From contig OZ260664.1 of NCBI GenBank assembly GCA_965285935.1, positions 68,200,001-68,264,000 on the forward strand: a stretch of DNA of 64,000 bases, read 5' to 3'. Below are positions 1-64,000 of the stretch, piece by piece (the first letter of the stretch is position 1; every line of letters starts with the position of its first letter). The stretch is from Ophelia neglecta (lineage: Eukaryota). The translations under genes were made by a program, and so were the position numbers. Under the pieces are notes generated by a model. It made no database searches. It saw only the letters and a list, made by a program, of their open reading frames with translations, and had not been told where the DNA came from.

Positions 1-240
1 ACATTGACTGGGGGATTAGTGGGAAAATCATATTAGCGCAATATGAAGAGACAGTGGTTAAAAGGTTTCATTCTCAATAGCTATTAGGAGATATTACTGT
101 GTCATTGAAAGAAACTAAAAATGTAAATGTCATGAAAGGATCGCAGTCAAATCAACAAATGATGAATTGATACTTAGTATTTGGTGAACATTTCTAAAGA
201 ACTCTAATGAGAATAACCTGTACTCTCTGAACAAGGTAAT

Positions 241-1180
241 TCAATATAAACAAAGAAGGCGGAAGTCTCGCAAGGACGGCCAAGTTAATCTCTGGTTCCC
301 TGACAGATCTTTCCCTTTGGCCCAGTGTTGTTCAGCTCCCTTAAAAATGTATTCCTCTTCCTTTGTTAAATGAGGCACAATAGCCTTGGTTTTTTCCTTT
401 ACTGTTTGTAAGGTTTTTATGAGTGACTTTGTGAACCCTTGAAACTTACCATCAAGCGACATTCATTCTTAGCTTTTACTGCATGACACGTCACAAAGGA
501 ATTAATTTGAGTACCCACCTGTTTCAAAGACCAGCTTCATATTACGAAATAAAAGAGAGGATAGGGTACGGAGCCTTTTCAACCCAGGTCAATGTATATA
601 CCTTGGAGACTGGGACAGGCTTAAACGTTCCTACGAAGACTTAGAAAACAATCATCAACTGACCTCGCATGCCCCTTATTGTCTGACAGTAATTCATTTC
701 CGTTTTTTTCCTTCGGTGCAACACAATGTAGAGATAATGAACGCTATGACTATCGATATCATTTATCTTTTTTTTCCAGTGTAGTCTATGACTTTGAAGG
801 CAACATTTGAATTGTCTTCTACCAAAAAGGAATATTTTCAATATTTTCCATGTACCAGGGGCATAGGCAAATACCTATAATTCGATTTTATTTGCTTACG
901 TAATGTAGATCCTGTAGACAGATTTCCAGTTCCTCGATGTCACCTTTAAAAGTTAAAAGAATGCAGGAACTGCGATTAATATCCACCCACTCCAGAACGT
1001 GTAGGTGGGGCCGCTGAGCAATTTTCCGAGGATGTAATGATCCGATTTACCTCATGCGCGTGACTGCTTCCAACCGGCATTTACATCAATTTGAGTAGTA
1101 TAAATTATTGTTTATATTCTCTGAGGACCACGCTTCACCCTTTCAAACGAATGCGCTTTAGAGCCATATGAAAACACATT
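241..1180 (-). mobile_element. Possible highly decayed Maverick/Polinton-type DNA polymerase B N-terminal relic
   Basis: Broken-frame fragments KGEAWSSENI, PVGSS, SLHPRKIAQRP, FKCCLQS and LTKEEEYIFKGAEQ run in the order I recall for that region. Judged by eye only. Confidence 0.3.
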
Positions 1181-2758
1181 TATTGAAATCAAAAAAGGTA
1201 CACTCTCCAGGCTTTTCCTAGAGAATTCGAGAATAGCATCATTAGTCGATTGCAAGCATGCAGGTTTCGGCACATTGTGTCAGTATATGAATGCATCCAT
1301 GGTCATTCGGAAAAGAGAATCTGTAGGAAAATAAGTAGAGACAAGTTTATAGGTTGCTGAGTGTGCGGACGCTCCAACCACATTGGTTATGTCTCCCAGT
1401 AAGTTAAAATGCATCCCGGTGTATAAGATCAGTGGCTCCCCTAGCCGAAAGCCCCCCCCCCCCCTCAACTCAAAACTTGATGTAAACAAAATCCCATGAA
1501 CGCATAACTCAGCGCCCTGCAACCAGTTAAACCAGTACTTCCAGACCGAGACCCTGATAAACGAGAATTGGTGGACGGAGGACTAGTGTTTCAAGACCGG
1601 GGGACTCCCGGATCGAGATTTGGGTTTATAAATGTCCGGATGGACTTTCCAGTCAGGGTAGCCCCGAAACATTTACACCGGGACAGATTTCTACCATTAC
1701 TTGTCCGCGTTGATACTGTGAATCGCCTCACGGTCTTTTCGTAAGATCCCATTCGGCAAAGTGGTGAACGAACACCAGCGTCGAATGAGTTTCTGGTCAT
1801 TGCTTTTCTGTTTTTAGTCCAGCCAAATCCTGTCTCAAAAAGTGTCTGCCATTGCTACTCAGTGACTGTTGTACATGGCGGTTTCAAGGTAAATACTAAT
1901 TACCAGCATAGCTATATAAAGGACCAGGTTTGCCAGCAAAGGTTTCATAAATCGCAGATTTGTATAATACCAAAGTCTTATGGGGCATTATATGTTGGTT
2001 GAGAACCACCTTTGCTTGTTTTCAGAACCTGGCAATACGTTTTTGCGAGTATTCTGACAGGAAACACAAGTTTGGTGTTGCATGAGAATGACATGATAAG
2101 AGGTCAACCCGCAAATTAGGTGCAGATTAAACATGTTACTTTCATTTTGATTTGGGAATAATAATCTGAAGAAACCGACGTGTCAATCATTAATGAACTG
2201 CATGAGTAATTAATTCATTTACTAGTTTCCATTCCACAACTGTTTTTGATTCTAAGATATAATGTAGCAAGTAAACATTGAACCTCGTCGGGGATATTTG
2301 CAGCGCCAGAAACTCGAAAGAAGTAGAACTTAACAGAACGGCAGAAACACATTCGACTTACGTCAGGTGATAAGGTCGTGACATTGAAGAGGTTACAATT
2401 ACGCTATAATGGGGTGTGGCCCACAGCATTGCTGTTGCATTAAAGGTTCCAGATACCACACACGTAATTGCCATGACACACAATCGCATAAAGACTGCTT
2501 ATCACTGAAGACATTTTGACAAAATTGGGATTTTTCAATTAACCCTTACGGCACTCAATAAATCTTCCTCAAAGTCGATGAACAACCCTTACAGTTTCAG
2601 GACGCTGTCACCCAACACCTTTTGATCCTCTGAGGCACGCCATCAACAATGATTGGGCCCATTTATTTCTATTTGACGCATTAAGCAAACCATGATTAGC
2701 CTGCTTTTGAGAACAACTGTTATTTTTCTCCCTTAAAGCCATGTGGCGGCGGGGCAAG

Positions 2759-2784
2759 GCGGGGGGGGGGGGGGGGAGGAGGGG
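2759..2784 (+). repeat. Poly-G tract
   Basis: Long G homopolymer followed by AGGAGGGG; similar G/C tracts occur near 1452, 11414-11449, 13572-13587, 16430-16450, 27189 and 57240. Confidence 0.85.
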
Positions 2785-5700
2785 TGTGTGGAAAAAGGAA
2801 TAGCTTTCGTTGGCTTCCTGAATGGAATGTGAAAGCTACCACGGTTACCCAAAGTTTTATTCAAGTGGTACAATTAATATTATCTGCTGTCACATTTATT
2901 ATGAATTTCATATCTGGTGATTTGTATCTCTAGGCTGCGTCTAGCTAGTTTACTTTCATTTTTTTCGCAATACATTTGTAATTTAGATAATACATATCAG
3001 ACTTATAATTGTCTAATTTAACAATTAAACAACATTGAAGCGCTTTCTACTTCATATGAACCAGTAATAACCAGTCTGTATAATCTAAAATACACAGTGT
3101 TTAAGACAATATAAAATATTACTGGACTATATTTTGCTATAAGAAAACGTAAGAAGAAGGAACTCTTGAAATGTTTAGCTGTTTTACTAATGTTCAATGG
3201 CCCGGTTGTATTCAATGACAGAAGAATGCCCAAGGTCCGTTCACATTATGTGCATAAACCAAGTGATAGCATTTATTGACACAACCAGGCTAGTAAAACA
3301 AAGTGAAAAGTGATGACCTTGCTGTTGGCACTTGAATTCCTCTGATGCGAAATTATAGGTTTTATTAAGTTGAATCGGAAGGAAAATTAAAAAAAAATCA
3401 TTACCGTCATATTTATTTAATGGCGCCCTCGATATAAAAACGTGCTAATATTAGCTGCTTAGTAGACACATATATTCGCTCATAATAAGATCAATGAAAT
3501 CACTCAAAAAATTGCGGTAGTGAAAATTGTGAATACATTTTTGCAAGTTTAAAGTTAGAAATTAATATTCTGAGGTCGAGATCATGCCTATACTCATTGC
3601 AATCATTCAAAAGAAACATTAGTTACTATAATACTATTCATACTGTGCTAGTTTTATTCTTGCTTCTTAGTCGTGCAGTTACAATTGCGAGCATAATAAA
3701 TAATTTAATAAAGCAATTCTTAAAAAAATTATCAATTGGATATTTCACATTGCGGGGATATATTTAAAATAGACATTTGGTTAATTTCCACTTCATTTGA
3801 GCAGCCTTCCTTTCCAATTTGGCAGGACTTTCAAATTGAATCACTTCATATAAACTCTCATAATAAGATTATCTTCTTTATGTCTACATTTCAGTTTTGA
3901 ATTAAATGAACTAGTGTTCGCTTTTGCGTTGGATCATCTATTAATGTAACTATGCCATTTTGGAATAATTACGTGGGATTGCATTTGTAAGGTGATCGAA
4001 TTTCGTCAAAGGATTTATTTAGTTAGTGCATTGCTGCAGTCTATGGACGTAGGAATTCTAGTTGGATGCACGAGGCCTTACTCGTAAACTGGAATCTTTT
4101 ATAGTGACCCGAATAATATCTATTCCCCCTAAGGTATGCTTTCGCCAATAATGGAAATATAATATTAAGTCTAGCGTTATGAAAAGTGTTCCAAGTGATA
4201 TTTCCTAACCTGGCTTTCCCAGCCAGGGAGTGTTAAGACAAGATTGCAATTGTTTGGTCAATAGTGGCTCTTCGGCCTACTGGGAACTGCGCCTCAGAGG
4301 TGGAACACTGTTAACATCATTTTTCCGTTTTTCTATAAGCGAAAGGCCCTGGGGCAACGCACACTTTGGGATTACCTCAGTGAGGACCCAAGTGCATAAC
4401 ATGGTAATTACATTGAGTTTCCGAGGTTTGCAATCCGAGGCAAGAGAAGGTCCAGCTTGTTCTCCATTAGCCCGGTCTTATACCGAAGATGTTTCAATTG
4501 TACATTGACATATACATATCTACAAAGACAAATGAAATTAATATTGACGGACAGGATTGTAGTTTGATGGCCCGATAATCGTTCCATATGTGAAACACTC
4601 AGCAAGATTATATGCAAAAGTCGAACATATAGCTCAAGGTTAACCATTTAATAGTCCAACGCAACACATGCAGGTACAGTCAAAGAGCAGGACTACATAT
4701 CTGAATCATCGTGGTAATCCGGAGAATTGTTCTTCCTTCACAAAGCATGCGAACATAACGAAGGACCTAGTGGATGGTACAGGTCTGAATGAATGACAAC
4801 TGCCTTAAGCCATAGATATGTCTATGCTTAAACGCATTGATTCAAGTGAACATTTGATTGATCGAATTTGCAACTTGTTTACCAAGTTGTAATTAAAAAT
4901 GGGACGCATGTACTCCGATTTCATTACCACTCAAAGTATATAGAATATTGTAGATCTACTTCTCCTAAAAAAATGATGGTTCGCTGCCATTACAATGATT
5001 TTGGTTCTACAAAATAAAGACCCGTTGACATAGCCGCACCATGAGTACGTTGAAAAGGAAATTTTCCCCAATTCAAGTACTGTACCACGGTCTGTGATGA
5101 AAAGTAAAAAGCAAAAACGCATGTTGCTCATACAGCTTTATTAACTACACGTCGAACAGCATTGAAATTAGACGCATATATCGCTGAAATTTCAAATAAT
5201 GATTTATTTATTTTGGAAGAGCGCTAAAGGTGAAATCATTAGATCTCGAGACGCTTTTTATTTAATATGGAATTAATTATGTATACATAGTCACCTAAAA
5301 TCAATCCCATGTGCAACAAACAAAATAATCTATGTTGTCTACCGCCTTAGGCGACGGCTCTTTTCAAATATATATCCTGTGGAATGTTGTTCACAATTTC
5401 TCTTTTCCTACTGCACATTTGTTTTGTTTTTTTGCAGACGAAATACAAATAGTCCTCGTCTACGACATGAATCCTTCTAGTACATCAGAGCACAAATTAC
5501 AAACACGACATCCAGAGTTAGTCTTAGGGCACGTCACATGAGAGAGGAAAACATTAATTCTGGTTTCGGGCGTCCAGTCTCATCAGAAGCAAGCAGGGAA
5601 GGTGAATTATCACCATTGTCCTGTGGTATGTCTAATGCTTTGAATTTGTACGAGTAATTTTAGTTGGTATATTTTGGTATATTTCGGTGCGTATAAAAAA

Positions 5701-8700
5701 TATGTGTACATGACTAGATACAATATATTGATTAGTGGTGACGTATGGCGGTATTAACAAATGAAGTCCGAAATACGATATAGGCCTACAATTCTTTTCT
5801 CACGGACTTCGGGCATGAAGCCGAGTGATTGATGAAATGTTGTGTTCTTTAGCTCGTAGCTGCTGTTTTCTGATGATTCCGAGACGATGTAATTAATATT
5901 ATTTACTTGTTTCTGCCGGCTATTAGTTTTGATTGATGAATGAGGTGTATTCCATCTCATTAGGACATAACCATGCTAGAAGCTGGGATATATGTATCAA
6001 ATCACACTGGAAGAAAATGAAAACCACATTTTGAAAACCCAACTGATCATCGCATAGTGGCGATGATTGAGAGGCTATGAACCTCGAAGCAGTTTTGACT
6101 ATCGGTTAGCTCTGGAACATTTGTCTGAATTATTTGTGATTGCACGAAACTAATTCGACTTATATTTGTGATTGCGCGAGGCGTGTGATTCACAGGGTAT
6201 GCGTTTTGCTCAAAAGCGAACCTTGACAATGGCTAACTCGCCTCATTTAGCAAATTTGCCCTAAACTAGTTATAAGTACAATGGATATATATGTGGTCCC
6301 ACTGTAGAAATACTTGGTTTGAAAAAGACTACGACACGATCAGTATTAGTTGTTGACTTATTACATATTATTCCATGTCGAGAAAGTTTTTATGTGTGTT
6401 ATTTTTAAGGCTTATGGTAATTCAGTATAAGAGAGTTTAGTTTAAAGTACAGAGAGGCCCACTAGAAACATACATGTCATTGGCTTGTCCCATATAGTCT
6501 AGATGCTGGTTAATGCTGCATACAAATTTTAATACAAATAGTGCTTCAGTTGAACAAACGATTTTTGGGACAGAAAAATGTCTTCTTTTAATGCTGCTTA
6601 ACTTTTTTTTTTAACAAGAAGTGTCCATATGGACTTACCACTGCATGGCCAATCTCCAGAGGGCTATGTATGAGCTGAATTAATTAGTATTATTAACTAA
6701 CGGGGTTCGTGTGTTGTTAAGAAGATGGTTGTGCTTTCCTTGTAACGTACTCGGAAACGATCCTAAATGATCGATCATCTAATGTATATCTAGAGGAGAA
6801 AGAGGCGGGGACACTTATTGAATCATTATATCCGTTACTATTTTCGACAGCACTCTCATAAATTTGCATACAAAATGGTTTTATGTTAAGTGTCTTCATG
6901 AAATGTACGTGAATATAATAATGACATAACTTCATTATATGGATTATCATAGTTCAATCGAAACCGTCTAGCAAGAATTACAGTGGTACCATTGATAATT
7001 GCGTTTGGCCATCGGCTTAGGACTTATGACCCGTTCTAACATGCAATAAATACCAATTAAATTAAGTGGATTACCTCTTAAAGTTTACAATTCTCATAGT
7101 GTATAAGGTACATGTACATGTATATTCCTTTATAATCAGCATCTGCATTGTTTGAGGTTTAGTTTCCCTTGCTATTTATTTATTTTATTTTATTTCTGGT
7201 TTAAGACATTCACTTAGTGTCCCAAGTATATTTATTTACATATATACCTGAAAAACCACTAAACCCACCAGCCTTCTCACGGCGCAACCAAAACCTCTAG
7301 GGAGATGCTATAAATAATGATATTATGGTACATCATTCTAACCGTAATAAAAAATGTCCAATTACGTAAATGACCTTTTAGAAACACTAAAGCAACATTA
7401 CCATTTTGCCAAAACATAGTTTCGTAAAGACTGTTGCATAGCAAACCCCAGGTAGTTATTAGCTTGCATTGTATCTGATCTATGGTCTTGTGGTCTACCA
7501 GTATAATCATTAAGGTACATCATATATAATTAGGTGGTAAACTTTTATTTGCAATCAATTTCCATTACCATTGTTTGGCATGGTCCATGTATTATGTTAT
7601 TGTCCGTTTTCGATGTTTAGATCAGCCTTTAATGCCAAGGCAATGGTAATTCGAAAAATGGATTCCGCTTCCTAACAATTAGTTTTTATTGGTCATATTA
7701 TCTCTCTCCTTGTCCTTACCAAAATGAAGTAACAGACAAATATATCAAAACCAGACAAATATGCATTAAACTTTTAATTTACTTAATATTCAAAAAGGGC
7801 CGTGAAACCTCTGTAGTATTTACACAATCTACCTGATCTACTATAATTATACTGCCCTTCGTATCCATGTCCTGCAACAGCAAGTCCCCTTGACATTTAA
7901 ATTAAGAAGAAAAATATGCCTACTCGCCGTCGACTTTGTCTCGCCCTTTAGAGTAACAAATTATTTTGTCTGATGGCAGTACTAGTTCATATTGAACCGG
8001 ATAATATCAGTTCTCCGCAAGGCAGAATATTGCCACTTTCAAAAACACCAAAAAAGGGTACTACAGCAAAAAAGAAAAAATGACGTATCTAAGAAGTGGA
8101 GCTGGTAGTTTCAATAATCATTTGCCGGGTTATAGACTCACCCAAAACAATATGTGATCATTGTTCACCACACAAAAATCTTTATATAGAATTCAAAAAT
8201 GCTGCAGAAACAAACATTGCCTTGTGCCCATTACAGTCCGATGGAAAATCAGATAAGAACAAAAATTTCAAAGCCGGACCAATGTATATGCACACCTTTT
8301 CTTCATTTGGACAAACAGGCAGTTTGTTATTTACCAAAACATCAGATGCCTTCTTGAGAACATTGTGATCTGGTTTTCCTGCCATTGCACAATTTTTATG
8401 CTATGATACCTCCAAAAACCTATTGGTTAATGCTAATGTCTTCTTTATGTCACGTCATTGCTCCTAGGACCAGGTGTTTCAATCATGGGGCTTCCCTCTG
8501 GAAACGGATGTTTTTTTTATTGCAGTCTCAGGAATATTCTGCTAAATTGCTACAATTTAAATTTCCTACGTGTTGCCCATAGGCCCTAATTTTCTTTGCA
8601 GGATAAAATAAGCTAACTGTAATAAACCTAACGTCTAGCCTCAATCATTCACAATCCTTTCGATTTTATGAAGATGAAAAAGCATGTATCCTTTATGATT

Positions 8701-9312
8701 AATTTTGCAAGGTGATGGTTATGCAAGTTTTTAATTTTGTCATCGCGGATAAAGGTTTAGGAGGACAAATCATTTTCAAATCCCTGGATTTAACCTCATT
8801 ATGGTGATAGTAGCAAGGAGCATCATACGTTCTAAACTACATTCTTGATATAATTACTATGCGCAAATGTCGTAACATACTATTAATTAGAAAATGGCAA
8901 ATCCGGTATGATCCACAATATTGCCAAATCCCACGGCGACATTTTTCCATATCCAACAGTGTGGAGAGCCGTATTCCATGATTAGAAGGAGGAAAAAGGC
9001 ACGTATCCGTACGTCAATAAAAAAGACTGACTGTAATGGAAGCTATATATCGGGCCTTCAAAATGAACAAGGAAATAACTAATTTCGTACAAATTGCAAA
9101 TCGTGCAGCAATGATCTTAAGAGACTGGCCTGCCCGCTTGTTTTAATACTGTCCGCATACTATATAAAAAGATTGTTGTTCCAGGGACGTTTCATTTACC
9201 GGATATAAGTTATGACAAAATTATTTGAATTGTGAAGTAATGCACAGCATCGAACTGATATTATTAATTATATTTGTAGCAATATAATATAAATATAAAA
9301 CAAAATACCAGG

Positions 9313-9430
9313 CATATGTGTCGAATTTTCGGCAGGCAAACCTGCCTTCACCTGGACTTTTATCTGAACCAAATAAATTTATATACAGTCCAAATGAAAG
9401 AAGGCATGTCTGCCGAAAATTCGACATATG
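9313..9430. repeat. Fold-back inverted repeat (small MITE-like hairpin)
   Basis: 17-bp perfect IR TGTCGAATTTTCGGCAG (9319-9335) / CTGCCGAAAATTCGACA (9410-9426); imperfect pairing extends inward to TGGACT/AGTCCA around an AT-rich loop. Confidence 0.8.
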
Positions 9431-12400
9431 TAGGTGTTTTGTTTTTTCTATCAATACTTACGATAATAATGACAATAATGAATGTCAAAAAATATATTAA
9501 AACCTAGAATATAGAGTATTAGACAGCAGTGGTATGTATCTTCTTATATAGTATCTGGCAAATACAATATATGGTGCATAGTGCATTGGTTTTAGCAAAC
9601 ACACATGATAAGAAATGCGGTTAAAATGGTGTGGCAAAGATAATGAAAACGAGATGAAACGAGATGATTAAATATAATTATTGGTCATGCTCCAGATATC
9701 AAGTAGCGTTATCCGAACGCAAAGGAATATAACAGGGCTCGAAGATTTGATGTTAAGCGTTATTGCTATACAAATAATACCGATTCCCTTTTAAAAATTG
9801 ATTGTTTAAACTATACGTGATCCGCTCATTAAAGCTGCTCATCAATTATAACCGCGAGAAATTTAGTATAAATTTATGCTCATATTTCACAGGTGTCATT
9901 CAATAAACACATACCGAGTCTTCTTTACACTACACGAAAATTTGTTACCCCGAAGCCAGGTCACAAGTTTGAGTAAACCAATTTTTATGAGATAAGATGT
10001 ATTTTGTTCATTGGCCAAACCTTTAGCGGCAGCAACAAAGTTGACAATTTGTTAGTTAATTCACATAAACCATAACAAAGTATGTCCAGCCCCGGGAAGC
10101 CTTATGAGACTCGAAAATTTGTTTACTTTAGCACAGAATTTAAGTCGATAAAAGAGAGACAAACAGGCTATAGATGTTTAGTTAGCATTCCAGCCAAGAC
10201 AAAGTAACTTCGAAAGCATTTTGTGAAAGCCCCTCTAAAATCTACCAACACCCAAAGCACCAAGTTCTAGTCTTGATAAGTTTGCATACTTATACCAATC
10301 AGAAAATAGTAGCTAGAATTGTTATGGGCCATCGCATTCCCAATAGCGAATTGGTATTTATAAAGTAAATTCAGTTGATTGGTCTAATGGATGGCCTAGA
10401 GTGCAATATTTGACCGGAATGACATCAATGTATCGTACATTCGAAAGGTCGGCTGATAGAAAAACTGAGGAAAGAGGCATTTGATATGGTTTGGTTTAAT
10501 TAAATTTTTTAGACTTATATTTCTACCGCAATAATTCTTTTTGAACTCACCAGGGCATTAGTGAGCTTTGTTTACGAAATTCCAAAACAGAAATAGTTAT
10601 AATATAAATGGAATGATCTTGTTCGGCCTAACTGAATGGCAAAGCAAACTTCAATGTCAAGGAAACCCAGTTTATGGCGATGAAACAAGCATGTTTCGTT
10701 CTCAAAGCTATTCAAAGGACCTTTAATCCCTTACTCAACTATGTGAAGGCGAATCCCAGTAGTGATTGTTGTTAAATGTCAATCAATCAATAACGCAAAA
10801 GGAGCGCAGTCGGCAACGAACCAGATCATCAAAGGAGACCAACTCAAAGGCGAAGGTCCTTAAGTGTAATGCCCTCAAGTAAAATGGTGGAATATGATAA
10901 CGTTATACAGCTGGGGTATTTTAACCGCACCGGTGAATCTTAAGTATCAAATCGAATATGTGTTCTTGGCATTTTTTCATTTGTATGCATGAACATACAG
11001 AAGTGCTACTGGCTCTTATCCATAAAAGTTGTCAAAGCAGCATCATCATTCATTACCCCTCATATTCATTAATTGACCTTAGTTTAAACTCATATGGTAT
11101 ACGAGTGGAGGGTTTGCCAACACACCGTCAGGTGACCTTCATAATGCAATGTTTACCGAATCTGTACTGTATCACTTTATAAATTACCGATGGTTGCTGG
11201 ACAAGGGTTGGAGGTCATATGCTTTAGGCCAGGTATGATTCCTGATGAATTCGAAACTATTCAATTGGTCATTATCGATTGTCGATTGTCTGCCGGGTAT
11301 CCATGGCCGTTTCTGTAGATCCAGACCTGAATTAATGTCAATGCTTTCACTGATTGCAATAATACATATTTGTTCTATACCGCAGGCTAAAGGATTTGTG
11401 CTGTTGGGAATTTGGGGGAGGGGAGGGGGAAAGGGGGGGGGGGGAGGGGCAAAAATGAACGCGGTGGAGGCTAGTATGTATTATTAGGCTCAATCATTTA
11501 TTGTTAAGGTGGTTATCCTCCCTCATATTTGGGTATATGACACAGCCCTTCTTTATTTCTTTCTACTGTGTTTATTTTTAGGTTTTTGGACAATCTTACC
11601 ATTGACTACACAAATTAGAATATTCATTAAAGTAGGCAATTGGTAAAATTTGTAATCACACATCTTTCGTCATATCCACATGTATACAAAATGTCCCACT
11701 TTCGATCGGACAGTCAAAAGCTGTTTTAAAACATGGTCGCTCACAGAATTAATAACTAAGCCATGGTTACACCAATGGAAAATTATGTCGTGGCATGTTT
11801 CTTTGACGAATCGACATTCAATCCCGGGAATTTGAATGAAAGAATAAATCTACTTCAGGATTGCTGTAAAATTGGTGTCAAAACTAGAATGGCTTTTACA
11901 AAGAACTCTTTAAAAGTGCAGCTCAAGAGTAGCATGACCCTTGTATATTATCTGATAAACGTGACGAATACCACTAATACCCCCTTTGAAACGAATTTTC
12001 GTTAGCTCCAAAACCAATCCCTTCTTGACAAGTAAGGATTTGACGATGACGGGAGATCGCAGCTAGCGATTCACGATACCAATTTCCTCAGGAGCGATTG
12101 ATATCCCCGACTTACTATCGTACTCTGCTTCATCCAGGTGAACTAAAAGAAAGGCTTATCGACCAGGACAATGATGTAATGGATTATATGGCCTAGTTTG
12201 GCTTCACCGATCCAGGCATACATTTCCTTTGGGAGAGATGAATCGGCAGTTCAGAGATCAGCCCATCTCACTATTTCGAAATAAATGTAGGCGTAGGGCT
12301 ATGTGGACGTAAATAAGACGTTGTCCTAGCATTGCCAACTATGCCACTATTTTCAGCTAAATGGCAATATAAAACAGATTATATTTAGCCATGTGCAAAT

Positions 12401-15400
12401 AGAAGCGCCATCATTTACCCAAAAACGTTGTCCACTTGGTGTCACGGTTTGTTATACTATGTCATCTCTTTAAAAACAAAACCCACAACGGCAAGTACAT
12501 CCAAACACATTCGAAACTAATTAAACCAACAGTGTTGAACAAGATATTGTGCCAATTTGTTTCCAAAAAAAAAAAAACGTTAACACACAATAAAAACTCC
12601 ACGTTTGGTAATGATGTATATATGTATACATACGAAAGATATAGCAGATTTTGAAACATATTGAAAGGCAACGGATATTTCGATCCTCCTAAGTTTTATT
12701 TTTCTGTTCAGATTTGTTTTCTTTCGCATGACCTCCCTTTTGCAAAAATGTTCACAGGTCAAACTTACCACCAATAATGACTCCCCCATTTTTAACTCAT
12801 GCTCTGAAACATGAAGCGTTACTTATTATGACAAACACTGGCCAACATGTGGCTTAAAATCAATAACGTAGGCAAGACCGACAGTCATTCGGAGTCGTGT
12901 GTTTGGGACATGTATTCCAGCCCAGAGAAATTAACTGTTTACAAATCAAAGGTTATATTAAATAAGACATAGATGTGAAGAAAGGCCGCATGCATGAGAT
13001 ATGAGAAGAAATGGCTGACACACGAAACAGAATCGTGAATACAAAATAGTTCATTCAATATGTCCTAAATCATATGTCATAAAGTCAGAAGACAATCATT
13101 CTATTTTAATGTGTTACGATTTGAACTAAGCGTAGTCGAAATATCAGTTATAATTACTCGTAGGGTCTTTTGTTATCTCTTAGTGTGAAGCGAAATATTG
13201 ATACTCATTAAATAACACTAGTAATTTGCTGAGCAAAAGACTGGGGTGCAAGCCAGAATTAAAAAAAATCAGTGACCTAAAAGAACACAATACTTGGTCG
13301 ATAGTTATCAGGAGTAGTCAACATGCTCATGTCAATGCTCATATAATTACTGAGATTCTTCTGTATATTTATTAGGTATACAGTTTTGTTATAGACAGTA
13401 CCCTATAACAGGAGCATTTTCGAAGATAACTTCTTGTTCTCTGACTGAATTTTCCATTTACTTTTTTGTTACAGGCGTTATAAAAGCTTTTGATATCACA
13501 CACTAAGCCACCACTAATTTATCTCAATAGTACATGAATGGAAACTAAGGAAATTGTACTGAACAAAAGTGCCCCCCCCCCCCCCCCAAATATTACCGAT
13601 GGGTTACTTTTAGAGGGGGCTGGCTCAAAGACTTTTAGGAAAACACAGAAATCTAGACAATGTCATATATCAATCAAAGTTTCTTAAATTACCATTTACG
13701 CTTGATCTAAAACTTCCAAATGGTGGCCATGTGCGTGTCCGTGTGCACGTATTACCTCCGGAAAAAAAACAAGTAGATTATACAATTACAATAATACCGC
13801 TGCTTTTATAAATGTAAGTTTTAAGTGATAAACGTGTTAGCCTGATTCAAAATATTTCAAACTGTTTATAATGTGCCTTTGTCATAAATAGCAAAATCCA
13901 ATTTCGTGACAATTTCTTCGGTGATTAAGCGTCCCTCTTCTGTTTGACGTATTTCCATGTCCAGGCGATGTTGTCTGGCATTAGGAAAGAGCAGAGTTAA
14001 AAGAGGTGCCTCGGGCTGGAGCCGAGGGTAAAATGAAATGTGGCCTTAGCATCTCACGATGTTTCTGTCAGATTATAGATCGATGGGCATGTTAATGTAA
14101 TAGCGACTTAAAAAGTTACGAAAGGCCTTGAATGGCAAAATAAGATAATATAAACTTAAAGTACCCAACGATGTTCATTTATGACTTTAAAGCCCTCCAG
14201 ATGGAGAAACACAAATATCAAAGCTTACATTTCGACCGGAAAATCTTTAAGAGATTTAACCCCGTTTATGTGTCTTCACGTGTTTGATCATAATGGTGCT
14301 CGTTGGCTGATAACTCTACTCGCCTTTACAATGGCATAGTTGTTATGCACTTATTATGATCTTTTCTGATCTGTCATATCCAAGTTGGCGTCTGAGAAGT
14401 ATCCTTTCTGACTAATCACGCTTATTTTCTCTTTCAGTGACACGTGTATTTGATAAGGCGTGCAATTCCACTCTCGCTGCAACTGTCTCTCACATGCAAA
14501 AGCGGGTTCGACGAGCATGTTCAAATACACTTGCCTATCACAACGACGAACAACTGTCGCGAGACACATGGAATTTTACAAGAACAGGAGGCCCCAGGTA
14601 TAATCATTGTTGAAACCATCCTAAACGCACCTGAAAAAAAAAGTACTCTGGAGAATAATGCTAGAAATGAATTATCCAATTCATTTTGAATCACGCACAC
14701 TTTGAATGATCTATGTTCAAACCGAGTGCACACATTGAATACTATCTTAGTCACTTTTGACAATTATAGTCTTAAAATGACGTAATGAGGCGATTCTCAA
14801 AATGATTTTACTGTAAATGAGAATATTCTGGCGAGTGTAGTGCCTGTGTAAAAACGTCAGCGTATCCGTTATAACATGACTTATGCGACAAAACATCTTT
14901 CAGAGGTGAGCGATCCGTGCCATTTACAGACAGAGAAAATAGTTAAACTCCAATCTAGAACGTACAAAATTTATATATTTAATATATATAACTACTACTT
15001 ACTCCTCATTATCATATCTAATATAATGCCAAGAACGTGCTTTCGTAAATTTGTAAAAGTCTTACGTAACTTTGGCCATATTTTTCTATCATGAAAGTTT
15101 ACTATTATTTTGATCTCAGCGGGACTGTACGTGTTGCCTCTGTAAGAGTTGATTCATTTCTGGCTGAATTTAACGGGGACATGTAGCCCTGGTTTCAAAA
15201 TTACTGACCCATGATTCCCAAATCTGCAGGTTAAAAGGGTATTTTTTCTAATTCACCAGTAAATATTCCACCAATGTATCTAAATATAACACTGGCCTTG
15301 TGGACTTGTGGAATCCAATTAAGGATTTCATTATGCTCGGGGAGTGTCAAATACGATTAATGACTGTCCTTTAGACTGTTCATGTGTAGGTTCAAGGTGA

Positions 15401-18400
15401 CATTGTTTTAACACCACAGGGTAAAAACCAACAATGGCGTTTCGTGATCAGTTCCGCCCATTCTAGGGCTAGGGGCCATTTGCATCTGCATGGCACTGAT
15501 ATGTAATCGTATGTTGGAGATGCACATTGTCAGTCACAATAAAATCATGACTGGTTCACTTTACATTGAATAAATTATATAGTACTATACAGAACATTTA
15601 ATACCATTTCCTCTTTAGTATTTTGGGACTTTAACACCCCATTGTGATTACTGAGACACATTTTTCTATAATGTCTAACTATTTTTATAAATCTCACACC
15701 GCCAAAGCCTCTCTTGGGTCATATCTCATCTCAGTTATACTTTGAACCATGACTGTTTGTAGAGTAATCTGACTGGCACCATGAAAACTATTGTTTACGT
15801 CTCATTGCAACTTTTCGAATATTTAATATTGTAATATGCCGTAAGAATTGAAGGTGGACTATGCTCCTTTATCAATTTGCGAGTTGTTACTGCATTAATT
15901 TTGTTTTCGGGAAGTCCAGTGAATTAAACTAAAGAGACATTAATTCATTTACTTTGCTACCGATTAACTGAACAATTCATATACCAACATGGTATAATTC
16001 ATTTTAAACGCAAACCATTTGAAGGATCCAGATAGTTCTCTCACTACTAGTTTACTGAATGTCACAACTTGCACAAATGGAAGAAGGAAAACAATAGTGC
16101 AAATGATTAATGATGGCCTGTGAACTACGCCTTAGTGACTATTGAAATTTCTTTAACGGGATGAACGTGCGATTAAAGCATACAGTTGTTATAACAAGTG
16201 CAGGATGCCTGTCATTGGCTAATTACAGTGCATTTAATCTCCCGTATATTTGTTTTTGCTTTGCATTTTTTTTTTTTTTGCTGTTTGTGGCGGGGGTATT
16301 GTGGACGTAGCTTCTTACTTCCGGTTCCTGGTGCTTTTGGAACGATTGATGCTGATTCCTGGTGTTTTAAATGACTAATGTTAATTTTGCTTTGTCGGCC
16401 AGATATGCACTGCCTTTTACTTAGATTACCCCCCCCCCTCCCCCTCCCCCGACTAACGTGGAAGGTGATTATTAAACAGCAAAGGCCGTTTGTATGTACC
16501 TATCATTATTATGCCTATACTCTTTATGGAAAGACAACACATCGTGCTGTGACAGGTTTAATGAGGACAATAACAAAGATAAGTACCAGCCAAATGCTTG
16601 ACGCCTTCTTGTCATTCCAAAATGCATTCATCAACCCTTTGTTTTAACCGGCTGATGCGGTATTTGGCGTTCGTGGACATGAGGCGACAGGTCGGGACAG
16701 CTTTCTGCTTCCATGTTGTGGTTTATCTATAGTCCTTCTAATCCGTTTGGTCTAACAGTAATGGAATGACTGCCGCCCTAACTCTCCAACAAGAAACTTA
16801 GCCAGAACCAGAAAAAGCAGCAATGCCTATCGTATTTCTTTTCAAAAATGTCCTGCTCGATAAACCGGTTTGCTTGGATACATTAGGTCCAGAATATTAA
16901 TGTGAAAATGAAGGACGTCCCTTTGCTTATCCATAAAGCAAGATTCCGACCTTATCAAATCGTTGTCAATCAACCAGAAACTATCGAGGGCCGAGAAAAA
17001 CAAATCTTCGGCGGAGGAGGGGGGTGGGGGTAGGGTAATGCATTGGCCTCATCAATTATTGCTACAGTGATGGTTTTCCATACTTATTATGAGTGTATGG
17101 TATCAAAAATGAAAAATACTCTGAGCAATTGTTCGTAAATTACGTTACTAAAGACACTGTTGTTTACATGCTTATTTTGCGGTACGTTCTACCATGTATA
17201 TCTCCTTATGTGCGTAAGTATTTATAAGTGGCTCTGTTTTCAAGAAGTGTCACACATTGAATTGAAGAACTGAAAGACACCACTTATAGAACACCACAAC
17301 ACCCCAACGAATACGTAAGATTGATTTCACCTCTGATTGATGGCATTTCTCAGAACATCTTTAAGCTTTCTACAAAAAAGTCAGTACACAGATCTAAATT
17401 ATCCATATAACAGAGGAAAAACAGTCCCAAATGTAGTTTATGGGATTTATGTCGTTGCATGCTGATTTAATTAAAGCAATATGGAATGCAACGATGGCAA
17501 TAAGCAGACAATGAGTGGTTGTAGACATCAGTTGTCATTCGCAATGGTACTGCCATTTGAATAATGCATGCAAATTGTTCTATTAATTATTTACTCTAAT
17601 AATGATAAATTAAAATTAAAGGAGGATTGAAGTATGCTGACACATCATCCACAGTGTTAAATAGACACGTTTAATTAAATAAGCATGAAAGTGTAAAACG
17701 AGCATTAAATCTCAGATGACATGCTTTGCTACAAGGAAATGTCTTAAAGACATATATTGAAAGACTCAATAGTTTGTGACAGTCTAATGTGAACGTATTA
17801 TGTTCTTATAGACTCTGTTATCACTCTCATCTGCACATTAAATGTTGAATGTTGGTCCAATTTTATGAGCAAAAAGTCCATTAACATTACAAGGAGGCGA
17901 TTTCCAATGCACGCTCTGGATCATATTTCATCTATAACTTCGAACAGTGATATTTTTATACGTTAGGCGAACAAGTATGCTTGCCTTATGGAATATTACT
18001 TTATCCCTTATCGATGCATAAATGACAATGACGGAATTTTCCAGTCAAATGTGGTTGAACACCAATTTCGCTGGTCGGGTGTCTTGGTTGCATATTAATG
18101 ATTCGGCTAACCTTCTTGACAGATACGTTACAGTGTACGATGGCATACCAACTGACAAACAATTAATGGCGTTCCGAAAAAAATGTAGCCCAAGAAGAAA
18201 AACTTACTGACCAGACTTCGTTTCCAATAACGCACAAATCGCAGGGAGCGGCCAAATTAGGACAAACAACTTCACCTAAGACTAAAAAGCTACACGTGGC
18301 CTAAAGTCCTTTTTGAGGAAGTGCCGGGCAGTTCTGACAACAGAGTGAAAACAAGAATCAATTTAGACTGCATTAAAATCGCCACTGTCAAAATTAAACT

Positions 18401-19614
18401 GCAATGGGTGTTATCTATAAAGTAGGGAGTGGATATCCAGCAGATAAAGCCATGAAGTTATTGTCAAGACTGGTCCCATAAACCTGCCCGAAATCATCAG
18501 GTACCAGCAGTCACAGCCCCACACATATCAATAAAGCTCCCCAACACTAAACAAACCTGAAATGAAATAAAACATTCCAAATAAATTGTTGATATTACCT
18601 GCAATAATAGGTAGTCAACAGATAAAGAAAGCCAGTCTATTTATCTGAGGGACCCGTGTGTTGAACAACAAAGCTGTTTATAAATAATTTGAGTACATGT
18701 AGACGACCTGACCTAGTACTATTTCTGTAGTCCAATTTTATCAAGACCATGACTTTAAAACTGGAGAATCTAAGACATGACTGGAACTAAATGACGCATA
18801 ATACACACTTCGTGTTAAATGGAAATGTAGTTTACACATTTCGCCACGGGAGACATGCACAAAGTCGATCAGGCAAAGGACGCTGAGGTAGGACCGCTTT
18901 TTCTCAATGAAAAAGCAGTGAATAGTATTTCCATGGCACTAATTGAATTTAGCAAATGCATAGGCGTCTGTTTACTCACCACAGTGCGTGTCGAAAATAA
19001 ACGAGCAATGAGAAATCCTGCATCAAGAAGCATCGAGTTAACGTGTCTAGGAATACTATGCAGTAGCGAAGAAGTCTACATCCTATTATTGCTAGCATTA
19101 CATCCATCAACTAATTGTTAAAGAACCCTACGCCTTGTAATTGGATGCCGCGAGAATACACTAGTTTATGCATTGCTTTATTTTCACAAACAAACGTAGA
19201 GTACCAACATAAATAGTCTCAATACTGTAATATAGGTTTCCAAATCACATTGAAATACATATACATCAAAGTAATTTAAAATATACTTGCATTTAAAGGG
19301 AACAACGGGCGATTACGTATCAGGGGCCGTCGATGCCCGTATATTATTGTTATCGGTTCCTATATGGGTTATATTACACCCGATAGTTTGTATGCATTGC
19401 AGTGTCAAAGAACGAATTTGGAATTTTAAGCGTCATGTTATCTTCACACCTTCTGGTTGCTCGCGCTTGTCTCGGTGGTCGTCATATTTGCCAACAAGGG
19501 AGAGTGAGTGATTATAGTGTCAAGGCCAAAACCTCTGAACTTTCCCATGATCGGGTTCACATCTCGCCTATTATCTGTCACACAAGGTCATTGTCAGCAC
19601 AAGGTAGTGAAACC

Positions 19615-21150
19615 ATGACGTTGGCATATGACAGAAATCAACTGATTTCAGTCAGAAGGCTGGTAACCAGCAACAGTCAGGTACTGTCTGACAGTAGGAC
19701 AAGGAGAAATCATTGAGTAGTCCAGTGTAGTAATAAGATCCTGGTTGTTACTGGACTCGTAAGTGATAAAAAACTTTATAATGTATGTAGGACTAGAGTT
19801 TAAACCAATAGTATTGTCCCAGTTCCCATTATTGTCAGATTACAGCCCTGATTACTCCTTTTGACCTCAGTTTGAAACGACCTATTGAAGGTCTAGGAGT
19901 CGGTGCCCCAAATCTGGTTTCTATAAACATCCAAAGAGTTGCCGACCAAGGGTTGGTGACTGAACTGCGCTCAAGCGTGAACATGGGATTACTTAATGCA
20001 CAGTCCAATCAAATCAGGATGAATGGTATCCATGAGGCATGTATTGAGCATGACATCAATATTTTGGCTCTCACTGATATGTGGGTGACTTCCCAGGAGA
20101 GAGAGAGAGAGGTTCTATGTTAAAGTTGCTAGGTTACAATTTCCACCACATTCCACCTGATGGTTACAGAAGCTATGGCAGGGTTTGTTTCCTATATAGA
20201 ACGGCTTTTGAGATCGCAAAGAAAACAATAGTTCCACGGTAGTCATTTGAAAACTGTCAGTTTGAAATCCTGTCAGGGTGAAATGTTCTTGATCTCACTG
20301 TAATCTACAGACCACTTCCATTCAAAAGAATAGATTATCAGTGAGTCAGTACTTCGAGGAGTTCTCCATTTTCGTACAGACAAAATCGCTTAACAGTAGA
20401 CCATTATTCAGGATGTTCAGATTGGTGACATGCGGTGTTTTGTTCCCTTCAAGGGTGGTATACACAACCTGGCTCTATAAGTAGAATTATATCTGTCAAA
20501 AGATATCAAGCTATCAGCCTTGGCCTATTTAAGGAAGAGTTCATGGCACCATTTCAGACAGATCTGCCATCACCTGTCACTTCAGATCTTGTTCATGCAT
20601 ATCATATTGCTCTGACCTCTGTGTTGGACAGGCATGCACCGGTATCAGCCTAGTTGCAACAAGGCTAACTAGATACATGAACGATAACATCCTACACGAT
20701 AGCATCCAGTCAGCTTTAAATCCCGGTCATAGTACGTCGACTTCTTTAACCAAGGTCCATAGAAACAAAATAATGTCATTGATTCAACAGGGATTGGTCA
20801 TCCTGGTCTTATTAGATCTTAGTGCGTCAGTTGACACTATTGTCCACATCCTCCTCCTTCATCAAATGAAAAACGGGTTTGGAATCCACGAAAATGTTCT
20901 CAAGCGGCTGAACTCCTATTTGTCTGGTTGAAAACAATGTTCAAAAATCTTGGATAGCTCGGTATGCCGCGTGTTTTGTCAGAGTCGGTTCCACAGGGAT
21001 CTTTATAACGGCCGTTGCTATTCCTCATACACATTTTATCTCTAGGTGATATCATTCGTCGTCAAGGGCTTGAACTCTATATATGCAGAAAATACACCGG
21101 TTTATTTCTAAGTCAGACCTATTCACCAGCTAGCTATGGATATGGCTGTG
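19615..21150 (+). mobile_element. Degenerate, internally deleted L2/CR1-group LINE (ORF2 endonuclease and reverse transcriptase relics)
   Basis: Colinear broken motifs: YDRNQLISVR; GLLNAQS...ILALTDMW and IYRP (APE endonuclease); VLDRHAP; QSA..PGHSTSTSLTKV; LVLLDLSASVDTIVH; VPQGS...PLLF near 20990; decayed YADD region near 21085. Many stops and frameshifts. Confidence 0.85.
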
Positions 21151-24100
21151 GCACGCATTGCCGGAGCAGCAGCATCGAACCATATAGCGCAGCGCCGTAT
21201 ACAGAGACCCTATTTATATATTTTTCGATATTGTGAATAATCAATTATTACGAATGGGGAAACGTATTTTACACTTGGTTAACCCAGTGTTTTGTATTAA
21301 AACGATGCCTTTGGCGTAGGTAATTTAAATTTTATCTGCCTTATAACCATTTCCGGAGAAGTAATGTTCCAACCATAGTAAGCCTAGAAACCAAGCGTTG
21401 GTTTCACGCGACTTTTTATATCCCAGCATCCATCTTGATGCAAAAAATAGCAAACAGACTAGATAATATTTTGCATCTGTTGACCTTCAACACTCGCGCC
21501 TTATGTTATGAGGATGCTTTATAACTAAGGCGGGAGTTCATACCAACATCAAAAACAGTTTGTGCTTTGTTTACAGAATGTACTACATTAAGGTCCGTCT
21601 TAGCGAGTAAATCCAAGTCTTGAGTGGAGGTAGTCTGTGTCAGTTTTTCTATGATAACGTGAGGTAAGTGGCAAGGATAGTTAATCATACCAAGAAAGTA
21701 TATCAATATGGATTTTGGTTAAAACTGCTGATATTCCGTGTTAATAAAAGGCAAGCTAGAAAGGCAACATATTAATGTGGAATTAAAATGCGTTAGATTT
21801 ATTTTTATTGAAATTTTAAAAGAAGTGCGGATCTGTAGTACTTAGATTTAAATTTTCTGACAGTCGATCCCAAAATCACATGTTCCAAGCGATGTTCGCT
21901 ACATTATCCCCTTAAGATATCACTAATCAAAACCACTGTTAGATATGTTTTATGAACAGTTTTACGGCTAGAAAGATGCACTTGGTACGATTTGTTTTCT
22001 CCCTTTAGCTTCATATGTGACCAAGGTAATCATATATACTATATATATACTATTATTTTTTTTTCGAATAGTTCGAATGAGAGCCTATTGCTGCTTTCAT
22101 ATGATATACACCGGTAGTTTACTCAGATAAAATAAGTCGATAAAAATCATATTAGCTGGTCAGGCCTATATTTCCCTACGCTTTTACAGATTGGGATATA
22201 TAACTGCATCAATTTGTCACTTAGCTGACGTTCTGAAGGCGCATATGCCTCGAAAATTCGGTTTGCTTCAATTACCAAACAATTCCGACGTTTAGCATCT
22301 CCTTAATTGAAAACCTGACACCAATCCTTTCAAAGCAGGAAAGTGATTGAGGGCAAAAACGGGGGATACACAAGATTCACCATTTCCTTAATTGAAACCA
22401 AATATAAAACTTAGTCCCTTTGCTATCGATTCGAAACCATCCACACATGTTGAAAATACATGTACAAGTGGTTGAAATAAAGAACTTTGACATCACTGAA
22501 GTAAATAATTGGTTCACCGATCATGAGGTCCTAGGAAGCTATAACTCGATATTTTAATCTTAAAATGTAAGTATGTCATCTACAATCACATACCAAAACG
22601 TACAGCATACAGCGGTATTCGAAAGCTGTGTCTGCTGATGAACATTTCAAAAGGTCGGTTTACCAAATAGTTTATAGTATGTATGAAATCGACACCGATT
22701 TGCTGGTAGTAATTGCCTGTTATGCCTCTAGAGTCCAGAAGTGATACCTTAATTGAATTAAGCTTAACAAGAATGAATTCTCTGAGAGGGTTTAATCCTA
22801 AACAAAACTTGATTTATTTCTTTCAAGAATTTTACCTATGGAATATTTATTCAAATGGTCTAAATCAATGGTCAAGGGCTAATAAAATAGTTTCTCATTG
22901 ATCTTGAAAAGAGCTACCCATTTCATAATCTACTAAGTCGCATTAAGGTCCACATTAAATTTTCCTCTTAATAGGTGTAATTTTAAACACTTGCTTTTAG
23001 AAGATAAGTAAATAACTCGCAACTGCCGAAGCAGAAGTGAAACGTGTATTGAAAAAAACGTTGTTTTGACTGTGTGGAAATGCCCTATATGGTGAATTCT
23101 CGAAAATCGGTTATAGCTACTTAACATTTATATTTCAATTTCTGATCTTATAATATTCTAATATTAATAGCATTTTTAAACAGTACAAAAGGTGTAACGA
23201 AAGCAAGAAAGAGAAATACCGACGGTGTTATTAATTCAGACAAGCACTGATCCCTGGGGTAAGGGATACAGCATTCCCTGAAAGAATATTCTCGCGTTCA
23301 GAACTTTGTCCACTTTGAAAATAAATTTAGTTTATATATTCCACAAAATTCTAAAATTGCCGATAAAAACGAATGGTTAGGATCGTATCCCCTTCAAGGT
23401 ATTTCATATGGTGCTCATATTAACTCACGGTGAGCTTTGAAATCAAAGTGGGAAATGTGGTTTAACGCTTTTGACTCAACGTAGTCTACTTATGTATTTT
23501 CGCGGCAGTGCCATGCTACAAGAATGGCAGCTGTAAACTGTGCCCTGTGGTGTTCTCATTTGGAAACTTAAACTAAGCATCACCGTACGGAGCCCAAGTT
23601 TCCTTATCTCCGGCGGCATTTGTGCGAAAGGAAGTTTTTGTTGTATCCCAAATGGCACGGTTGGCATTTTGAATTCATGGTATGAAAAACGTCTACCTTG
23701 CTTTATGCATTCCATCTTTTCTGTGCCTTGCGTTTCGTCTCTTATCTGTACAGCCGTAATTGCCCTAAATCTATATGAGATTTTTAGCCATCTGTTATTA
23801 TGAGCCGCCTATTTGGCTCTCCTGATACGCTAGTGTTAAAAACGATAAAATTCAAATGAACCTTTTTTTTTTGTAAATGCAATTCTTCTGTGGATAGTGT
23901 TCATGAAAATATCTTTTAAGCATATCGAACTCGTATTTACTTGTGAAAGCGCTTTTATGACTAGTTTGCTGAAGGATGAGAAGTTGCGCATAGCCAGATT
24001 TAGATGATTTTTTCCAGCTGATCGTGATGTGTTAGCGCGTTGTAAGTCAGCTAGTGTTTTACCTTGAAGAAGGTGGAAGTATATTTCTGATTTAGGTCAC

Positions 24101-24479
24101 TAAAATGATCAATATCTGCCAAAAAGAATCAGGTAATAGAGGGAGAACCACGCGATACACGTCAATGTTGGTTCCAATATACATGCAAGCATCCTAAAAC
24201 ACATGGCTTGAAGAAAAGTCGTTTTGTGTTTGTATTTATACAATAATTTATCCTAAACTAGTGTAATGTGTACCAATTTTTTAACTGATATTTACCAGAA
24301 ACTAAGACTAATAAATGTAAAGTACATGGTTGATGGCTATATCTATTACATTGCCCTTTTGGACCGAAGCGCGTTTTACATATTGACATAATTCGATTCG
24401 TATGTTTTATGTAATAACTAAACCCAGAGAATGAGGGAAGACATTTTGTTCTTCCCCTTTTTCCTTATTCCTATAGCTA

Positions 24480-24645
24480 TGTTAATGCAAGCAACTATTT
24501 CACTTGCACGAACGCGTTTGTATATGTCAGAAGGCTTTTATTGCACATGTAACAACCGGTGGTCTCAGCGGGGTTTGAACTCACTACCCTTGGTTCTCCA
24601 GCCAACAACTCTACCAAGTTTGCCCAAGGGGTTACCCCCCTAGCC
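24480..24645 (-). mobile_element. tRNA-derived SINE-like element
   Basis: On the - strand: A-box-like TGGGCAAACTTGGTAGAG (24626-24609) and B-box-like GAGTTCAAACCC (24582-24571) at tRNA spacing. No intact cloverleaf; the 3' boundary is uncertain. Confidence 0.6.
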
Positions 24646-27600
24646 AAGCTAGTAGGAGTGTTGTGATCATGCACCAGTGGCCATGACCTGCTCATACATC
24701 TCTGTTACACACATATTATCTTTGTATTGAATAGGACTCTTCGGTTCATTATCGTATGAAGAAAAAGAGATATCCATTATGAAGAATGCCTGTTTAAAAG
24801 CGTCTTCCCACTATAACCGAAACATGACCGTATTATAATCTTTTTTACAAATAAGTTGGAAATGTTAAGCAAAACTTAGAGGACATTAACTTGACAGTTT
24901 ATTTCAACAAACATCGGAAGCAAGGCGACACCTGACAGTTAAAAACTGGCAGAGGAAGTTGCAACGCAGGAAGCAATTTCCTGCCCGGTGGTGGATGGTA
25001 AACTCGTGTACGAAGTGCCTTGGACAAATGTTTATAGGATAAAGTTGCCTTTTTGCCATATTATTGACGGTATACAACAGTCATTACGACCAGTTATTAT
25101 GGGTCTTTGAGAGATATGATGATGCATAGTAATATTTAGTCAGCTAATGAAGACTAGACACGTGTGAACCCCAGACTTGTTATGATTAAATCTGGGTTTG
25201 AGATAAATTTATCCTTAAACGAATGAAATAAAAGCACCATTAAAACAACGGCTGTCACCGACAGTCTTATATAAGCGCAACGATGGTTAATGTGCTACTA
25301 TTTCTCACCTTGGGAATACTTTCGCATAACACAACGTTTTGAGCGATATCTTAAGTCGTTGTCAATGTTTGCAATTTTGACAAGTCATTCGGTGAAGCCT
25401 TTGATTATTGAAACGGATTTGGATCCTCTTATCAAAGTACCCTGTCATTTCCAGTGAAGCATAAATCCAGGGTGATTGTTAGTTTTACATGTTATGAACT
25501 TTTGATGGAACACAGACTATATATCAATTAAATGACTCAGTTGGTAACCCATAGTATTAAATATAGTTACTATTTACAGGCTGTGTAATACCAGATTTCA
25601 ACCCCGGCGCATTAAATAGATGACTCAACGATTCTTATCAGAAGAAAAATAGGCACACGAGTGAAATTGACTCAGAAAGAACTGCCGATTTATAACCAGA
25701 TTACATGGCATTGTTATACCGTGAAAATGTCACTTGGTGTCCAAAGAAAGAGCACAATGTGATCTACTATATGTCAACAATTAAGGTGATTATACCAGCC
25801 GTTCTTGTCGTGCTCTTTTTTCGAGTTATTTTTTGCCTGAAATGGATGAGGACATTTTCCGCTTCATTCCGGCTCCGTTGTTCCAGGTAATTTTGTCCAC
25901 CTCAAAAATGTGATACTATTATAATTATGATCTACTGTTTTTTATAGTATCATGAAAAAATTGATGTCATATTTTAAATATGTATAACAGTAATAATTAT
26001 GGTCCTGACATTAAAGTACTAAGAGTCGATAATAGGGTGATGACGCACGAAAAACCCTTGCCGATTACTTCGAAAGCAATATCTACTTGTTTTTCTAAGG
26101 CTTTTTTAAACCATATTGCTTATGATATCAACGAGACAGTCTTTTATCCCGAACCAGGTGTATACATCTCTATATTGATCAGCTCATGGGCTTCATGCGA
26201 AGAGCTAAATAAGAAATGCCTGCCATAACCAATTGCCGAGGAGAACATATTTAGTCCAATACACGCAAGTCAAAAACAAACTCAAACTGTAATAGATGCA
26301 CTAGTTAAGTGATAAAAACTAATTAGAAATGAAAGTTATGTTATTGAAACGTACAACTACAAGCATTTTGAGAGAAAAACCGGGTAGTGGACGATATCCT
26401 CCGAGCCTATATACCAGAATCATACAAAATGCCCTAGTTTAGCATGCGTCATTTAAGGCCGATGGCACATATAGACACATGTATATTTATTTAAGTAAAC
26501 TGTTTTTCTTCTCCGTAAGTTATCTGTTATCTTGATAACGTCTTTTACAATAACAGAAGCTATTTACCAGTTATAACCGAAAACAATCATCCTGGTTTCA
26601 CAACTTAAACACTGCGGCCTGCTCAACTGTAAATCAGCGCTGAGCATTATATTAATCACACATTTTGATTGTAGTACTGCGCCCGGTTGTGGAGAAATGA
26701 CTGCCTGTTTGCAAAGCGTCAAAAGCAATGATTGACCCTAATTTCCTTGCATTCAGGGTTGTAGTAATTGCCTTTCCTTAAAACCTGTCAAGCTCACATC
26801 ATCCAAAGGAATCATTGCCGAGCCTCTGGTTTAAGGGCCCGTGTCAAGCTTCTGTCGGAGATTCATTTCAAAAACATGCTAGGTTCTCTTCAGTGAGTGC
26901 GTCAGTTTTAAGACGACAAGTCCCCCTTTCCATTTCTACATAAAATGTGCCGCCGGCGACAGGAGGATTCTCTAGCCAAATTCCATTTAAGGATTTTATG
27001 AAAACCACGTGTTATGGAGCATTCCTGGCAACTCACAATGTCGTATATATCCATATCACCTCGCCCGAAGAAGCAGGTGTCATTCACGGCAAGTTACATC
27101 AGCAAACAGAAAAGATCCGATAGCTCCATGTTTAATGTTTAGTTGTTGTCCAGTCAAAATGCAATATCAGAATTGTGGGAAATTACGACCCCCCCCCCTC
27201 CCGAATAACTTATTTTCAAATAAGCTCCTTCCTAAAGTGCTCTTAAAAAATCTTGAAGCAAGCCTATTTAAAGTTTATCAGAACAAACAATGTTTTCAAA
27301 TAATAATACCTTACAGGGTTATTTCTTTTCATGGCAATTTCACCGCCCGTCTCGGGTCTAACTGCAACATTATCGTGGTATTTTTACCAATGACTATTTT
27401 TAACTGGTGAGGCTTCTGTACACGTAAACTATAGTTTTTAAGAGTGTCTTATCATAAGACCATTGTTTACTTATGCCTTACTAAAAATATAGACATTGAC
27501 TTGGGGATTTTGTGCAAACTACTTGTTCGATTGAGGTGTCTGATGGTCTAATACCGGAGCCCTATTCTGGATGACAATAATTCACCGAGCAACTCTCGGA

Positions 27601-30600
27601 ATAAACAGTTTGGCCTAGTTTATAAAATCAAATTATAAAAGAATAGCAGTAGATTGTCTTATCTTTTATAGCACAATACCCTTTATTCTGGCACATGTTA
27701 TCAGCAGTGTTTCTTTCCCTACAATCTAGGAGTTACTGATCACCTTCACATAAATAGAAGCCAACCCTTTTAAATGTTATACATCGGTTCCCACAAGGAA
27801 GCTAACTGTCCTGTACGCTAGTTCATCGAATGGCTCACTGGGAACTAGCTTGTTAATTAGCTATCGGCTACAAACTAATAATATCTAGTCTACTTCTCAA
27901 TCAAACCAATAGTCGGAATTGTCCTGGATGTATGTAGCTATTATTATTTCTCTCTCACTTTTGATTTTCATCTCAATTCACACTATTGAACTTATCGAAA
28001 TAAAGCTACCCTCCTAGAAGACATTGCTTTACGTACCTAGGACCCCCCTCAATTGTGTTTACAGCATAACGTGGCCATTATTAAAATGTGAAATACATGG
28101 TGCCAGGGCTTCCATGTACAGATGAAAGCAGACCGGCATGCATTGTATCATTCGCGGTCTTCCTATCGCTAGATGCGGAGTTGGTATTCGTTCCTTCATC
28201 CATCTAACTAATAAACTGTTCAAACAACTATCAGCTAATTTAACCCATTTCTTCTGGTCCGAAGCCAAGTAATTTACCCAGTCTTCAGTATGATACAAAC
28301 GCAAGGTACACAGTATTCTGCTGTACATTTAGAATACGCTAGAACCAGCCTGCATATAAAAAACAGATGAATTTCCTTATTAAGGTGAATATTACCACGC
28401 AGTAGTCATCGAAAGTAAGTGGATAAAAGTGTGAATCTGAGACACAACAAGCCTTTAAGTATATCAAACTTCAGGCACGCTTAATTGCAAACAATAAATG
28501 TATCGGTTAATGTGCAGTGGGTGTTAATAAGGAAAATTCTATTTCACGAAAACCTCCTCTGAGCTAAGCGCCCTTGGAGACTCAAGGCGCCTGTCTGTCT
28601 ACACCAATTTGTTTTGGGCATTTGTGATACTTCAAAGCAAGAGCAGGGCTTGAGCTTGAACACAGCCGGCCCTAGATGCAAGCTTTGTTACTATCCAAGA
28701 GTCTATGTCCCATATCCTATTGGAAAAAGACAAAAATACCCCCGTTTCTACTAATATTGATATATATAGGTCATAACACGAAATTATACTCACTGGTATG
28801 GAATATAAACATGAAGTTAATTCATGCACCGAGAGTTTAAACCAGAGCAATGTATTATTAACATAATTACGTGCATTGATGGCTTCAAAAGCAACAGCAC
28901 CTGTAATGTAAGAACATTACTCGTCTAAACCTCATGGTCATAGTCCGCCTTTCCGCGCTGAATATCGCCAAGAAGGACATGTTTTATAAAACCAAAGCAG
29001 CAGTTGAAATACACACCTAAAGGACAAAACATGTTATCGGCTTTTATCTAGTAAATTTGTTTTTCTTTATAACAGCATTCGCGATTCCCCAGTTCGCTCG
29101 TGTAGATTTCAAAACGTTTATCATGTTCAACAGTGTGCGTTCCTTTGTCTAAATTTACCAAAAGATGCTTGGCCAAAATCCAGTGGGCTCAAGATGCGGA
29201 CGGCGACTTTCTTTCTTTGTGATCATGTGCGACTACAAGTAACATTGCTGTACGACCTTCGTGGTAAAGGTCCGCAAATGGTTTGCGTGATCAATTTCTT
29301 TCTTCCAAAGGTTGAGCACATGTACATGCGCTCCTGCCAAACTCTGATAAATCATCATGTTTAACAGGTTTATGTATTCCACTCAAATGAAAGCCTGGCT
29401 GTTGGACCAATATGTTCAAAAATATGCTTTACTTCACATCGCAACTCTTTTATGTAAAGGTGGTTATGCCTGCTAACTCTTAATTTGATGACATATTTGA
29501 TCAAAAGTTTGATAGAAGCCGATAGCTAAATTGTGTATAAATATTGCATGCACAGGGTTATCTTAGGCCATTGCTAAGGCGAAATGTCGCTTACGCATAT
29601 CTTTTGTCTTGTCGTTGTCACTTTTGTTTTGGAAAATGCTCCAATGAGCAATTCCGTGGATTGGTACACTATCTTACGTATACCAAGCAGGGCAAAGGTG
29701 TCTATGTTTTATTTAATATAGACAAGGACTGGTTCTTGTGATAAGCCTGTGCTGTGTGCAAAGTGTAGCAGCTGGCTGTTTTTTCCATCACCAATCGGTA
29801 TTAAAAAGTGAGTACATGTATTATTTCTTATTCCTACAAACTTTATTGCAAATTTCTACAGTTACATTTGCCTCCCCTCTTTCTGCCACTACTGTTTCAG
29901 TTTATATGGTTTAAGCAATATTTACAAACATAGAAATGAAAATGTATTAATATTTTTATACAGAATTTTCTAAAACCTTCGTGTAAGATTGTCTGCCACT
30001 AACATAGTAGCAGTGCGTTGTTTTTATGCCTGGTAATTTCATTGTGTTCAAATGCCATAAACAGAACCATCGAATAGCTTAGAAGGTGGCGACAAGTTGT
30101 TTTAAAACTAAAAGAGAAACGACTTGTCAATACTTATAACGAAAAACAGATGGGGTGTGATAAACAGAAAGATGAACCAGACATATACATAGAAAATAAC
30201 TCTCAACAATATTATGATAATCTATAACACTTCTTTCAGGGAATGAATACCATTACATAGCAATATTCTGATGGAGCCTAATGCTACTTTGGGGCATTGC
30301 AAAGAATTAAACAGGTGTCTGTTTTAATTAAAGTTGCTTCGATTCAAACTGGAAGACAAACTACCTCGAAAAAACTTCAGTTTCCTTAATAGAATTATAT
30401 CCAATGATCTACTAAATTAGCGCCGGTAAGTCTCCTATTATCTTTGACTGGAATCAAATTACAGCCTCGTGATTCGTAGTCCAGGAACTCCCTGGCAGAC
30501 ATCCGATGACATTCCCGGCTCTCTGCCCAAACCATAAAGAAGACAAGGCAGCCAGTACGCATCTAAGGAACTACCACCAACCATTTTACAAGCATAGTGT

Positions 30601-33600
30601 GTTAAAAGAAAGTTTATACACAGTCATACTGCAAAAAACATTGCCTTGTTCTGCATGTATTTCTCATCTGGGGTGATGTATAAAAAGGTAACTCAGTCGA
30701 TGCCATTCATGCCGCCCATATCATACACAAGCATTTATAGCAACAGGGATATACTAGTTTCTTATATTTATACTCATGTTACAGAACGTTTGTGGCTTGC
30801 AACTATAATTGCATCATGAATTTCTATAAATCTGCTCTCCCTTTCTTTATAGTTAGGTAAAGAGTATTGCCCCGGGACTAAAGCTAAATTCCGCTTAAGG
30901 TGGCACATGCGACACTGAATAATACAAACCCCCAGAGATTCATTTAGGTGAATGGACCCAGAAGAAACCAAACCAATTTATTTTTCAATGTATTATCTTC
31001 TCCGCAGAGCAAGGGAATCAAGGGAACCAACATGGGAATTTAGTGTCAAGTGGCTTCACCTTTAAATTGAGTTAAATTACTCAACCATGTTGGTACATGC
31101 AGAACAATGTCCAGACCAGAGTAACTATCCATCCCGGTACATATTAGAGAGATCCTTTGTTAGAGTGCTTTACTGCATACTTTACTTGCTTTGAAATTAT
31201 TTATGTAAACAAATATATTGATCAAAAGTGTGGGTTTAGCCTAGTGATTAAATATTTTAGTCCAGATCATTACTATGAGTGTGTGGCAGATAAACACTCT
31301 TTCTTGGCTTCAAAAATTGTCATACTCTGCAACTGGTGCATTGTTATATTCACTTGCTTCAAATGTTTTCACATTCGTGGATGGTTGAAATAAGGAAATA
31401 TCAAACTCCATAGGAGTAAATCGGCTCTCTGGTTATTTAATGCGAGCATCCGTCATTGCTAAATCTGTGGCCATCAACTCCAGCCTGTCCTTGCCGCATG
31501 AGGAATCACGCCCCTGGTGTGATTTGGGGCTTGGATACATATCTGTCAATGTGATCAACTTATAAAGCGGGACCGTGGGAAAAACGCCGTGGTTGAAATA
31601 TCACTTTGATTTGCCAGTAGTGAAATATGTAGATAGCAGCACCAATGCGCTTCCATGTCTATCTTTAACAGGAGAATGATGCCTCATGATTGATTAATAG
31701 TTGAGGTGGCTTATGCAATGTAATAACTGGAATGGCTTCCCGACAGACAAAGCAGAATCATTAATCACAATAGTCCTTTAAATAGGCCCAAATTCATCCT
31801 AAGTTCTAAAAAGAAGCAATCTATAGTTTTTTTTATGTTATCTTAAGGCTAACCCTAACAAATCATTGACAGTCATAGCCATCATTTTTTTGGTAGAGTA
31901 CAGGATGTACTGGTTTTACAACAGCAGCAAGTTTAATCGCGATGCTACCATGACCGCATTGGTTTCGAAAAAATAATAATAAAGTTGTACTTAGGCAAAA
32001 GTGAGTAACTAGCCCCTGCAACATGTTATATCTCCCCATGCTTCATGTATAATCAAATAGTGGCCTCGTCCATTTATTAGGCCAGTATACAACCGAAAGT
32101 TACAAAATGTCAAAGGCCGCCTACGAAATACGTAGGCCTATCTGATGAATAAATAGTTCAAAATGATTACCACATGATGATATACCAATACCAATAGTAA
32201 CATGTCACATCAATATTAGAATATCGCAATGCAATGGCTCTTTGATTGACTTTACGTTAGAATATTTCAAATGTTTGTTTCTCCCTCCTACACAGCCACA
32301 TCGTTGACCTTCCATGAGCCCGTGTTAACGGATCATTGCGCTATAATAGACATTCAGACTGAGTATTGAAAATAATTCACCGAATGTCACAAGCCTTCAA
32401 ATAACCAAATGACTTTTCTTACCAGCGCTTATGATTGTAGGCCTTTTTAAATGGTCGTGCTATCATTTAAATGCTTCATCTGATCAGTTTATAAATAACC
32501 TAAGACACTTTAGTACGTTTAAGTACGCGTGAAAAGAATAAAGTTATGAGGTAAGCAAAAAATGCATTTCATCTATTGTGGAATATCATGACAAGAACAT
32601 AATGATGGAACAAATAGGTCGATCTGCAGCAAAGTCGGAACTTGTCAAGACAAACTGGTCGGATATTGCTCGGACCGAAGTGAATACAGAAAACTATTTT
32701 GAGTTCGTAAGCGTTGTCTGGACATGTTTTACAAGATGTACAACTCTGTGATTGCTAATATCTCGCTCATATTGCATCCTTAGTTGTTTTGCATGATTCA
32801 CGCCAGAATTTACTTTTGTTACCCAAAATAATACAGCGATTTAAAATGTAAACTGGAAACTTTTTATTGACATTGAACTAAACCCGAATAAGCGCCAATC
32901 GGTGCAATTTAATCTGGAAGCTGTCTAAACTTATGTTATAAAGGAATGCGTTTAGTACGCCGGTCTGTATGTTTTCTTACGACTATGATGGAGTAGATTC
33001 TTTATTTTGCAAGCAACCTAGTATTTACAAATGTATCATTAACGGTTTGTTTCACTCATTTATCATCGGAGATAAAATATCTAGTTCAGCCAGTTGTCTC
33101 AGCCATTTCTTTCATAAATATTTCTTTGGCAAAGCAAGCTATTTTTGTTAACACAACCATCTATGCTCACTGAACTATTGCCATACAAACATCATCAATA
33201 ACGCAGAGTCGACGGTAGAATGCCAGTAGAACATCATTATTAAGCTACCATTTTAATTGCGGCAAGTGTCAAGTAATGTTGAATCAGAGCTTCCATGCAT
33301 CTTTTAAGTTTGCTGTCAGCAGCTAAGATTCATAACCATATCCCTTCAACGAAGATTCCAAATATTTGCCTTGTTCAAGCATGTCTACCCCGTACCATCT
33401 TTAATGTTCACGTTATCGCTTGACAATGCATTCAAGGTAAACAAAATATTCGATGATGTGGGTGTATACGACATATCCAGTACGTAGTTACTTTTGAAAT
33501 TTACTTTTTCCCCATAAACAACTAAAAAAGGCGCCTGCCGCGGACCACCTCCCCCTTCCCTCCTTTTTTCCCTTAAGAGAAGTCACCCATCCTGCAAATA

Positions 33601-36600
33601 TGACACATCGCCTGCTTCAACGTTTGTGAAGGGAATATTAGGGCCATTAGAATATATTAAACATTCAGCAAATTTAGATTGTAAAAATGGAAAGTCAGCA
33701 ATAAGGTAATAGTATATTCTTATCTAAAATATAATAGTAAATATGGCGTGCATTCATTATTTGAAAAACACCATGCCCACTGAAAGGACAGTGTTAAATA
33801 AAAGTCGTTGAAAACAAACATTTCCATGATTAAGTTGTCACATGGTTATATTCGAAAAACTGAAAATTCATAATATGTATTTCCATAAATGCAATTCAAC
33901 TTCTAGCCACATTTGAAGGTTATAACTTTCAAAAATACGCCAATTATCCTCTGGCCCCGTGCGTTATTTCTGAGTAATTATCCGTTTTTACACTAAAGAC
34001 AGTATTATAGTCTTAGTTTATTTGGGGTATGTAATGATTGTGGATATTCTATTCCGACTTAAATTGTTCTTATTGTATTTTGCCTTGCAGGTATTGGCCA
34101 ATTGTATTAGCTGACCACGTGCAATTATTATAGTTGACCGCCATAGCATAACTGTTTCATTGGTACTGTGTGGTCATCGACAGTAGAACAGTGACCTATC
34201 GTCTTCCTTCTTAGTTTCTAGTCTGAAGTATATCAGGCCATATATGTGACTGTTCTGTCTCATATTCTGACAAACTACTGCTGGATTAAGACAATTGTAC
34301 AAGTACACCACACTCACAGACATGGGTCACTAGGTAAAAGAACCTTAATACACAAGGAGAAAGCTTTTTTATTACTATTAATTATACCATAGTAATAAAG
34401 AATAATTGATTTAACCTTTGTAAATTGCCTTTGAAATACTTCCATTGAATGAAGCAGGTTCATTATCACAACGTAAGTCCAAGGACTTAAATCGCCTTAC
34501 TTTTAAGTAAAATTCTAGTCATAACTCGAAATAAATCGCTGTAAGCCAATGAGATGAAGGAGTCAACTTAAAGACCTGGATAAACCTCGGCACTATCCTA
34601 AACCACTGAGCCGGAAACTTGGAATCCCACATAATGAAGACCATAATCTACCAATAGGTGGCGACACGCTGTTAATATAGAAATATTGTTTTGTTCATTT
34701 GGGTTTTTCAGCTAGGGATCATATCAAACGCGAAGAAATTGTTTTGTTTTCTTTATGCTCCTGTGTGCATTTCTACTTCAACAACTTTAGCGTTCTATTT
34801 ATTATTATATTTTACTTGCACGGATGTGCTTTTTCGTAAAAAAAAAGTTGAAAGTAATTTGGCTATATATAAATGCGGATCGCTAAACGTCTCTTACTAT
34901 TGTTTATTAAAATGTAATTTACCCTTGTTATTAGAATAGTGCCTATCAATTAGTATAGTTTCTCATTGAAATAGCTTGTGATTACCCAGCATTTGTCTTG
35001 ATGGCTTACTATCAGGTTGGATGAGAAAGAAGTCAGGCTCATAGGAACTGTGCTTAAGAGCTGGTTTCTCCAGAAGATACCCTCGCTAAAGACGAGTTTT
35101 CTGAGTATTTATTCCTTTTGTTCTGTTCAATGAAAACATTCGTTCGTATTTTTCTTCGTAATTCACTATGTTTCATTTAAGTAAAAAAGGTAAAATCTTA
35201 TCCAATTAATGTATAGGATCTACAGCTGCAGATATTTTGACATTTTCCTGAGGGCAGCCGTTGATGAAGCGATTGCATCCAGCGTATTTGCTGCATTCGT
35301 AAAGATAATACCCTTTAAAGGAAAAAGAATTGGGCAAAGCGTACCTGTGGGCATCTGCCACTTTATATGAGATCGAATATTAAACATCCAGCTCTGCGCC
35401 ATAAAGTATTAAATACAGCCATAACTTTGTAAGTTTCCAAATGACATCGAATGTAAAGACGACGGATATAATTGGGCATTTCAACAAACTATTCTAGAGT
35501 GTTTACCTCCCGTCAAATGACGGCAAAATTACCAGTGCCTTTAGGGATAATTCGAAAAACTGATTTCGCGACAACTTGAACCACCAATAGGCACCCGTGA
35601 CATCGTACCATCCTTGCTTGGTTCGACTAATTTGTCATTTGCATCAGGGGACCTTCAATTTTACAGCAATGCTTCTCCTGCTCGTGTTCCGAGGAATGGA
35701 AACATGGCAGTAGTTCCCAGATCAAGGTTATGCATTAACATTACCCTTTGGTGTATGATGTTCTCAGGGCCTATGATTCGGGACAGAGTACAGGGGCAAA
35801 AGTTTAATTTTGCATTGCAATATTAATTATGAAACATCAATACGATTTCGAAAATTATTTCCGGAGGCGGAGGATTAACTGAATTTATTAAGCGGGCATT
35901 GTCAATAAATTAACAAATAAGTTTTGCGTTTGTACTTGATGGCAAATATTCACAAGCTTCTATACATCCTATATTATATTAGTAATTATTTCTTTGCAAC
36001 AGTGTTATGGCTTTTCAATTACCTTATTTCTTGTATTTTTAGACAACAGCGTCGCATGATCGAGTTATCTTGTCACCAAGGATATAACATATTAACGTGT
36101 CGTCCCCAGACGACTGTCATGAGATTCGTGAGAATTTTAGCAGTAAGCCGTGAGCACGAAATGTAACTCTTGGTATTCTTTTCTCTGTTTTAAACTGTAC
36201 TTCGATAGGAAATCCATCCTGTATCGCTTTATAAAGTAGATACAACCCTTCTAATCGGAAGTTCAATTTGGCTTTGTTATTACCATAATAATAATTTAAT
36301 TGTTTTGATAGAATGGTACTGTTTCACTTTTTAAATCGTTCATCAGAAAAAAAGTGAATGCTTATCAGTAACTATGAAAAATAGAAGCACTATAAATAGA
36401 CGATGTGTTCTTTATATTTGTGTGGAGCTTTTTCCATATATTGGACGCAACAGAGAAAGCCAAATCATTAATTTAGAATGGTCCGTTAATCGGTCCAAAA
36501 CCATTTGCATTGAACATGTGCAGGTAACTCGAAAGTGCATCAATTCCGTTATATAATTATAGCCAAATATCTATTCAACGCATATGCTGATATTTTTAAC

Positions 36601-39261
36601 GGAATTAGATTGTTTCCACGTGTTTCGTTTTGAATGACCGTATTGGCCTGCATTCAAACCTCTCTGCCCTAATTTTAAAAACTCTTGACAAGCTTACTAC
36701 ATTGAACATGGATTTGCCATTAACCATTTTTACAAGCGTAAACCCTTTGTTAAAACTTAACAAAACGGTCAGGATGCGCAGCACTAGCCTTTCAGGGATT
36801 GCTTCTTTTCTGTTCGAAAGTTGTCGTTTATGTCTTACAAAAAATTCCGTTAGTTAACATAATTACAAATTTTATAAACTCAATCAGCTATTAATGAATT
36901 TATGATAACATTCACTTTCACCTTTCAGCAGTCTGCTGTGTCAGTCATAATATTGTATATGGGCAGTGAATAAGATATGCACAGTTCATAGGGATGTAGT
37001 ATATTCACAAAGCAAACATTACTACTTTAATATTTCACGGCTGGCAACTAACGCCCTTGAGATTGCAACTCACAAGAAGTATGGTAGGTGAATTTCATCT
37101 ATAAACAGAACATGACAGTATACTTCTCCAAGCATGCACCTTTCAGCGATCGATGGTCGCTGGAAACAAAACAACCGACTGTTGGCATAAGGAGTTCCAC
37201 AATCCACAATCCTGTCGTTAATATCAGGCTCAAACTACTTTCCTTGAAGCTTACAAAAGCTGCAAAAGATAGTAAAACACAGTTTCCATCTAAATTTTAT
37301 TAATATACTTAATTAGTATTAGACGGCATTAAAGTGATAAACAATCTTTACATCTTACGATCCCTTTATCTTGATCTACTATTCCTGGCAACTGTTTTCC
37401 TTGTCGAGATTTCTTACCCATTGACAACGCTGAGCATTACTAAAATTGAATGTAGGCCAAACCAGTTTATATAGCTATTCATAATTTTTCGATTTTTTTT
37501 TCGCTCAGAGTCTAAAATAGAATGACAATAATTGGCCTATTTATGTTACTTGTAAACAGACTCGTAGTAAGGTAGTACAAATTGGTCATTGCCGAAACAT
37601 AATTTATTGTAAACGTTTTAGAATATTACTTAATCATTTTGGATATGAAAATTGTTGTGTGCAATTTATGATTATGGAAAAAAACGATCGACCGAAATGG
37701 AAATACTGCAACGTAAGGTCACTAATAGTTAAGGCGTAACACACATCATCATACAATTGAAAACCATATATTTTGTCAAATTTCTTTAAATCAAATGCAA
37801 AGCTTTCTATATTGCCGTAGTGAGTAATGCTTGGGAAATTCTGATAGGGAAATCAGGGTGGGTGTACCTTCAAGGAAAAAGATAATTGCTTATAACACTA
37901 GCTATACTAAATACGATTTCTATAAAAAAAAATTCATTTTATCAATCTTTAAGTGATACCCATATCAGGTGTAATGGTCCCCTCGGCATACAGAACATAT
38001 TAGTTCTTTCGTTGTCTATTTTTAAGAGCTTTCCTTCTTTCCAATTTTTTGGGGGTGCCTCCTTAACTTATGTTTTAAGTTATCAGCTACCCCCTTCATG
38101 TTCAACATTTACCTTCGTCTTTTTTATTTCTGTTTTTCATGTAAAGGTCAAACCAAGATATGATGGAATGTCTGAACACGCTAGATATTTAAAGTTACAT
38201 AAAATGAATCGAGTAATATACGATACATTTTCTCAATACTGAAAATAAGCATGTAATGATTTTCTTCGGCACAGTGACTGACTTTTTTTTGTTTTGAGCT
38301 TTTTCCAATTACTGTTTCGATGACCACCAACTCGCATATGAGAATGTTGAGTGGTCTTGTCTATAGAGTAAAGACTGCACTCACTGCAAGTGATTAAATA
38401 AATATTGTCCTTGGTATGCCAAATACCAGCATGAAAAAGACCAAATAATACTTTCTCCAAAAAAATGGATTTAACCCATTTTTAAGTGATACCTAATAAG
38501 AGCTACAATATCCCCTCCAGATAACAAAGATAATGTTTCCCTTGTGATGTGCCTATTTATGGGGAAGTAACCTTTGTTCTTTTTTTATACGGTCTAATTA
38601 TCATTTCAAATATCAATTACCCTTGTCTGCTTTTTTTTAAGTTACGCTCGTTTTTAGTGTAAACTTACCTCTATATGATTTTACCATAAACCATACACAT
38701 ATTCGCGAGAAGTGTCCTTACAATGCATGCTCTGTTTAGTATTTTATTGTGTGATTAGTTTTATATGATACGCAATTTGACCGAATACAATTTCGTGGGT
38801 CGCGATGTGTCAGTTTTTAGACGAAGATAATTGCCGTTACTCTACTGCAGGCACCCATTGTTTACTGATCATGCATGCACCACACGTATAGGTGCCTGCA
38901 TGGCTTTTATAGCTGCCGACATTTAATTCGCAGTATTGAGTACAATTTGATAGGCCTTTCGATTAAATGTAACTGTTTTTAGAGAAATTTGTCGATAAAC
39001 AACCAAATAAGTAATTTATTCTACAGATCAACATCATGAGTTCATCCAACGTATCACTATAATAAGGTTTTGTTCACCCCAATTAGAATTAATAGCAATG
39101 TAACATGTGTATATTGCCGTGTCTCTGTGGCTTATCATTTGTAATTACTGGGCAAATAGTTGTACCATAATTTAATAGTTTGGTCAGCTTCACATGTGCT
39201 AAATTTGAACAAAATATCTAATTTACTAAGCGTAAGCCGTTTACGCAGCACGCTGAAACAA

Positions 39262-39268
39262 TATAAAA
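39262..39268 (+). promoter_or_regulatory. TATA box of the trefoil-protease gene
   Basis: TATAAAA 83 nt upstream of the ATG, with an initiator-like CCATTAC about 25-30 nt downstream. Confidence 0.6.
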
Positions 39269-39344
39269 GCCAAAATAGAATACTATTCCATTACAGAAGA
39301 AAGGGGCAACATCTATTTCGTAAGGTTCGCAGAGAATTGACATT

Positions 39345-39471
39345 ATGATGCCTAACTGTTTGATTACGGTTATCGTATTTCTGACATTAGGAATTTCCAA
39401 CATTGTAATTGGAAGCGAATTCTCTGTTTGGAAGACTATTAGCAAGGAGAGCAGATCATTGACAGAAAATG
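39345..39471 (+). CDS. Protease exon 1: signal peptide
   Basis: [23 protein letters not shown] hydrophobic leader; donor G|GTAAGC at 39472, phase 1; TATAAAA about 80 nt upstream. Confidence 0.85.
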
Positions 39472-42400
39472 GTAAGCATCCAAGAGAGAATCATGACTCG
39501 ATTGGTTTTACTCAGGAAGAGGAAATTGAGTGTTTGGAATTCGAAATGAATATAAGCTCTGACCCGATTATTTTTTTTCAGCTCGTGTCAGCTGGAAGGA
39601 ATGTAACTTAAATGAGAGTAACCGCGTTGATTGTGGTTTCTATGGAGTTAGCGAGGAGCAATGTTACGCGAGGGAATGTTGCTGGGGAGAATCTAATTCT
39701 GAAGACGTACCGTGGTGTTACCACTCTAAACGTAATTCAGTTGATAAGTTTTTGTAACCTATAAGCAAACTTTAGTGTGTTGACCATCACAGGCCTCTGC
39801 TGGGGCATTTGAAATGAACTATACACGGTTTTGCAAATTTATAAATGCATTAATGATTTCCTATGAGGTTACTAGAACTGTTATAATGTTAATGTTCCAT
39901 TTATATAGCTACACTCAGGGCAACATGCTCTGCTAGTCCAGATGAGAAATTGGAATGTGGTTATTATGGTATGCGAAAGGAACAGTGCCTGGCCATGGAC
40001 TGTTGTTGGCAACCCTCCGGAGTCCGGGAGGCACCTTGGTGTTATCAACCCATACGTAATTATAATGATTGTTTTATAATCCTTGACATGTTCATATTAA
40101 TGCAGTGATGGTGGTAAGAAGGTTTGGCTATGTTTTCGCTTATTTAAACAAAGGATTTGCTTTAAATTACCGAAAGGCCGCCTTTGCCAATTAGAAATAG
40201 GAGTCGCTATCGTGTAGCCTGGAACGGTTTTTGAATGCGCTGAACATAATGATGAGACCAAAAACAACACAGCGGGTCACATTCATATCGCTGGTCAAAG
40301 GTACGGGTAAGCTCGAGGAAACTTTTTCTCAATCCTCCAGCCCGCTCCTGACCCTTAGTACGTCATATTGATACACTTAAAAAAGAGGACGTTTATGCCA
40401 TAGATAACGTTCAATATTCGAATTCAATAACGTGTCGAAAACTTGTAAAACTGTATTGATTTGACTTTGGATATATCGCCAGCAATTCAAAACTCAACCA
40501 TATGGGTTGCAATATTCTTCTTATCAGTACTGAATTTGGCACGTGAAAACGGATGACAGTGGTGTCCAGTACAAAGTGTACTTACGCATGAAAAGTAATG
40601 CCGCCCGTCACACAACATGCCTTTCAGGAATATTATTCAAACTGGATTTGATATTGCTTATAATCTAAATTGCGTTTAACTCAGATGAATGGTGTAAGCG
40701 CGTTTGGGCATTGCGTAGATGATTATGCACGTGTGTTTATTGAATCAACCTCATCACCGTTTAATTTACTTACCTTTCTAGTTAATAATGGTATAACTAC
40801 GCTGTGACTATTCTCCAGGATCTACGTCATATGCCTTGTAGGTGTTCCGGTCTACGAGGGGGAATGCGGCGTTCCAGCCATCCCTCCCAACGGGCTTTCT
40901 CGCATAGTGGGTGGAGAAGAAGCCAAACCGCATAGTTGGCCGTGGATGGTCAGCTTACAGAATGAGGACGGACACATCTGTGGTGCCAGTCTAATCAACA
41001 ATCAGTGGGTGGTGTCAGCTGCTCATTGTCTGGGAGGGTACAAACAACTGTTTTAATTCATGTGTCTGCGTATCAATAACAATCAACTTAAATTGGAGGC
41101 TAGAACGCTCCTTCATTATTTTCATATATACGCTTTTGGTGCATGACTATTAAGAGTCACGTATTGTTTATACTAGATTTGAATAATTATAATATCGTTA
41201 AGACTTTCTATGAACATTCACTGCATTTTGAATAACGTTGACTTCAGATTGCCGGGAGGCAACTCGTTTGCCGTCCTTGGACTACACAGTAGATCAGAGT
41301 TTGACGAACCACAGCAGTCTTTTGCTATTGTCGAATTCATTCAGCATGAAGATTATGGGAGAAATGATAAAGGTTTTTCAAGTGCCGACATTATGGTTGG
41401 AAAATTAGATAGGGCTGTAGTGTTTAACGATTACATATCCCCAGTGTGTCTCATGGAAACAGACAAAGATATAGCCGGCAGACACGCATACGGAATTGGC
41501 TGGGGCCAATTGAGAGGTAAATGTATAATGGCTTAAGGTCCTAGGTATAAGAAGCCTTCATCGTCATTATCTTCATCTTCATTAATAGAAAGCTGTTTGT
41601 CAAAATAACAACTGATGTTTGTGCTTTTGCCCTCTGTCATCTACTATTTTATTAGTTTACCAGGTAACATGGACTCTGTATGGCAACATAATGTGTTTGT
41701 CCTGCTTGTACATTGGTGTCGGATTCTTGTCCTTCTCGACGCCATTGACGCTAAGCATGTCACGTTAAAACAACATACGCACAAACATATTTACAACAAA
41801 CAACAACAAACAACAAGTTTTTAAGTGCCAGGAACGCATTACTAAAATCATGTACCGGAAATTTTATTACTGTTATCCAAAAAGCAAATTGGCCGCAAAG
41901 GCGCTAGAGTCGCGTAATTGCGTGTTAATATAGTGACATGCAAGTCATATTAACAAACTATGGATAACGGGGTTATAAGTTGTCATTTGCCTCTACCTCG
42001 AGGTTATTACCGATTATTAAGCCCCTGTCCTGGCTACATGACGCAAGATAGGCATGTGTAATTAAATGCTATATATCAAGCGCAAAACGAGTACCGTAAA
42101 TTTATAGCACATAAGAATTTGAAATCACGTGATGTAGCCAAATACCTGTGATCCTGTGTTCTGTATAACAGTATAGTCCTGTCCACTTTGGGATTATTAA
42201 AGCTACTTTATCCCATCTCTAGAGGATTTGGGACCACCGGACAAACTTCAGCAGGTGATGACGCCTATTTTGAGCAATGATCAGTGTAACGACCCTGACT
42301 GGTACGACGGTGGAATAGACGATAACATGCTGTGTGCTGGCTACGAGGAAGGAGGCAAAAGCGGTTGCTTTGTTAGTAATATCAAAATCACAGTTTTCAT

Positions 42401-43035
42401 CGGAACCAGGATATCCTTAATGATTCAGCTTGTCATTCAAACATTTATCAGTTATCAAAATGTTTAAGACTTACTTTAAATTAAAGTTATCAATGGATAT
42501 GATTAAATTTGTATTTGTCGAACTAAGATTTCGTGCTAGATTGCTGAATTTTAATTGACCTGTAAAATTTTACCCTTTTCAATGCTCTTAGTATCAGTGA
42601 AATAGACTAATTGTGCGCCAATTGTCCGTGTGCCAATCTTGGATTACTCATGTATTGACAGGACTGCTTTTTTTTATTCAATTTCTATTGGGATTCAAGG
42701 CTTTTTCTTGCATAATTTCCAAGAATTTACCCCGAGTGCCCCAATAACACTGGATCCCCGTGCACTTAGAAGAACAGAATGACCCGGTACAATGAATCTA
42801 AGAGCCATGCACATCACAGTACTACTGTTCATTATAAAATTACAGTCGGAAGAACATCTATTTGCAGGGAGACTCCGGTGGTCCATTAGTTATCAACGAG
42901 GACGGACATTGGACCTTAGTTGGTTTGGTCACTGGAGGGTGGAAGTGCGGTGGTAGTCGAACCCCCGGGTACTTCTGCAGAGTGTCTACCTACATCGAAT
43001 GGATAGAGCAGACTATCGCAGAGCATGGAGGGTAG
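39345..43035 (+). CDS. Secreted double-trefoil (P-type) domain S1A serine protease zymogen, 401 aa; join(39345..39471,39582..39731,39909..40055,40842..41037,41248..41516,42223..42371,42868..43035)
   Basis: Seven exons with GT-AG borders total 1206 nt and stay in frame. Protein: signal peptide, two 6-Cys trefoil domains, linker ECGVP, activation site LSR|IVGG, catalytic triad motifs AAHC, ADIM and GDSGGP, stop TAG at 43033-43035. Confidence 0.93.
39582..39731 (+). CDS. Protease exon 2: trefoil domain 1
   Basis: Acceptor TTTTTTTTCAG; encodes [40 protein letters not shown]; 150 nt, phase 1-1. Confidence 0.92.
39909..40055 (+). CDS. Protease exon 3: trefoil domain 2
   Basis: Encodes [40 protein letters not shown]; 147 nt, phase 1-1; donor C|GTAATT. 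Confidence 0.92.
40842..41037 (+). CDS. Protease exon 4: linker, activation site and catalytic His
   Basis: Encodes [20 protein letters not shown]|[44 protein letters not shown]. Confidence 0.94.
41248..41516 (+). CDS. Protease exon 5: catalytic Asp region
   Basis: Within ORF 41210..41536: [10 protein letters not shown]...YISPVCL...YGIGWGQLR; acceptor CTTCAG, donor G|GTAAAT. Confidence 0.94.
42223..42371 (+). CDS. Protease exon 6
   Basis: [17 protein letters not shown]...[15 protein letters not shown]; phase-0 donor GTTAGT just before GDSGGP, a common intron position in trypsin-family genes. Confidence 0.94.
42868..43035 (+). CDS. Protease exon 7: catalytic Ser and C-terminus
   Basis: Acceptor TTTGCAG; encodes [55 protein letters not shown]. 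Confidence 0.95.
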   Translation, partial: GDSGGPLVINEDGHWTLVGLVTGGWKCGGSRTPGYFCRVSTYIEWIEQTIAEHGG

Positions 43036-43077
43036 TTGACGTGATACTCAATGTTAGTTGGACACGCTAGCTAAGGG

Positions 43078-43083
43078 AATAAA
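43078..43083 (+). terminator. Polyadenylation signal of the protease gene
   Basis: AATAAA 43 nt after the stop codon; a second AATAAA lies near 43211. Confidence 0.6.
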
Positions 43084-43905
43084 GCAAATCGTAACTGTAT
43101 GCATCACATTTCATCATTTACGAACAGTTCTATTTTCAATGGAATAGCAAAATGACGAATTTATTAACCAAATTAGGCATAATTTAGTGAAAAGCCTATT
43201 TACTGGTACAAATAAAGTAAAGAGTGTTTAGTGTAAAGTAGTGTTTATACACACACACTATTCCCATATACTTGCGAGCAGTACATGGGATAAATACCAA
43301 TCCAAAACAGCCTAACTTTGGCCTTTATCGGTGTATTAAGCAGTTCCGTGCCTCCAGAACAAAATGCTGCTCGTGCAAATACCTGGACACAGTTCGGTGT
43401 TCACTACACAAAAATCCCAAAAGTTAGGCTGCTTTGATTTTTTCCTTTTCCGGTAGATACGCATAATAGGCTACATGCCTAGAGAGCTGCTGATCACGAT
43501 ATATCCCTTGTGACAAAGCTTTTAAGTTTGGTCATTTGGACTAGGTTGTTTAACGAATTTTATTGTCTGGCTATGTCTTTGGATCTTAAATCACGAATCG
43601 CGTATCAGCGTTTCATGCTCTTACAAACAGTTTTTGTCCTACGTGGTAAATTAAATATGTGTCATATGGGCGGATACTCACAATGCATTAACCCATATCT
43701 GTTTGTCTTCAAAAGAAAATGGCCAACCCTCGACAATTGTGCAACTATTTGCGAACTGTTTTTATTTTACGATGGCTTAAGAAAGGCGCGAGCACAGATT
43801 ACTAGCTCCTCTGCTTTGAAAGCCAAATGCGACTTTCGAATTGTATACTTTTTAAGCTGTATGCATTTTAAATCTGGGGGATATTAAGAGTTTGGGGACA
43901 AATTA

Positions 43906-44684
43906 AGCCCCAGTCCCACAAACGACGGTGTGACTACGGTCCTTCAAGGATCTCCACGGATCTCCACGGATTATCCCGGTGATGAAAATATTGAGCACCG
44001 TGATGAACCGTGATGAACCGTGGAAGTGTTACTATAAATAGTAACAAGCCGGTCCCAGTACGGTTTGGTTACGGTCCTTCACGTTTAATCACGGTGCTAA
44101 CACGACAATGCCCGGTGATGCTACGGTGAGAACACGGTGTCTTCAAGGTTGTTGCCGGTGGCACCACGGTAATTCCCGGTCTAGCTACGGTCGGCCCCGG
44201 CGAGTCACGGTGTGACCACGGTATTCACGGCGCTGCCACGGTTCTTCAAGGTATTACTACGGTCCTCCCCGGTGCAGACTGTTTGTGTCCTCCCGGTGGA
44301 CCGTAGTCTGATCGGGGTCACCGTGTTGGCACCGTGACACGACCGGCAAGAACTTCCTACTCCTAGCCCTTCCCGGTCCTTCACGGTGCACCAAGGTTTA
44401 TTCCCGGGGTCAACACGGTCATGCTACGGTGGTCCCGGTTGAGTTACGGTTTGACCAAGGATTGACTACGGATGTGTTTTCTTCACGGTGACCCACGGTT
44501 GTCCCCGGTTGTCCCCGACTGTTTTTGACATGTCAAAAACCACCGGGGAGCATCCCGGTCCCTCACGGACACTCCCGGACACTCAAGGATTGACTACGGA
44601 TTGGTGACGGTTTACTCAAGGTTCTCCACGGTTCTTCACGGTGTCAGCACCGGGATGGACCGGGAGCTCTGTGGGACTGGGGCT
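43906..44684. mobile_element. Non-autonomous PIF/Harbinger-type DNA transposon (MITE), 779 bp
   Basis: Perfect 15-bp TIRs AGCCCCAGTCCCACA (43906-43920) and TGTGGGACTGGGGCT (44670-44684); TTA on both flanks (43903-43905, 44685-44687); GC-rich, no ORF of 60 aa or more. Confidence 0.88.
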
Positions 44685-45369
44685 TTACATTGCAAATACG
44701 TCTGAATTTGTACATGCGCTAGAAGGAAAATGTTTGATGTCAATACTTAAACTAATTTTGATGTGCTTTTTATTCTGTGTTTCATCAGCAATTATCTAAG
44801 CATAAATGAAAATAATAATAAAAACATAAGCTTTTTTTAATTAGAAAAATGCCAATCTTTTACAACAGAACCCATAAGGATTTGTTTTTTGTCACATTTT
44901 CAATTAGCATACATGTTCAGATGCACATATATTTGGTCCTTACTAGCAGTTTATCTTCATCGTCTTTTCTAGCCAGTAGTATTAAGACTTGATGCGTTAC
45001 TCTTCTTTTAGCGCTAAGAAAAAGTATATTTTGGATTATTTGTATTTCATTTTGATAACTTGTTGCGAGTAGCATCAGGCATTAAGCGATGGACTCAATA
45101 CCTCACTTGCCAAGGGCACTGGGAACTGGGAACTGGGAAGTACGTGTTCGTCATCAGATATTAGTCCTAAGTCGGAAGTTCTTTCTCTCGTTGCTGGCCA
45201 TGCTGCGAGACAGATGGACAGATTATAATGTTGGTTGATTGTATCGGTATTGTCCTTGGCACCTCCAAGGCCTTTGGGACAATAAAGCCTCGTCAGCCGT
45301 CACTCTAATGATTCCTTCTCCCGTTGCCCTTCTTATTTCCACACCGCTCTTCCGTTCATCTGCTGAAAT

Positions 45370-45950
45370 GGATCATTGGTCATGACTGCTCCACAGTTTA
45401 CAATACAACTCAGATTTAAAAAGTGTATGACTCGCCAGGGCTGGTTCCCAGTTAAAAATACAACTGAGAGATTTTATAATTGTATCACTGGTCAGGACTG
45501 GTCCTCAGTTTATAATATAACTGACGGCAAGAAAGTTTAGCTATTTTTTTTATCATATTTCCCTTTGTCATCCCCCAAATAAGTGTATGGGCCTCGTATG
45601 CCATGGCTATCTAAACGACAGAAAACCTCAACTATAACTAAAAATACAATATTCACCAATGTGAATAGTCTGAAGCGCAGCACTGAGAGAGCGCATTATC
45701 AAATCATTTTACTCGGATATAAGAGTAATTTAAAAAAAGGACTTATTAACTTTTTCATAAAAAGAAAGAAATCATCAAATTCTCAGGACAAATTTATAAT
45801 TAATGGCCAATTACCTACTGATCCCGTTGGGACAAGCTACTGGATTAGCATAACTTCATTATTACAAATATGTAATCGTTAGAAATAAATTCAGAACAGA
45901 AAATCTTATTCATCCGTTGGATTATTTAGAGGATCACCAGCCACAAATTT
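45370..45950 (+). mobile_element. Probable CR1-group LINE ORF2 linker fragment, degenerate
   Basis: Translated pieces QDWSSVYNITD, MPWLS and DKFIINGQLPTDP occur in the order seen between the endonuclease and RT domains of CR1-like elements. Confidence 0.45.
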
Positions 45951-48900
45951 TCCATGCGAAGCTCGCTTATATTCTTGATTACATCTAAATCGCAGCTAAT
46001 TGCACTTATGAGGCTGGGTTGATACCAACATTCCTACACACGGATTTGAGCCAGGCAATGTGTAAGAAAACTTAAAGAAAGCTTACACACCAAGTAGTTT
46101 TAAATTGGAAACAGTACTAAACATTACGAAAATTGAGCTCACGCGAAGTAGTATCCAAAATGTCATCAAATATAAAATACCTCACGATTATTTCCTATTG
46201 CGAGCATGCAACTAAGCAAATTGTAATTACTAATCACCGGGTTTTTAATAAAAACATACCAAATAAATTAACTCAATAAAATTTATTTGCGTTAGTGGTA
46301 AATCTGCATGTAATACTGTACAGTTTGGTAGAAAGTAATTAACAGATCACAGTAATGGACAGAATTATTACAAGTAAACAATCCTAAGATGAACAAGAAG
46401 TTAGTACGGGTGCTTTGTTTAACAAATGTAACTAGAGATATTACAACTAGGTGACAACATACAATTTATTAAGTCAGTACCGCTATGTATATGTTATTTT
46501 TACCTCCATCTACTTGTCTTGCACTCCTATAGTTAGTATCTGATTATGATTAAACAGGCAATCTCACAAGAAAGGCGAAATTATGCACAATCATGAACGT
46601 TTCCTAACTACATAATGGATAAACCTGTGTATGTATTTGGTCAAATTTGTGGCGTCAAAGAAACCTTTGCTTGCTTCAGGTTTGTGTTAAATGCCAGTAC
46701 TAGATAATGGTCAGAATCGACTTATTTACATCATTAAATGAACTAGCCTTTGATTATACGGAAAGGTCCTCCCCTTAACAAGGATACGAGTCGTTAAAAA
46801 TGCTTCATAGTTCATACCTGCTACATATATCTGACGGGAAATCCTAATGGCTACAGTAAATAAACAAGCATGCTTTGGCAACTCCACTTGTAGAAAGAAC
46901 TTGTTTTAGTGATTCAAATTTACACAAAAGGCCATATTAATCATTTGATAGCGTTGTTGTTATTGACGTGACGTTCGTTTTCATGAATTCATAACGGCTT
47001 AATACCTTTGCATTGATGTCAATACAATGAGTATTTTTTATTCATTTGCCTTTTAGGTGCATTGTTTCAATCAAACGTTGCCATTATGCCCATACACGTA
47101 TAAAAACAAATGAGTGGAAACATGGCAGACAAAATCCTTAAAAAAGAACCGAAGCCTTCATACACCAATCTTCGGCTCACAACTACCGGTAAACACGAAG
47201 TCATCAAGGACCACCTTGGTCCACATACACCACAACTCACAGTAAATGATATTCTAATGACAATGATACACAATAAAAATAAAAATTACATCACTTGCAA
47301 TAACTAGTAGTCAACAGGTATTATGCTGCCAGTCGGAACACGAAACGAACGACTCGCAGGTCAACTTAGACATATATAAAATAAGCGTTAGGAATCTTTT
47401 GTTGTATAATCTCTCTCCTAATTTGGTTTTTTGTAGTGTCCCTCTTGCTCTAAATATAAGACGCAGTAAAGGTGCAGTGCTTAGATGTGGGCTGCGTTTC
47501 TACTTAACCTGGACTGTTATAACGCGGAACCATGTGGGTCTTTCCATAATCAGGGGTAGTTATTTGCTTCTAGGCTTGGCAGCAGCTGGATCAAATCATT
47601 TCAGGGTGCGATTGCGGAAAGGGCTGCATTGGTTCGGACAGGATAAGGCTTGCCAATGGACGCAAGGCGGTGGAATCGGCCACCAAATATATGGTCAGTC
47701 ACCACGATAGTTTGGTGATTGGTAGGCAATTACTTCCCAGCCCACACACACACAAACACCCACCCACTCGCAGACATGAATCTCACCCAACACCTACGCG
47801 AGGTAAGTCAACCTCCAGGAACCTATTCATAATAGCGGACCTACGCAAATATGTAGGTAGAAATGGTTTAGTTGGTTTATGTCCGAGTGGTCGGGGTGGG
47901 AGAGAGGGACGGGGGTCGATTTCTAACTCGGATTTCATAAACTTCTAAGCCTGTTGATGTCCAAAACATATATCATAGACTTTATCTGCAAATCTGATTT
48001 TGAGGGAGTACGGGTAGGTTTCGTATAATTTTTAGTCATATATTTTAAATGATGCACCAAAAATATACACTATAATCCCTTATGTAACTCCACTTATGCT
48101 ACGGTCTTATACTATTAAACTGAGAGTGTTCTCTTCTTTTTATTTGCTTCAACTTTTGAATAAATAAACACATAATAGATTGAAATAAAACAGGATTTGT
48201 GTTCTTAATGCTGTTGATGTCAATACTGTATTGTAAGCTTAAAGTCTTCCGATTAGCCACAGAATGAATGTGTGTAGATGATTTTTCCAACTGCCATGGC
48301 CGAAAGCGGCAATATACATTCATTGAATGGGACTTATTATTCCCTGTGTATCTCGGTCCATTCCCTACCAACTCCATTACTCTATCCTGCCCCCCTTCTT
48401 ATTGCCCTCAAGTCCCCGCCTCCTTCTCTGTACGCCTTGTCGCGTATCCACATTTCTCTCACATTCTAGCGATATCCTCTGGCATTCTGTTCCCCTCTCC
48501 ATCGCTGCCTCTCTTTTACCCTATCGAGTTAGCCTGAAGAAGCCGGCTTGATACTAAACAATGACTATTTTGGAAACAATAGCATAAGCCTTGGTTTTTT
48601 TAATTTTATATGCCTTAATCCTATTACCTAAATAAAACAAACAGTAATCAGGATTGCAAATACTATAACATATATACATTTCTTCTCCGGCCCGACGTCC
48701 TACATTAGGGACCGCGTGTTTATTTATCTTTATTCCATGTTTGCGAGGTAACTTAAGACTTATTTTATACATGCAAAACTTAGCGAAAGAGATAACCTTC
48801 TTTAAAATAATGTTTTTGTGCAAATGTAGACCTATACTTGACACACTTTCAAGCCATTGTCGGAAAAGAAATTTTGTTTAAGATAAACATGACTTTGAAG

Positions 48901-50257
48901 TTGCCGCCAAAGAAAACACAAAAAAAGCATAATGCAATTTAGCCGCTGTATCAACGAACTAAAGTTTTTGTTTCAAAAAGGGTTCTAGTTATATGGCAAA
49001 ACTGGCTGGGTCGTCTCTTCCAAACTCTGTCTCAGGGCCGCTTTATCAACACAATAAACTCAGAGGGGTAATGTATAATGTTTTTGCCAATTAAGAGACT
49101 GACATTCAATGACTGAGAACGACGTATTAAATCTCGAAGGACACAATATGTTCCTAATTATAATATTAACCATCCAACCATCAACCTAAATTTACTGGAT
49201 TTTTCTTTTGATCAACTTATTCAATGCAGCGTTGGGCAACAAATGTTCCTCAATACAGTTGAAATAAAACATGATTGGCTATATTACAGTTGGTTTTGGT
49301 ATAGCAAATTATTACATATTCAAAGAAGAGAAGCTCTATAACAAGAAGAGGTATGTTGTCATTGGGTTAAATCTTATCACAAGTGAACCTTGAAAATCTA
49401 GCACCCAATCCGGTGGCCGGTGTACTACAAACGTAATCAAATGCTAAAGAACATTATTCAACAGGGTAAACATTCCATCTGCAAGCCTTATACAGTTATT
49501 CCACTATTTAAACGTCCAACACAACGAAATTTTTTAAGTGGAGAGCCAACCAATAGGCATTCTGTTGGATATAATAAAGGGCCATGTTGACCAGTTGCAC
49601 TTATTGTGCTAAGCCAAAATGTCACAGCCAGAGTGCCAGATTATTTCATTGCCAGGGTCTACTTGCAATATAACCTGTGCGAATCAATTAAGGGGAGCTA
49701 TTACCGAACACACTGTTGCCAGTGAGAGTTGCGGCCACTATAAGGATATGTGGAAATCTAAGCAAATAAAAATTGCCAGGGATGAAACCGCACACCTACA
49801 TGTGATAGCTGTTCAGTTGTTATATGTGCAAAGATGATTCTTGGGCCGGAAAATTTACGTCACGAAATAAAATGCAGGGAAATAATTTGTATTATAGATA
49901 ACTTTTGCAATGTGTCTTTACTTGTCGCGCATGTAGCAATTTTCGTTATAAGCTTAGTTAGCGCTCGTTGGTATCAATTGCAGGGATTAGTAAGATTATA
50001 AGTAGAAATGTTTGGACTGTACGCTAACCTTTCTTCGCGTACGTTACCTGATTACGAAGTATACATGTTAATATTTCTTTGTATAACTAACTATTATGAA
50101 ATTACCATTAAAGTGGCAAAGCGTGAAATAGCGTCTTCCACTGCAATCTAATAATTTGTACAGATGCTGCATACAATTAAACATTTAAAGACGGAATCAC
50201 ACTTGAATACAGCACTCTATAACAAGTTGGAGTTACATCACACTTGACAAAAACGAA

Positions 50258-50263
50258 TTTATT
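50258..50263 (-). terminator. Candidate polyadenylation signal of the Popeye gene
   Basis: AATAAA on the - strand about 350 nt past the stop codon; more distal sites are possible. Confidence 0.35.
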
Positions 50264-50612
50264 GTGATGGTTAGTACGCGTGTGCACATGTCTATAAGAG
50301 CACATAAACTGCGACATAGCTACTTGAGAGCACAACATCATTCATTTACATATATCTGCATTATTGCATTTTAGTGCTTTTTTGCGGCGTCACTTTCTTC
50401 TATAATAAATCATTTGGATATATCAGTAGGTTAATACTGAAATAAATCTACACATGCATCGTCCCTCTGTCCCAACATTATAACGTTGACTTCAAACATT
50501 TAGATACTACCACGAGGCTCCTTTTTCGATCGCCAAGACATTACACTAGCGAGGTGTTGAGCTCGATTGCCATCATACTGCCCACCGTAGTGCCCATGGC
50601 TCAAATAATTCT

Positions 50613-50698
50613 TCAGACACATGTTTCGAAGGACAACTGCGACGGAGAGTAGGGCCCAATTGGGGTCATAACACCGATCACCCCGGACACCATGGGGT
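50613..50698 (-). CDS. BVES: Popeye gene terminal coding exon
   Basis: Strong acceptor (CTAAT branch-like site, TTTTTTTTCCAG); phase matches exon 4; encodes DPMVSGVIGVMTPIGPYSPSQLSFETCV*. Confidence 0.72.
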
Positions 50699-53600
50699 CT
50701 GGAAAAAAAATTATTAGTCTAAACTTTGATAACTTAGCTGGTTTGCACATAGTATGATCGTAAAAATAAAAAAATGACCACGAAGGAAAAATATAATTAG
50801 TAATGTCTGTTTATTGTCATATTAACAAAGCTAAATCATTATTGGAGAATCGCTCATTACATCCGTCCGAAATCATCAGGAAACTTCATTATTCCCACAA
50901 ATGTACATGTTTGGTTCCCTAACGAGAATTAACCTTTTAATAGTTTGTGCAGGTGCTGAAGGAGGAATAGAAGGAGTATGAGTAGTAAGTGTAGAAGGAG
51001 TATGAGTGAAAAACGGCCAGGCCTGCTTTTACAATGCAAGAGGCATTAATGAGATCAGCTGAGTTTTAGCAGTAATGACCACTGCCATAGGCATTGAAAC
51101 CAACAGGAGCTGCCACACGAGCTAAATTCTAGAATCGTCGACCCACCATCATCGCATTGATATAGTATATGTAATTACATTTAAGGTCCATGGCAAAGGG
51201 TTTTGCCTGATTCAGTGTCGAAAACCACATATTACTCTTCGCATAAAATTATACCTTGTGGTTACGAGTGGACATACTGGAATATATTGCTACTAGGCAT
51301 ATTGAAACATGAGTTAAACCACACACCGCTGTTAGCTTTTCAATTGGGTAGGCCTTATTCCATAACATGTTTACGTGTTCTTCTTATATGTATTTTCTCA
51401 CCCTTTTAGGACATCTTACGGATATGCATCATAATGTCACTAGAAATGTGTGTGTGTGATTAGTATGGGCACATATTTTTTGTAAGTATGCTTGTAATGC
51501 AATCAGGGTAACGTGATTTGGCTTAAGACAATGTTCTAAGACGACGTGTTCAAACACACATTACAATTGTTAACGTACAATGAATTGCGATCCAACGTTT
51601 TACTGAAGCAAGTAAATGCCACGTTTGAAAGGAAATACAAGGTCTGAGACACAGGTTCTTTAGTAGTCTGAGGAAAGGCCGTCAACAGCCAAATTGGATT
51701 AACAATATCTGATGAAGAGGAACAGACATTTCACGAGAAGAAGCCATAGTGGGTAGGGCAAAAAGAGGATCTACTAAACAAAGCTTTCTAGACCTGGTTG
51801 ACTATGGACAAGGACGTGATCTGGCAGCTTCCTTGTTAGTTCGTTTAATGTTCGACTTTGATAGGAACATGTCAAATGTATGCCAATCGGTGATTTAAAA
51901 CCAGCGTACACAATTCTTCTAGTATATCAAGGAGTTCAAGTTGTGGGAACTGAAACCCATTTGGGACATTATTCATTAAAGAAGGATAAGATTGGTCAAA
52001 GAAAAACCTTAAAAACCTATAAAGCAGTGTACCCAGTTTGCCTTGACATTTGGAATAATCAGTTATAAACAGAATTATACTGTTTGATAGATTTCTATTG
52101 TAATATCGTCTATATTTTCACCTCATGCCATCAATATTTCCTTTTATTCTACTGCAATTTACGTATGAAGCGAGATAAACAGTAAACGAAAAAATGTTTT
52201 TGCTCGGAAAAGTATACTAACGATGTGCTATCAGAACGTGAAATAAACTAATCGGAAACACTGTTTAATAAATTTGAATAGAGTAGCATTGGGCAAAAGT
52301 GCTACAGCAAACATCGAGGGTCCACGTTTAGTGAATTAAAATAAGTCAAATGTATATTGGTAATAGTAGGTGTCATATAATTGAAAAGAGGCGAAAACTA
52401 ATACAAAACTTGCATTGTAAGCATCGATTTCTTGGCTTACGATCGACGTGAATAGCAGCGCTAAAATGACAGGGAATCAATAAGCCAGGACACGTTATGA
52501 TACATCAGACATCCACTGGGACCGGGCATTCTACTGACTATACACGTGTCTAAGCTTGACATTAAAGAAAATGCAACATAAATGAGGCACATGAGTCAAG
52601 CCAGACACGCATCTCTAACTTACGACTACTTACTTTTCTGTTAATGCTTAAAGAATCCTACTGGAAGGAATGGCATTGACAACCGGTTATAGCATCAGAA
52701 TTCGGGGTAGAATTTGTTCTTTATACTAACACCCCGCGAGACATGGCTGTCATTGCAAACCAGTCTCTAAAGTATTCCAATCACAAACAGTGCCTTTGAA
52801 TATTGCAGAGGAAACCTCGTGAATTTATGTACAGTGCAGTAAAATGGCTATATAATTCGTACACATACACTAGAGATATATTTATCATGCTGGGGTTGGC
52901 TTTGAACTTGAATTTTGCTCTGCAATTCTCCAGTTGATGCAAAACTAAGAAGCAACAATTGCAAGTCCATATTACATAGCAAGTATATGAGTAAAGGCTT
53001 ATTTAATGGAAAATCATGATTAGGCAACATTATTATATTGCCAATTATGAACACTGCAATATTTTATCAATTATCATTAGTTTCCTGCTCGATTGTAACC
53101 TTTATTTAATAAAGCATTGGCAAACAGGATATTGGTCGAGAGTGGTACGGTTGTTTATGAACTGACCTCTGTACTCATCACTTGTTACTGAGCAGGGCGA
53201 GGTGGTCCGCACTAGACCTTCAAGGTCCAGCTCCATCTCCTGATTCTCGCTAAGCTTGTGTTGCACATGAACTACCGAGTTGCGGCTGGCAATTACCTTA
53301 ACATATTGAGGGTGCTGGAGCAACATCTCCTGTACCTTGAACGTGAAATATACAATTTTAAAACAAACAGTGATTGATTATATTTGCAAACATGCTAAAT
53401 GAAAAAATATTAATTTATATGCACAAACTTGGTAATGGATAGATAATTGGAAGAGAATATAGAGCTTTGTGAATCAAAGGCATTGCAGGCGTCCCCTTTG
53501 TCTTATCAAATCAAAGCAACATTTAATAATTCCAGCTATGCGCCCCTCACGTCGAAATCAAAGATGATTGATGCTGCTCTTAACGTCTTATGGGCTAGCT

Positions 53601-56600
53601 CAACAAGAAGTAATTTTTGGTACATAACACATGTTCCAACTAGTAGAAATAACAGGTCGTTAAACAACAAACAGCCACAGACCCCCACCCACCTGTCAGA
53701 AATATTGAAAGGCCCCTTAATACATTATCGTGTAGTTTAAATACGTAAAAATGATAAACCCTGGCACACTAAATTTAAATATGTGGTTAGTTTTATAAGG
53801 TTAGACCATTTAGTTGAGTTACTACGCATTGCACGATTTTCTATATGCGGTTTTAAATGAAGCCGTCTTTGTGTACGGAAAGCAATGGTTTATGTGTAAT
53901 GGCACTGCTTTGTAAGACCTGCCCGACTTCCCTCGGGAACACAGACCATCTTCGCCTGAAACGGCATATTGGTTTTGCTGTTTATGCTATTTCAGGAAGT
54001 TGTTTTCCACGCCCATGAATACATTTTGGTAATTGTTCTTTACTTATTTTCATTTCTAGTTAGCTATCAAATCATTAACTTGATGATCATAATAGAAAGC
54101 TTATTTTTATTAGCTTATTCGCACGGTTTTCCGATAGATCTGCTAGCCTCCAAGTGGAATTTGCATCGGAACTGCGGTAAAAAAAGTGGTATACAAAACT
54201 ATTCAAGAGCTTCAAAAAATCCGCGTCACCACATATTTATTCTTAAAAAGCAAAAGACTATAGAACATGAAATGAATTTTAGTTATTATGCCTTGACACG
54301 GTAAGGACATATGTGAAGGTCTTAACTCAATTTCAACTTATGGTCACATATTCATAGACGTCATCCTTTCCTATTAGGCGGAATTTTTAATATAAAGATA
54401 CTTTAAGAGAGTATAAGCGTATACTGTTTATCACCTGATATAATTTATGTGTTATGTCCTTTCCAAGCAAGTTGAAGAATACTGAGTTCATGTATGGACG
54501 AGATTTAAGGAAATTTGATACATCACGGGCAGTCCAAGTGAGCAAACGACTGTCTTCGGTTGCTCGTATACTTATCTGAAAATAATACAAATATTAAATT
54601 ACTAATAAATATATAACGTTGAAACAATTCAGTGGAACATATAGGGTAGAATGGAAGGGAGTTGTTGGTTTTATTTATATCCAATACAGAACATTGAGAT
54701 TTATTTTTCTTAGGTATAACCCGGTTGAGCCTTTGGCCGGTTATCCATAAGCAGGGAATCATATTTGTCTTCTTCTGGTTCTGCCCACATGCTTTCAGCG
54801 AGGAATATAATTAAACGTCCGTTTATAAAGAGACTGCTGCGGCTATTGGTTTTCAAAAAACAGACAAAAGCAATTTCTTAACAACTTATTAGGAACAGGG
54901 AAGAAATAGAGAGAGAAACAGACAGACAGACAGACAGAGAGACAGACACAGAGAGCAATCACCTGGAAGCAGTCTTCCTCGTCCGAACCAGGTAAAGTTG
55001 ACTCGTATTCTGGTGAGTCTGCAAATTGGTTAGGTTCGATTGTGTGTAGATAAAGATTCTCGCAGGTCACTTTTAATCTAAAGAAATAAAAACAAAACAT
55101 CCGGTGGTAAAATAATCCTTTTTAAACAAGATTAAACCCGCCAAGCATTGATGTCGGATGAATAAATACTTGTGTAAAAGGTTGAAAAACGTTACTCTTA
55201 TCTATATAATAAAGCCTAGTTTTGTCTTCTGTATGCTAGGAGAAAGTTCGTCTTCGTGCTAGGAGAACTAATAAAACATTAATAGGAATAAACTAAAATA
55301 AAACATAAACAACTTAAAAAAAGTGAAACTTTATGAGCATGGTTAGCTTAACGATTGAAACAAAATGTAATTTGCTAATATGTTAAAGTAAATGTGCAGG
55401 TATTTAGAAATTAAGATAAATCATTAGTTTGAGCATAACGAAAAACTTTCCTTGGGGGCATATATCCCTTCTGTCCTACATTGACCGACTAGTTTGTTTT
55501 GTGCTCCACCATGCATCATGTAAAAGTGCTGACTACTTTTATTGCAAGTGATATCAGTATTGATTTATTAGAAATTTTATTAGAGGCTGCTGGGGCTCTG
55601 CATAATGTTTTTGGAAGTGCTGCCGGTAGTTCCTGATGACTACTGGCCGATTTAAAGAACAATTCATAATTTTGATTTATCTGTCGGGTATCCACTCCGG
55701 CTGTTGTTCTTTTATGCACTGATACAACGTAAACAAACAAGATTTGTCTCAAATATGCGTTAGGAATAAAAGCAGTATTGTTAACCTATAGTGGCGAATA
55801 TTGACAATATAGTAGTAAGGTGATTAGTATTGGTCATAAGTATTACGTCATAGCATCAAGTGTGTAATCACGATTAGACGATTGCACGAAAAAATATCTT
55901 TTTCTGTTCAAATATCAAAAACGATAGGGCCGACAATGCAAAATTATTAATTAAGAATAGTCTACTAAATAATAATATATTTGAAAATTAAACATTTGTT
56001 GAATGCGAAAGTGTTCCCGTTTTTCACTGTTTGGTGCGGAACTAGTAATGTCTGTTAAAGTTATGATAATTTATAAACATTTCCCTCAGACTATTGGTTC
56101 ATATGCTATTCTGGTGTGCTACTCCCATTTTTAAATCGCTTGCTATAACGGTTTTCACAATTGATTGCTACACCAGCAGCGCTAGTAGGAAGATCTTAAC
56201 CCCAGGTGAGTACGTGAGCCTTGTTGGTGATGTTTATGTGGCTGTAGATACTATGATCGGAAGGTCAATCTAGTTAACGCAACCTTAGGTTGCTTACACA
56301 AAAAAGCCCAAATGCTATTACGGGAAGACGATGTTTTCTGGTGAAAATTGACGGAAAAATTTCAGAATATTCCATTATATTCTACTGTACAATCAGCATT
56401 CTGCGCAATAGTCATTAACACATTTTGCCTAGCTGATTCACAACAAATTATAAGAATATCGACAATTAACTAATAAATCAGCCTTGCGTACAGTGATTAT
56501 CCGGACTTTTTCTCTGCATTTTGCTGCAGCTACAGCCAATAAAGTTTGACTTATGCCGGAAAACATTGTATTTAATGTCACTGATAAGTCTGCAATATGT

Positions 56601-58960
56601 GAAGGGTTGTGTTCTGTTCCGAATAGGATAGGATAGAATCGAGCTGTAGGTTATTACAGTCGGTGGGTCTTGAGTCTATGTCGCGTTTAAAATCAGTAAT
56701 CCTGTGTTCATTTGGGCTGAAGAGGTATATCAATATTCTTTTCTATAATTGGTTTTACGGTGTTTGAGGTACACCTAAAAGTAGTTGTTTAACTGGAAAA
56801 GTATGTTTCATAAGTCACTGCTTATTGGTTCATCGTGGCTACTATTCAGGCAATAATTACTGTAGTAAAAGTTTAAAGAATTCTGCCATTCTAAGCTATT
56901 TGGAGATAAGGTGTTGTTATCGTCTTTGATCACAGTGATTTTATTGATTTGAAGTTTTGTGGTACAGCTTAAATTATAATAAAAAGCTTGTTATAGGTAG
57001 CCTTCCAGTTACTAAAACGATAATGGTCAAAAACATTGTAGAAAGGCACGTATTCTTACCTATAGATAATTAATATTTTAGTTTCAAAAAAGGTATACAT
57101 TTGGTGTCTAACGGGTATCAACCCCGCTTCTAAACACAGTATGCTGAATGTACACCCAAGGTGTTTTTGAAATGCATATCCAACAAGTATAAAAACCCGG
57201 ACGCTTAAATTCTTTAACGTGTGGAGCTTAGAACCCCACCCCCCCCCCCCCCCTGCCCCGCCGCGCTTCCCTTATTGACAATCCTCAGTATCTTTGGCTT
57301 CTCAGTCCTCGCCCAAAGTTTGCAGTTAGACAATAAAGGCAGCTGAAATGAACTTCGTCACGTATATAGACTACTTCACTCATTTATATTCAGAAATACT
57401 GGTAGCAAGAAATGCAAAAGAGCCTGAAATGGTTGCCCGAAAATTCCTGATCAAATACTGTTCCTGGATACTTACAATATACAAGAATAATAAACTTTAA
57501 GCAGGGGAGTTCGCATCAGGGACTATGTATGCAACCATATTCCGTTTTAGTTCGTGTACGTCACAAAATCCATCCATATTTTAACATCTATTGCAGTGAA
57601 TGCCCTTAACTGGTTGTATAGATTCCCCCGGTAACAATCATCGATGTATACCAACATGAAAAACTGTTTGAGTGGTCCTAACAGGTCACTGTTAAATTAT
57701 ACATAAAATGACAGAGGGGAATCAAGAAACACACATTCAAAGCTTGGTGAATGAACGTTAGGCTATGGAAATGACAGCTCGCATTACGGGGCTCAAGGTT
57801 ACAATATTACCCAAATGCGTTTACCCAAATGTGAAAAATACGGTCTACTTGCCGACTTCATGAGCAAATTGCATGTTTGTGCATAGTGGTTTTTCATTTA
57901 GGTCCGAATGTACCACTGCCAATGAATTCGATGACAGGGATTACTACGCATCAAGAGGTGTGTGCGTATGTGAGTTCAAAAGTCCAGTTACAAAACGCTT
58001 ACAAAACCAATAAACTGCACTTTGGCAACACATTAGGATTTGACTAAGACGAGATATCGCCATTAGATGAAACAAGCGAAAACACCTATGTATGTATTCT
58101 AGACAATTCTAATCCTTTTCGACAAATATTAATGATATTTTATATGAAATACATCGTTGATATAATTGAATGTTAATAGAGTCTTGGTACCTATGGCACT
58201 ATTATTCAACAAACATATAATAAAAACCGATAGCTTGAATAGTAAGTTGCTTAATGATATTAAGTGGTGTTGATGTACATCTATGCTCATGCCGGCCAAC
58301 AATATTAAGACAACAGTAAAAAGGACTATTTCTCACCAACTGAACAACAGGTGCACCAAAAAACAGTATTCAAGCAAACTAGGCAGCGTTGAAGAAAATT
58401 ACCTACCTCCCACTCAGCAGTATGGACACTTTCTCTCCTGTGTGTGTGGCATTTTCTAAGGCATAGGTAGCACCATTTGGTAAGTCTTTGATCAGTCCAT
58501 GGCAGGTGAGCTCCGAGAATTGGCTACGATCCACTTTAAGAGGCTTGAACATTTTGGTATAGACCTCTTCTAGTTCTGGGTTGATGCGCACCGGCCAGTG
58601 GAGGTGCATGAGAAAGACCAAATGAGTACAATTGATCAAGAAAAACACTAAATACCAACCAAGGACGTCTGGTTGACATACCACTGTGCTGCCCCAGAGG
58701 AGGAAGAAGAGAGTTCCTAGGCAGAACATGCTTCGCAAAACATCCACGTGGTACTGGAAGCTTTTTGGCACAATAAAGGCAATGAACAGGCAAAGATTGG
58801 CCACTTGGAAAAGCATATGTTGGGCTTCACCCCAATCGCAGTCCCCACTTTCAGTGGAATTGGCAGTTTGATTTCCTGTGAAATTCCATAACGGTGCAGA
58901 ACTATATGCGCTATCATTGAGGCTAATTGCAAACTGCGTCAGATTCATCTGAAAGCCCAT
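50613..58960 (-). CDS. BVES: Popeye domain-containing protein (BVES/POPDC family), 354 aa; complement(join(50613..50698,53167..53335,54435..54575,54963..55077,58407..58960))
   Basis: Five exons total 1065 nt in frame. N-glycosylated N-terminus, three hydrophobic segments, PVRINPELEEVYTKMFKPLKV, SILLSGRLKV, cAMP-binding cassette motifs DSPE and FQIS, LLGKDITHKLY. Last exon and exon 4 acceptor are less certain; the symbol marks the family, not a proven orthologue. Confidence 0.9.
53167..53335 (-). CDS. BVES: Popeye gene coding exon 4 (C-terminal tail)
   Basis: VQEMLLQHPQYVKVIASRNSVVHVQHKLSENQEMELDLEGLVRTTSPCSVTSDEYR; donor G|GTCAGT. An alternative in-frame acceptor 6 nt downstream is possible. 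Confidence 0.75.
54435..54575 (-). CDS. BVES: Popeye gene coding exon 3
   Basis: ISIRATEDSRLLTWTARDVSNFLKSRPYMNSVFFNLLGKDITHKLYQ; 141 nt, phase 0-0. Confidence 0.93.
54907..54955. repeat. (AG)n/(AGAC)n compound microsatellite in a Popeye intron
   Basis: AGAGAGAGAAACAGACAGACAGACAGACAGAGAGACAGACACAGAGAG, immediately downstream of the exon 2 donor. Confidence 0.85.
54963..55077 (-). CDS. BVES: Popeye gene coding exon 2 (DSPE motif)
   Basis: LKVTCENLYLHTIEPNQFADSPEYESTLPGSDEEDCFQ; acceptor TTCTTTAG, donor CAG|GTGATT. Confidence 0.93.
58407..58960 (-). CDS. BVES: Popeye gene coding exon 1: extracellular N-terminus, 3 TM segments, start of Popeye domain
   Basis: ORF 58403..58960; start context GCAATGG with an in-frame upstream stop; donor AG|GTAGGT, phase 2. 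Confidence 0.93.
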
Positions 58961-61900
58961 TGCTTCGTTTTTTGACAGGAAATCTGGCCTTTGTATAGAA
59001 TGCGGTAAGGACGCAAATACTCAAGCTAGTAGCTTTAGATCCAAAGGCAACAGCATGACTCAGCAATTAACTTAGTGGATCATCGTTTATGTCTTGCTTA
59101 TAACGGTGGCTCTTAATCAAGTATAATATTGGCAAACTCCTACAAAATCATCGATGTGTGCGCACAGCAAACAATTGGTTTTTTCAGATTACAGGCATAT
59201 GTTTATCACCAATCCATTGCATCACGGAAACTAGCATGGCCTGGAGACCTTTTAGTTCTATCGATAAACCGTGCAATGCGAATGGATTGCGCGGTACCCA
59301 GTTGCATTGCCTTATCGCAATGAAAGCACCTTGCACGCCAAGAAAATGTCACACTGAACTATTGATTAAAGTCTAATCAGCTTGAAAGTTCCATCCATCA
59401 CTGGGATAATTATGATACGTCGTATGAATAATCGGCCAGCAGAACAATTCCTGAACTTACGAATACACCATTCTTCAATGCTTTCTTCTTTGCCTTCAGT
59501 CTCTATTTGCTCTGGAAAACATAATGTTTATAAGAATGTAATCAATAAGGTCATCCTTAGTCAATCATTTGCGACCGAGCAAAGTGCTAGATACAAGACA
59601 ATTCTGTTAAATAAAGGTAAACATTCTTTGCAAAACAAAACAAATAAATGTATATAGACTGTTGCTTGCTTTCAGGCCATCCTGGTATACACAGGAATCT
59701 GTCTGAAACGCACAGTGTTGGATTCTCTGTAATATTGTTGATAGATTTGAAAACGTCCAATTGCTCTATACTACCGTGTATAGACACTTTAACCAAATAA
59801 GTCTACTTATAAAGATGTAATACTTTTGTAATAAACGTTCCAATGGACTAATTACATGGTGTCTCTCTCTCCCATTTTCTATTAGGAAAGTTTTGCCTTT
59901 TGCTATCAAGCAATGTGCTTTTTTGAACTATCATAGAATGATAAAAGGAAACAGAATAATAGCATTGGCTGTGGAAATGGAGGCTGGTCGGGTTTCACCA
60001 TTATTAGCAAGTCTCTTGGATCCAAATCGTCTCGGATATTGCATGCTGGCAACTACAACCATCGGTAGATTCTCCTAAATCCTACTCAGCGCCACACATA
60101 AAGCAGCCAGACCATATCCGGCCGCTGAACTCTGCAGAGGAATGGTAATGAGCATACCAATACATTAGATACAAAGTAGGCATAATATATCTTTTTATGG
60201 CAAGGCGTATAGACTTTCTGACCTTCAGGGTTAACATATGTGGATGCAAATAAACATGTTCATGCGAGATAAGGATAAGCTATAAAATTGTCATTGATCA
60301 ATAATTCCAGTCTCTCTTTGTATAGTTTCGTTTTTTTTAATTCGGTAAACTGAGGAGTCTAAACCAATCAGTGGTCTTAAAACATTAGTCTAAATAACAA
60401 AATTTTATTACCTATTCAACGGAACGGTTTTACTCATATAATATACAACAGGCATCCGTGTATTCTACATCAAGTAAGGCATATATTTGGATCGTTTTCA
60501 AGTAGGATCTAAATATCCACGCGTCTTGCCAACGAAATTCTGGGGGATCTTCTTAATATAAACAATATGCGTAAATTTATATTAAGCCAAGAAGCATTTG
60601 CACTTCATCTAAACCACAAAAATTGCTGCTTATAAAGGAAAAGCAACAGCAATAAAACATTTGTAAAGTACTTTTAGTCAGACCATTAGGCCTGTTTGAG
60701 CGCCTGTTAAAAGGTAATGATGAAATTACTAGGCAACTCGACATAGACAAATCACCAATGGGTCTAACACGAGTGATGGATTGGAATACCCCGAGCTACA
60801 TCTTCCGGTTCCGTAAATATCGCAAATATGTATATTAATTTATATATTATAAAGTGCTTTGGACAGAATACATGCACACTAGGTCTGGAACGTGGATTTG
60901 TTTTTGTTTTCGGAGTATGAAAGCCAATCAGAAGTAGTGGCGTCGACCTATTGTGCCTGGCTTAAAGCAACTAAAAAGGAAAGAATAATTGCTATTCGAT
61001 TACCATTAAATGTAAATCAAAAATATTTATTTGAACAAGCCCGCATGTACTATATACAAACCAATTAAGAAATAATTCATACACAGACAAAATAATGATA
61101 AATTCAGCGCGACAGTACATTACATAAGTATTTGAAAGGAAAAGGACACAAAAGTATCGACTGATTCACATATTGAAAATTGTTATTCAGTTAATGTTGT
61201 GTTACATAGGTTGACCACAAATACTGCTAGGGTTATAACGTGCTTATACCGTATATTCATTATGGCAAGGTGTATTGGCAATACACTATGTATAATGATG
61301 GCCGCTATTGGTTTATGGTTGCAGGAAAATATTTGAAAATCCAATCTTAACACACTCTTCAGGAAAGATGTCTTACAGTAACTACAGTTCAAAACAATCT
61401 GTATAGCACCCACGGCGTATTTGTACCTATATAAGAACAATTATTTTACTCCTTGTTTTAGTCGTTCTGGTGGTAATGGGCCCTTTGTTTGAGATCCATA
61501 GTGCACATCAATGTTGTGTTATGCATGCTTTAAATATGAAATTGTTTGAAGTGCATGGTTAGTAAGTATTTTTGTTGTAGGTAGTAATTGTGGCCATTTA
61601 TATTCACTACTTCATTGTAGCGAGTGGAAGCAGAATTTACGTGTTTAACATGTGAACCTTATTGGTCAGTTTATACTTGTCACCTTAAACTAAGTTAAAA
61701 CCAAGTTTTGGATCAAATGAATGATTTTTTTATAACCAAAAGCACTTTAACTGTTTTTCCTGCCAAGGAGTCAACATTTAATTGGTAACATGTTTCCCGG
61801 AAACTGTTGATCTTCAGAGAATGCTGTAAAACGTGGATGGTGAACCAACAGTCAAAGAACATATCTTTTGTTTACAGACATCGTCAGGTTCGTTTTGCCT

Positions 61901-62322
61901 CAACGCACCCGCATAGGGCTCAGCTGGCCTAACAGAAGAAATCACATCCTTCCTTGACACTACCAGGACAATTCTTAGATTAAAAATTGAGGCAATTTTA
62001 TCAGTAGAATCGGATGTTGTTATGACTAATCATTTGCGCTTTCTCTGGAGAAATATATTTGCATACTGAAGTAGAATATCGATTGTCCAATTTGTCTCTC
62101 AAAATTCAAACACCTTTCACAAATAACTGTGACTTGTGATAAAAAACAATGTAAATGTATTTGAAACTGGCAAAACAAGGAAGCTTGTAACTATTTAAGT
62201 GCAATACGGTGTTTTGATTAGCATACCGCGTGTATTGATAACAAAGCAAAATGATATTATAAACAAAATCACAGAAGAAACGACACGAAAAGTCACACAG
62301 TAATACAATCCAAATTACAATA

Positions 62323-62328
62323 TTTATT
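62323..62328 (-). terminator. Candidate polyadenylation signal of a - strand gene lying beyond the window end
   Basis: AATAAA on the - strand followed by a GU/U-rich element (CTGTGTGACTTTTCGTGTCGTTTCTTCTGTGATTTTGTTT). Confidence 0.35.
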
Positions 62329-64000
62329 CATTTGAGACAAAGGCAAGTACATCATTTTCAGCTACAGTCACTTGCATTCAAAGTACTATACGAGTATTTC
62401 CAGCGTTTACCGCAAGTCATCAACATGTATGCTGGGTGTGGATAGCCCAGATTAGTGGAAATCTCTGTGGACGAATGTCTCTCACGATATATGACATAGT
62501 ATTATTTACGAAGCTGTTTTACTATCAAGGAGCCAATTACTATTTTTTTGCTGTCTGGGTTTTCTGTGATGGGTGTGTGGTCAGCCAGATACAATCCATT
62601 CTATATAGATCAGTTTCATCTTAATCCCAGTGCAATAGAATTTCAACCAGTGTAGATCTGCAGGACCACGATCAGTAAATGTTGTGAAGGGCTAGACAAA
62701 ATTTATAACTTAGCAGAAAACCCCCCTAGGGACGTAAACAGAGAAGATATCAAACACCGCACACAGACAAATACAGACCACATGAAGATAGAACATGGGT
62801 ATGCACTGGTGCAAGACAACATTTTGATTCATTGATTGGTAAAACAGTTTCATTTGACGAATTGTTAATGAACGTGGTCTATCCATTTTAACAAAGAGTA
62901 AAGAGAGTGCAAAGCATCCTAAAATAACAACAACAACAAAATGTTCGTATTTATATTTTTGATTAAAGAAAGTAAAACATACTATCCTTTCGATTAATCG
63001 ATCAGTCACGCGGGGAATGCTATATATCAATTATGTATATTTTCGATATTTCTTCACAGAGTAATTGCACATATATTCTGCTTATATCACAATGTTAATA
63101 GCCGCCAGGCGATGAAGTAGCTTACTATCTTAGGCTCGCTTTGATTGCTCTTCGGTTGCACTTAAAATATCAATGCATTAAGTTCGATAGACAGCTAATA
63201 CAAGATCAGTTCGGAGGAGGTTATGAGGGAACTAGATAATAATGTACATGTGATTGATCTGCAACACAAAAGAAGAAGATCAAAGAACCTAAATAATATC
63301 AAATTATTCTTAACAAATGATATAATAATAAGAAAATACACAAACGTTCGTGTGAGTCGTCCTTAGATGTTAATTAATTTTCTTCCCTTCCGAAAAATTG
63401 GAAATTTTACTCCTTTGCTATAGGAATCAAGTATATGAACGTTATGTCATGGTTATATTTCCGTACATAGATGGTTTTATCAGTGAAGATCATGGTACAA
63501 TCATAACAGCACCTATGCAACTGCAAGGTACGTAGTGTCCAGTACATTAGCTAAACTCAATGACTATGACATTTTGAATATTGTCACTTTCTGCTACCTG
63601 ATTGATTAGTGTCAGGAACTCGCCTTGTTCATCTTTGTTATTAAGTGCTGGCATGCCCATTTAAATAAAGGCAGAACTGTAATGCATTTTGGGAAAAGGG
63701 AATAAAATAGTTGGTTTAATTTGAACGGAAGACCTTGCGGTCTGTATAAGGACACATTGAACGGATATATACTATTGGGAGACTTTTTATGTACACCATT
63801 TCGGAGGTTCTGGAATAAATTCCCTGATGCAAGGCCTGTTCCGAGTATATATTATCTCAGTTCTACGTCGCGCACCCCGAAAACTATCAGGCATTAATGA
63901 TAATGGCATAGATATCCAAGCCGAAAGGCACGAAATCCGATAAACAAATTCGTTAAATATTGTTTGATATTACGTCGTAGTTTCAGAAAACAAGTTACGC

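What the first reader, a model, noticed from the sequence alone, without database searches (positions are those of the whole stretch)
39345..43035. Double-trefoil / serine protease fusion: a candidate glycan- or mucus-targeted protease
Seen: signal peptide, two complete trefoil domains and an S1A protease with an intact His/Asp/Ser triad. Established: trefoil domains are best known from TFF1-3, ZP1/ZP4, frog mucins and GH31 glucosidases (sucrase-isomaltase, MGAM, GAA), and vertebrate TFFs bind the mucin glycan GlcNAc-alpha1,4-Gal. I know no characterised trefoil-trypsin fusion. Inference: a TFF2-like module docks the enzyme on mucus or glycosylated surfaces such as gut, epidermis or egg coat.
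Basis: partly seen in the sequence, partly recalled or inferred. Interest (0 to 1): 0.8.

Follow-up and report, generated by a model that had tools for sequence, protein, structure and literature searches.

The report
Annelid trefoil-chymotrypsinogen fusion gene family
This is a real, intact seven-exon gene for a secreted protease precursor that carries two mucus-peptide-type "trefoil" modules in front of a chymotrypsinogen-like enzyme; it is one of at least 12 such genes in this worm genome, relatives occur in other annelids, and nobody seems to have described or tested the family.

Summary
Window 39345-43035 (+) holds seven GT-AG exons summing to 1206 nt (401 codons plus stop). They encode a signal peptide, two Pfam Trefoil domains on separate phase 1-1 exons, and a four-exon S1A protease with an intact His/Asp/Ser triad.

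No RNA runs exist for this species, so the exon 3-4 junction is unseen. Four other results support the fusion:
- All 12 paralogues in this genome keep the same exon order and phases; 10 look intact. dN/dS is about 0.1 on the trefoil exons.
- Public transcript or metagenome contigs encode the same layout as one uninterrupted ORF. One 22.6-kb contig carries two intronless copies.
- Capitella teleta has the same gene, but its annotation leaves the trefoils out.
- The protease exons have no start codon or signal peptide of their own.

The enzyme part is a chymotrypsinogen homologue, not a trypsin. It starts at the Cys1-Gly-Val-Pro-Ala-Ile activation peptide, has an Arg|Ile cleavage site and keeps Cys122. 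The trefoil pair should therefore stay disulfide-tethered after activation. The window copy has Ser189, so it is not expected to cut after Arg/Lys.

Glycan or mucus docking is plausible but untested. No name or paper for this architecture was found. This is a new variant of mosaic serine proteases, of moderate interest.

The parts
39262..39269 (+). TATA-like box, 83 nt upstream of the ATG
   Evidence: Read directly from the sequence. Not tested for function.
39345..39471 (+). Exon 1: ATG, a hydrophobic signal peptide of about 23 residues, and a short charged linker; ends in phase 1 at G|GTAAG
   Evidence: Ten of the 11 paralogues have an equivalent first exon about 100-130 nt (up to about 1.2 kb) upstream of the first trefoil exon, with the same phase-1 donor.
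39582..39731 (+). Exon 2 (150 nt, phase 1-1): trefoil domain 1 with six Cys; Asp before Cys II at 39629-39631; Trp at 39713-39715
   Evidence: Pfam PF00088, E 8.7e-15. Best solved relative is porcine TFF2, E 3.5e-17. 71-88% identical in the paralogues.
39909..40055 (+). Exon 3 (147 nt, phase 1-1): trefoil domain 2 with six Cys; Glu before Cys II; Trp kept
   Evidence: Pfam PF00088, E 1.1e-12. Porcine TFF2, E 7.8e-13. 63-73% identical in the paralogues.
40842..41037 (+). Exon 4 (phase 1-2): short linker; chymotrypsinogen-type activation peptide starting at Cys1 (40865-40867); Arg15|Ile16 cleavage site (40901-40906); His57 (41024-41026)
   Evidence: Pfam Trypsin positions 1-44. Best PDB match is bovine chymotrypsinogen A from its residue 1, E 7e-20. 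73-79% identical in the paralogues.
41248..41516 (+). Exon 5 (phase 2-1): Asp102 (41387-41389) and Cys122 (41447-41449); Cys136 replaced by Ala
   Evidence: Pfam Trypsin positions 51-129; alignments.
42223..42371 (+). Exon 6 (phase 1-0): Cys168, Cys182, Ser189 (42360-42362) and Cys191
   Evidence: Pfam Trypsin positions 134-176; alignments.
42868..43035 (+). Exon 7 (phase 0 to stop): Gly193-Asp194-Ser195 (Ser 42874-42876), Cys220, Gly226, an extra Cys near position 229 (42976-42978), stop codon
   Evidence: Pfam Trypsin positions 178-220; alignments.
43078..43083 (+). First AATAAA after the stop codon (a second lies at 43211)
   Evidence: Sequence only; no 3' end data.

Best explanation
The gene encodes a secreted zymogen built from a signal peptide, a charged linker of about 20 residues, two tandem trefoil (P-type) domains and a chymotrypsinogen-homologous S1A protease. 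A protease that cuts after Arg cleaves the Arg15|Ile16 bond and so activates the enzyme. This activator may be one of the two Asp189 members of the same family. Cys1 sits nine residues after trefoil 2 and Cys122 is kept, so the trefoil pair should stay disulfide-tethered to the back of the active enzyme, as the activation peptide does in chymotrypsin. This also resembles the stem domains of CLIP proteases, hepsin and TMPRSS2. The window copy has Ser189 and Gly226, so it should prefer non-basic, chymotrypsin- or elastase-type P1 residues. The trefoil pair most likely acts as a targeting module that holds the enzyme on glycosylated material such as mucus, mucin-coated food or gut surface. Digestion in the gut lumen is the likeliest setting. 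Shown: gene structure, domains, catalytic and activation residues, family conservation, and single-ORF relatives. Inferred: the tether, the activation route, the specificity, the glycan or mucus targeting and the tissue.
For: Gene and domains.

Fusion:
- All 12 paralogues of exon 5 have two trefoil exons upstream on the same strand. Exon order, sizes (150/147/190-196/about 270/about 149/about 170 nt) and phases are identical. Ten of the 11 other copies have a matching signal-peptide first exon.
- Trefoil 1 always pairs with trefoil 1, and trefoil 2 with trefoil 2.
- Median dN/dS is 0.105 on the trefoil exons, 0.102 on exon 4 and 0.189 on exons 5-7. Synonymous sites are near saturation, so the family is old and the trefoils are under constraint.
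- Intron 3 holds no alternative signal-peptide exon, and no in-frame ATG precedes exon 4.
- Public proteins P0130, P0151, P0153-P0156, P0158 and P0279 (373-430 aa) carry two Trefoil domains plus Trypsin in one uninterrupted ORF.
- L023 has two tandem intronless copies.
- P0279 is a Trinity transcript with a complete ORF. It comes from cells of a parasite of a polychaete gut, and the authors report host-cell contamination in those data.
- Capitella teleta has the same six collinear exons with introns of about 55-160 nt.

Zymogen and tether: exon 4 aligns to bovine chymotrypsinogen A from Cys1 through His57, E 7e-20. Cys122 is present.

Specificity spread: residue 189 is Asp in 2 paralogues and Gly, Ala, Ser or Thr in the other 10. 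Residue 216 is Gly, Val or Thr.

Targeting module: the trefoil exons are closest to TFF2, TFF1 and TFF3. Domain 1 keeps the sugar-contacting Asp/Asn and Trp in 12 of 12 copies.

The AF2 model of relative P0153 gives folded trefoil domains (pLDDT about 75-86) and a protease at pLDDT above 90. Its closest solved structures are S1 proteases, and the TMPRSS2 and hepsin matches also cover part of the stem region.
Against: - No RNA from this species: the three runs found are DNA, and no joints were seen. The exon 3 to exon 4 junction is therefore unproven here.
- An intron-3-retaining transcript would stop 16 codons after exon 3 and yield a trefoil-only peptide.
- Trefoil 2 has Glu or Ala where TFFs have Asp/Asn.
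- No A4GNT-family hit in the genome (weak evidence).
- No expression, localisation, binding or activity data.
- The window copy is derived: Thr214-Gly215 replaces Ser-Trp, the Cys136-Cys201 disulfide is lost, and there is one extra unpaired Cys.
- The gut setting rests on one contaminated parasite transcriptome, plus a syllid study that lists 'trefoil factor 2' and 'serine protease 27' among foregut-enriched genes. It is not shown that these are this family.
- The AF2 inter-domain geometry is uncertain (pTM 0.66).
Confidence: 0.6

Rival explanations
1. There are two separate transcription units: a TFF2-like double-trefoil peptide gene followed by a chymotrypsinogen gene. On this view the fusion is an artefact of reading exons in a row.
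For: The public Capitella teleta protein ELT95274.1 covers the protease only, and the collection's gene table lists a separate 99-aa Trefoil product just upstream. No RNA is available for this species. Retention of intron 3 would give a trefoil-only peptide.
Against: The Capitella protease model starts at an out-of-frame ATG inside the trefoil-2 exon and has no signal peptide. In the window, exon 4 starts in phase 1, has no upstream in-frame ATG, and intron 3 has no signal-peptide exon. Twelve of 12 paralogues keep the linkage and phases across near-saturated synonymous divergence. Eight full-length public ORFs, two intronless genomic copies and one assembled transcript all encode the fused protein.
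Confidence: 0.05
2. The fusion is real, but the trefoil pair is a protein-interaction or regulatory module, as the clip domain is in arthropod CLIP proteases. The family would then form an extracellular activation cascade in immunity, wound sealing or clotting, not a glycan-docked digestive enzyme.
For: The nearest ESM-Atlas clusters by sequence features are CLIP-domain proteases, score 0.94. The layout is the same: a small disulfide-knotted N-terminal module, a Cys tether and an Arg|Ile activation site. The family mixes Asp189 members (possible activators) with non-Asp189 members. Trefoil 2 lacks the Asp/Asn sugar contact. Vertebrate TFFs also form protein partnerships (my own knowledge).
Against: The catalytic domain's closest named relatives are digestive chymotrypsins and elastases, not clip proteases. 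Trefoil 1 keeps the lectin residue pair. The Atlas ranking is only a lead.
Confidence: 0.2
3. The fusion is real, but it acts in reproduction, as an egg-envelope or sperm protease whose trefoils bind egg-coat glycoproteins.
For: Ovochymase and acrosin are among the more distant hits.
Against: No CUB or ZP context. Those hits score lower than the chymotrypsins. A family of 12 genes with a varied S1 pocket fits digestion or defence better. There are no expression data either way.
Confidence: 0.07
4. The window copy itself is a decaying or non-proteolytic paralogue of an otherwise functional family.
For: It has Thr214-Gly215 in place of Ser-Trp, a feature shared only with the pseudogene L021. It has also lost Cys136-Cys201 and gained an odd Cys. 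Two of the 12 family members are pseudogenes.
Against: The reading frame is intact, all splice sites are canonical and the triad and oxyanion Gly193 are present. dN/dS against L011 is 0.11 on the trefoils and 0.16 on exons 5-7. In three runs of one sample, all four indels lie in introns. The five exon SNPs are two synonymous, two in one signal-peptide codon, and one Glu-to-Asp change.
Confidence: 0.1

Closest known systems
Vertebrate chymotrypsinogen A/B (S1A; PDB 1acb/1chg)
   Same: The Cys1-Gly-Val-Pro-Ala-Ile activation peptide, the Arg15|Ile16 site, His57/Asp102/Ser195, Cys1-Cys122, Cys42-Cys58, Cys168-Cys182, Cys191-Cys220, Ser189 and Gly226 are all present. Exon 4 aligns from residue 1 at E 7e-20. 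Chymotrypsins and elastases are the best named hits.
   Different: About 120 extra N-terminal residues (linker plus two trefoils) precede Cys1. The window copy lacks Cys136-Cys201, has Thr214-Gly215 and has an extra Cys near position 229. Two paralogues and most public relatives have Asp189, which gives trypsin-type specificity.
TFF2 / spasmolytic polypeptide and TFF1, TFF3 (trefoil factor peptides)
   Same: Two tandem P-type domains, each with six Cys in the canonical spacing and the conserved Trp. Each domain sits on its own exon. Best PDB matches are porcine TFF2, then TFF3 and TFF1. Domain 1 keeps the Asp/Asn plus Trp sugar contacts.
   Different: It is not a free peptide: the pair is fused to an enzyme. 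It lacks the extra Cys pair that ties the two TFF2 domains together. Domain 2 has Glu or Ala at the sugar-contact position. The ligand is unknown.
Arthropod CLIP-domain serine proteases
   Same: A small disulfide-rich N-terminal module, a linker Cys tether and Arg/Lys|Ile activation. They are the nearest clusters by language-model features.
   Different: No clip domain (no PF12032 hit). The catalytic domain is closer to chymotrypsins.
Other invertebrate chymotrypsinogen-like proteases with an N-terminal module: CUB-chymotrypsinogen of amphioxus and ShK-chymotrypsin-like proteases of cnidarians
   Same: The same principle, one binding module placed in front of the Cys1 activation peptide. They are seen as hits with PF00431 or PF01549 plus PF00089 at 37-41% identity.
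   Different: The module is different (CUB or ShK, not trefoil). I know of no functional link between them.
Hepsin / TMPRSS2 (type II transmembrane serine proteases)
   Same: The stem domain is disulfide-tethered to the back of the protease. They are the top Foldseek matches to the AF2 model of relative P0153, with about 285 aligned columns.
   Different: They are membrane-anchored with an SRCR/LDLa stem. This protein is secreted with a trefoil stem.

Membership tests
Trefoil (P-type) domain, Pfam PF00088 | Score above the curated Pfam cut-off (21 bits) | tested here: met
   54.8 and 48.0 bits for exons 2 and 3.
Trefoil (P-type) domain, Pfam PF00088 | Six Cys in the canonical spacing (adjacent Cys IV-V, Trp before Cys VI) | tested here: met
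   Six Cys in each domain, in the window and in all 12 paralogues. They align Cys for Cys with porcine TFF2.
Trefoil (P-type) domain, Pfam PF00088 | Three-loop fold with 1-5, 2-4, 3-6 disulfides | tested here: inconclusive
   The AF2 model of relative P0153 gives compact trefoil regions at pLDDT about 75-86.
TFF lectins (GlcNAc-alpha1,4-Gal binding, PMC7221086) | Asp/Asn before Cys II and Trp before Cys VI | tested here: inconclusive
   Domain 1 has Asp (9 copies) or Asn (3 copies) plus Trp in 12 of 12. Domain 2 has Glu (10) or Ala (2) plus Trp. Binding itself was not tested.
TFF peptides (TFF1-3) | Small secreted peptide made only of one or two trefoil domains | tested here: not met
   The trefoils are the N-terminal part of a 401-residue protease precursor.
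Peptidase S1A (chymotrypsin family), Pfam PF00089 | Full-length trypsin-fold domain | tested here: met
   Exons 4-7 cover profile positions 1-220 in order.
Peptidase S1A (chymotrypsin family), Pfam PF00089 | Catalytic His57, Asp102 and Ser195, with oxyanion Gly193 | tested here: met
   All are present. Among the paralogues, only L014 has Met at position 193.
Peptidase S1A (chymotrypsin family), Pfam PF00089 | Zymogen activation site Arg/Lys15|Ile/Val16-Val-Gly-Gly | tested here: met
   Ser-Arg|Ile-Val-Gly-Gly in the window. The Arg followed by Ile/Val is invariant in 12 of 12 copies.
Chymotrypsinogen subfamily | Cys1 in the activation peptide paired with Cys122 | tested here: met
   Both Cys are present and aligned to bovine and fish chymotrypsinogen. 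Bond formation is inferred.
Chymotrypsinogen subfamily | Ser189, Gly216 and Gly226 S1 pocket | tested here: inconclusive
   Ser189 and Gly226 are clear. The 214-217 segment reads Thr-Gly-Gly-Trp and is one residue shorter, so the assignment of residue 216 is uncertain.
Chymotrypsinogen subfamily | Five canonical disulfides, including Cys136-Cys201 | tested here: not met
   The window and nine other paralogues lack both Cys136 and Cys201. L019 and L020 keep them.
CLIP-domain serine proteases | Clip domain (PF12032/PF18322) | tested here: not met
   No such Pfam hit on any exon or on relative P0130.

The most novel reading that the evidence does not exclude
The family is a self-contained, glycan-targeted proteolytic system of annelid mucus or gut. 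Asp189 members (the ancestral type, with a Kunitz-inhibitor gene next door) would cut the shared Arg|Ile site and so activate a radiated set of non-Asp189 effectors. The trefoil pair would dock the effectors on mucin-type glycans. The conserved odd cysteine of the derived subgroup would couple them covalently to mucins or to each other, as the seventh Cys of TFF1 and TFF3 does. This would make them an animal counterpart of bacterial mucinases that carry carbohydrate-binding modules, and the first direct evidence that invertebrate trefoil modules are lectins.
Probability: 0.15. Interest if true: 0.75.

Novelty: new variant of a known kind. Interest (0 to 1): 0.5.

Why it matters
What trefoil domains do at the molecular level was argued for decades. 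Lectin activity was shown only in 2020, and only for vertebrate peptides. Here an old, constrained invertebrate family hard-wires a trefoil pair to a protease through a chymotrypsinogen-type tether. This is a Rosetta-stone type of argument that the module acts as a targeting device, and it gives a direct handle for testing what invertebrate trefoils bind. It also adds a new stem module to the list of mosaic S1A proteases. It shows how a digestive-type chymotrypsinogen radiated in annelids, with a varied S1 pocket and a rewired disulfide pattern. It also exposes an annotation gap: the public Capitella protein model leaves the trefoils out, which is why the architecture cannot be found by name.

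Tried and rejected
- RNA evidence: the only runs holding this stretch are three DNA runs of one sample. Laying them gave full intron coverage and no joints, so the junction could not be tested.
- A profile of exon 4 searched against 1.84 billion representatives was swamped by multi-protease proteins. Only one full-length family member (P0130) reached the top 150.
- The ESM Atlas returned CLIP proteases only, and no trefoil-protease cluster of 50 or more members.
- Literature searches found no trefoil-protease fusion. Hits were beta-trefoil lectins, ZP proteins and TFF reviews.
- Accession searches for the source samples found no paper, so most public relatives cannot be assigned to a species.
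- PF04572 (A4GNT/A4GALT family) gave no hit in this genome, but it gave no hit in the control genomes either. This is not evidence of absence.
- Owenia fusiformis relatives are tandem proteases with no trefoil exons detected in the 7 kb of fetched sequence upstream of the first copy, so the fusion is not universal in annelids.
- The window holds no further copy of the gene and no Kunitz neighbour.
- The joined (spliced) protein was not sent to any search, fold or complex tool. All searches were done exon by exon, by reference. In scripts, exon coordinates were concatenated only to count codons and dN/dS. Relatives with natural single ORFs were used for folding.
- The window has no N stretches and I took no contig for human.
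Full report
**Observation**

The window has 36-43% G+C (2-kb bins) and only short ORFs, which fits an intron-rich animal genome. Earlier notes of this scan call it an annelid. That agrees with the close match to Capitella teleta found below.

Three-frame translation and splice-site inspection give seven exons on the + strand: 39345-39471, 39582-39731, 39909-40055, 40842-41037, 41248-41516, 42223-42371 and 42868-43035. Every intron is GT..AG and the phases fit (1, 1, 1, 2, 1, 0). The sum is 1206 nt, that is 401 codons plus a stop.

Pfam was scanned exon by exon, by reference:
- Trefoil on exons 2 and 3, at E 8.7e-15 and 1.1e-12.
- Trypsin profile positions 1-44, 51-129, 134-176 and 178-220 on exons 4 to 7.
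- His57, Asp102, Ser195 and Gly193 are all present.

Exon 1 encodes Met and a hydrophobic leader, and ends at a consensus phase-1 donor. A TATAAAA box lies 83 nt before the ATG, and AATAAA lies 43 nt after the stop.

**Is the fusion real?**

No RNA data exist for this species. The only runs holding the stretch are three DNA runs from one sample. Their contigs cover the introns and show no joints. I therefore looked for conservation of the linkage.

In this genome:
- Exon 5 has 12 matches (47-60% identity) on contigs C7, C5 and C2. A Trefoil search of the genome places two trefoil exons 1-3 kb upstream of every one of them, on the same strand.
- After fetching the loci, all 11 other copies show the same order of six exons. 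The trefoil exons have the same sizes (150 and 147 nt), the protease exons have near-identical sizes, and the splice phases are the same. Ten of the 11 have a recognisable signal-peptide first exon with the same phase-1 donor.
- Trefoil 1 of each copy is most similar to trefoil 1 of the window (71-88%), and trefoil 2 to trefoil 2 (63-73%). The double-trefoil arrangement therefore predates the expansion.
- Ten copies look intact. L018 has an in-frame stop, and L021 has a frameshift and a stop.
- Median pairwise dN/dS is 0.105 on the trefoil exons, 0.102 on exon 4 and 0.189 on exons 5-7. Synonymous distances are around 1.4-1.6 or saturated. This is an old family in which the trefoils are as constrained as the activation segment.
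- In the window, intron 3 has no alternative signal-peptide exon, and the frame of exon 4 has no upstream ATG. The protease exons therefore cannot make a secreted protein on their own.

In other organisms:
- A profile of exon 4 from the 12 copies was searched against 1.84 billion representatives. It returned one full-length single-domain hit, P0130 (425 aa), and Pfam finds two Trefoil domains plus Trypsin in it.
- Using P0130, and then a family alignment, as queries gave P0151, P0153-P0156, P0158 and P0279 (373-430 aa) and the fragments P0152, P0157 and P0315. All have trefoils directly before the protease in one uninterrupted ORF.
- None of these carries a name from any source. Among all 373 proteins fetched, a trefoil HMM finds trefoils only in these 11.
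- Their contigs are 1.0-2.5 kb, except L023. L023 is a 22.6-kb contig with two tandem intronless copies.
- P0279 is listed by EukProt under Siedleckia nematoides, as TSA GHVU01091352 with a complete ORF. That transcriptome was made from hand-picked cells of animal parasites (this species lives in a polychaete gut, by my own knowledge), and the authors state that host cells and gut contents could not be fully excluded (PMC6733595). I read P0279 as a host polychaete transcript. That is an inference, but either way it is an mRNA that carries both parts.
- Capitella teleta scaffold KB309179 has the same six exons in order, with introns of about 55-160 nt and the same phase-1 boundary between trefoil 2 and the protease. 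The public protein ELT95274.1 covers only the protease. Its N-terminus comes from an out-of-frame ATG inside the trefoil-2 exon and is not a signal peptide. The collection's gene table lists a separate 99-aa Trefoil product just before it. This split model explains why the architecture does not surface by name.
- Owenia fusiformis relatives are tandem proteases with no trefoil exons detected in the 7 kb of fetched sequence upstream of the first copy.

**What the enzyme part is**

Exon 4's best solved match is bovine chymotrypsinogen A. The alignment starts at its residue 1, the Cys1-Gly-Val-Pro-Ala-Ile activation peptide, and runs through the Arg15|Ile16 site to His57 (E 7e-20). Chymotrypsins, elastases and CTRL are the best named full-length hits for the catalytic domain of the relatives. 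Amphioxus CUB-chymotrypsinogens and cnidarian ShK-chymotrypsin-like proteins appear as analogous forms with an added N-terminal module.

Cys122 is kept. After activation, the segment before Arg15, and the trefoil pair with it, should therefore remain disulfide-linked to the enzyme. Only nine residues separate trefoil 2 from Cys1.

The AF2 model of relative P0153 has mean pLDDT 83, with the protease above 90 and the trefoils at about 75-86. Its best structural matches are S1 proteases, and the TMPRSS2 and hepsin matches extend into the stem region. The inter-domain geometry is not reliable (pTM 0.66).

**Two subgroups**

- L019 and L020, like the Capitella protein and most of the public relatives, keep all five chymotrypsin disulfides and have Asp189, which gives tryptic specificity. 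L019 is the paralogue closest to Capitella's protease (61%) and to P0157 (69%). L020 has a homologue of the Kunitz-inhibitor gene that lies next to the Capitella gene. This is probably the ancestral type.
- The other ten copies, including the window gene, have lost Cys136 and Cys201 together and gained one Cys near position 229. Residue 189 is Gly, Ala, Ser or Thr, and residue 216 is Gly, Val or Thr. That is a radiation of S1-pocket types behind a constant targeting and activation module.
- The window copy has Ser189 and Gly226, and an unusual Thr214-Gly215. Its mature protein has an odd number of Cys (21).

**Trefoil module**

The best solved relatives are porcine TFF2, then TFF3, TFF1 and MGAM. 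In human TFFs, only two side chains touch GlcNAc-alpha1,4-Gal: an Asp/Asn just before Cys II and the Trp before Cys VI (PMC7221086). Domain 1 has Asp or Asn plus Trp in all 12 paralogues. Domain 2 has Glu or Ala plus Trp.

Domain 1 may therefore have lectin-type binding, while a TFF2-like divalent cross-linker is less likely. The A4GNT/A4GALT family was not detected in the genome, but the control was uninformative. The ligand is open.

**Function**

The best reading is a secreted zymogen, activated at Arg15, whose trefoil stem stays attached and holds the enzyme on glycosylated substrates or surfaces. Four things point to gut digestion:
- The catalytic domain is of a digestive type.
- The family expansion comes with a varied S1 pocket.
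- P0279 was found in a gut-derived preparation.
- A syllid study lists 'trefoil factor 2' and 'serine protease 27' among foregut-enriched transcripts (PMC6350857). This is a lead only.

A CLIP-like cascade role is the main rival. Nothing here tests tissue, binding or activity.

**Novelty**

Mosaic S1A proteases with tethered N-terminal modules are a well-known kind. I found no description of a trefoil stem in the literature searched or among named proteins. I class it as a new variant of a known kind. It is conserved in at least some annelids and is present, unnamed, in public data.

**Method note**

The spliced protein was never joined for a search, fold or complex job.

Noticed in passing
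L027 12608-13683 (Capitella teleta KB309179) and L020 (G000:C2, about 109.79 Mb): A Kunitz/BPTI inhibitor gene lies 1.5 kb downstream of the Capitella trefoil-protease gene. Its homologue lies next to the Asp189 paralogue L020 in this genome, but not in the window. This looks like a conserved protease-inhibitor neighbourhood that marks the probable ancestral locus.
   Followed up: partly
window 42976-42978, and the same position in nine paralogues: The derived subgroup lost the Cys136-Cys201 pair and gained a single Cys near position 229, which leaves an odd number of cysteines. This could be a free thiol or an intermolecular disulfide, reminiscent of the seventh Cys of TFF1 and TFF3.
   Followed up: no
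L023 3261-4454 and 10465-11712 (ENA ERZ25084518, 22.6-kb contig): Two tandem intronless copies of the trefoil-protease gene from an unidentified organism (38% G+C). They may be a retrocopy that was later duplicated.
   Followed up: partly
L027 9703-11093 (Capitella teleta, ELT95274.1): The public gene model omits the trefoil exons and starts the protease at an out-of-frame ATG without a signal peptide. This is probably a mis-annotation.
   Followed up: yes
G000 genome-wide: The genome has 67 Trefoil exon matches, of which 24 belong to this protease family. Other clusters lie on C1 (47.6, 49.6, 100.7, 129.7 and 137.1-137.2 Mb), C5 (73.85-73.93 Mb), C2 (55.5 Mb) and C8 (55.8 Mb). Trefoil modules are heavily reused in this worm.
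   Followed up: no
G000:C5:79.12 Mb (L018), G000:C7:76.77 Mb (L021), G000:C5:80.79 Mb (L014): L018 has an in-frame stop in exon 5. L021 has a frameshift in exon 5 and a stop in a trefoil exon. L014 has Met in place of the oxyanion Gly193. The family is undergoing gene birth and death.
   Followed up: partly
P0166 and P0167 (Logan contigs): These are close protease relatives (50-51% identical to P0153). Instead of trefoils, they carry a charged, Glu/Lys-rich N-terminal extension of about 100 residues before the Cys1 peptide. This is an alternative stem on the same scaffold.
   Followed up: no
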